A DNA stretch of 39,290 nt from an uncultured Desulfovibrionaceae bacterium. Lineage in GTDB: Bacteria > Desulfobacterota > Desulfovibrionia > Desulfovibrionales > Desulfovibrionaceae. The notes under the pieces were generated by a model. The model searched no databases. It had not been told where the DNA came from and saw only the letters and a list, made by a program, of their open reading frames with translations. Below, in pieces: positions 1 through 39,290 of this stretch. Within the stretch, counting starts at the first letter, position 1. Every line of letters begins with the position of its first letter. The stretch lies in contig CBDTYX010000001.1 in assembly GCA_965364745.1 (NCBI GenBank), positions 1-39,290 on the forward strand. Direction: 5' to 3'. A program made the position numbers and the translations under genes.

Positions 1-129
1 CCGCAGGGTGGAGGCGTGCACTCCTTCCATGGCGGCGGCTTCGGCGGCGGCGCTCATTTCGGCGGCGGCGGCTTCCATGGCGGCGGCTTCCACGGCGGCG
101 GACATTTCGGCGGACTGAGGAGGCACTAA
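1..129 (+). CDS. 3' end of a gene cut by the window edge. It encodes a Gly/His/Phe-rich C-terminal tail, possibly from a DUF3300-family secreted protein.
   Basis: Frame 1 reads PQGGGVHSFHGGGFGGGAHFGGGGFHGGGFHGGGHFGGLRRH and stops at TAA 127-129, 1 nt before the DUF2950 start. DUF3300 genes commonly precede DUF2950 genes. The family assignment is inference from the tail only. Confidence 0.4.
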   Translation, partial: PQGGGVHSFHGGGFGGGAHFGGGGFHGGGFHGGGHFGGLRRH

Positions 130-130
130 G

Positions 131-1129
131 ATGCAAAGCGCATATCTTGAAACCAACACAGGCAGAGGCTTACCCAGGCTGTACCCGGGCGTGTTTTGCG
201 CGTTATTGCTGGCAATAGTGGTTGTCGCCGGCGCGCCCTCGGCTAAGGCGGAGAGCGTCCGGACCTATGATTCACCGCAAAATGCCGTTAAAGCGCTGAT
301 TGACGCCGCCAAGGCCAATGATAAAGATGAGCTGCTTAAAATATTGGGCCCGGAAGCCAAGAGCCTGGTCTTCTCCGGTGACGAAACGGCTGATAATGCC
401 GAGCGCGCTAGATTCGTCAAAGCTTACGAGGTGAGGCACGGTCTGGTTTCTTATATTGCTGACGAACAGTCCGGCAAGCCGGCGCGCCTTTTTTTGGAAG
501 TGGGCAAGGACGCCTGGCCCTTCCCCATTCCCATAGCGGCCGATCAAACCGGTAAACGCTGGTCCTTTGACGGCAAAGCGGGCGTGGATGAATTGCTCAG
601 TCGGCGAATCGGCTATAACGAGCTGGCGACCATAGAAGTTTGCCGGGCTTATGTGGATGCCCAGTATGAATATTACCGGCTTAATCCGGAAAAATCCGCT
701 GTGCCGCACTTTGCCCGCAAAATAGCCAGCAGCCCCGGCAAGCGCGACGGCCTGTATTGGGAAACGAAACCGGGTGAAGCGGAAAGTCCTCTGGGCGCTC
801 TGGTGGCCGAGGCGGCCGATGACGGCTATACGCCCGTGCAACAGGGCGAAGATCGGTCTTATTACGGCTATCGCTACCGGGTGCTTACCGGTCAGGGCGA
901 GCACGGCGCGCAGGGCGCGTTCAGTTATATCGGCAATGATTTGATGTTCGGCGGGTTCGCGCTCTTGGCTTACCCGGAAAACTACGGCGTCTCCGGAGTG
1001 ATGACCTTTATAGTCAACCAGGACGGCGTGGTGTACGAAAAGAACCTGGGCAAGGATACGGGAAAACTGGCCACAAAGATCGCCGACTTTGACCCTGACC
1101 CCACCTGGAATAAGATAGACGAGCCTTAA
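131..1129 (+). CDS. DUF2950-family secreted protein
   Basis: The 332-aa ORF has a GAGGAGG SD at 116-122, overlapping the 3' end of the upstream gene, and a signal peptide ending AGAPSAKA. Family-typical motifs are WPFPIPI, RRIGYNELATIEVCRAYVDAQYEY, GKRDGLYW, SPLG, GYRYRVLTGQG, GFALLAYPENYGVSGVMTFIVNQDGVVYEKNLG and FDPDPTW. Confidence 0.8.
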   Translation: MQSAYLETNTGRGLPRLYPGVFCALLLAIVVVAGAPSAKAESVRTYDSPQNAVKALIDAAKANDKDELLKILGPEAKSLVFSGDETADNAERARFVKAYEVRHGLVSYIADEQSGKPARLFLEVGKDAWPFPIPIAADQTGKRWSFDGKAGVDELLSRRIGYNELATIEVCRAYVDAQYEYYRLNPEKSAVPHFARKIASSPGKRDGLYWETKPGEAESPLGALVAEAADDGYTPVQQGEDRSYYGYRYRVLTGQGEHGAQGAFSYIGNDLMFGGFALLAYPENYGVSGVMTFIVNQDGVVYEKNLGKDTGKLATKIADFDPDPTWNKIDEP

Positions 1130-1149
1130 GAGCATATTACAAAAACATT

Positions 1150-1184
1150 CCGGGCCGCCCGTAGCCACATTCCGGGCGGCCCGG
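1150..1184 (+). terminator. GC-rich hairpin terminator after the DUF2950 gene
   Basis: Perfect 11-bp arms ccgggccgccc (1150-1160) and gggcggcccgg (1174-1184) are followed by ttta. Confidence 0.55.
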
Positions 1185-1221
1185 TTTATACGCATCAGCG
1201 CAAGGGTTGACAAATTTGCTG

Positions 1222-1256
1222 AAAAAGCGGCCCCTCTTAGAGGAGCGGCCGCTTTT
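1222..1256. terminator. bidirectional hairpin terminator
   Basis: The sequence aaaaagcggcccctcttagaggagcggccgcttttt is an imperfect GC stem flanked by A5 on the left and T5 on the right. Confidence 0.5.
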
Positions 1257-1261
1257 TCATT

Positions 1262-1863
1262 GAAGCAAGTCTTCGCTTTATGCAACTTAACCGTGCAGCA
1301 CCTCTTGGGTGTTGCGGCTATTTTTTCAGTAATGTCCTGGTATTTGCGCATGTAAACGGCCGTGCACATCATGGGCGAATGAACGGGAGAGAGGGCGGGC
1401 AGAAGTCCGCTGTTTTGCAGCGGAATGTAATAGACAATGGCCGGACAGGGCCGGGTGATTATGGGATCAGTCCTGTATTTTTGAATATAGCGGCTGGGCC
1501 CAGGTGCAGATGTCCGCGCCGAGGGAAGCGTCATGTATTTTGCGCCCAATTTTCGGAGCAGGGCCGGCGCCTGGTTCCAGCCGTCCAGGCTGACCCGGCC
1601 GGCTGGGGCGCAAGAGACGGAAATAGCTTCGCCTTTGCCCGGGTCTTCAAAAAAACGTTTGGTGTCATCCACAAAATCGCGTGAATCATGGTTGCAGGCG
1701 GTCAGGCAGGCGCCGCAAGCGGTGCGTTTGTCGCTGTCGGTTAGGACCTTTGTGAGCCCGTCTTCAATGTAAGCGATGTTGGCCTCCTCTACCGGGCATA
1801 CCCCCGGATACAACGATTGCAGCCTGCACATTTTTCAATGTCATTGAGGATCAATTTGCGTAT
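1262..1863 (-). pseudogene. decayed, truncated 4Fe-4S / [FeFe]-hydrogenase-large-subunit-like gene
   Basis: The 5' third of ORF 272..1831 reads VCPVEEANIAYIEDG...ACGACLTAC...IITRPCPAIVYYI...LSPVHSPMMCTAVYMRKY, which is typical of Fe-hydrogenase-like Fe-S proteins. The first ferredoxin motif is split between two frames at a G5 run (1801-1805). An ATA sits where a start is expected, 8 nt after AAGGAG (1872-1877). Homology stops near aa 173 and the ORF then runs antisense through the terminator and the DUF2950 gene. Confidence 0.55.
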
Positions 1864-2246
1864 GAATTGGACTCCTTGGAGGGCGAAGCGATATATTGGT
1901 TTATACATAAAAAATATAAATCTGCATTTTTATTATGCATTTATTTAAAATAAATTGCAACTAAAATGAAGAATGGAGGAAATTATTGCTTTGATTTTCA
2001 AAAATTTCTACCGCTTCCCGGTTTTCATGTCCGGTTGCGGAAATGGAAATTTACAGCTTAAGCGTTGAAGATGGGGTGGTTTTTTCAATAAGAAGATATA
2101 CTTATTTAGTAAGCAGGTATCGCAAAGCCATTGCGGTAAAAAAACGGAAGAGCGTTTTGCGCGTCCTGCGGCTTGCAAAAGCTGATTTCTCTGCTGCTAC
2201 TCTGACCGCGGCTTTAAGAAACAACATTCTTACGGGGGGTAGTGTC

Positions 2247-3734
2247 ATGACAGCACCAAAAACTGATAATCTATCGTTATTTCCATTGACCGCGCTGGTC
2301 ATAGGTTCCATGATCGGCAGCGGCGTATTTAACTTGCCCCAGAATATGGCCGAGAGCTCAGGCGCTCTGGCCATTATTTTGGCCTGGGTCATCACCTTCA
2401 TCGGCATGCTCTGCCTGGCCAAAGTCTTCCAGCAGCTGGCCCTGCGCCGGCCGGACATCAATACCGGCCCTTACGGCTACGCCCGCGAAGGCTTTGGCGA
2501 TTACGTGGGCTTTAACACCGCCTGGGGCATGTGGATCTCTGCCATGGCCGGCAACGCCGGATACATGGTCATGTTTTTTGCGGGCCTGGGCGGATTTTCC
2601 GTGTTCAGTTTTTTTGGCGACGGCACCACGCCGGCGGCAATGATCGGCTCGCTGCTGGGCGTCTGGCTGGTGCATGCCCTGGTTCTGCGGGGCATTACCC
2701 TGGCCGCCTTTGTGAACACCATTGTGACCATCGCCAAAGTGGTGCCGGTGGTCTTCTTTATTGTTGTAGTGCTGGCCCTGTTCCAGGCGCCCATTTTCAG
2801 CGGCGGTTTCTGGGGACCGGAGGGGCTGGCCGATATTGCGGCCCGCGCGCCGGACACCTTGCTTAACGGAGTGCTGTCCAGTCCCGAAGGGCGCAGCATC
2901 CTCATGGATCAGGTCAAAAACAGCATGCTGTATACGGTTTGGGTGTTCATCGGCATTGAAAGCGCATCCATTTACGCCTACCGCGCCAAGGATATGGTCA
3001 CTGTGGGCCGCGCCACCACCATGGGGTTCGTGGTCACCATTCTGATGTACATGCTGGTGTCTTTGCTGGCTCTGGGCATCGTGCCCCAGGAACAGCTTTC
3101 TCAAATGGACAACCCCTCCATGCGCGGGGTGATGACCATCGCTCTTGGCCCCTGGGCCGCCAATATCATCAGCCTCGGCATCATTATCTCCGTGGGCGGG
3201 GCCTTTTTGGCCTGGACCATGCTGGCTGCGGAAATCATCTTCAACACCAGCCGCGGCGAGCACGGCACCGGCCCGCAACTGTTCAGGAACGTGAACTCCA
3301 AGGGCGTGCCCTCCACCGCCTTGCTGTGGAGCAATATCATCGTCAGCTTGATGCTCATCTCCGCCTGGCTGTTCAATGCCGGGTACAATGAGATCATTTT
3401 GCTGGCCACGGCCATGACCCTGATTCCTTATACCCTGGCCTCGCTGTTTGCGGTGCGCACAGCCAAAAAGGACGGCAAGTGGGACGTCAAGTTTCTGGCC
3501 ATCACCCTGATCAGCTCGGCTTACGGCATCTGGCTGCTGTATGCGGCCGGGCCCAAGTATCTGCTCATCTCCATGATCCTCTACGCGCCGGCGGTAATCT
3601 TCTTCTTCTACGGCCGCAGGCAGGACAAGCTGCCCCTCTTGGTCAACAAGCGGGAGCTGGCCTGCGTGATTGTGGTTACTTGTCTCGCCGTCTTCGCGCT
3701 GTATGAAATGATCGGCGGGCGGTTGACCTTCTAA
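2247..3734 (+). CDS. APC-superfamily basic amino acid/polyamine antiporter (APA family, arginine:ornithine antiporter-like)
   Basis: The 495-aa protein from ATG 2247 reads MTAPKTDNLSLFPLTALVIGSMIGSGVFNLPQNMA...GPYGYAREGFGDYVGFNTAWGMWIS and is a multi-TM protein. The 68 codons upstream in the ORF track have no family counterpart. Confidence 0.8.
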   Translation: MTAPKTDNLSLFPLTALVIGSMIGSGVFNLPQNMAESSGALAIILAWVITFIGMLCLAKVFQQLALRRPDINTGPYGYAREGFGDYVGFNTAWGMWISAMAGNAGYMVMFFAGLGGFSVFSFFGDGTTPAAMIGSLLGVWLVHALVLRGITLAAFVNTIVTIAKVVPVVFFIVVVLALFQAPIFSGGFWGPEGLADIAARAPDTLLNGVLSSPEGRSILMDQVKNSMLYTVWVFIGIESASIYAYRAKDMVTVGRATTMGFVVTILMYMLVSLLALGIVPQEQLSQMDNPSMRGVMTIALGPWAANIISLGIIISVGGAFLAWTMLAAEIIFNTSRGEHGTGPQLFRNVNSKGVPSTALLWSNIIVSLMLISAWLFNAGYNEIILLATAMTLIPYTLASLFAVRTAKKDGKWDVKFLAITLISSAYGIWLLYAAGPKYLLISMILYAPAVIFFFYGRRQDKLPLLVNKRELACVIVVTCLAVFALYEMIGGRLTF

Positions 3735-3780
3735 CCGGAACTTCTGGCGAGCAAGCCGGATTTAATGCCTGCGAACCCCA

Positions 3781-3821
3781 AAAGGCTTGCGGTATTCACC
3801 GTAAGCCTTTTCATATTTTTT
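3781..3821 (+). terminator. rho-independent terminator of the antiporter gene
   Basis: A 12-bp stem aaaggcttgcgg/ccgtaagccttt with one G-U pair and loop tattca is followed by a T-rich tract. Confidence 0.65.
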
Positions 3822-4078
3822 CCGGAAGGTGTTTTTGCCGGTGCGGCGCACAGCAAAAGATTATTTGGGAAGTTCTAAAAAACAATAAGGAAAACAGTAT
3901 ATTATAGCAACGAATTTCGTGGCGGATGCAAACGTCATCTTTTACGGATTAAAATTTATGCATGCTTGCGCCTGGGCGCTTTTAGCTCTTGCTGCGGCTA
4001 AATCATTTTGTTATTATATAAAAATATATGTTTTGGCTAACCCTTAAGTAACGATTATAGTTATTGGAGAGAATTCAT

Positions 4079-4750
4079 ATGTCGGATGTACCTTCTGATG
4101 CCTCTATGGAGCAAGTGCGCGAACTTTTGATGGGCACCCATCTTAAGGATATGGAAAATAGGATTAAGCGGCAGGAAGAGCGTCTTTTAAAAGAGATTGC
4201 GGACACGCACGACAGCATAAAAAGTCGGGTGGAATCTCTGGAGAACTTTATGAAGAGCGAGACCGCGTCTTTGCTGCACCGTTTGCAGGAAGAGCAGGCG
4301 GAGCGCAGTGCGGCTCTAAGGGATGAACAGCGGGAGCGCAGCGACGACGTCAAGAATGAGCAGCGCGAGCGCAAAGAAGCTTTGGCGCAACTGACCGCGG
4401 AATTTGCCGCGGACTTAACCGCCAGGGAGGAAGCTCTGGAGCGCAAGCTCACGGCCCTGTCCGGCACGCTGGATTCCGTGGAGCGCGAGTTGCGTCAGCT
4501 TCTGCTTACGGAAAACGCCAAACTTTCTTCTGAAATGGAAGAAAAATACAAGGCCGCCCTCAACGCGCTGGCGAGCACCGCTCAGCAGCTGCGCCATGAT
4601 CTGGTTTCCCGTTCGGCCATGGCCGGCATATTTACCGAAGCCACCGTGCGCATGTCCAGCAGCCACTATGCGGAAGAAAGACCCGGCGACAATGTTGCTG
4701 CGGCCCCGTTGGAGTCCGCCGCGTCCAAAAAAAAGGAAAAGAACTCCTGA
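4079..4750 (+). CDS. coiled-coil protein of unknown function
   Basis: ATG 4079 is preceded by GGAGAG (4066-4071). The 223-aa protein is highly charged and helical (MSDVPSDASMEQVRELLMGTHLKDMENRIKRQEERLL...). It carries a duplicated EQRER motif and has no TM segment. Confidence 0.7.
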   Translation: MSDVPSDASMEQVRELLMGTHLKDMENRIKRQEERLLKEIADTHDSIKSRVESLENFMKSETASLLHRLQEEQAERSAALRDEQRERSDDVKNEQRERKEALAQLTAEFAADLTAREEALERKLTALSGTLDSVERELRQLLLTENAKLSSEMEEKYKAALNALASTAQQLRHDLVSRSAMAGIFTEATVRMSSSHYAEERPGDNVAAAPLESAASKKKEKNS

Positions 4751-4767
4751 CCTGCTGAGGCGTGAGG

Positions 4768-6744
4768 ATGGATGAACCCAAGACGGCCGGGCACGAAGGG
4801 GCCGCTGAACAGCTTTCTGAAGCGCAAGGCTCTTCTTTGCCGCCCGCTGCAAGGCCGGATAACGGCCGGGCGGACGTTGCGGCTAGCGCTCAGGATCATG
4901 GCGGACAGGCTGCGGACCGGCCGGAGCCCTTAGAGGAAGAGCAAGGCCGGAGTTCTCCCTGGGCGGATGTGCCCGCGGCGCCGAGCGATGCGGAACTGGC
5001 CCGGTTGCGGGAGCTTTTATTTACGCGTGAACTGGCGCTGCTTGATAAAATTCAGGCTTCTCTGGACAGTTCGCGCTATAATACCCAAAAAGTCAGCAAG
5101 GTCATTGCCGAGGCCATTTTATTGCGCTCGGAAAAAGATGACCACCTGAACGTGGCCCTTGAACCGGTAGTGGCTGATATCGTCCGCAACTCTTTGCACA
5201 AGCGCCCCACGGATTTTGTAAATGCCCTGTTCCCGCTCATGGGCCCGTCTATCCGCAAATCCATTTCCGAGTCTTTCAACGCCATGCTGGGGTCTTTCAG
5301 TAAAAGCATGGAAATGGCCTTTTCCTGGAAAGGGCTGCGCTGGAGGGCGGAAGCCCTGCGCTCCGGCCAGCCCTTCAGTGAAGTGGTCATGCTGCATACG
5401 CTGGTCTATCGGGTGGAGCAGATATTTTTCATCCACAGCGACACCGGCCTTGTGCTTTCGCATCTCATCCACGAAGGCGCCGGAGCGCAAGATGCGGACA
5501 TGGTTTCGGCCATGCTCACAGCCATTCAGGATTTTGCGCGCGACTGCTTCACCTCCGGCAATGAGAGTGATCTTGAAGCCCTTCGCCTCGGCGAGTTTAC
5601 TATTTTTATTGAGAAACTAGGTCCGGCTTATATTGCCTGTGTGGTGCGCGGCACGCCTCCCCCGACCCTGCACGAACAGCTGCGTTCCACTTTGGAGCTG
5701 ATGCTGGGGGCCTTTGCTGAAGATCTGGGCAAATTTGACGGCGATACTTCCCATTTTGAAGGCGCAGCGCGGTATCTTGAAACCTGCATGGTTTCAAGTT
5801 ACGTGGATGACGATAAAAAATTGCCGCTGTGGGCAAAAGCCCTGCCGGTATGTGTAGTTTTGTTGGTGGTGGGCGTATTCGCCTTTTTTAAAATACAGGC
5901 CACGCATTTTGCAGATACCAGAGAGTCCGCTTTAGGCGTTATGCGCTCCGAACCCGGCCTCATGGTGATTAATGTTTCCGAGAACCGCACTCCGCCGTGG
6001 GACGCCGTTGTGCTTAAAGATGCGTTGGCCGTGGACCCAACCGTATTTTTGCAGGAAAGAAACTTCTCCGCCGACCTGTTCAATTTCAAAGTTATTCCCT
6101 TTATTTCTTATGACCCGTCCATTGTCGCCGAGCGGGTCGAGTCCGAAATAAAACTTCCGGACACCGTGACCATGCGATTCGACAAAGGCACGCTATACTT
6201 GAAGGGCACAGCGCCCATGCGCTGGATAGTGGAAGCCCGCGAGCGGGCGCGTTCTCTGCCGGGTGTTGAAAGCATTGATATTCGAGAATTGAGCGACCCC
6301 AATATGGCGCAGGTTACAGCCTGGATTAAGGAAGTGGAGAGCGCCGCCATTGAGTTCCCGTTGGGCGGAGATCTGCCTGTGCCCGCGGACCAGCCCAAGC
6401 TGCAGCATATCGCCGATATTTTGGTGTCTTTGGAAAAAACAGCCAAAGAAATGGGCTTCGACGTCACATTGACCATCTACGGCCATGCTGATACTACCGG
6501 AGGAGAGAAGCGCAATTATGAAATAAGCCAGGCGCGCACCCGTACTGTAGCGGCGTTGTTGTACGCCAGAGGCTCCAGCATGCCTATCGCCATGTACGGC
6601 ATGGGGTCGCAATACCCGAAAAATAGAGGGGATTTGACCGAAGAGGCGCGTCTCGCCCATGAGGACCAGGCCAGCCGGCGCATTGAGCTGCGGGTGCATC
6701 TTGCCAGGTCCGTCGCCCCGGATTCTGATGCGATTTTGCCGTAG
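4768..6744 (+). CDS. bitopic membrane protein. It has a cytoplasmic Roadblock/LC7-like region, a single TM helix, a periplasmic BON-like segment and a C-terminal OmpA/MotB-like peptidoglycan-binding domain.
   Basis: ATG 4768 lies 17 nt after the previous stop. The TM helix is LPVCVVLLVVGVFAFF. The BON-like segment is VTMRFDKGTLYLKGTAPMRWIVEARERARSLPGVESIDI. The OmpA_C signature is LTIYGHADTTGGEKRNYEISQARTRTVAALL...ASRRIELRV. The Roadblock-like call for YRVEQIFFIHSDTGLVLSHL...DADMVSAMLTAIQDFARDCF...FTIFIEKLGPAYIACVVRG is inference. Confidence 0.75.
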   Translation: MDEPKTAGHEGAAEQLSEAQGSSLPPAARPDNGRADVAASAQDHGGQAADRPEPLEEEQGRSSPWADVPAAPSDAELARLRELLFTRELALLDKIQASLDSSRYNTQKVSKVIAEAILLRSEKDDHLNVALEPVVADIVRNSLHKRPTDFVNALFPLMGPSIRKSISESFNAMLGSFSKSMEMAFSWKGLRWRAEALRSGQPFSEVVMLHTLVYRVEQIFFIHSDTGLVLSHLIHEGAGAQDADMVSAMLTAIQDFARDCFTSGNESDLEALRLGEFTIFIEKLGPAYIACVVRGTPPPTLHEQLRSTLELMLGAFAEDLGKFDGDTSHFEGAARYLETCMVSSYVDDDKKLPLWAKALPVCVVLLVVGVFAFFKIQATHFADTRESALGVMRSEPGLMVINVSENRTPPWDAVVLKDALAVDPTVFLQERNFSADLFNFKVIPFISYDPSIVAERVESEIKLPDTVTMRFDKGTLYLKGTAPMRWIVEARERARSLPGVESIDIRELSDPNMAQVTAWIKEVESAAIEFPLGGDLPVPADQPKLQHIADILVSLEKTAKEMGFDVTLTIYGHADTTGGEKRNYEISQARTRTVAALLYARGSSMPIAMYGMGSQYPKNRGDLTEEARLAHEDQASRRIELRVHLARSVAPDSDAILP

Positions 6745-6809
6745 TCCCGGTCCGGTTGCGGCGTGTTATTAAAATTGAACCCGGGTTTGGCCGCGTATTC
6801 CAAATAACC

Positions 6810-7307
6810 ATGATCAGCAAAAAAATCTGTTTGCTCGGCGCTTTTTCCGTGGGTAAAACCTCCCTTGTCGAGCAATACGTTCATTCTATTTTTTCCGATA
6901 AATACCTTTCCACCGTGGGTGTTAAAATCAGCAAAAAAATCCTAAGCCTGGACGGGCGGGACGTGACCTTGGTGCTCTGGGACATGGAAGGACGCGATGC
7001 CTATGTGGATATAAATGTCTCTTACCTGCGCGGGGCCATGGGCTTTTTTGTGGTCGCCGACGGCACCCGCGCCGAAACTCTTGACGCGGCCATCGGCATT
7101 CGCAAGCTCGCCCTGGAAAAAGTCGGATCCCCCATCCCCAACTATTTGTTGATAAACAAAGCGGACCTTGTCGATAGCTGGGAAATTACAGAAGCCTCGC
7201 TCAAAAATGTCGAGCAGCAGGGCATTAAAGTGCTGCACACCAGCGCCAAAACCGGCCTGGGGGTAGAGGAAGCGTTCTCCTCTCTTGCCAGAGACATGCT
7301 CGGATAA
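6810..7307 (+). CDS. Ras/Rab-like small GTPase
   Basis: The 165-aa protein from ATG 6810 carries G1 GAFSVGKT, switch I YLSTVGV, G3 WDMEG, G4 NKAD and G5 SAK. Confidence 0.8.
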   Translation: MISKKICLLGAFSVGKTSLVEQYVHSIFSDKYLSTVGVKISKKILSLDGRDVTLVLWDMEGRDAYVDINVSYLRGAMGFFVVADGTRAETLDAAIGIRKLALEKVGSPIPNYLLINKADLVDSWEITEASLKNVEQQGIKVLHTSAKTGLGVEEAFSSLARDMLG

Positions 7308-7428
7308 ATCACTTTTACATCCTCAACCGATTCAGTTACAAATGCGTATCGGCCATGTGCGTCGTTTTTGAGGCAGTTCGGGGGGGAGTCCAGGCGACGC
7401 GGCTTTCAAAGTTTTAAGGAATAAGCTT

Positions 7429-8370
7429 ATGGTTGACCAGGAACAGCTTGTCCTCAACATCTTGCGATCATTAGACGTCGCGGTCTTAAAGCGGGTGGAG
7501 CCCAGAAAATACGAGTTTCTCGGCGAAGCCCCCGATTTCTACAATGAATTTTTCCCTCCCAACGAGGGGGGGGCGTGTAATGCGCCTTGGGAATACTCGG
7601 CTATGCTTGAGTTTTTTCTTGAAGACGCGGAGAATTTTTTCAACTGCGGCGAGCCGGGCGAGTATTCTTCCGGGGTTTGGCAGGAAGACGGTCAGACTGA
7701 TGAGGAGGCGGGTCTGCTGGCCGTGGCTTCAATGCATGACGGCGTGGAGGTCATTATCATCCGCCTGCTCAATGACGACTACCGCCAGCGGGTGGGTATT
7801 TTGCGCAAGGCCCGGGAACAATTGCTGGAAAACCGCAAACTGGCCACCACGCTTAAGGAATTCAAGGTCAAATCGCAGCGGGACGGGCTGACCAAAATTC
7901 TCAATCGGGAAACATTCATGGAAATTTTGCGGAATAAAATTTCCGCCATGCAGCATAAGGTTATGGCTGATGAACTCGTCAGCGAGCCGCCGTCCCTGCT
8001 GATGATGGATATTGATAATTTTAAAAATATTAACGACACTTATGGGCACTTATGCGGCGACATGGTTTTGCAGGGACTGGGGCAGTTGTTGACCGAACAG
8101 TTGCGCCGTTCCGACATCGTCGCCCGCTATGGCGGCGAGGAGTTTGTCGTGCTTATTTTGCGGGGCACTCCGGAGCAGGTTTACAAAATCGCCGACAAAG
8201 TCAGAGCCGCCATAGAGACGAATAATTTTGGCTGGGCGCCCAAAATCACGGTCAGCGTCGGCTGCGCCACCTATATTCCCGGTGAAAGCGTGGAAAATTT
8301 CATTCACCGGGCGGACGACGCCATGTATGACGCCAAACACAGAGGCAAAAACATAGTCTGCGTGCGTTAA
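7429..8370 (+). CDS. diguanylate cyclase (GGDEF) with an uncharacterised N-terminal domain
   Basis: An AAGGAA SD precedes the start. The catalytic RYGGEEF motif is intact, and an RRSD (RxxD) I-site lies 5 residues upstream. DIDNFKNINDTYGH and DDAMYDAKHRGKN are present. The N-terminal ~150 aa plus a coiled linker are unassigned. Confidence 0.85.
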   Translation: MVDQEQLVLNILRSLDVAVLKRVEPRKYEFLGEAPDFYNEFFPPNEGGACNAPWEYSAMLEFFLEDAENFFNCGEPGEYSSGVWQEDGQTDEEAGLLAVASMHDGVEVIIIRLLNDDYRQRVGILRKAREQLLENRKLATTLKEFKVKSQRDGLTKILNRETFMEILRNKISAMQHKVMADELVSEPPSLLMMDIDNFKNINDTYGHLCGDMVLQGLGQLLTEQLRRSDIVARYGGEEFVVLILRGTPEQVYKIADKVRAAIETNNFGWAPKITVSVGCATYIPGESVENFIHRADDAMYDAKHRGKNIVCVR

Positions 8371-8527
8371 AAAACGCAAGCCGCAAAGGCTTGGCCGGAA
8401 CGTCCCCCCGTCTGGCGTACCCGCCGGACGCTTTCAGCGAAAGGTCTAAATCCGTCTATAAACAAGATCTTGGAGGATCGCCGCGCAGCCCTTTCTTGAC
8501 GCATGGGCATTGCAAGGAGTTTGAAAA

Positions 8528-9550
8528 ATGCACAGCTTTCGAGACGATTACAGCGAAACAGCCCATCCCCGGATTTTGCAGGCTTTGCAGTCCGGCAACT
8601 TGGAGCAGGATGAAGGCTACGGCTGTGACCGACGCTGCGCGGCCGCGCGGCAGCACATCAAGGCCCGTCTGGGCGCTTATGCGGATAGAGCCGACATTCA
8701 TTTTTTATGCGGCGGCACCCAGAGCAATCTGACGGCTATTTCGGCCTTTTTGCGGCCTCATGAAGCGGTGGCGGCTGCGGAAACAGCGCATATCTGCGTT
8801 AATGAGACCGGAGCCATCGAGGCCACGGGCCATAAAGTCATCGCCCTGCCCGGGGCTGACGGCAAAGTGCGGCCGGAGCAGATTCGGCAGGTCCTGGACG
8901 CGCACGGCCGCAACGAGCATAAAGTCAAGCCGCGACTGGTCAAAATTTCCAACTCCACGGAACTGGGGTCCATATATACCTTGCGGGAATTGGAAGCCTT
9001 AAGCGCTTTGTGCCGGGAAGAAAGTCTGTTTTTGTATGCGGACGGCGCCCGCCTGGGCGCGGCCCTGACCGCGAGCGGCAATGACGTGAGCCTTGCGGAC
9101 ATGTGCCGCCTGACCGATGCCTTTTACATCGGCGGCACCAAAAACGGGGCCATGCTCGGCGAGGCTGTGGTGCTGTGCAATGACGCGCTTAAAGAAGACT
9201 TCCGCTACCACATGAAGCAGAAAGGGGGGCTTTTGGCCAAGGGCCGCATCCTGGGCGTGCAGTTTGAAGAACTCTTTCGGGACGATTTATTTTTCGACCT
9301 GGCCCGCCACGCCAACCACATGGCCCAGCTTATGGCCGAAGCTTTCAAAGCGGCCGGCTACGGCTTTTTGGTCGAGTCGCCCACCAACCAGATTTTTCCC
9401 ATCCTGCCCGCCGCGCTGATAGAAAGATTGCAAAAGAACTGGGCTTTTTACGTCTGGCGGCAAGTGGACGCGGAACACTCCGCCATTCGCCTGGTCACTT
9501 CCTGGGCCACCCCGGAAGAGGTGGTGCGTAGGTTCATAAGTGAGCTGTAA
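8528..9550 (+). CDS. threonine aldolase / beta-eliminating lyase family PLP-dependent enzyme
   Basis: An AAGGAG SD precedes the start. The protein reads FRDDYSETAHPRIL...GGTQSNL...ISNSTELGSIYT...LYADGARL...IGGTKNGAMLGEAVV. Confidence 0.75.
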   Translation: MHSFRDDYSETAHPRILQALQSGNLEQDEGYGCDRRCAAARQHIKARLGAYADRADIHFLCGGTQSNLTAISAFLRPHEAVAAAETAHICVNETGAIEATGHKVIALPGADGKVRPEQIRQVLDAHGRNEHKVKPRLVKISNSTELGSIYTLRELEALSALCREESLFLYADGARLGAALTASGNDVSLADMCRLTDAFYIGGTKNGAMLGEAVVLCNDALKEDFRYHMKQKGGLLAKGRILGVQFEELFRDDLFFDLARHANHMAQLMAEAFKAAGYGFLVESPTNQIFPILPAALIERLQKNWAFYVWRQVDAEHSAIRLVTSWATPEEVVRRFISEL

Positions 9551-9696
9551 ACCGCCGCCAAGGCTTGCCGCGAGTTTGCAAAGCTCGCAAGGCAGGTCCG
9601 ACGGTTTTAAGATGGTGCTGCCGCGGTCCCAAGCTTGAGCATTTTCCGGAAACGGGCTATGGATACCGGGTTCGGCATCCTGTGGCATTTGCACGC

Positions 9697-9786
9697 GGAG
9701 GGATGGCTGAGCGGTTGATAGCGGCAGTCTTGAAAACTGTTGACGATGCAAGTCGTCCGGGGGTTCAAATCCCTCTCCCTCCGCCA
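9697..9786 (+). tRNA. tRNA-Ser (anticodon UGA)
   Basis: The acceptor stem pairs GGAGGGA with TCCCTCC. The anticodon loop is CTTGAAA. There is a long variable arm (gacgatgcaagtcgtc), a T-loop GGTTCAAATCC and an encoded CCA. Confidence 0.9.
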
Positions 9787-9827
9787 TTTCATCCATTTTT
9801 TGCTGCCGCGGGCACGGCGAAATCTCT

Positions 9828-11567
<1,740 letters not shown>

Positions 11568-11705
11568 TTGGGGTGAAGTCTGTTGCTTTTTAGCTTATAC
11601 TGCATCCGCCGGGCATAGGCAATTCAAATTGAAGGCTTGCCCTCCGACGGCGCTTTATTTAGACTTCACCTACAACTGTTTTAATTCTGGTGACAAGGAG
11701 CATTT

Positions 11706-12281
11706 GTGCAGATTACGGCTACAGAATTTCCCGGCCTTGCGGTTATTGCCCCCAAAGTGCATCAGGATGAGCGCGGTTTTTTTCTGGAAACTTTTCGGCG
11801 TGACCTTTTTGAGGCCGCCGGGTTGCGGCTGGATTTCGTGCAGGCCAACCACGCCCGCTCGGGAAAAGCCGGCGTGCTGCGCGGCCTGCATTACCAGGCG
11901 CCTCCGGCCGCTCAGGCCAAGCTGGTCTGGGTTACGGCCGGCGAGGTTTTTGATGTGGTTGTGGATCTGCGCCGGGGCTCGCCCACTTTCGGCCGTCATT
12001 TCTCCATTGTGCTCACGGCGGCCAACTTTGTAAGACTGCTCATTCCCAAAGGTTTTGCGCACGGCTACCTGACCCTGACGCCGGGCGTGGAGTTTCAGTA
12101 CATGGTTGACGCCTATTATGCGCCGGGCCATGAACAGGGGCTGCTCTGGAACGACCCGGATCTGGGCATAGACTGGCCGGAGCTTGATCTTATAATGGCG
12201 GAGAGGGACAAAACCTGGCCGCGCTTGAAAAATATAACCAGCCCCTTCCTGTTCGTGCCGGATGCCGGCGTCTGGGCTTAA
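11706..12281 (+). CDS. rfbC: dTDP-4-dehydrorhamnose 3,5-epimerase
   Basis: The GTG start follows AAGGAG (11694-11699). The protein reads [12 protein letters not shown]...GVLRGLHYQ...[23 protein letters not shown]...IPKGFAHGY. Confidence 0.85.
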
Positions 12282-12296
12282 GCGGCCGACAAAAGC

Positions 12297-12941
12297 ATGC
12301 GCAAATCGCTTGAACAGCAGCATGGACGAGAGCCGGCCCGCAGCGCATTTCTTCTGCGCGCCCTGGGCCGAGACGCCCTGCCGCTTTTTTTGGGCCTTGT
12401 GCTGGCGTTGCTCACGGGCTGGGCGGTGTTTCCCCAGGTGCTGTACAGCCGCGAGGAGCAGCCCATGGCCTTTAATCACGTGCTTCACATCGGACAGGCC
12501 GGCCTTGATTGCGGCGCGTGCCATTATTTGCGGTCCGACGGCTCTTTTGCCGGACGGCCTTCTTTGGAAAATTGCGCGGAATGCCACAGCGCGCCGCTTG
12601 GCAAAGACCCGGCGGAACAGCGCCTGATCAGCGAGTATATTGATCCGGGCAGAGAAATTCCCTGGTTCGCTTACGCGGGCCAGCCGGAGCATGTGTTTTT
12701 CAGCCATGCCGCGCACAGCCTTGAGCGCTGTAACGCCTGTCATGAATTTACGAAAATCAGGCTGTGCGCCCGCTGCCATGCGGACATGTCCGCCGGCGCG
12801 GAGTTGCCCGCCTATGTTAAGGACCGTCTCACCGGCTACAGCAAAGACGCTATGGCCATGAGCGCTTGCGAACGCTGCCACGCCCTGCCCGGTCATGCCC
12901 CGACCACGGCCTCCAACGATTGCGCGGTTTGCCACAAATAG
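12297..12941 (+). CDS. qrcA: quinone reductase complex hexaheme cytochrome c subunit QrcA
   Basis: There are six CxxCH motifs (CGACH, CAECH, CNACH, CARCH, CERCH, CAVCH) and an N-terminal hydrophobic anchor. The gene sits immediately upstream of the QrcB/C/D-type genes. Confidence 0.8.
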   Translation: MRKSLEQQHGREPARSAFLLRALGRDALPLFLGLVLALLTGWAVFPQVLYSREEQPMAFNHVLHIGQAGLDCGACHYLRSDGSFAGRPSLENCAECHSAPLGKDPAEQRLISEYIDPGREIPWFAYAGQPEHVFFSHAAHSLERCNACHEFTKIRLCARCHADMSAGAELPAYVKDRLTGYSKDAMAMSACERCHALPGHAPTTASNDCAVCHK

Positions 12942-12950
12942 GCGCCTGAG

Positions 12951-15062
12951 ATGCTGGATCGCAGAAACATACTTAAATTCTTGCTCGCCGGAGCAGCCGG
13001 CAGTCTGCTGACGCCGCTGCCTTGGAAGCTTTTGGAAGACAGCGCGGTCTGGACTCAGAACTGGCCGTGGATTCAGGCCGGGACCAAAGGCGCGGTGACG
13101 TTTCGGCGCACGGCCAGCAAACTCTGCCCTTCGGGCGCAGGTTTGCTTGTGCAACTGGTGGGCGGTCGCCCCATACGCGTGTTGCCCGACCCGGAGCACC
13201 CGCTCAGCCTGGGCGGCATTTCTGTTTTGGCCGCGTCCGAAGTGCAGCTTATGTATAGCCCGGCCCGGGTGCGCATGCCCTTGCGGCGCGGTGCGGACGG
13301 CGTTTTGAGGCCGGTGGACGCGAGCGATGCCTTGCGTCTGTTTATTGCCGCCCTGGAAAAAATACAGTCCCGCAACCGGCCGGACAAAGTCATGTGCCTG
13401 TGCGGGGATGAAACCGGCAGCCTGTACGAGCTTTTATCTTTGCTGACCCGCGGGCTTGGTTCAGACGTGTTTTATTTCATGCCTTCGGAATTGCAGCCTC
13501 ACGCTCAGGCAGCATTGGCCGCCGGAGCGGACGGCCTGCCTGTTTATAATTTGGAGGACAGCGACCTGATTGTCTGTCTGGGGGCGGATATGCTGGGAAC
13601 CTGGGGCACGGTGCTGCGCAATAATGGAGTGCGCGCCGCCGGCCGCCCGCCGGGCAAAGAGAAGGCGGCCGGTCGCCTGGTTTATTGCGGCCCGGCCCGC
13701 AACGCCACGGCTGTAACGGCGGACAAGTGGCTGCCCCTCAAGCCGGGCGCGGAGGAGATTTTTTTGTTGGGCCTGGCCAATTTGCTGCTTAAAAACGTCG
13801 CGCCCCCGGAAATTGCCGTCTATACCCCGGAATTGGTCAGCGCGGCGGCCGGAGTGGATGCGGCGGCGCTGCGCGAGCTGGCCCGGACATTGGGGACTGC
13901 GCGGCGGCCGCTGGTCCTTACCGGCGCTTGCGCCGGGCAAGGCGGCAGCGCGGCTCTGGCCCGCCTGGAATTTTTCTTTAACCGCCTGCTGCCGGGCGGA
14001 GCCCTATCTTTCATGGCCGGGCCGGAGACAGTGCTGGCCGGCGCGGCGGCTTTTACCGACCTTGCCCGCCGCAGTTTGTACAATTATGCCGGTGCGGCCC
14101 AAGGGGAAGAAATTCCGGATCTGCTCATCAGCTATGACGCCAACCCGGTTTACTCCCTGCCGGCTTCAGTCCGCGAGCAACTGCGGCTTGCGGATATTCC
14201 GTTCAAGGTCGCTTTCAGTTCTTTTTTGGATGAAACCGCGCTGGCTGCTGATTTGGTCTTTCCCCTGCCTTTGGGCCTGGAGCGCTTGGACGATATGTAC
14301 ACGCCTTTCGGCTCCGGACGGATAATTTACAACATTTGCCCGCAGATAGTTAAGCCCGCCCACAGCGCTCCGCCTCCCGCGGAAATTTTATTTGCCGCGC
14401 TGGCCGCTTTGGACGTGGAAACGCATGCAACGGACGGGCGGCAGATAGACAAATTTGAGGATCTGCTGCGGGGAAGAGCTGCGCAATTAGGAGCTAATTT
14501 CAGGAGCCTAATGCGCGGCGAGCCGTTTACAGCCGCCCCTCGTCTTTTGCCGCCGGGCGAAAGTTTTGCGGCTGTGATTCACAATCTGTCCGGTTATGCG
14601 GATATCCCCAACCCCGGCGAGTCAGCCGCTCCAACAATCGGCGGCGAACTCGCGCTTGCGCCGCTGCTCCGTTCGGCCTTAGGCACGGCGGTCAGCGGTC
14701 TTCCGCCTTACGGGCCCGCAAGTGTTCCTGAAGATGAATTGCGCGGCGCGGAACTATATGTTTGCGTCAACTCCGCCACAGCCCGCCGTCTGGGCCTTAA
14801 AAACGGGCAGCGGGCGCGGCTCAGCGCAACAACCAAGGCAGGCGATGCGGCAACAACGCGTCTTTTTGTGCGCGTGGCGGTTTTTGAAGGCATTATGGAC
14901 AATGTGGTCGGACTGCCCCTGGGCTATGGGCATGCGGGTTTTGATGCCTTCAGCCAGGGACGGGGAGTCAACGGTTTGGATTTGTTTTCGCTGACCTTAG
15001 AGTCGAAAGCCGGCGGGCAATATTGCCTGGCCGCGCAAAAACTTGCGCTTGAAGGGGTGTGA
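12951..15062 (+). CDS. qrcB: QrcB, a molybdopterin-oxidoreductase-family subunit that appears to lack the cofactor
   Basis: A twin-arginine signal MLDRRNILKFLLAGAAG is present. The 703-aa protein belongs to the Mo-bisPGD fold family but lacks the N-terminal CxxCxxxC cluster, with a single Cys in LCPSGAG. Operon context supports the call. Confidence 0.75.
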   Translation: MLDRRNILKFLLAGAAGSLLTPLPWKLLEDSAVWTQNWPWIQAGTKGAVTFRRTASKLCPSGAGLLVQLVGGRPIRVLPDPEHPLSLGGISVLAASEVQLMYSPARVRMPLRRGADGVLRPVDASDALRLFIAALEKIQSRNRPDKVMCLCGDETGSLYELLSLLTRGLGSDVFYFMPSELQPHAQAALAAGADGLPVYNLEDSDLIVCLGADMLGTWGTVLRNNGVRAAGRPPGKEKAAGRLVYCGPARNATAVTADKWLPLKPGAEEIFLLGLANLLLKNVAPPEIAVYTPELVSAAAGVDAAALRELARTLGTARRPLVLTGACAGQGGSAALARLEFFFNRLLPGGALSFMAGPETVLAGAAAFTDLARRSLYNYAGAAQGEEIPDLLISYDANPVYSLPASVREQLRLADIPFKVAFSSFLDETALAADLVFPLPLGLERLDDMYTPFGSGRIIYNICPQIVKPAHSAPPPAEILFAALAALDVETHATDGRQIDKFEDLLRGRAAQLGANFRSLMRGEPFTAAPRLLPPGESFAAVIHNLSGYADIPNPGESAAPTIGGELALAPLLRSALGTAVSGLPPYGPASVPEDELRGAELYVCVNSATARRLGLKNGQRARLSATTKAGDAATTRLFVRVAVFEGIMDNVVGLPLGYGHAGFDAFSQGRGVNGLDLFSLTLESKAGGQYCLAAQKLALEGV

Positions 15063-15067
15063 GCGAA

Positions 15068-15841
15068 ATGAGCGCGGGCAACGGGCGAAATATTCGCTGG
15101 GGCATGGTCATTGATCTGGACAGGTGCACGGGCTGCGGCGCCTGTGTCGCGGTGTGCCAGGCGGAAAATAATGTCGCGCCGGTGCCTGATGCCTCGGACA
15201 AAACCAGAAGCATCACTTGGCTGCGCTTGCGTGCGTTGGACAACGGCAAGACCTTTCCGGCCAATGAGGGCGCGTTTTTGCCCTTGCCCTGCCAGCACTG
15301 CGAAAATCCGCCCTGCGTGCCGGTTTGCCCGGTCACGGCCACGCAAAAACAACAAGCGGGGGGCGTTGTCAGCCAAACGCATGCTCGTTGCATCGGCTGC
15401 CGCTACTGTATGATTGCCTGCCCTTATCACGCCCGCTACTTTAACTGGCAAGATCCGGCCTGGCCCAAGGGCGCGGAAGAGGCGCTTTCGCCGTTCGTTT
15501 CCGTGCGGCCGCGCGGGGTGGTGGAAAAATGCACCTTCTGCGCGCACCGCTGGCAATTGGCCAAAGACAAGGCTCTGGCCGAAAAACGCGATTCTTACGC
15601 CCTGGCTGAAGGAGAGTATGTTCCGGCTTGTGTTGAGGCCTGCCCGGCCAAGGCGCTTTATTTCGGCGATTTGAACAATCCGGCCCATCTCGTGCATAAA
15701 CTGGCCAAATCACGGCAGGCGTTTTGCCTGCTTAAGTCCATGCATACTCGGCCGCAGGTTTATTATCTCAGCCGCCGGGCTTGGGTGCGCAATTTGCGCG
15801 ACCGCGTTTTAAGCGAGCCGAACAGCGAGGGGCAATCATGA
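15068..15841 (+). CDS. qrcC: QrcC, a 4Fe-4S ferredoxin-type subunit
   Basis: Cluster motifs are CTGCGACVAVC, CQHCENPPCVPVCP, CIGCRYCMIACP and CTFC...CVEACP. The start could be ATG 15068 or the overlapping GTG 15059. Confidence 0.8.
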   Translation: MSAGNGRNIRWGMVIDLDRCTGCGACVAVCQAENNVAPVPDASDKTRSITWLRLRALDNGKTFPANEGAFLPLPCQHCENPPCVPVCPVTATQKQQAGGVVSQTHARCIGCRYCMIACPYHARYFNWQDPAWPKGAEEALSPFVSVRPRGVVEKCTFCAHRWQLAKDKALAEKRDSYALAEGEYVPACVEACPAKALYFGDLNNPAHLVHKLAKSRQAFCLLKSMHTRPQVYYLSRRAWVRNLRDRVLSEPNSEGQS

Positions 15842-17106
15842 GCGTAAAGTCAGGCTTGCCCATGGATCATGCCTTTTTGCCCGTGGGGCGCACTCGGTGC
15901 GGTTTTGGCCGTTTTTTGCTCTGGCTGACCCCTTGGGCGGCGTTGCTGGTTTGGGGGCTTTATGCGGCCGGGCTGATTTTGGGGCAGGGTCTTGCGGTTA
16001 CCCGGCTGAACGACCTCATGGCTTACGGCCTGTGGATCACTTTTGATCTGGGCATCATGGCCCTGGCCGGCGGCGCGTTCGTCACCGGCCTGTTGCTGTA
16101 TTGCTGCCGCAAGAGGGATTTGGCCCAGATCGACGGTCTGGCCGTGCTTTTGGGCTTTGTGTGCTATACCGGGGCCGTGGGAGTGCTTTTTTTGGAAATC
16201 GGGCAGCCCTTGCGCGCCTGGTTCGGCTTTTGGCACGCCAATGTGCGCTCCATGCTCACTGAGGTGATTTTTTGCGTGACTTTGTACAGCTTGGTCCTGG
16301 CCATTGAATTTATCCCCCATGCCCTTGCGCAGCGCCGGGTCGGTCAAAGTCCGTTTTGGCGGGATTTCGGCCGCAATCTGCACTGGACCATGCCCCTGTT
16401 TGCGGCGATGGGGCTCTTTTTATCCATATTTCACCAGGGTTCTCTGGGCGGTATGTACGGGGTGCTGTTCGCCCGGCCGTTTACTTTTCGGGAAGGTCTG
16501 GGCCTCTGGCCGTGGACGTTCTTTTTGTTTGTGCTTTCAGCCGCCGGGTCGGGCACGCTGTTTACCCTGCTCTGCGGCGAGCTTATGGAAACTTGCGTGG
16601 GACGGCGACTTATTTCCGGCCGGGTCAAACAATTTTTGGCCAAGACCGGCGGTGTGCTGCTGGCTATATATGTGGCGGCCAAGGGCGCGGATACGCTGGC
16701 TTGGGCCGCAGACCTCCTGCCCCGTTACGGCTGGACCTTTGCGGATATGTTCCATGGCGCTCTGTACGGCGAGTGGCTGCTGATTATGGAAATAGCTGTG
16801 TGCGGAGTTTTGCCCTGCGCAATTTTGCTCATTCCTGTTTTGCGGCGGAGCGCGGGGCTCACGCGCCTGGCCGCCGTACTGGCTTGCCTGGGGGTATTTA
16901 TCAACCGTTATGTGCAGACCGTGCAGAACCTGGCCGTGCCTTCCCTGCCTTTTGAAGGCTGGGCGAGCTATTTGCCCAATTGGGCGGAAGTGGCGCCTTG
17001 CCTTGCGGCTGTAGCTTACGGGGTGATTGTGTTCAGCCTGGCTTACCGGTATTTGCCGCTTTTTCCAATGGAAAAAGAGGTTGAGGCCAAAGCTGCGGAT
17101 GAGTAG
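15838..17106 (+). CDS. qrcD: QrcD, an NrfD/PsrC-family integral membrane quinone-interacting subunit
   Basis: An ATGA overlap links it to the qrcC stop. It is a polytopic membrane protein of ~422 aa, last gene of the four-gene Qrc arrangement. Confidence 0.8.
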   Translation: MSVKSGLPMDHAFLPVGRTRCGFGRFLLWLTPWAALLVWGLYAAGLILGQGLAVTRLNDLMAYGLWITFDLGIMALAGGAFVTGLLLYCCRKRDLAQIDGLAVLLGFVCYTGAVGVLFLEIGQPLRAWFGFWHANVRSMLTEVIFCVTLYSLVLAIEFIPHALAQRRVGQSPFWRDFGRNLHWTMPLFAAMGLFLSIFHQGSLGGMYGVLFARPFTFREGLGLWPWTFFLFVLSAAGSGTLFTLLCGELMETCVGRRLISGRVKQFLAKTGGVLLAIYVAAKGADTLAWAADLLPRYGWTFADMFHGALYGEWLLIMEIAVCGVLPCAILLIPVLRRSAGLTRLAAVLACLGVFINRYVQTVQNLAVPSLPFEGWASYLPNWAEVAPCLAAVAYGVIVFSLAYRYLPLFPMEKEVEAKAADE

Positions 17107-17242
17107 CCGGACGGGGGCGGCTTTGTAAGGAGAGACGGGGCGAATGCAGCCGGTGTTTATCCGGTTTCCGACTGGAAAGCGCGGCAAAGGGGCATGGGCA
17201 AAGCGCCGCGGGCTTGAAGATTATCTTTCCGCATTCTTTTTG

Positions 17243-17271
17243 TTGACAAGCCCGGCCGCATCTCTTAAAAA
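17243..17271 (+). promoter_or_regulatory. sigma70-type promoter for tRNA-Val
   Basis: TTGACA (17243-17248) is separated by 17 nt from TAAAAA (17266-17271). The tRNA starts 10 nt downstream. Confidence 0.6.
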
Positions 17272-17281
17272 CGATTTCTCC

Positions 17282-17357
17282 GGGCAGTTGGCTCAGTTGG
17301 TAGAGCACCGCCTTCACACGGCGGGGGTCACTGGTTCGAGTCCAGTACTGCCCACCA
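17282..17357 (+). tRNA. tRNA-Val (anticodon CAC)
   Basis: The sequence begins GGGCAGTTGGCTCAGTTGGTAGAGCA. The anticodon stem pairs ccgcc with ggcgg and the loop is TTCACAC. The T-loop is GGTTCGAGTCC and a CCA end is encoded. Confidence 0.9.
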
Positions 17358-17367
17358 CGCAAATTCA

Positions 17368-17400
17368 AGGGGCTATCCTTCACAGGATAGCCCCTTTTTT
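17368..17400 (+). terminator. rho-independent terminator after tRNA-Val
   Basis: An 11-bp stem aggggctatcc/ggatagcccct with loop ttcaca is followed by a T-run. Confidence 0.8.
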
Positions 17401-17545
17401 ATGGCCGCGGCCCGGCTCCGGAGCATAAACGGCGATCCGGACAAGGCTTGAACCGCCGCCGGGTTCTGTGACAGGAGGCGGCGACCCTTGCCCGGCAATC
17501 CTTCTATTTGTTTGCTTAATTGACTACATGCCAAATTAAGGCTAT

Positions 17546-17571
17546 ATTTAGTCCATAATAAAGTACTAAAT
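17546..17571. promoter_or_regulatory. inverted repeat, a candidate antitoxin operator
   Basis: ATTTAGT (17546-17552) and ACTAAAT (17565-17571) lie in the AT-rich region, with the downstream arm ending 9 nt before the antitoxin ATG at 17581. Confidence 0.4.
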
Positions 17572-17580
17572 GGAGTCTTT

Positions 17581-17868
17581 ATGCGTTTGAGCCAAAGCGT
17601 CAAGCCCATCAGTTATGTGAAGGCCAATACCGGCAAGGTGCTGGAGCAGGTTAACGCTTCCGGGCCCATGATCATTACCCAGAACGGCGAGGCCGCGGCC
17701 GTGCTGATGAGCGTATGCGATTACGACCGCTTGCAGGAAAGCCTGGCGCTTTTAAAAATCCTGTCTCTGGGCAACAAAAGCATTGAGGCGGGCAAAGATG
17801 TTCCGGCGGAAATGACTTTCGCCCGTTTGCGCCAGAAAGTTCGCGAGGAGAGGAAGCTGCATGGCTAA
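17581..17868 (+). CDS. type II antitoxin, Phd/YefM family
   Basis: The 95-aa protein contains SYVKANTGKVLEQVNASGPMIITQNGEAAAVLMSVCDYDRLQESLALLK. A GGAG SD precedes the start, and the gene overlaps the toxin start by 8 nt. Confidence 0.8.
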   Translation: MRLSQSVKPISYVKANTGKVLEQVNASGPMIITQNGEAAAVLMSVCDYDRLQESLALLKILSLGNKSIEAGKDVPAEMTFARLRQKVREERKLHG

Positions 17869-18184
17869 AGCGCACCTGGCCCCGGAGGCGGACCGCGATA
17901 TTGGGGATATTTTTAATGAGCTGCTTGCCGTGGAAGGGGTGACAACTGCTGAGCGTTTTGTGGAAGGGCTCAATGAAGCGATCGTTTCGCTGCGCGCCGC
18001 TCCGTCAGATAAGCCCTACCCGGCTGAACTGCTCAAGGAGGGCATCACCTTGTTTCGTGAGGTCCGCTACGAATCCTGGCGCGTTTTTTACTGCATTGTT
18101 GACGGCGGCATCAGGGTCGTGGCTGTGCTGGACAGCCGGCGCAACGCTGTGCAGCAGCTGCCCGCGCGCCTGGCGCGAGGTTAA
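17861..18184 (+). CDS. type II toxin, RelE/ParE family
   Basis: The 107-aa protein contains EADRDIGDIF...FREVRYESWRVFYCIVDGGIRVVAVLDSRRN. Its start is an ATG overlapping the antitoxin stop. Confidence 0.75.
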   Translation: MAKAHLAPEADRDIGDIFNELLAVEGVTTAERFVEGLNEAIVSLRAAPSDKPYPAELLKEGITLFREVRYESWRVFYCIVDGGIRVVAVLDSRRNAVQQLPARLARG

Positions 18185-18276
18185 AGGACGGGGCATGGGG
18201 GGCTTAGCTCGTTTTTTTTCTCTCTTCCTCTCAACTGGTTATCACCGGCGGCCTGAATTGCGGTTTTTGTTGTTGC

Positions 18277-18846
18277 TTACTTCAGATACTTCTGCAACAT
18301 GCCGCGCAAGGGGCGCGCATCCTCGGGCAAGGTGAACGAAGCCTCCAGGCAACGGGATTTGTCCGCCGGATCCAGCACGTAAATTTTCATCTCTTTGCCG
18401 GTTGCGGCCAGCCAGCGTTGAATTTCCTCTTTCGGCAGCACGAACAGCCACTCAAAAATGTCGCTGTCCAGGAAAGCGCCGCCGACGTAAACGGACTTCA
18501 CGGGCCCGCCGTCCTGCAGAGCCGTTTGCACCAGGCGTTGCTCGCCGCCGATGCCTTCCGGGCCTTCAAACGCGTCCACAGGGAAAGCTTTGATCAAAGG
18601 CGCATTGACCAGCAGCGCAGCTGTAGGGACGCCTCCATCCGGCCGATAGGCGATGCGCAGCCGGGCCGGGTCTGTGACGTTGCCGAAAACCGCCTTGCCG
18701 GGCAGCTCCGCCCATTTAAGCGGAATGGTTTGGTAAGGTGTGGCGATTTTCCAGGCGGCCGGTTCTTCCGCCAATGCGGCCGGCAGGAAAAGGGCAAGCC
18801 CCAGTCCGGAAAAGCAAAGGCTGAGAAAAAATACATATCGGCGCAT
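18277..18846 (-). CDS. secreted protein of unknown function
   Basis: The 189-aa protein has a GGAGAA SD and the signal peptide MRRYVFFLSLCFSGLGLALFLPAALA. I recognise no family motif. Confidence 0.65.
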   Translation of the reverse strand: MRRYVFFLSLCFSGLGLALFLPAALAEEPAAWKIATPYQTIPLKWAELPGKAVFGNVTDPARLRIAYRPDGGVPTAALLVNAPLIKAFPVDAFEGPEGIGGEQRLVQTALQDGGPVKSVYVGGAFLDSDIFEWLFVLPKEEIQRWLAATGKEMKIYVLDPADKSRCLEASFTLPEDARPLRGMLQKYLK

Positions 18847-18971
18847 GATCGTTCTCCACGTTAATTCAAATAAGCTTTAATCGGCATGATAAGCGTTTGT
18901 TCGGATACGGACAAGCGGCCGAAGATTTGGGCGCGCCTGGTCAAGGCCTGCCTTGGCTGGAAAAAGTCCGC

Positions 18972-18999
18972 AAAAAACCCGCCTGGCAGCGGGTTTTTT
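18972..18999. terminator. bidirectional rho-independent terminator downstream of 19039..19512
   Basis: aaaaaacccgc-ctggca-gcgggtttttt. Confidence 0.7.
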
Positions 19000-19038
19000 G
19001 TGTTTATTTTCTGCTCTTTGCCTTTGGCGGCGGGGCAT

Positions 19039-19512
19039 TTATTTCATGGTGTCCAGCAGGCCCTGCTCAACAGAGTCATTGCTCTTCATGCTCATGCGGA
19101 TAGTTTCCAGTTCGTCCTTGTAGCTGCCCTTGTCGCCGATTTCCATGAACACCAGCGCTTTGTTGCCTTCGGCCGCCACGTTTATTTCCATAGGCACGCC
19201 GCCGGAATCGGCCGTAAAGAAATAAGCTCCGTTGGCGGTTTTCTCAGGCGCGCTGCCGCCGAGCTGCTGGGACAGCATTTGGGCCAGCTGCTCAGCGCTT
19301 TTGCCGTCGGTGGGCATCAACTGAATGGAAGAAACGCACTCCTGGGAAGGGGAAGCCACCAAGGCCTGCATGGTCGGCGCATTATACATGGTCGTCCAGC
19401 CGGCGGGCACCTCAACCGTAACGCTGCCGCCGGTGAAAGTTTCGGCCAGGGCCGCGGAGGCCAGGGTCAGGCAGGCCAGGGTCAACACAAAAGTGAGAAT
19501 CCGTTTTTGCAT
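19039..19512 (-). CDS. secreted protein, ETFTGG family, paralog 1
   Basis: An AAGGAG SD precedes the start. The signal peptide is MQKRILTFVLTLACLTLASAALA and the mature N-terminus is ETFTGGSVTVEVPAGW. The protein is collinear with 19588..20085. Confidence 0.75.
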   Translation of the reverse strand: MQKRILTFVLTLACLTLASAALAETFTGGSVTVEVPAGWTTMYNAPTMQALVASPSQECVSSIQLMPTDGKSAEQLAQMLSQQLGGSAPEKTANGAYFFTADSGGVPMEINVAAEGNKALVFMEIGDKGSYKDELETIRMSMKSNDSVEQGLLDTMK

Positions 19513-19587
19513 ATATTAGCTCCTTAAAGGGTTAGATTACAGTTCAAGCCCGGCGGGTCCGCATTAAAGGCCGGTGGTCCGGGTGCC

Positions 19588-20085
19588 CTACTTTAAAACA
19601 TCCAGCATTTTCTGTACAGTCCGATCCTCACTGTGCAGGCTGCTGCGGATGGCCCGCAGTGCCTTGCCGTGATCGGAGGTGGCGCCAAGCTCCATAAAGA
19701 CGACGATTATGTCGGAGGAAGCCAGGGCAAAGGCCGTAAAAGGCACGCCGTGCAAAACGCCGTCAAAGGTATAGGCGTCGTGGCCGGGCATTTTTTCAGG
19801 TTTGCTTCCATTTATGCTTTGCGCGAAAACATCACAGAATTCTTTGGCGCTTTGCCCCCCCACATTGGGCAGGGCCTGCGCGGAAACGGCGCAGTCTTCT
19901 GCAGGCGAGGTCAAGAGAGTTTGGAAGTTATCCGGCTCGTATTCCACGCCCCAGCCGTCCGGCACGGTCACGGTAATGTTGTTTCCGCCGGTAAAAGTTT
20001 CCGCCATGGCCGGCAAAGCAGCGATAAAACAGGCCAAAGCCAGACAGCTTGGCGCCAGGATAAGCGAGAGAATCCGCTTTTGCAT
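19588..20085 (-). CDS. secreted protein, ETFTGG family, paralog 2
   Basis: I use the start at the second ATG (20085), which has a GGAG SD 6 nt upstream and gives MQKRILSL... as in paralog 1. The mature N-terminus is ETFTGGNNITVTVPDGW. Confidence 0.75.
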   Translation of the reverse strand: MQKRILSLILAPSCLALACFIAALPAMAETFTGGNNITVTVPDGWGVEYEPDNFQTLLTSPAEDCAVSAQALPNVGGQSAKEFCDVFAQSINGSKPEKMPGHDAYTFDGVLHGVPFTAFALASSDIIVVFMELGATSDHGKALRAIRSSLHSEDRTVQKMLDVLK

Positions 20086-20156
20086 ATAATTCTCCATAAA
20101 AATTTAAATTATGCGGGCCCGGGGGCCTGATCCACCGCCACAGCCGTGAGAGGTTT

Positions 20157-20651
20157 CTATTTTAGGGCATCCAGTTTTTCCTGTACAGCCGAATCACTGC
20201 TGCGCAGGCTGGTGCGGGCGAGCCGCAATTTTTCAGCGTATCTGTCGCTTCTGCTGATTTCCATAAACACAAAGGCGCCGGCTTCTCCGGAAAAAGTGAG
20301 CGCCGGCGCGGGCATATCGCCGAGAACGGCCTCAAAACCGTATACGCTCTCATCGCCTGTTTTTTCAGGCGGTTAAACGTTTAGGCTCTGAGAAAAAAGA
20401 TCGCCTAATTATTTGCTGTTCATCCCCATAGCAGGAAGAAGCTGCACGGAAACAAGGCATTCCTTGTCCGGCGGGATCAAAGTCATGTGTCCGCCTGTCT
20501 GGGCATGCTGCCCCACCTGCCGGCCGTCAGGCGCGGCTGTGGTGCTGCCGTTGTCGCCTGTGAATATCCGGGCCGGGAAAGTCGCGCGCAGGCAGGCCAG
20601 GCCGCGGGCAAAGGTTATAGCTGCTTCGCGCATAAGTTCATTTTTCCGCAC
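20157..20651 (-). pseudogene. third ETFTGG-family paralog, inactivated by two in-frame TAA codons and a degraded signal peptide
   Basis: A single frame reads ...RIFTGDNGSTTAAPDG...KECLVSVQLLPAMGMNSK*LGDLFSQSLNV*PPEKTGDESVYGF...FVFMEISRSDRYAEKLRLARTSLRSSDSAVQEKLDALK*. It is collinear with both paralogs. The internal stops are at 20409-20411 and 20373-20375. Confidence 0.7.
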
Positions 20652-20934
20652 AGGCGCATTTCGTGCCCAAACTTTCGAGAAGAGCTATCTTTTGCCTGGC
20701 CGGCGCCTTTTTCACAGCCAATTCCATGCGCAGGGCCGCGCTTTTGTTCGGCGCATCCGCCACCGCCGCCAGGGCTACCGGCAAACGCGCGCGGGTGCAG
20801 CGCGAAGCCGTGCCCGCATTGTGTTCTGCAAGCCGCCGCGCCAGGTTTGTGGTAATCCCGCAATACAGGCTCTTATCCGCGCAGCGCAGCAAATACACAT
20901 GCCAGGGGCCGGAGACGTCGCCAGCCTTGGTCAT
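20638..20934 (-). CDS. GIY-YIG nuclease family protein (YhbQ/UPF0213-like)
   Basis: The 98-aa protein reads MTKAGDVSGPWHVYLLRCADKSLYCGITTNLARRLAEHNAG...TRARLPV...SAALRMELAVKK. Its ATG overlaps the upstream stop (ATGA). Confidence 0.75.
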   Translation of the reverse strand: MTKAGDVSGPWHVYLLRCADKSLYCGITTNLARRLAEHNAGTASRCTRARLPVALAAVADAPNKSAALRMELAVKKAPARQKIALLESLGTKCACAEK

Positions 20935-21656
20935 GGCCGACCCGGGCGGGCGGCTTCGCCCGGTCCCGGAAAATGGCAGGCCTCGCCGGCGGTGAGCAGC
21001 AGGGGTTTGCAAAAGGGGGCCAGTTGGGGCAAGGCCGTGGTAAATCTGGCCGTGTTTTGCTCCAGAGCGGGAAATGTGCCCCAGTGCATGGGTATCACAT
21101 AGGGCACGTTCAGCAGCTTGCAGGCCATGGCCGCCTGGGCCGGGCCCATGGTGAACACGCCGCCCATAGGCAGAAGGGCCACATCCAGCGGGTACATCTC
21201 GCCCCACAGGGCCATGTCGCCGAACACGCAGGTGTCTCCGGCATGATAAACGGTCAGGCCGTCAGGCAAGGTAATGATGTACCCGGCCGGGGTGCCGGAG
21301 TTGCTGCTGTGAAAAGCCGGCACCATGACCACTTCAGCTTCTTTAAAGGGAACTGTGCCGCCCATGTTGAAGCCTATGCCGTTAAGGATATGCTCCGGGG
21401 CAAGCTTGCCGTGGGCGATGCGCGCTACGCTGCCCACAATGCCGCCAAGCACCGCGCCGTCTTCCAGGCAAATATCCACGGCTGAACCCACATGGTCGTC
21501 GTGATCATGGGTGACCAGCACAAGGTCGGCTTTGGGCAAATCGCGCCAGGGTTTTTTATCCGCATTGGCGCCGAAGAAGGGGTCAATATAAATATTGATG
21601 CCCGGCGTTTCGATGAAAAAATTGGAATGGCCCAGCCAGGTAATTGTGGTCGCCAT
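20931..21656 (-). CDS. metallo-beta-lactamase-fold metal-dependent hydrolase (UPF0173-like)
   Basis: An AAGGAGG SD precedes the start. The protein reads MATTITWLGHSNFFIETPGINIYIDPFF...LVLVTHDHDDHVG...VYHAGDTCVFGDM...PMHWGTF. Confidence 0.8.
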   Translation of the reverse strand: MATTITWLGHSNFFIETPGINIYIDPFFGANADKKPWRDLPKADLVLVTHDHDDHVGSAVDICLEDGAVLGGIVGSVARIAHGKLAPEHILNGIGFNMGGTVPFKEAEVVMVPAFHSSNSGTPAGYIITLPDGLTVYHAGDTCVFGDMALWGEMYPLDVALLPMGGVFTMGPAQAAMACKLLNVPYVIPMHWGTFPALEQNTARFTTALPQLAPFCKPLLLTAGEACHFPGPGEAARPGRP

Positions 21657-22106
21657 GTCAGTCTCGCCTCCTTGCCGCAATGGCCTTTGCAGGACGATAA
21701 CGCATTCTGCCAGATTTTTAGCTTTAAGTCGATAGCAATAAGTTAAAACAGCCTGCGCGTTAAAGGAAGCTTTGCCTGCCCCTGCGCCCCGGCCTTGGCA
21801 ATATTTGCCTGGGCCGGACAACGCCGGGAGACGCTCCTGCTTTCTGCATCGGCGAGGCCGCGGGTTGGATCAGTCCCTGTTCGGCGGAAGGGTTCAGCTA
21901 CGCGTTTATTTCCGCGGAAAATTTGGGCGAAGCGATCCTCGGCGTTGATTCCGGTCCGGAAATTTTGCGCTGCTACAGCCGCGCCGCGCGTTTTTGGCCG
22001 CTAATATAGCCAGGAAGAAATAGTCCGTGGTCATGTACACGCGGCTTTTGGGCCGCCTGGTCATGGGCGGCGGCGTTTTTGGCGCATAGAATCAGTTTTT
22101 GCAGCT

Positions 22107-22150
22107 CAAAAAACGCCAAAGGGACAGGAGAAATCCTATCCCTTTGGCGT
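22107..22150 (-). terminator. rho-independent terminator downstream of the TPR gene
   Basis: Perfect 12-bp arms acgccaaaggga (22113-22124) and tccctttggcgt (22139-22150) are followed on the minus strand by T6. Confidence 0.7.
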
Positions 22151-22276
22151 CTTACCATTGCCGCGTTCTTTTTTATTCTCCGACCTCCACCCGGCGGCGA
22201 TGAGGAGATTCCCCGGCCCGCAGCGCAGACTACGGACCGGGAAATCTATGGGGAGGGGAGAAATTTATATGCCTGC

Positions 22277-22840
22277 TTAAGCCGCCAGAGCGTCAAAGAG
22301 TTCTTTGGCTTCCGAGTCTTCCGGGTTGAGTTCAAGGAGCTCTTCCAGGTGGACCACGGCTTCTTTCTGACGTCCCATGGAGACCAGGCAGCCGACCATG
22401 GAGATGCGCACGGCGCGGTTATCGGGCTCAAGAGCCAGGAAGTGCTCCAAACAGGGCAGGATTTCTTCCAGGCGGTTCAGATAATGAGCCTCCTGCACAG
22501 CGCAGTGAGTGGCGATCATGTTTTGCGGGTTCTTTTCCAGAGCCCTCAGGAAGGTTGCAAAAGCTTCCTCATGTTCGCCTTTTTCCATGAGCACCAGGCC
22601 GATGCCGCTCAAGGATTTGTCGCAGGCCTCAATGGCCGCGGCCTTGCGGTACAGAACCAGCGCATCGTCAACATTGCCGCGCTGAATGGCCACAGTAGCG
22701 AGACCCAGATACGGATCGGAATGTTCGCCGTCGCTGGCCACCGCTTTGCGGTAGTATTCTTCGGCCTTGTCCAGGTCGCCCATGAACAGGTAACACTCGC
22801 CAAGTTCCTTGTTGATTTCGTAATCCAGTTGATTGTCCAT
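22277..22840 (-). CDS. tetratricopeptide-repeat protein
   Basis: The 187-aa protein has an AGGAGGGG SD. It shows repeated TPR-like units (GDLDKAEEYYRKAV, GNVDDALVLYRKAA, GEHEEAFATFLRALEKNP, GRQKEAVVHLEELLELNP). It is divergent from flgB. Confidence 0.75.
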   Translation of the reverse strand: MDNQLDYEINKELGECYLFMGDLDKAEEYYRKAVASDGEHSDPYLGLATVAIQRGNVDDALVLYRKAAAIEACDKSLSGIGLVLMEKGEHEEAFATFLRALEKNPQNMIATHCAVQEAHYLNRLEEILPCLEHFLALEPDNRAVRISMVGCLVSMGRQKEAVVHLEELLELNPEDSEAKELFDALAA

Positions 22841-23040
22841 ATTATTCCCCTCCTATGCAAGTAGTTCTTGAAGCAAATTTTAATTTTCACCGGCCTCACG
22901 GTCGGCATTTTTTGCACTACGCCCACTCTCTAGCAAAGTGCATGCCAAATTTCGCGTCGAAATGACGGCAGGTTGTCAAAAAATATTTAATTGAAACCGG
23001 GCCTGCCAAAAATTTTAATAAAATCAATTTGTTGTATGGG

Positions 23041-23056
23041 CGGCACAGAAATTGCT
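23041..23056 (+). promoter_or_regulatory. sigma54 (-24/-12) promoter upstream of flgB
   Basis: CGGCAC-agaaa-TTGCT compares with the consensus TGGCAC-N5-TTGCW. GG (23042-23043) and GC (23054-23055) are 12 nt apart. The site lies 87 nt before the flgB ATG. Confidence 0.6.
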
Positions 23057-23142
23057 AACCCCCTGTTCAGGATGATGCCGTCGGCTGTTAAGGCGGCACA
23101 AGGTAAACATTACCTTTTTAAATACAAAGTGGAGGAATCTGC

Positions 23143-23553
23143 ATGAAAAGCTTGTTTGAAACCCATTTAAACCTGGTCGGCCGGGTGATGGACATGCAGC
23201 TTCAACGTCAAAATGTCGTCATGAGTAACGTGGCCAACGTCAAAACCCCCGGCTACAAACCTTTGAAGCTGGAGTTTGAGAAGCAGCTGCAAGAGGCGAT
23301 CAACTCCGACGCCAGGGGCAAACTCAGCCGCACCAACGAAGGGCACATGCCCGCAGCCTTTGATCCGGAAACTTTTGGCCCGGAATGGGAAAAGGCCTTT
23401 AAGCCCCGCGTGGTGCACGGCGAAGACCGGGTCAATCTGGATAAGGAAATGGCCGCCATGGCTAAAACCACCTTGCAGTACAATACCATGACCACGGTGA
23501 TTAAGAGCGGTTTTGACGGCATTAAAACCATAATTCAAGAAGGATCTAAATAA
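23143..23553 (+). CDS. flgB: flagellar basal-body rod protein FlgB
   Basis: SNVANVKTPGYKP is present, with the C-terminal motif TLQYNTMTTVIKSGFDGIKTII. Confidence 0.9.
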   Translation: MKSLFETHLNLVGRVMDMQLQRQNVVMSNVANVKTPGYKPLKLEFEKQLQEAINSDARGKLSRTNEGHMPAAFDPETFGPEWEKAFKPRVVHGEDRVNLDKEMAAMAKTTLQYNTMTTVIKSGFDGIKTIIQEGSK

Positions 23554-23990
23554 TGGACTTCATGACAGCACTTGATATCAGCGCGTCAGGGCTCACGGCG
23601 GAGCGGACCCATATCAACATAATCTCCATGAACCTGGCCAACGTGAAGACCACCCGCACGGAAACCGGCGGCCCCTATCGCCGCAAATCCGTGGAAATGG
23701 CGGCCACGCCCGTGGACGACTCCTTCAGCGCGCAGATGCGCAGCGCCCTCGACCGTGAGCTGCGCGGCGTGCGGGTGATGAACGTGGTTCAGGACACGCG
23801 CCCTTTTAAACTGGTTTATGAGCCCGGGCATCCGGATGCGGACGTCGACGGCATGGTCAAATATCCGGACATCAACGTGGTGGAGGAAATGGCCGGGATG
23901 ATGACCGCCCAGCGCGGTTACGAAGCCAACGTCACTTCCATAGACACCATCAAGGCCATGTACAACAAGGCCCTGGAGATCGCCCGTTAA
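23553..23990 (+). CDS. flgC: flagellar basal-body rod protein FlgC
   Basis: The protein contains LDISASGLTAERTHINIISMNLANVKTT...VKYPDINVVEEMAGMMTAQRGYEANV. Its start overlaps the flgB stop. Confidence 0.9.
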   Translation: MDFMTALDISASGLTAERTHINIISMNLANVKTTRTETGGPYRRKSVEMAATPVDDSFSAQMRSALDRELRGVRVMNVVQDTRPFKLVYEPGHPDADVDGMVKYPDINVVEEMAGMMTAQRGYEANVTSIDTIKAMYNKALEIAR

Positions 23991-24087
23991 TTAATTTTTA
24001 ACCGGTTGGCGCGAAATATGCGGCGAAGCTCCCGCATATTTCATGACAACGACACAGATTTTAAGTCATACGATCCGGGAGAGAATC

Positions 24088-24423
24088 ATGGCTATTCAAA
24101 GCATCGGCCTCAGAGCATACACCCAGGCCTTAAGCAATTTTCAGAAAGCCGAGCAAACCGCCAAGCGCGGGGCCTTCGGCGTTAATGAGCCGCAGGGCGC
24201 GGAAAATTCTTTTGCCTCCACTTTGCAGGACTCGCTGGCCAAGGTCAACGAATTGCAGGGAGAAAAGAAGAATATGATCACCTCGTTTGCTTCCGGCGAA
24301 ACTCAGAACGTGCATGAGTTGATGATTTCCCTGCAAAAAGCCGGGCTGGCCATGTCCATGACTTCCGCCGTGCGCAACAAGGTTATGGAAGCGTATAAGG
24401 AACTCAGCCACCTGCAGTTTTAG
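24088..24423 (+). CDS. fliE: flagellar hook-basal body complex protein FliE
   Basis: ATG 24088 follows GGGAGAG. The protein contains FASTLQDSLAKVNELQ...VHELMISLQKAGLAMSMTSAVRNKVMEAYKEL. Confidence 0.85.
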   Translation: MAIQSIGLRAYTQALSNFQKAEQTAKRGAFGVNEPQGAENSFASTLQDSLAKVNELQGEKKNMITSFASGETQNVHELMISLQKAGLAMSMTSAVRNKVMEAYKELSHLQF

Positions 24424-24495
24424 GCTGTTGTTCAGCGCCTTTCGGCAACTGGACCGCCCTTGGGCGGGCAGGCCCCAAGAGGCAGATGATAAAGT

Positions 24496-24511
24496 TGGAA
24501 TGCTTTTAGCA
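24496..24511 (+). promoter_or_regulatory. possible internal sigma54 promoter upstream of fliF
   Basis: TGGAAT-gcttt-TAGCA has GG (24497-24498) and GC (24509-24510) 12 nt apart. It matches the consensus less well than the flgB site. Confidence 0.35.
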
Positions 24512-24573
24512 ACTATAACCGCAATGCTGATTTTTTGACGCGCCCGGCGCGTATTTCTTAAGCGGAGGATATT

Positions 24574-26196
24574 ATGGCGTCCATGTTTTCCAGTATTTCA
24601 GACAAGTTCAAGGCTTTCTGGCAGCAAAGCAGCATTATGCAGCGCTCTTTGGTCTTGGGGCTTGCGGTTTTGACCATAGCCGTCTTTGTGGGCTTGACCG
24701 TGTGGATGAACCAGCCTGATTACCGGGTGCTTTACGCCAACTTGAGTCCGGAAGACGCCAGCCGCGTGGTTACCGGGCTGCAGGCGGACAAAACCCCCTA
24801 TAAATTGGAAAACAACGGCCAGACCATTTTGGTGCCGGCGGATAAAGTATACGACCTGCGCCTTAAAGTGGCCGGCGACGGCTCCATAACCGGGCAGGGC
24901 GTCGGTTTTGAAATTTTTGACAACATTAAAGTAGGCGAAACCGCCTTTGTGCAAAAAATCAACTATCAGCGCGCCCTGCAGGGCGAACTGACCCGGACTC
25001 TGTCGGAATTTCCCGGCGTGGAAAGCGCCCGCGTGCACCTGGTGGTGCCGCAGCACAGTCTGTTTATTGAAGAACAGCAGCCTCCGTCGGCCTCTGTGGT
25101 TTTGAAGCTGGCCGAAGGCCGCAGTCTCAACGAAAAAGACGTGCAGGCCGTGGTCAATCTGCTGGTTATGGCTGTGGAAGGTCTGGACAAGAGTCATATT
25201 TCCGTCAGCGATTCCAACGGCAAAGTGCTTTATTACCCGCCGGAAGAAGGTTCCGTGGCGGGCATGAGCAACACCCAGCTGGAGCATAAAGCCACGGTGC
25301 AGCGCGATCTTGAGCGCCGCATCGAGGACATGCTGGCCCCGATCATCGGCCCCGGCAAAGTCATCGCCAGGGTCAACGCCGACCTCGACTTCAGCCAGAA
25401 AACCATTCGCAAAGAACTGTTTGACCCGGACAAAACCGTTCTGCGTTCCGAATCGCGCAGCGAAGAGTCCACCAAAGGCCAGTCCACTCTGGACTCCGGC
25501 GTGCCGGACGCCAACTTCCGGGGCGACAACATGAGCGGAGGGCTCTCCGAACAGGAAAGCACCCGGGAAACCCGCACCAACAACTTTGAAATCAATAAGG
25601 AAGAGCAGAACATCATCGCTTCCGTGGGCGATGTCACTCGTTTATCGGTTGCAGTTATTGTCGATGGCACGTATGTAAAGAATGAGGAAACCGGGGAGAT
25701 GATGTTTACCCCGCGCAGCGATGAAGAGCTTGCCCGCATCAACCAGTTGGTGGCCAATGCCGTAGGCTTTGACCGCGCGCGCGGCGACACCATTGAAGTG
25801 TCCAGCATTTCCTTTGGCGGGCCTGATCTTGCTTTCGAGCCGCAGCTTTCCGACATGATCATGGATTACGCCACCCGCCTGGGCAAGCCGATCCTCAATT
25901 CAGTGCTGGTGCTGCTCTTCCTGCTCCTGGTCGTGCGGCCCATCGTGCTGGCCATGATCCGGCCCCGCGTGCAGGGCGAACTGATTGAAGGTCTGGAAGG
26001 CCTGCCCGCCGGCGAAGACCGTCTGGCGCTCATCGAAGCCGATGAAGAGCTGGACGCTCTGGACGCCATGAAGAAGATAGATGACGTCAAAGCGCACACC
26101 ATGCAGCTTTGCGAACAGAATATGGAACAAGCAGTCAGCATTTTGCGCGGCTGGATAAGAGAAAGCGAAGGAGCCAGCGTTGGCAGAGCAGCTTAG
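24574..26196 (+). CDS. fliF: flagellar M-ring protein FliF
   Basis: A GGAGGA SD precedes the start. The 540-aa protein has an N-terminal TM segment, YRVLYANLSPEDASRVV..L, INYQRALQGELTRT and a second TM segment near the C-terminus. Confidence 0.9.
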   Translation: MASMFSSISDKFKAFWQQSSIMQRSLVLGLAVLTIAVFVGLTVWMNQPDYRVLYANLSPEDASRVVTGLQADKTPYKLENNGQTILVPADKVYDLRLKVAGDGSITGQGVGFEIFDNIKVGETAFVQKINYQRALQGELTRTLSEFPGVESARVHLVVPQHSLFIEEQQPPSASVVLKLAEGRSLNEKDVQAVVNLLVMAVEGLDKSHISVSDSNGKVLYYPPEEGSVAGMSNTQLEHKATVQRDLERRIEDMLAPIIGPGKVIARVNADLDFSQKTIRKELFDPDKTVLRSESRSEESTKGQSTLDSGVPDANFRGDNMSGGLSEQESTRETRTNNFEINKEEQNIIASVGDVTRLSVAVIVDGTYVKNEETGEMMFTPRSDEELARINQLVANAVGFDRARGDTIEVSSISFGGPDLAFEPQLSDMIMDYATRLGKPILNSVLVLLFLLLVVRPIVLAMIRPRVQGELIEGLEGLPAGEDRLALIEADEELDALDAMKKIDDVKAHTMQLCEQNMEQAVSILRGWIRESEGASVGRAA

Positions 26197-27181
26197 CGGC
26201 CTGGAAAAAAGCGCCATTCTTTTACTGGCAATGGGTGACAAGTTCACGTCTGAAGCCTTCAAACGCATGGAACGCGCCGAGATCACGCAGATTTCCAAGA
26301 TCATTATGGAAATGGATGCCGTGCCCAAAGAAACCATTGAAATGGTGCTTCGCGAGTTCCACTACGCGCTGGTCAGCGGGCAGGATATCCTTACCGGCGG
26401 AGAAGACGCCGTGAAGCGCCTGCTGATGAAGAATCTGGATGGGGACACGGCCAAGTATATTATTGACGAGCTTAACCTGGACGTGGGCGCCGTGCCTTTC
26501 CGCGAGCTGGGCAATGTTTCGCCGCGCATTCTTTCGCAGATCTTGCGCAACGAACACCCCCAGACTCTGGCCTTGATTTTGGGCCACATGCCGGCGGACC
26601 AGGCGGCCCAATTGCTTACCAATCTGCCGGCCGGGGTGCGCACCGAGGTACTCATGCGCCTGGCCAATTTGGAAGCCGTGCCGGAAGATATGATTGAAGA
26701 GGTGGATAAAGTGCTGCAATCGCAGCTTATCGCCATGGGCGGCAAAGAAGGTAAAAAAGTCGGCGGCGTTCCGGCTGTGGCTGAAATCCTCAACGCTGTG
26801 GACCGGGCCACCGAAGAAGAAGTTTTGTCGGAAATCGAGGAAGAATCTTCCCAGATGGCCGAAGAAATCCGCAACCTCATGTTTGTGTTTGAAGACGTGG
26901 GCGGGCTGGATGACCGGGCGGTGCGCGAGCTGCTCAAGGATATTTCCAACGACGACTTGACTTTGGCCCTCAAGGGCGCGTCCGACGAACTCAAGGAACA
27001 TTTCTTCAAGAACATGTCCGAGCGCGCGGCCACCATGATCCGGGAAGATTTGGAAATCATGGGACCCACCAAGTTGTCCGATGTGGAAGCCGCCCAGCAG
27101 AATATTGTCAGAACGGTACGCAAACTGGAAGGCGAAGGCCGCATCGCCATAAGCCGCGGAGGCGGAGATGTCTTTGTATAA
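26180..27181 (+). CDS. fliG: flagellar motor switch protein FliG
   Basis: The TTG start follows GAAGGAG. The protein contains LSGLEKSAILLLAMG...EHPQTLALIL...MFVFEDV...MSERAATMIREDLE..GP. Confidence 0.9.
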   Translation: MAEQLSGLEKSAILLLAMGDKFTSEAFKRMERAEITQISKIIMEMDAVPKETIEMVLREFHYALVSGQDILTGGEDAVKRLLMKNLDGDTAKYIIDELNLDVGAVPFRELGNVSPRILSQILRNEHPQTLALILGHMPADQAAQLLTNLPAGVRTEVLMRLANLEAVPEDMIEEVDKVLQSQLIAMGGKEGKKVGGVPAVAEILNAVDRATEEEVLSEIEEESSQMAEEIRNLMFVFEDVGGLDDRAVRELLKDISNDDLTLALKGASDELKEHFFKNMSERAATMIREDLEIMGPTKLSDVEAAQQNIVRTVRKLEGEGRIAISRGGGDVFV

Positions 27182-28388
27182 CGAAGGGCAGAGCCACTGG
27201 GGCACTATTTTTATGGGCCCCGGCCCCAGCATGGAAACCACCCTGGAACGGGTGGAAGCCGTGGGGCCTTCTTTGGCCTGGACTACGGAGACCGAAGCCG
27301 AATATCTGGCCAGAGTGCGGGAAAAAGCCACGGCCAAGGCCAAGGAAATTCTCCTGGCCGCGCAAACCGAAGCCGACGCGATGCGCGAGCAGGCCCACGC
27401 TCAAGGCTATGAAGCGGGACTTGATCAGGCCCAGGCCGAGTTGGAAGAATTCCGGCAGGGCATGGGCGCGTCCGTGGCCGCGGTGCTGGCCGCCATTGAA
27501 GGCAATGCGGGGCGCATTGCCGCAGCCTGGCGTGAAGAGCTCGTCAACCTCACCCGCCTGTGCGTGGAAACCGCCGTGAATCACGAGCTGTCCGAGGAGC
27601 GGGCCGCTTTGCTGGCCGGGTTGTTTGACGGCGCAACAGCCAAAATGGCGGCAGCGCAACGCATCTCCATAGCGGTCAACCCCGAGGACGAACCCGCGGT
27701 GGCCGATATGCTCGACGCCGCCGGCCAAGACGGCGAACAGACGTTTACGGTGCGCGGCGATGCTTCGCTGGCCCCGGGCAGTCTGGTGCTCGAGTCCGAC
27801 GACAGCCGGGTGGACAATTCTTTGACGGCCCGGCGCGCGCTGGTGGAAAATATTCTGGCCCAGTTATCCGTGCCGGCCGATACCCCGGCAGAAGCCGCGC
27901 GCTTGGCGGAAGAAATTCCCTCTCTTGAGCCGACCTTCCCGGTTCAGGAGGCGAGTCTTGCCCCGCAGGCTGTGGCAGCGGCGGAAGAAGAAGCTGAAAC
28001 CGCACCGGCGCAAATGCAGCCGGCGCCGGAGGCAGAAGCGGCGGAACAAACCGCTCCGGTTGCCGAAGAAGCTGCGCCCACTGAAGAAATTTCGCCTGAA
28101 GCGTCGCCGGAAACAGCGCCTGAGGCTCAGCCGGCGCTTGAGGTTGCGGAACAATTTCCGGCGGCTGAGATCGCTGCCGAACAGCTCATGTCCGAAGTTG
28201 AACCTGTGCCTGCTATTGAAGCGCCCGCCTCGCCGGAGGGGAATACGCAGGCGCAAGCCTCTGAAAATGTCGAGCTCGAAGCAATTGCCGCCCCGGCGGA
28301 CGCGGCCGGTCAAGAAGACGCCGCTGCCGCTCCGGAGGCAGATCCCTTTGAACCGGCCGAAGTCTTGAGCGACGGCACCCGAAAATAA
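27168..28388 (+). CDS. fliH: flagellar assembly protein FliH with a ~170-aa acidic Ala/Glu/Pro-rich C-terminal extension
   Basis: The gene sits between fliG and fliI. The N-terminal ~235 aa have the FliH-type coiled region and C-terminal core (SIAVNPED...LVLESDDSRVDNSL). Residues ~236-406 are low complexity. Confidence 0.75.
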   Translation: MSLYNEGQSHWGTIFMGPGPSMETTLERVEAVGPSLAWTTETEAEYLARVREKATAKAKEILLAAQTEADAMREQAHAQGYEAGLDQAQAELEEFRQGMGASVAAVLAAIEGNAGRIAAAWREELVNLTRLCVETAVNHELSEERAALLAGLFDGATAKMAAAQRISIAVNPEDEPAVADMLDAAGQDGEQTFTVRGDASLAPGSLVLESDDSRVDNSLTARRALVENILAQLSVPADTPAEAARLAEEIPSLEPTFPVQEASLAPQAVAAAEEEAETAPAQMQPAPEAEAAEQTAPVAEEAAPTEEISPEASPETAPEAQPALEVAEQFPAAEIAAEQLMSEVEPVPAIEAPASPEGNTQAQASENVELEAIAAPADAAGQEDAAAAPEADPFEPAEVLSDGTRK

Positions 28389-28392
28389 ATTT

Positions 28393-29718
28393 ATGAGCTT
28401 ACTGCCCGACGCGGCCGCCCGCCTGCTCTCCGCCGTTGATCCCTGCCAGGTGTTCGGCAAAGTCACCAAAGTGGTGGGGCTTATTGCCGAAGGCCGGGGC
28501 CTGACCGCGCCCGTGGGCTCTTTGTGCCATATCATTGTCGAAGGCGAAGAAGAGGCCATCCCGGCCGAAGTGGTGGGCTTTCGTGACGGCAATCTCCTGC
28601 TCATGCCCTATGACGATTTGCGCGGCATTCAGCCGGGCAGTCTTATTCGCGCTTCCAATTTGCCTCCGGTTTTTCCGGTGGGGCCGCATCTTCTGGGCCG
28701 GGCTTTCGACGCTTTCGGCGCGCCTTTGGATGCTGAAGCCCACGCGCGCCACGCCGTGCTCAGCGAGGCCGGACAGCCTATTTACGCGCCGCCGCCCAAC
28801 CCCTTAAGCCGCCCCCGCATCTTCGATCCCCTGGACGTGGGCGTGCGCGCCATCAATGCCCTGCTCACCCTGGGCAAAGGGCAGCGCGTGGCCATTATGG
28901 CCGGTTCCGGAGTGGGCAAATCCACGCTTTTGGGCATGATGGCCCGCTACACCAAGGCCGACGTCAACGTCATCGCTCTGGTGGGCGAACGCGGCCGTGA
29001 AGTGGTCGAATTTATGGAAAAAGACCTCGGGCCTGAAGGCATGGCCCGCTCCGTGCTGGTCATCGCCACCTCCGACGCCTCGCCTCTGGTGCGCATGCGC
29101 GCCGCCTACGCAGCTACGGCCGTGGCCGAATATTACCGCGACCAGGGCAAGGACGTGCTTCTGATGATGGACTCGGTGACCCGTTTCGCCATGGCCGCCC
29201 GCGAAGTTGGTCTGTCTGTGGGTGAACCGCCCACCAGCAAAGGCTATACCCCGTCTGTTTTCGCCCAGCTGCCCAAACTGCTGGAGCGGGCCGGCCGCAG
29301 CCCCAAAGGCACTATTACCGGCATTTACACTGTGCTCGTGGACGGCGACGATTTTAACGAGCCCATTGCCGACAGCGTGCGTTCCATTCTGGACGGCCAT
29401 GTGGTCCTGACCCGTGAATTGGCCAACCAGGCCCATTACCCGTGCATTGACGTGCTCAAGTCCATCAGCCGTTTAAAATCGGACATTTCCAGCAAAGAAG
29501 ATGTGGCCGACGCCCGCAAAATTCTGGCCATGATGGCCTCCTACCGCCGCATGGAAGACATGATCAACATCGGCGCCTACGTGCAGGGCTCCAACCCCGA
29601 AGTGGACAAAGCCATCAGCATGCACAGCCCCATCAACACCTTCCTGCGCCAGGCCGTGGAAGAGGGCTGCTCCTTGGAAGACAGCCTCGCCCAAATGCGC
29701 CGACTGGCCGCCCAATAG
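28393..29718 (+). CDS. fliI: flagellum-specific ATP synthase FliI
   Basis: Walker A is GSGVGKST and Walker B is VLLMMDSVTRFA. SITGIYTVLVDGDD-type and HYPCIDVLKSISR motifs are also present. Confidence 0.9.
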   Translation: MSLLPDAAARLLSAVDPCQVFGKVTKVVGLIAEGRGLTAPVGSLCHIIVEGEEEAIPAEVVGFRDGNLLLMPYDDLRGIQPGSLIRASNLPPVFPVGPHLLGRAFDAFGAPLDAEAHARHAVLSEAGQPIYAPPPNPLSRPRIFDPLDVGVRAINALLTLGKGQRVAIMAGSGVGKSTLLGMMARYTKADVNVIALVGERGREVVEFMEKDLGPEGMARSVLVIATSDASPLVRMRAAYAATAVAEYYRDQGKDVLLMMDSVTRFAMAAREVGLSVGEPPTSKGYTPSVFAQLPKLLERAGRSPKGTITGIYTVLVDGDDFNEPIADSVRSILDGHVVLTRELANQAHYPCIDVLKSISRLKSDISSKEDVADARKILAMMASYRRMEDMINIGAYVQGSNPEVDKAISMHSPINTFLRQAVEEGCSLEDSLAQMRRLAAQ

Positions 29719-29735
29719 GAAGAACGTAGACAACC

Positions 29736-29777
29736 GGAGGAGTGGAGCCTTCCCCTTCCTGACCCCTTATTGAGCGG
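29736..29777. repeat. short intergenic repeat, copy A (GGAGGAG..CCTTCCCC..CCCTTATTGAGCGG)
   Basis: It aligns by eye at roughly 75% with 31042-31087. It starts 18 nt after the fliI stop. Confidence 0.45.
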
Positions 29778-29886
29778 TATCTTTTTTAACAATCACAAAT
29801 TGTTGCCTTTAGGGAGATTCTGACCTAAATAGCAATGTATGCCGTTAAGGGCGGAAACTCTCCTCCGCGCGGCAGGGAATTGCGAT

Positions 29887-30129
29887 ATGTTGGAAGAAAT
29901 AATCAAAAAAGACGGCCGGAAAGATTCCTGGCAAATTACCGTGCATTTGGAACCGCAGGGCAAAAGTTTGAGCCTGCCCCGGCCCAAGACCGTGTGGCAG
30001 CTCATGAATCGTCTGGGGCTTAAGCCCTGTTCCGCGCTGATTATCCGTGATGGCGGCCTGCTCACCCGTGACCGGGAGATACTGCCCGGCGACGTGATTA
30101 CGGTTCGGTCGGTGGTGTCTTCGGGGTGA
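29887..30129 (+). CDS. ThiS/MoaD-family ubiquitin-like sulfur-carrier-like protein (TtuB-like) ending in Ser-Gly
   Basis: The 80-aa protein reads ...ITVHLEPQGKSLSLPRPKTVWQLMNRLGLKPCSALIIRDGGLLTRDREILPGDVITVRSVVSSG*. It lies immediately upstream of the TtuA-like gene. The start is uncertain (29887 or 29839). Confidence 0.55.
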   Translation: MLEEIIKKDGRKDSWQITVHLEPQGKSLSLPRPKTVWQLMNRLGLKPCSALIIRDGGLLTRDREILPGDVITVRSVVSSG

Positions 30130-30139
30130 GTGCTAGAGT

Positions 30140-31072
30140 ATGAAATGTAAGCGTTGCAAAGAATTGGCCGTGGTGGCCCTGCCCAGTCACCATGCGGGTT
30201 TTTGCCGGGACTGCTTTTTGGAGTTCTTTTCCCGGCAGGTGGAGCGGGCCGTGGCCAAGGAAAAACTGTTTACCCGCGAAGACCGCATCCTGGTGGCCGT
30301 GTCCGGCGGCAAAGATTCCCTGGCGCTCATGCTTGAGTTGGCCGAACAGGGCTACAATGTCACCGGCCTGCATGTGGACTTGTCCATCCCCAAATCTTCC
30401 GAAGCGGCTCGGGCCGTGGTCGAGTCTTTTTGCGCGCGGCACGGCCTGCCTTTGCAGGTCAAGACTCTGGCCGAGGAGGGCCTGGCCGCGCCGCTGGTCA
30501 AGAAATATCTGAACCGGCCCATTTGCTCGGCCTGCGGCAAGATCAAACGCTATTTTTTCAACAAGGCCGCTTTGGACGGCGATTTTACCGTGCTGGCCAC
30601 CGGGCACAACCTGGACGATGAAATCGCCCGCCTGTTCAGCAATGTGCTGCGCTGGGACGTCAGCTACCTCTCGGACCAGGGGCCCAATCTTCCGGCTTGC
30701 AACGGATTTGCCCGCAAGGTAAAACCGTTGTTTCGCCTCTCGGAGTTTGAAACCGCCAATTACGCGTTTTTAAAAGGGATTGATTATCACACCGCGCCTT
30801 GCCCCTACAGCGGCGGGGCCAGCTTCACCTTTCACAAAACTTTGTGGGAAGACCTGGAACATGAAATGCCTGGCCGTAAGCTGGAGTTTTACCTGGGCTT
30901 TTTAGAGCGCGGCCGACCCGTGTTCGCCCGAAAAGAAGCTGAAAGCGGCGAAACGATCGCGCCGTGCACGCGTTGCGGCTATCCCACTTCCGGCGGCGTC
31001 TGCGGCGTGTGCCGCATTCGGGATATAGTGCGTGAACGCCTGGAGGAAGGGGACCTCCTCCCCCTCCCTTAA
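30140..31072 (+). CDS. ttuA: TtuA/Ncs6-type PP-loop ATPase (tRNA 2-thiolation family)
   Basis: There is an N-terminal zinc finger CKRC...CRDC and a PP-loop VSGGKDS. The Fe-S ligand pattern is CSAC...GHNLDDE...PCPY. A C-terminal CTRC...CGVC is present. Confidence 0.75.
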   Translation: MKCKRCKELAVVALPSHHAGFCRDCFLEFFSRQVERAVAKEKLFTREDRILVAVSGGKDSLALMLELAEQGYNVTGLHVDLSIPKSSEAARAVVESFCARHGLPLQVKTLAEEGLAAPLVKKYLNRPICSACGKIKRYFFNKAALDGDFTVLATGHNLDDEIARLFSNVLRWDVSYLSDQGPNLPACNGFARKVKPLFRLSEFETANYAFLKGIDYHTAPCPYSGGASFTFHKTLWEDLEHEMPGRKLEFYLGFLERGRPVFARKEAESGETIAPCTRCGYPTSGGVCGVCRIRDIVRERLEEGDLLPLP

Positions 31073-31087
31073 CCCTTATTGATCAGG
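31042..31087. repeat. short repeat, copy B, overlapping the 3' end of the TtuA-like gene
   Basis: ggaggaaggggacctcctccccctcccttaacccttattgatcagg encodes the last residues, EEGDLLPLP*. A further partial copy, tttatttttgagcgg, lies at about 31121-31135. Confidence 0.45.
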
Positions 31088-31234
31088 GACGGGATTGTAG
31101 AGTAATCTGGGGAGCGCGTCTTTATTTTTGAGCGGAATTAAGCGGCCTTAACCATGCGGAAGGGTCTTTTGACGGTAAGGATCGCGAATGATAATCTTCT
31201 TTACCTCCATTCGAATTGGGGTTTAGGGGGGAAG

Positions 31235-31289
31235 TCCGGAGGAGGGGAACCTCAGGGGGGGCATCCCCTTTAGATTCCCCTCCTCCGGA
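31235..31289. repeat. perfect 15-bp inverted repeat (tccggaggaggggaa / ttcccctcctccgga) with a 25-nt spacer
   Basis: The arms are 31235-31249 and 31275-31289. The spacer holds a smaller palindrome, agggg..cccct. The repeat ends 27 nt before the XRE-cupin ATG. Confidence 0.7.
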
Positions 31290-31316
31290 AGTCACTTCAA
31301 ACAACAGGAGTTTCAT

Positions 31317-31886
31317 ATGGCAGTGCAGAAATTAGGGGCCAGGGTGCGGCGTTTTCGTGAAGAAAAGGGCATGAGCCGGGAAGATTTGGCTGCAGCCGCC
31401 AATTTGAGCCTGGACGTCATTGTCGGCCTGGAAGAGGAAAATCTTTATCCTTCCCTGGCGCCGGTGCAGAAGGTGGCCAGAGCTTTGGGCATTCGCCTGG
31501 GCACCTTTATGGACGACGTGACCGTGAAGGACCCGCTCATTGTGCGCAAGGCCCGCCGCGAGGACGATTTGACCATGCACAAGGCCAAGGACAAGGCCGC
31601 GGCGTTCCATTTCCATTCTCTGGGCAAGGGCAAGGCCGACCGCAACATGGAGCCGTTTGTCATTGAAATGTTGCCGGAGTCGGAGTCCGACCGCAAGCTG
31701 TCTTCCCACGAGGGCGAGGAATTCATCCTGGTCACCCAGGGCAAAGTTCTTTTGCGCTACGGCAAGGAAGACAACGTTTTGGAGCCCGGCGATACGGCTT
31801 ATTACAATTCCATTGTGCCTCACTATGTAGGCGCGATGGACGGCGAAGCGCAGATTTACGCGGTGATTTATTATCCGCCCTATTAA
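31317..31886 (+). CDS. XRE-family HTH transcriptional regulator with a C-terminal cupin domain
   Basis: An AGGAG SD precedes the start. The HTH region is LGARVRRFREEKGMSREDLAAAANLSLDVIVGLE and the cupin region is HEGEEFILVTQGKVLLRYGKEDNVLEPGDTAYYNSIVPH. Confidence 0.8.
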   Translation: MAVQKLGARVRRFREEKGMSREDLAAAANLSLDVIVGLEEENLYPSLAPVQKVARALGIRLGTFMDDVTVKDPLIVRKARREDDLTMHKAKDKAAAFHFHSLGKGKADRNMEPFVIEMLPESESDRKLSSHEGEEFILVTQGKVLLRYGKEDNVLEPGDTAYYNSIVPHYVGAMDGEAQIYAVIYYPPY

Positions 31887-31894
31887 TGTTTTTA

Positions 31895-32068
31895 GAGCAT
31901 TTTAACATTGAAATTATATATTAAGGAAAAATGCTCCGGCGTTGCATCGCGAAGCTGCGCAACGCCCGCGGGATTGCCGCAGAGCGGCTTTGCCGACTGT
32001 TCTAAACAGTCAAGCGGCAATCTCACGGCGAAAATATTATAACAGCCCGGCTGCGGGCGGGGCTTTTT
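31895..32068 (+). other. structured intergenic region: four nested or serial hairpins, then a GC hairpin with a T5 tract, upstream of the acyl-CoA synthetase
   Basis: The stems are 31895-31903/31928-31936 (9 bp), 31938-31945/31959-31966 (8 bp), 31972-31980/32014-32022 (9 bp, enclosing 31995-32001/32005-32011, 7 bp) and gcccg-gctg-cgggc at 32045-32058, followed by ggggcttttt. Confidence 0.4.
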
Positions 32069-32083
32069 AGTTTAGGTATAAAT

Positions 32084-33742
32084 ATGAGCGAACCTGAATT
32101 TAAATTGAGGGAATTTACCCTGGGGCAGATTTTGGACAATACGGTGGCCAGGTTTCCGGATACTGACGCGGTGATCTATGTGGACCGCGACTACCGCCAG
32201 ACCTGGTCGGAATTTAAATACGCGGTGGATGAACTGGCCAAGGGACTGATGGGCCTGGGCGTTAAAAAAGGCGACAAGGTGGCCCTGTGGGCCAACAACG
32301 TGCCCTACTGGGTGACCTTGATGTTCGCCACGGCCAAAATCGGGGCCATTTTGCTCACCGTAAACACCAACTACCGCGAGAATGAGCTGGCCTACCTGCT
32401 CAAGCAGTCGGAAACCGAGAACCTGTTTATCATCGACGGCTATCGTGACCACGACTATTTGCAGACCGTGTATGAGTTGATTCCGGAACTGAAGACCCTG
32501 CCGCGCGGGCAGCTGAAGACCGAGAGGTTTCCGCATTTGAGAAGGGTCATGTTCCTGGGCATGGAAAAACACCGCGGGCTGTATTCCCTGCCTGAGATCA
32601 TCGCCATGGGCGACATGATTTCCGATGAGGAATATAAGATCCAGCAGGATTCGGTCTCTCCGGACGATGTGGTCAACATGCAGTATACTTCCGGGACCAC
32701 GGGCTTCCCCAAGGGGGTAATGCTCACCCACCTGAATATCGGCAACAACGGCTACTGGATCGGCTATCACCAGGGCTTTACCGACAAAGACCGTTTGTGC
32801 GTGCCCGTGCCGCTGTTTCACTGCTTCGGCTGCGTGCTGGCGGTTATGTCCTGCGTCAATCACGGCAGCACTCTGGTTATTTTAGAGAACTTCAACCCTC
32901 TGCATGTTATGGCCTCAATTACCCAGGAGCGCTGCACCGCCGTATACGGGGTGCCGACCATGTTCCTGTCGGTGATGGACCACAAGTTGTTTGACCGCTT
33001 TGACTTCAGCACTCTGCGCACCGGCATCATGGCCGGCTCGGTTTGCCCGGAGCCGCTGATGCGCCGGGCCATTGAAAAAATGAACATGCGCGAGGTGACC
33101 ATTGTTTATGGGTTGACCGAATCCTCGCCGGGCATGACCCAAACGAGAGCCAATGATTCTCTGGACATCCGGGTTAAAACCGTGGGCTGCGCCATGCCGG
33201 GCGTGGAAGTCAAAATCGCCGATCCGGAAACCTGCGAAGAGCTGCCGCGCGGCCAGCAGGGCGAAGTCATGTGTCGGGGCTACCTGGTTATGAAGGGCTA
33301 CTATAACATGCCCGAAGCCACGGCCGAGGCCATCACTCCGGACGGCTGGCTGCATTCCGGCGATTTGGGCGAAATGGACGAAAACGGTTATGTGCGCATC
33401 ACCGGCCGGATCAAGGACATGATTATCCGGGGCGGCGAAAACGTGTACCCGCGCGAGATCGAGGAATACATCTACGGCATGGAAGGCGTGCAGGACGTGC
33501 AGGTGGTGGGCGTGCCCAGCCGTAAATACGGAGAAGAAGTGGGCGCGTTCATCATTCCCAAGCCGGGTTACGATATTCGGCCTGAAGATGTGCGCGATTT
33601 CTGCCGTGGCCATATCGCCTGGTATAAAATTCCCCGTTATGTGGCTTGCGTGCAGGAGTACCCCCTGACCGCCAGCGGCAAGATCATGAAATACAAACTG
33701 CGCGAACTGGCCGGGGAGCTGTTCCCCGAAGCCATGCAATAG
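32084..33742 (+). CDS. AMP-dependent acyl-CoA synthetase/ligase
   Basis: The AMP-binding motif is MQYTSGTTGFPKGVMLTH. Other motifs are YGLTESSP, GWLHSGDLG, ITGRIKDMIIRGGENVYPREIEE and SGKIMKYKLR. Confidence 0.85.
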   Translation: MSEPEFKLREFTLGQILDNTVARFPDTDAVIYVDRDYRQTWSEFKYAVDELAKGLMGLGVKKGDKVALWANNVPYWVTLMFATAKIGAILLTVNTNYRENELAYLLKQSETENLFIIDGYRDHDYLQTVYELIPELKTLPRGQLKTERFPHLRRVMFLGMEKHRGLYSLPEIIAMGDMISDEEYKIQQDSVSPDDVVNMQYTSGTTGFPKGVMLTHLNIGNNGYWIGYHQGFTDKDRLCVPVPLFHCFGCVLAVMSCVNHGSTLVILENFNPLHVMASITQERCTAVYGVPTMFLSVMDHKLFDRFDFSTLRTGIMAGSVCPEPLMRRAIEKMNMREVTIVYGLTESSPGMTQTRANDSLDIRVKTVGCAMPGVEVKIADPETCEELPRGQQGEVMCRGYLVMKGYYNMPEATAEAITPDGWLHSGDLGEMDENGYVRITGRIKDMIIRGGENVYPREIEEYIYGMEGVQDVQVVGVPSRKYGEEVGAFIIPKPGYDIRPEDVRDFCRGHIAWYKIPRYVACVQEYPLTASGKIMKYKLRELAGELFPEAMQ

Positions 33743-33781
33743 CCCCCTGCACCGGATGAGTTTGGCGAAAGAGAAAGAACA

Positions 33782-35290
33782 ATGGCCTTTTTCAGCAAAA
33801 TAAAAAAACTGTGGGGCGCGGAAGACAGCGCGGCTGCTCAACCGATTTCGGCTGAGCCTGAGGCGGCAAGGACGGAAGAGGGCGATGTTTCCCCCAAGGT
33901 GGAGGCGGACTTGGCCGAGCAAAGCGCCCTGGTTTCTTCGGCTGCAACCGTGCAGACTGAGGTTGCTTTCGCATCGCCTGAAAGCGCTCCGGCGCCTCAG
34001 GACAGCGCAGCAACGTCGGTTGGGCCGAAAAGCGCTCCGGCCGCGCCCGGTGAACCGGAAAGTGTTTCGGATCAGGAGGGGTGGCGAGCTGACCTTCTGG
34101 CCGCCCTGCGCGAGCCCGAGCCACGCATTTCCCGCTGGCTGGACATTATTTTGCGGGATACGCCCGAGGCCGGGCCTGAGCTTTGGGCACGGCTGAGTTT
34201 TCTTTTTGCCGCCCTGGATGTTTCGCCCGGCGAGGCTGAAGCTTTTATCGCGGATATCCGGGATTGGCTGGGCAAAACCGGCATGAACGCCACGGCGGAT
34301 TTTCGCTCCGACCTGCAATACCGCCTGGCTCTGGCCCTGGATATGGAAGAAGCTCCGGATGAGAAAAAACGTTTTTGGCACAAGCTCTTCCAAGGATTGG
34401 CCCGGACGCGCAACAGCATCACCGGCGGTTTTTATGAGCTGTTTAACGGGCCTGGCGAGCTGGACGACGCCTTTTGGGATGAGCTTGAGGAGCTTTTAAT
34501 CACCGCCGATGTGGGCATGGAAGCGGCAGGCATCCTGCTCGACCGCCTGAAAAATGAAGCGCGCAAAAGCGGCGCGGCCTCGCGTCTGGATATTGAGGCC
34601 TTGTTTATTGCCGAGATCAGCGCCATCTTTAAGCCCCACCGCAGCCTGAAAGCGATGGAGCGTCCGGAAGTGGTGCTGATGGTCGGAGTTAACGGCGCGG
34701 GCAAAACCACGACCATTGCCAAATTGGCTTATCGGGCCAAATTGCAGGGCCGCAAAGTGCTTCTCGCCGCGGCGGATACTTTTAGGGCCGCGGCCATTGA
34801 GCAGCTTGAAACCTGGGCTGGCCGGGTGGGCGTGGGTTTTCACGCCAAAGCGCCCGGCGACGATCCGGCGGCGGTGGCCTTTGAGGCCATGGATCGGGCC
34901 GCGCAGGAAGGCGCGGACCTGGTGTTTGTGGATACGGCCGGTCGCTTGCAAACCAAGACCAACCTTATGGAAGAACTGGCCAAGATCAATCGGACTTTGA
35001 ACAAAAAAATGCCGGGCGCGCCGCATCGCTGCGTGCTGGTGCTGGACGCCACCACCGGCCAGAATGCTCTGTCGCAGGTCAAGCTGTTTAATGAAGCCTC
35101 CGGGGTGGATGAAATCATTTTGTCCAAACTGGACGGCACGGCCAAAGGCGGCGTCGCCGTGGGCATCGCCCTTCAGTTCGGCATCCCCATTTCTTTTATC
35201 GGCCTGGGCGAGAAAATGGAAGATTTACGCCCCTTTGATCCGCAAACTTTCGCCAAGGCCCTGCTCGGCTTGGATGCGCCCGGGGCGTAA
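33782..35290 (+). CDS. ftsY: signal recognition particle receptor FtsY with a long acidic N-terminal domain
   Basis: The NG domain shows GVNGAGKTTTIAKLA, DTFRAAAIEQL, DTAGRLQ, SKLDGTAKGG and FIGLGEKMEDL. Confidence 0.9.
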   Translation: MAFFSKIKKLWGAEDSAAAQPISAEPEAARTEEGDVSPKVEADLAEQSALVSSAATVQTEVAFASPESAPAPQDSAATSVGPKSAPAAPGEPESVSDQEGWRADLLAALREPEPRISRWLDIILRDTPEAGPELWARLSFLFAALDVSPGEAEAFIADIRDWLGKTGMNATADFRSDLQYRLALALDMEEAPDEKKRFWHKLFQGLARTRNSITGGFYELFNGPGELDDAFWDELEELLITADVGMEAAGILLDRLKNEARKSGAASRLDIEALFIAEISAIFKPHRSLKAMERPEVVLMVGVNGAGKTTTIAKLAYRAKLQGRKVLLAAADTFRAAAIEQLETWAGRVGVGFHAKAPGDDPAAVAFEAMDRAAQEGADLVFVDTAGRLQTKTNLMEELAKINRTLNKKMPGAPHRCVLVLDATTGQNALSQVKLFNEASGVDEIILSKLDGTAKGGVAVGIALQFGIPISFIGLGEKMEDLRPFDPQTFAKALLGLDAPGA

Positions 35291-35303
35291 TCCCCGTAAA
35301 GGC

Positions 35304-35891
35304 ATGGTCATGGACAAGTCCGCTTTACGCAAAATGCTTCTGGCCCGGCGGGCGGCCCTGTCGGCGGAAGAAGCCGCCCGATTGTCCCGCCTGATTCAAG
35401 GCCACATCCTGGCGAGCGAGGCCTGGCAAAATGCCCGGCAAGTTGTGCTGTACAGCGCCATCCGCAATGAAGCGGATACCGGCCTGTTGTTTGCCGATGC
35501 TTTGGCCGGTAAGAAGCAGGCGCTTTTTCCCCGCTGCCTGCCGGGCAAAACCGGCATTATGGAGCTGGCGGCATGTCCCGGGCCTGAAGTTATGCGACCC
35601 GGCGTTTTCGGCATTCTGGAGCCGGACCCGGCCCTTTGCCCGGCCCTGTCCGGCGCGGACCTGCATCCGGATATCGTGATCACGCCGGGCGTGGGGTTTG
35701 ACCGGCACGGCGGGCGGCTGGGCTATGGCGCGGGCTATTATGACCGAATTTTACAAGGTTCGGAATTTAAAAACGCCTATCTGATAGGTGCGGCATACGC
35801 CTTTCAGTTGGTGGAGAGTGTTTATTCCGACGCCTGGGATCACCGCCTTGATGCTGTAGCCGTTGAGAACGGCATCATTATTTCCGCATAA
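35304..35891 (+). CDS. 5-formyltetrahydrofolate cyclo-ligase
   Basis: The protein contains KSALRKMLLARR..LS.EE, VVLYSAIRNEADT, GILEP, VITPGVGFDRHGGRLGYGAGYYDR and DAWDHRLD. The start could be 35304 or 35310. Confidence 0.8.
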   Translation: MVMDKSALRKMLLARRAALSAEEAARLSRLIQGHILASEAWQNARQVVLYSAIRNEADTGLLFADALAGKKQALFPRCLPGKTGIMELAACPGPEVMRPGVFGILEPDPALCPALSGADLHPDIVITPGVGFDRHGGRLGYGAGYYDRILQGSEFKNAYLIGAAYAFQLVESVYSDAWDHRLDAVAVENGIIISA

Positions 35892-36100
35892 CATCGGAAA
35901 AGTGTCTTAAACGCGCAGGCTGCGACGGACTTAAGCAGTAGTCAAAAAGATGCAAAAAGTCGTTGATTTTTTGCATCTGCAAGGCTATGTCCTGCATAGT
36001 GCCCATGCACCCCTGGAAATCCGCCTTATGGGTTCTGCCCGTAAGGCCTTCATACATATAGTGTTGAGGGGATTTTAAAAATATTATTTGAGAGGTACAC

Positions 36101-37000
36101 ATGAATTTCTTTTCACGCACTTTAGCATTGGTGATCCTGGTGCTGGCTTTGAGTATTTTCGCCGGGGGATTTAAGGCGTTTGCTCAGCCCGTGGATGAAG
36201 GAGAAGAAGGCGTCGCGCAAGAAACCATGAGCGAAGCCGAACGGCAGTATCGCAATATTTCTTGGCAAGGACCCGGCACCGACGCCCGTTTGGGCTCGGA
36301 AGCCCATATTGTCATCCCGGACGGCTACCGCTTTACCGGCCGCGAGGGCACGCAAACCCTGATGCAGCTTTACGGCAACCTGCTGACCCAGTGGGAACAG
36401 GGCTACATTGAGCCTGAGGATGAGAATGAGGGCTGGTTTGTGGTTTTTGAATATGAAGACTCCGGCCATATTAAAGACGATGAAAAAAGCGACCTTGACG
36501 CGGACGCGATCATGGAAAGCTTTAAGGAAGGCGACAAGGCCTCCAACGAAGAACGCAAGAGAATGGGCCTGCCCGCCTTGAACACCGTGGGCTGGCTGGT
36601 GCCGCCTTACTACAACGATAAAACCCACAACCTGGAATGGGCCCTTCTGCTTGAGTCCGAAGGCCAGCAGAACGTCAACTACAACGTGCGCCTTTTGGGC
36701 CGGGAAGGCATCATGCATGTGACCGTGGTTACGGGCACGGAAGAGTTTGAAGAAGTGCGCGACAAGATTCCCGCCATGCTGGAAAGCTTTGCCTTCAACC
36801 CCGGCCGTACTTACGCGGAATATAAGGAAGGCGATAAGTTGGCTGACTACGGCCTCATGGCCCTTTTGGGCGTGGGCGCCGTGGGCGTGGCCGCCACTGT
36901 GTTCAGCAAGTTCGGCAAAGTTATCTTTGTGGGCATCGCCGCCGCCATTGGCGGTGTGATTGCCTTCTTCCGCAGACTGTTCGGCAAAAAAGACAAATAA
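36101..37000 (+). CDS. DUF2167-family membrane-anchored protein
   Basis: A signal/anchor is followed by ISWQGPG, GYIKDDE-like GHIKDDEKSDLDADAIMESFKEG, NEERKRMGLPALNTVGWLVPPYYD-like, VNYNVRLLGREG and YAEYKEGDKLADYGLMALLG, plus a C-terminal TM segment. Confidence 0.75.
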   Translation: MNFFSRTLALVILVLALSIFAGGFKAFAQPVDEGEEGVAQETMSEAERQYRNISWQGPGTDARLGSEAHIVIPDGYRFTGREGTQTLMQLYGNLLTQWEQGYIEPEDENEGWFVVFEYEDSGHIKDDEKSDLDADAIMESFKEGDKASNEERKRMGLPALNTVGWLVPPYYNDKTHNLEWALLLESEGQQNVNYNVRLLGREGIMHVTVVTGTEEFEEVRDKIPAMLESFAFNPGRTYAEYKEGDKLADYGLMALLGVGAVGVAATVFSKFGKVIFVGIAAAIGGVIAFFRRLFGKKDK

Positions 37001-37027
37001 CGAGCATGAACTAACCGGCTTTTAAAC

Positions 37028-37078
37028 AACCAACCTTCCACGCCCCGCTATGCGGCGTGGAAGGTTGGTTCACTTTTT
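37028..37078 (+). terminator. strong rho-independent terminator
   Basis: Perfect 17-bp arms aaccaaccttccacgcc (37028-37044) and ggcgtggaaggttggtt (37054-37070) are followed by cacttttt. Confidence 0.8.
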
Positions 37079-37089
37079 GGGGCAAAGGC

Positions 37090-38262
37090 ATGGGAGAGAT
37101 TGAGACTCTATTTGTGCTCCTGGGCATTGTTTATCTTGTGGAGTGCTGCGTGCTCGCGGATAAAAACGCCCTGGTCTTTTCGCCCGCGCCGTTCACGCAG
37201 CAGCTCAGAAAAGGACTTGCCCTCACACTGCGCAGTGTGCTGGTCTTTTTAAACCCCATCCCGTTTTTCGCCACAGTCAACATCAGCCATCCGGAGCCGG
37301 TCTCCTTAAGTATCCGGGGGGTGGCGCTGTATAACTCTTTGTTGCATGACCGCGCCCATTTAGGCGCCGCCGGCGAAAATTTCATCGCTTATGCGGATAT
37401 TGCGCGGCTTGACGTTAAGGGCGCCCGGCTGCGCATTAACGAGCGCGAATTTGTCTGCGCCGATTCGGTTCAGGCCGCGCAAATGGCCGCGGACATAGAA
37501 AGGCTGATGACTTTGCGCAAAAGTCGGCTGTATGCCGGCGACGCCCTGGATAAAGCCGTGGAGAACGAGTTGCGCGGCATATTTTCCGGCCGGCTGAATC
37601 TGGGCGCGGCACGGCAAAGACGGCGCGAGGTAGCGCGGCGCACGCTGCCGCCCGCCGCTTTCGCCACGCTGATGCTCTTGCATCTTTTTGCGATTATGCC
37701 CGTGGGCTTGCTCCTCAGCACATCCCGGCTGGTTTGGCTCATTTTGACCCTGGTGTTTCTGGCCTTGCATTTTTTAACGGCGTTTTGCTTTTGGTACAGC
37801 CATCGCAAGCTTTACCCCGCCGACAGCGAGGGGCGCTTGAAAAAAATGATTGCCGTGCTGTTTAATCCCTTTGCCTCCATGGGTTGTCCCAGGCAGCTTA
37901 CCCGGGACGGCCTTGCGGGGTTTCATCCCATGCTGGCAGGCTATGTGCTGCTGCGGGGCAGCGGGCGGCGGACTTTTATGCACCGCGCCTGGTCAAGGCT
38001 TGCCTATAATACTTTTCCTAACTATGGAGACGCACAGGCCCGCGACCAGTTGGCCATGCACAATCGCCTGCTGATGGCTGAAGCGGCGCGAGCTTTGGCC
38101 GAAGACGGGGCGGCGGCGGAAGAATTGTTGCTTAAACCGCCGTTTGACCCCACGGCGCACAGCTACTGTCCCATTTGTTTGCTGCAATACACCGCGGAAG
38201 GCGATGAATGCCTGTATTGTCTGGGAGTGCCGCTGCACAAGGCGGAGCCTCCCCGCCGCTAG
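37090..38262 (+). CDS. membrane protein of unknown function with a C-terminal CxxC...CxxC zinc-ribbon-like motif
   Basis: ATG 37090 lies downstream of the terminator, whereas the GTG 37057 start in the ORF track lies inside the hairpin. TM segments occur at the N-terminus and around LMLLHLFAIMPVGLLL / LVWLILTLVFLALHFLTAFCFW. The C-terminus reads YCPICLLQYTAEGDECLYC. Confidence 0.6.
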   Translation: MGEIETLFVLLGIVYLVECCVLADKNALVFSPAPFTQQLRKGLALTLRSVLVFLNPIPFFATVNISHPEPVSLSIRGVALYNSLLHDRAHLGAAGENFIAYADIARLDVKGARLRINEREFVCADSVQAAQMAADIERLMTLRKSRLYAGDALDKAVENELRGIFSGRLNLGAARQRRREVARRTLPPAAFATLMLLHLFAIMPVGLLLSTSRLVWLILTLVFLALHFLTAFCFWYSHRKLYPADSEGRLKKMIAVLFNPFASMGCPRQLTRDGLAGFHPMLAGYVLLRGSGRRTFMHRAWSRLAYNTFPNYGDAQARDQLAMHNRLLMAEAARALAEDGAAAEELLLKPPFDPTAHSYCPICLLQYTAEGDECLYCLGVPLHKAEPPRR

Positions 38263-38268
38263 GCGAGC

Positions 38269-39288
38269 TCACATGGCGTTTTTGGTCTGAACCAGCGCCC
38301 CCGGCGTTTTGGCCAGAATGTAAATATCAAACCAGACCGACCAGTTTCGGATGTAATAAGTATCAAGCTCCACGCGCCTTGTGTAGCTGAGCCGGCTGCG
38401 GCCGGAAACCTGCCACAGCCCGGTCAGGCCCGGCCGGACCCGGCAATAGAACTCAAAAGCATCGCCGTATCTCTTGATTTCATCCGAGATAATGGGCCGC
38501 GGGCCCACCAGGCTCAAGTCGCCGCGCAGCACATTCCAGAGCTGGGGCAGCTCATCCAGGCTGGCGCGTCGGATAAACGCGCCTATTTTGGTGATGCGCG
38601 GGTCATACTCCAGTTTTTGCCTGGCGCGCCATTCCTCAGCCAGGTCAGGGCGGGACGCAAGGTAGTCGTCCAAAACCTTGTCGGCCTCGGGCACCATGGT
38701 TCTGAATTTCAAAATGTTTATGGTTTTGCCGTGCCTGCCGATGCGCTGCTGACGGTAAAAAACCGGCCCGTTATCTTCGCGTTTGATAAGCATGGCTAAA
38801 ACCAGCCAGACAGGCAGGGCGAAGACAAGCGCCAGGCAGCTTAAGATAAAATCAAGACAGCGCTTGATGCGTTGGCGGGTGGGATCCAGCAGTTTTTGGT
38901 GTGTTTCCAGGGCAATATGCTGGCCGATGTCCGTGCTGGTCACCCACAGGTGCAGGGGGCCCAGAAAGGAGAAAACAAAGAGGGTTTTGGCGAAATTTCG
39001 GGTAAGCTGTTTGACTATTTCCTGATTCTCTTTGTTGATGGCGTCAAGCGCAAGCAGCGCATAGGGGCGTCCGGGCAGTTTGGACATTTCCAACAGGTCG
39101 CTAAATTCGCAATGCGGCAGGCCGGCGGTTTTGGCTCCACCGTTCAACGCGCACAGGGCAATGGGTTTAAGTCCGATTTCGGGTTCTGACTTCAAGCGGG
39201 TGTACAGATCTTCTGTGGCTGCTGAATCGCCGCAAATAACCACATTGTGCCCCCACCAGGGGCGGCTGGCGAAGTAACGGCGGGCCAA
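38269..39288 (-). CDS. polyprenyl-phosphate glycosyl-1-phosphate transferase (bacterial sugar transferase family), N-terminus beyond the window
   Basis: The C-terminal catalytic domain shows KRCLDFILSCLALV, GPVFYRQQRIGRHGKTINILKFRTM, DELPQLWNVLRGDLSLVGPRP and GLTGLWQVSGRS. The ORF is open to the window edge. Confidence 0.85.
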   Translation of the reverse strand: MARRYFASRPWWGHNVVICGDSAATEDLYTRLKSEPEIGLKPIALCALNGGAKTAGLPHCEFSDLLEMSKLPGRPYALLALDAINKENQEIVKQLTRNFAKTLFVFSFLGPLHLWVTSTDIGQHIALETHQKLLDPTRQRIKRCLDFILSCLALVFALPVWLVLAMLIKREDNGPVFYRQQRIGRHGKTINILKFRTMVPEADKVLDDYLASRPDLAEEWRARQKLEYDPRITKIGAFIRRASLDELPQLWNVLRGDLSLVGPRPIISDEIKRYGDAFEFYCRVRPGLTGLWQVSGRSRLSYTRRVELDTYYIRNWSVWFDIYILAKTPGALVQTKNAM

Positions 39289-39290
39289 GC

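Follow-up and report, generated by a model that had tools for sequence, protein, structure and literature searches.

The closest described relatives of the locus reported here are the Group 1 Rup systems, which were recognized by comparative genomics (Wuichet and Søgaard-Andersen 2014, Genome Biol Evol 7:57; PMC4316618). Their genes run in a fixed order: a coiled-coil protein (DUFY), a DUFX:OmpA protein, a Rup GTPase, and an output protein whose N-terminal region is conserved. That study found no coupling of Rup GTPases to MglB-type proteins and treated DUFX as a domain of unknown function (PMC4316618). As of 2014, no Rup system had been experimentally characterized, and we found no later experimental study of a Group 1 Rup system in the literature. 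The 2014 study drew an analogy to the actinobacterial conservons (CvnA-D; the mfp conservon).

We analyzed a 39,290-nt window from an uncultured Desulfovibrionaceae bacterium (GCA_965364745.1, contig CBDTYX010000001.1). A first-pass annotation of this DNA knew of no characterized system with the architecture of four genes at 4079-8370, but the arrangement had already been described, in the same gene order, as the Group 1 Rup neighborhood (PMC4316618). Judged by its sequence, the locus is a Desulfovibrionaceae-type Group 1 Rup small-GTPase signaling module, a taxon to which its nearest named homologues also point. It shares the gene order and content of the published loci and a GTPase without the G3 Gln, and it belongs to the same family as loci from Nostocales and Nitrospirales, two taxa of the published table. 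In contrast, no Desulfovibrionaceae appear in the 27-entry list of that study, and the output protein here has Arg at the "invariant Gln" position. What is new relative to 2014 is a predicted longin/Roadblock-type domain within DUFX. Like the conservons, this is a multigene "bacterial G-protein" cassette combining a membrane sensor, a Roadblock fold and a small GTPase. Unlike them, it has no DUF742 and no histidine-kinase-like membrane partner in Pfam scans of the four window proteins, its GTPase comes from the other (Rup) clade, the sensor and the Roadblock-like domain are fused in one protein, and the output is a separate enzyme with an apparently dedicated input domain.

The four genes lie on the forward strand of the window. 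According to the open reading frame list, g1 (DUFY, 223 amino acids [aa]) occupies 4079-4750, g2 (DUFX:OmpA, 658 aa) 4768-6744, g3 (a Rab-like small GTPase of the Group 1 Rup type, 165 aa) 6810-7307, and g4 (a GGDEF cyclase, 313 aa) 7429-8370. The gaps of 17, 65 and 121 nt reported earlier are correct, as is the domain content assigned at that stage, apart from a BON-like label discussed below. Earlier starts are possible for g2 (GTG 4762) and g3 (TTG 6756), and some gene callers make g3 183 aa long. A strong terminator-like hairpin behind the upstream transporter gene (3780-3811, forward strand; 14-bp stem, then a T-run) marks the 5′ boundary of the module. Just 5′ of g1 there is a σ70-like promoter match (4033-4061, forward strand; TTGGCT-17-TATAGT, 9/12 matches), which is weak evidence, as promoter-like matches in the region are not more numerous than the shuffled expectation. 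The g1 ATG at 4079 is preceded, at a distance of about 8 nt, by a GGAGAG ribosome-binding site. Inside the four genes we found weak consensus matches to terminators and no strong site with a long stem and clean T-run. The 121-nt gap 5′ of g4 leaves room for a separate promoter.

Our observations concern gene content, conservation, predicted folds and residue patterns. For co-occurrence we counted 80 related loci, which represent eight or more phyla, using as denominators the loci with enough flanking sequence. A g1 homologue lies directly upstream of g2 in 78/79 loci, and the GTPase gene follows g2 in 71/74. The loci that g2 retrieved from Nostocales, Nitrospirales and other taxa have the same gene order. 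In 61 loci the downstream flank exceeds 3 kb, and in 47 of these a protein with the g4 N-terminal domain is encoded there. It is missing from the other 14, mostly Pyrinomonadaceae, which keep the GTPase; therefore, the output link is not universal. Full-length g2 homologues share 30-60% identity and come from eight or more phyla, and a profile of the g2 cytoplasmic domain retrieves 5,922 clusters (50% identity) at E≤1e-3 and 2,263 at E≤1e-30. With the g1-g2-g3 order retained across many phyla, the four genes are a real, widely conserved bacterial signaling cassette.

The largest protein, g2, has a single hydrophobic segment at about aa 351-382, the only Kyte-Doolittle window above 1.6. The AlphaFold2 model (m45a4e3b323e0; mean pLDDT, 76.6) places a long helix at 354-394. 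The predicted transmembrane helix spans aa ~354-382 (5827-5913, forward strand), with DDDKK before it on the cytoplasmic side. Since the hydrophobic segment is single, g2 is, according to hydropathy and the model, a bitopic inner-membrane protein with its N terminus inside, as first proposed. On the periplasmic side, aa 398-504 (5959-6279, forward strand) form strands and helices modeled at pLDDT above 90. This is the part called BON-like in the first-pass annotation, a label that we could not confirm: Pfam BON matches 1/58 family members, at E 0.011. One Foldseek hit for g2 is Rv0899, in an entry titled "contains two separated domains"; we take Rv0899 to be a BON+OmpA protein. The OmpA assignment is firmer. 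OmpA is the sole Pfam family found in g2 (aa 544-626, E 1.2e-8, above the gathering cutoff), and Foldseek matches the domain (aa 511-647; 6298-6708, forward strand) to Pal, OmpA, PorE and YfiB at about E 1e-6. Of the peptidoglycan-binding residues, H573, N583 and R590 are invariant in both alignments from which we read conservation (26 and 58 sequences), and D575 is invariant in the 26-sequence set.

Such a protein might instead be a MotB/ZorB-type stator or an antiphage component, with its neighbors as unrelated passengers. PADLOC gives weak hits, ZorB on the OmpA domain (E 4.3e-5) and the ZorA tail on the g1 coiled coil (E 1e-4), and Foldseek matches ZorAB and MotB through the OmpA domain. 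However, these matches are confined to generic OmpA and coiled-coil parts, and the neighbors conserved across many phyla are a GTPase and signaling outputs. None of the four genes encodes a MotA/ZorA-like protein, and the transmembrane helix, LPVCVVLLVVGVFAFF, contains no Asp. The stator reading is effectively refuted, and we give it almost no credence.

The OmpA domain also recalls YfiB of the YfiB-YfiR-YfiN (TpbB) system, whose structures are among its neighbors. That system couples a diguanylate cyclase to a peptidoglycan-binding protein of the OmpA type. The coupling there is periplasmic and involves no GTPase, unlike the arrangement proposed here.

The cytoplasmic half of g2 contains a conserved helical region at aa 75-199 (4990-5364, forward strand; block pLDDT roughly 50-80), which opens with a motif common to g1 (aa 75-99, 4990-5064). 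Both alignments have an invariant R81, whereas E88 never varies in the 26-sequence set and is nearly invariant in the 58-sequence set. L80, L83 and L84 are nearly invariant in the larger set, and F85 in the smaller set only. A predicted alpha/beta domain at aa 203-321 (5374-5730, forward strand) follows, with the topology alpha-beta-beta-alpha-beta-beta-beta-alpha; in the full-length model its block pLDDT values are mostly 70-93, and a domain-only model has a mean pLDDT of 68.5. When the cytoplasmic model was searched against the PDB with Foldseek, the top 50/50 hits belonged to the longin/Roadblock superfamily, which is consistent with the Roadblock-like segment postulated at first reading. 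The best is 9ddt_B (E 7.4e-5, TMt 0.70), and MglB (3t12_C) ranks 40th (E 3.8e-3). Neighbors include AP sigma subunits, zeta-COP, LAMTOR, Sec22b, MglB and an Asgard Roadblock. E-values for this domain are modest, from 7e-5 to 5e-3. Pfam and PDB sequence searches provided no sequence-level link to Roadblock or longin: there was no PDB sequence match, and Robl_LC7 and Fuz_longin_1 each appeared in 1/24 members only (E 0.17 and 0.082). Few parts of the whole protein are as conserved as the central helix and first strand of this domain, and YRVEQ and QDADMVSAMLTAIQDF are strongly conserved. We consider aa 203-321 a candidate GTPase-binding platform.

Two families of known regulators resemble this arrangement. 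In the MglA/MglB polarity switch (Myxococcus, Thermus; PDB 3t12), the gene for a Ras-superfamily GTPase also lies beside one for a Roadblock-type fold. However, g3 is Rab/Ras-like rather than MglA-like, the predicted Roadblock-like unit forms part of a 658-aa membrane protein anchored to peptidoglycan and has no Robl_LC7 signature, and longin domains, not MglB, head its list of structural hits. The eukaryotic longin Rab regulators (Mon1-Ccz1, Fuzzy-Inturned/CPLANE, TRAPP, BLOC-3) and Rag-Ragulator likewise pair a Rab-like GTPase with a longin/Roadblock platform, and the top neighbors of g2 include 5ldd (Mon1-Ccz1-Ypt7), 9rs9 (Rab23-Fuzzy-Inturned), TRAPP, LAMTOR and Rag C-terminal domains. This likeness is at the level of a predicted fold only and gives no sign of a heterodimeric longin pair or of GEF activity. 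In contrast to its eukaryotic counterparts, g2 is bacterial, membrane integral and wall anchored, and the outputs are c-di-GMP, kinase or σ54 proteins.

Roadblock domains are commonly dimerization platforms. Longin and Roadblock domains have a PAS-like fold in common (PMC3521125), and therefore the g2 domain could bind something other than a GTPase. It would then be a PAS-like ligand-binding or dimerization module, with the GTPase regulated elsewhere, for instance, by the coiled-coil protein. The modest Foldseek scores and the absent sequence signal fit such a module. Yet no PAS or GAF sensor occurs among the top 50 neighbors, all of which are GTPase-associated or coat/longin platforms, and g2 immediately adjoins the small GTPase gene in nearly every locus counted. 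We regard this alternative as distinctly improbable.

The coiled-coil character ascribed to g1 agrees with the DUFY partner of Group 1 Rup systems (PMC4316618). The protein is rich in E, L, A and R, matches no Pfam family beyond weak coiled-coil-type hits, and has no hydrophobic segment that could form a transmembrane helix; we assign it to the cytoplasm. Near its N terminus (aa 10-36; 4106-4186, forward strand) it carries MEQVRELLMGTHLKDMENRIKRQEERL, the motif common to g2. Among 24 homologues, neither R14 nor G19 varies, and L17 is nearly invariant. The consensus is VRDILFGxQ..E.RF.RLEERL in the g1 family and LRSLLFGxE...L..L..RL in the g2 family. When hhalign compares the two family profiles, its top local alignment is exactly this motif, at E 0.013; the statistics are marginal because the stretch is short. 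The resemblance noticed at first is thus real and conserved across both families.

The g3 protein is a Ras-family GTPase (PF00071, E 6.5e-29), as recognized from the start. The closest solved structures are Rab8A, Rab32 and Rab1, and Rab23 is also among the top sequence neighbors. All five G motifs were claimed for it, and they are indeed present: G1 GAFSVGKT, T35, DMEG, NKAD and SAK. Overlooked, however, were a Phe at the position of Ras G12, shared by 71/74 homologues, and the missing catalytic Gln; the position of Ras Q61 is Arg in g3 and Gln in just 11/74 homologues. Therefore, this GTPase should hydrolyze GTP poorly when alone and need partner proteins. In Ras, a Phe at position 12 is expected to hinder the classical inserted finger.

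The g4 protein ends in a GGDEF diguanylate cyclase domain (aa 150-308; 7876-8352, forward strand), with matches to PF00990 (E 2.1e-39) and TIGR00254 (E 3.4e-44). Its translation contains RRSD-x5-GGEEF, in which RRSD is the RxxD I-site, so both motifs described earlier are intact. The preceding domain (aa 1-145; 7429-7863, forward strand) is module specific, has no Pfam model and gave no assignable fold. A jackhmmer search finds it in 57/80 loci. In each of them it lies downstream of the GTPase, and the outputs to which it is fused are GGDEF, HATPase_c, HisKA_3, HK-REC-Hpt or σ54 AAA+. A constant N-terminal domain with variable outputs typically marks an input domain that takes its signal from the conserved upstream genes. 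This makes the domain a candidate GTPase-coupled input, and the suggestion of the cyclase as the output seems plausible. Residues L60, F63, W84, A100 and R129 are invariant; R129 sits in [IL]xKARE, three residues after a position where Gln is in the majority.

These residues matter for the model of Wuichet and Søgaard-Andersen (PMC4316618), in which the output N-terminal domain is the GAP and gives a catalytic residue in trans to the Gln61-less GTPase. The membrane protein would serve as an anchor, sensor or scaffold only, outside the nucleotide cycle. The absent G3 Gln of g3, the invariant Arg and majority Gln, and the constant location of the domain beside the GTPase all agree with this, as does a separate small protein with an invariant QQ encoded right behind the GTPase gene in cyanobacteria and Acidobacteria. 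However, the Gln varies, being Arg in g4 and Arg, Gly or Asn in Desulfovibrionaceae-type relatives. The Phe of g3 would be expected to obstruct a classical inserted finger, the domain has no recognizable fold, and the loci that keep the GTPase without it also count against this role. We think the proposal possible but rather unlikely; it is compatible with the explanation that we prefer.

In our preferred explanation, which we hold to be somewhat probable, the locus is a Group 1 Rup module in which the longin/Roadblock-like domain of DUFX acts on the GTPase and the output is c-di-GMP; all the physical interactions, the direction of the signal and the GEF or GAP assignment are what we infer. 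DUFX would cross the inner membrane once and be tethered to peptidoglycan by its OmpA-like domain, presenting the helical region and the longin/Roadblock-like domain on the cytoplasmic side. The latter domain may dock with the neighboring Rab-like GTPase and set its nucleotide state or localization, acting as GEF, GAP or platform; the GTPase would depend on such partners. Once active, the GTPase would engage the conserved N-terminal domain of g4 and drive the I-site-containing cyclase, turning envelope or positional information into c-di-GMP. DUFY, which has the N-terminal motif in common with DUFX, probably uses the same docking partner or coassembles with the helical region of DUFX. In Bdellovibrio, MglA-Bd2492-CdgA also links a small GTPase to c-di-GMP signaling, but there the GTPase is MglA and its partner is a degenerate GGDEF receptor encoded outside any cassette with MglA.

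A separate observation concerns the g4 reading frame. Codons 46-49 contain a G8 homopolymer (7566-7573, forward strand), the only G8/C8 run in the 39-kb window. Comparison of samples revealed G9 alleles, which truncate the protein at 50 aa; G9 was seen in otherwise identical contigs of at least four samples and in 21 contigs read. The G8/G9 tract turns the cyclase gene on in some natural samples and off in others.

Four genes lie in the same direction on the plus strand. They are ORFs for a 223-aa coiled-coil protein (DUFY; 4079-4750), a 658-aa single-pass membrane protein (DUFX:OmpA, here DUFX; 4768-6744), a 165-aa Rab-like GTPase of the Rup type (6810-7307), and a 313-aa GGDEF cyclase (7429-8370), with gaps of 17, 65, and 121 nt between them. 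The upstream transporter gene is followed by a terminator-like hairpin with a 14-bp stem (3780-3811). A weak promoter-like match lies 5′ of the DUFY gene at 4033-4061, and a good ribosome-binding site precedes that gene. Within the four genes, the search for a terminator with a long stem and a clean T-run returned weak matches only. The first-pass annotation was thus accurate as to the co-directional set, its spacing and its domain content, save for a "BON-like" label on the periplasmic part of DUFX. Gene callers disagree on the start of the GTPase gene, with TTG at 6756 giving 183 aa and ATG at 6810 giving 165 aa. The 165-aa form agrees with the N termini of homologues and with Ras numbering; no clear ribosome-binding site was found 5′ of the ATG at 6810.

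To follow these genes across genomes, we scanned a single genome for each GTDB species; of at least 553 related loci, we kept 80, from Desulfovibrionaceae, Desulfobulbus, Planctomycetota, Deferribacteraceae, Betaproteobacteria, Acidobacteriota, Nitrospirales, Longimicrobiales, and Nostocales, among others. Six-frame ORFs of the kept loci were searched with the window proteins, and only sufficiently flanked loci were counted. A DUFY homologue lies immediately 5′ of the DUFX gene in 78 of 79 loci, a GTPase homologue lies 3′ of it in 71 of 74, and a protein with the N-terminal domain of the cyclase is encoded further downstream in 47 of 61. The conserved neighborhood bears out the proposal that the genes form a module. 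Hundreds of full-length DUFX homologues with 45 to 60% identity come from Desulfovibrio, Desulfobulbus, Planctomycetota, and Accumulibacter assemblies, and cyanobacterial homologues are about 30 to 33% identical. A profile of the DUFX cytoplasmic region matched 5,922 clusters at 50% identity with E ≤ 1e-3, and 2,263 with E ≤ 1e-30. The cassette is very widespread: it is represented by thousands of protein clusters, and its hosts span at least eight phyla. Among them are Nostocales cyanobacteria, a group with some genetically tractable members.

Some loci depart from the usual layout. In one deltaproteobacterial metagenome-assembled genome (MAG) (L012:7054-10114), the GTPase gene lies about 3 kb 3′ of the DUFX homologue, with an insertion between them, and in an acidobacterial locus (L078:2814-3983) the Rup GTPase gene is duplicated in tandem after the DUFX gene. 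Some deltaproteobacterial MAGs (L031:5676-7082, L032:4923-6227, and L033:5806-7791) have a much longer DUFX homologue, of about 1000 aa or more; between it and the GTPase gene lies a second gene that is weakly similar to DUFX (E 1e-17 to 1e-25).

DUFX has a single hydrophobic segment, at aa ~351-382, and OmpA is its sole Pfam match (aa 544-626; E 1.2e-8; 35.7 bits versus a cut-off of 27.2). The cytoplasmic half of the window protein has no match to the Pfam Robl_LC7 or longin models, and among 24 family members PF03259 and PF19036 each appeared below threshold in one (E 0.17 and 0.082, respectively). No Pfam model covers this region, where matches were scattered and sub-threshold, and a profile of it found no PDB sequence at E ≤ 10. 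A full-length AlphaFold2 model built from a 58-sequence alignment (mean pLDDT, 76.6) has a disordered N terminus (aa 1-63), helices (aa 75-199), an alpha-beta-beta-alpha-beta-beta-beta-alpha unit (aa 203-321; block pLDDT mostly 70 to 93), a transmembrane helix (aa 354-394), a periplasmic alpha/beta region (aa 398-504), and then the OmpA domain. The elements of the unit are H203-211, E212-223, E229-234, H243-260, E271-274, E277-284, E287-295, and H299-315. This is the order of the Roadblock/LC7-longin unit, a three-layer alpha/beta fold with five antiparallel strands.

When the full model was compared with the PDB by Foldseek, OmpA matches dominated the list, in which AP-1 sigma3, a longin-fold protein, appeared at E 1.4e-4. 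Because the OmpA domain swamped the search, we modeled the cytoplasmic part alone (aa 64-352). The same Roadblock-order topology was reproduced, and the best 50 Foldseek matches in the PDB all belong to the longin/Roadblock superfamily, with E from 7.4e-5 to 5.1e-3. They include sigma subunits of AP-1 and AP-2 (best E 7.4e-5; TMt 0.70), zeta-COP, Mon1-Ccz1 with Ypt7, Fuzzy-Inturned with Rab23, the C-terminal domains of RagA/C, LAMTOR subunits, Sec22b, TRAPP, MglB in complex with MglA (E 3.8e-3), and an Asgard Roadblock protein. At the level of predicted structure, the Roadblock-like fold first suspected from the beta/alpha pattern of the sequence is supported, and the models favor "longin/Roadblock-like" as the better label for aa 203-321. 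A weaker reading makes this alpha/beta domain a PAS-like sensor of some ligand, with no relation to the GTPase; it would have to accommodate both the structural neighbors and the adjacent GTPase gene. On the basis of that adjacency, the longin/Roadblock-like domain is a candidate for binding or regulating the small GTPase. As separate observations, DUF2884 is weakly matched in the cytoplasmic part of 12 of 58 family members (best E 8.2e-5) and is not matched in the window protein. In four family proteins, P0030 (944 aa), P0299 (1148 aa), P0305 (1336 aa), and P0421 (1007 aa), the DUFX cytoplasmic domain lies far from the N terminus, for example at 737-1015, a position that implies putative N-terminal fusions to other domains.

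On the periplasmic side, H573, N583, and R590 of the OmpA domain are invariant in both DUFX alignments, and D575 is invariant in the 26-sequence set. Conserved Asp and Arg residues bind peptidoglycan in solved OmpA-like domains. Foldseek matches of this domain include Pal, OmpA, and YfiB. Pfam BON (PF04972) has no match in the window protein and matched 1 of 58 relatives, at E 0.011. Rv0899, presumably a BON+OmpA protein, was aligned by Foldseek over 275 columns at an rmsd of 17, and its entry reads "contains two separated domains." Another weaker reading takes DUFX for a stator protein of the MotB/ZorB type. We reject that reading because the transmembrane helix has no Asp, the four genes include no MotA/ZorA-type partner (the sole resemblance being through the generic coiled coil), and the PADLOC matches are generic. 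A role in anti-phage defense was likewise set aside, PADLOC having matched only a generic OmpA and a coiled coil.

The GTPase matches Pfam Ras (PF00071) at E 6.5e-29, and among solved structures it is closest to Rab8A, Rab32, and Rab1. Of the "all five G motifs" initially credited to it, the GxxxxGKT, T35, DxxG, NKxD, and SAK signatures are indeed conserved across 74 homologues, but the catalytic Gln is missing and position 12 is altered. Aligned to H-Ras, position 12 is Phe in the window protein and in 71 of the 74 homologues. The equivalent of Q61 is Arg in the window protein; among the homologues it is Glu in 31, Lys in 14, Gln in 11, Ala in 7, Arg in 5, and Asp in 3, with single cases of Ser, Met, and Thr. 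Ras tolerates only Gly at position 12 for GAP-assisted hydrolysis, and this conserved residue is bulky. From general knowledge of Ras, Phe12 and the loss of Gln61 both predict poor intrinsic and poor classical GAP-stimulated hydrolysis. In the paper that defined the family, we found no mention of Phe12 in the main text or among the Rup entries of Table S2 (PMC4316618).

DUFY has no hydrophobic segment, a coiled-coil-type composition, and no family match in Pfam or NCBIfam. The N-terminal motif noticed in both DUFY and DUFX is kept within each family and is also the best match between the two families in profile-profile comparison; this match is short and statistically marginal.

The fourth protein has a GGDEF domain at aa 150-308 (PF00990; E 2.1e-39). 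Its translation reads RRSD-IVARY-GGEEF, which places an RxxD I-site five residues upstream of the active-site motif; GGEEF had been called intact and the I-site noted, and the protein is a predicted diguanylate cyclase. The N-terminal domain (aa 1-145) is present in 57 of the 80 loci, fused to GGDEF domains, HATPase_c kinases, HisKA_3 kinases, a hybrid HK-REC-Hpt protein, or sigma54 AAA+ activators. Input modules are typically recognized by such a constant domain joined to exchanged outputs, which supports the suggestion that the cyclase is an output of the upstream genes. L60, F63, W84, A100, and R129 of this domain are invariant. Its profile found no PDB sequence at E ≤ 10 and only scattered sub-threshold matches in Pfam, and with all filters off, hmmsearch found no diverged copy in the Pyrinomonadaceae loci.

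The first-pass annotation knew of no characterized system with this architecture. The same gene order and content had in fact been described. In 2014, Wuichet and Søgaard-Andersen delineated a family of prokaryotic Ras-superfamily GTPases, Rup, whose Group 1 genes lie in a four-gene neighborhood. The other three genes encode a coiled-coil cytoplasmic protein, a protein in which a conserved domain of no known function is joined to an inner-membrane helix and, at the C terminus, to OmpA, and a signaling output (diguanylate cyclase/phosphodiesterase or histidine kinase) with an invariant Gln in its N-terminal region (PMC4316618). Table S2 of that paper lists 27 members in the order DUFY>DUFX:OmpA>Rup, such as Ava_0879, Npun_F1891, NIDE0273, sce5816, and an Alteromonas entry, and none is from Desulfovibrionaceae (PMC4316618). 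The window GTPase is likewise a single-domain protein with eukaryote-like G1-G5 motifs, Rup-type rather than MglA-type, and lacks the G3 catalytic Gln, its first two partners are DUFY and DUFX:OmpA, and its output has a conserved N terminus. The match on every architectural feature, together with the homologues in Nostocales and Nitrospirales, both represented in that table, makes the module a new member of the Group 1 Rup kind, a known kind of system described computationally. It differs from MglA/MglB in that the GTPase is Rab/Ras-like and the module has no gene for a stand-alone Robl_LC7 protein. It also differs from the actinobacterial conservon CvnA-D, which combines the kinase-like sensor CvnA, Roadblock CvnB, DUF742 CvnC, and MglA-like CvnD, whereas by Pfam the four window proteins have no HATPase_c, Robl_LC7, or DUF742 domain.

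With the G3 Gln absent from Group 1 Rup proteins, the invariant Gln of the output protein was suggested to act in trans (PMC4316618). This proposal, in which the N-terminal domain of the output protein is the GAP, is the main rival to a regulatory role of DUFX and is compatible with it. The missing Gln61 of the GTPase fits the proposal, but no invariant Gln column was found among 23 or 58 N-domain sequences. One column has a majority Gln (consensus ILQKARE), but the window protein has Arg126 there and so departs from the Group 1 description; we infer that this column is the published "invariant Gln."

Other phyla have a fifth conserved gene. It encodes about 133 aa in cyanobacteria, Acidobacteria, and Longimicrobiales, whereas the Pyrinomonadaceae form has 292 aa and ends in a PAS domain. 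In 32 of the 80 loci (among them L050:9220-9636, L042:9223-9624, and L038:9241-10119) it comes directly after the GTPase gene. It has an invariant QQ, matches no Pfam family in its conserved part, and is absent from the window. The fifth protein may be the origin of the invariant-Gln idea, or it may be a separate GAP-like partner. Comparing this protein, the cyclase N-domain, and the longin/Roadblock-like domain with one another, hhalign gave no significant match, with probabilities of 0.4 to 1.9% from short helix matches. A visual impression that the cyclase N-domain has a PAS/Roadblock-like order of secondary structure found no hhalign support.

Taken together, these results incline us slightly toward a joint reading that runs from the longin/Roadblock-like domain of DUFX through the Rab-like GTPase and the N-domain of the cyclase to c-di-GMP, with DUFY docking by the shared motif. 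DUFX would be a wall-tethered, single-pass membrane protein whose cytoplasmic domain binds the GTPase and controls its nucleotide state or position, as a GEF, a GAP, or a scaffold. The GTPase would hydrolyze GTP slowly and, when active, would engage the N-domain of the output protein, here tuning c-di-GMP synthesis, and DUFY would dock onto the same partner or onto the DUFX helices. We infer all of these physical contacts. Eukaryotic Ras, Rab, Rho, and Ran GTPases have been proposed to descend from the Rup clade, and Rup proteins are the closest prokaryotic relatives of eukaryotic Ras/Rab-type switches. They were classed as uncoupled from MglB homologues, and as of 2014 none had been characterized experimentally (PMC4316618); searching by name, topic, and the locus tags of listed members, we found no later experimental work, and the literature yielded no earlier longin/Roadblock annotation of DUFX. 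New here are the catalytic-site pattern of the GTPase, the residue pattern and fusions of the cyclase N-domain, the conservation of the motif shared by DUFY and DUFX, and the predicted longin/Roadblock-like domain of DUFX. The models make this last domain a concrete candidate for the Rup regulator that is still missing, and with it the pairing of a GTPase with a Roadblock/longin partner, a principle of the MglA clade, would extend to the bacterial Ras/Rab clade. Two core domains, the cytoplasmic domain of DUFX and the N-domain of the output protein, have no Pfam model. The variable outputs suggest a general route from envelope to cytoplasm that uses a G protein rather than phosphotransfer.

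A 2012 analysis took the pairing of longin domains with Rab GTPases to be an expansion, in eukaryotes, of the MglB-MglA mode (PMC3521125). We entertain, as a tentative and rather improbable extension, that bacterial Rup proteins are natively paired with a longin/Roadblock platform in a wall-anchored transmembrane GEF/GAP receptor, which relays the state of the envelope to outputs of the c-di-GMP, two-component, or sigma54 type, and that the Rab-longin partnership is pre-eukaryotic. If so, the partnership would be present in bacteria and not born of eukaryotic re-use of MglB-type domains.

The cyclase gene itself may be switchable. A G8 tract at 7566-7573, covering codons 46 to 49, is the only G8/C8 run in the 39-kb window. 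Near-identical contigs from other samples carry a G9 allele, which yields a 50-aa product ending GGGV* (…NEGGGV* in context) and leaves a 255-aa downstream ORF. The difference looks like slipped-strand ON/OFF (phase) variation of the cyclase, or it may be a homopolymer assembly error at low coverage. The 50-aa product was read on 21 contigs, and in the four whose DNA was aligned (L081 to L084; tract around 1637-1646) all four have G9. The intact 313-aa product was found on 19 contigs.
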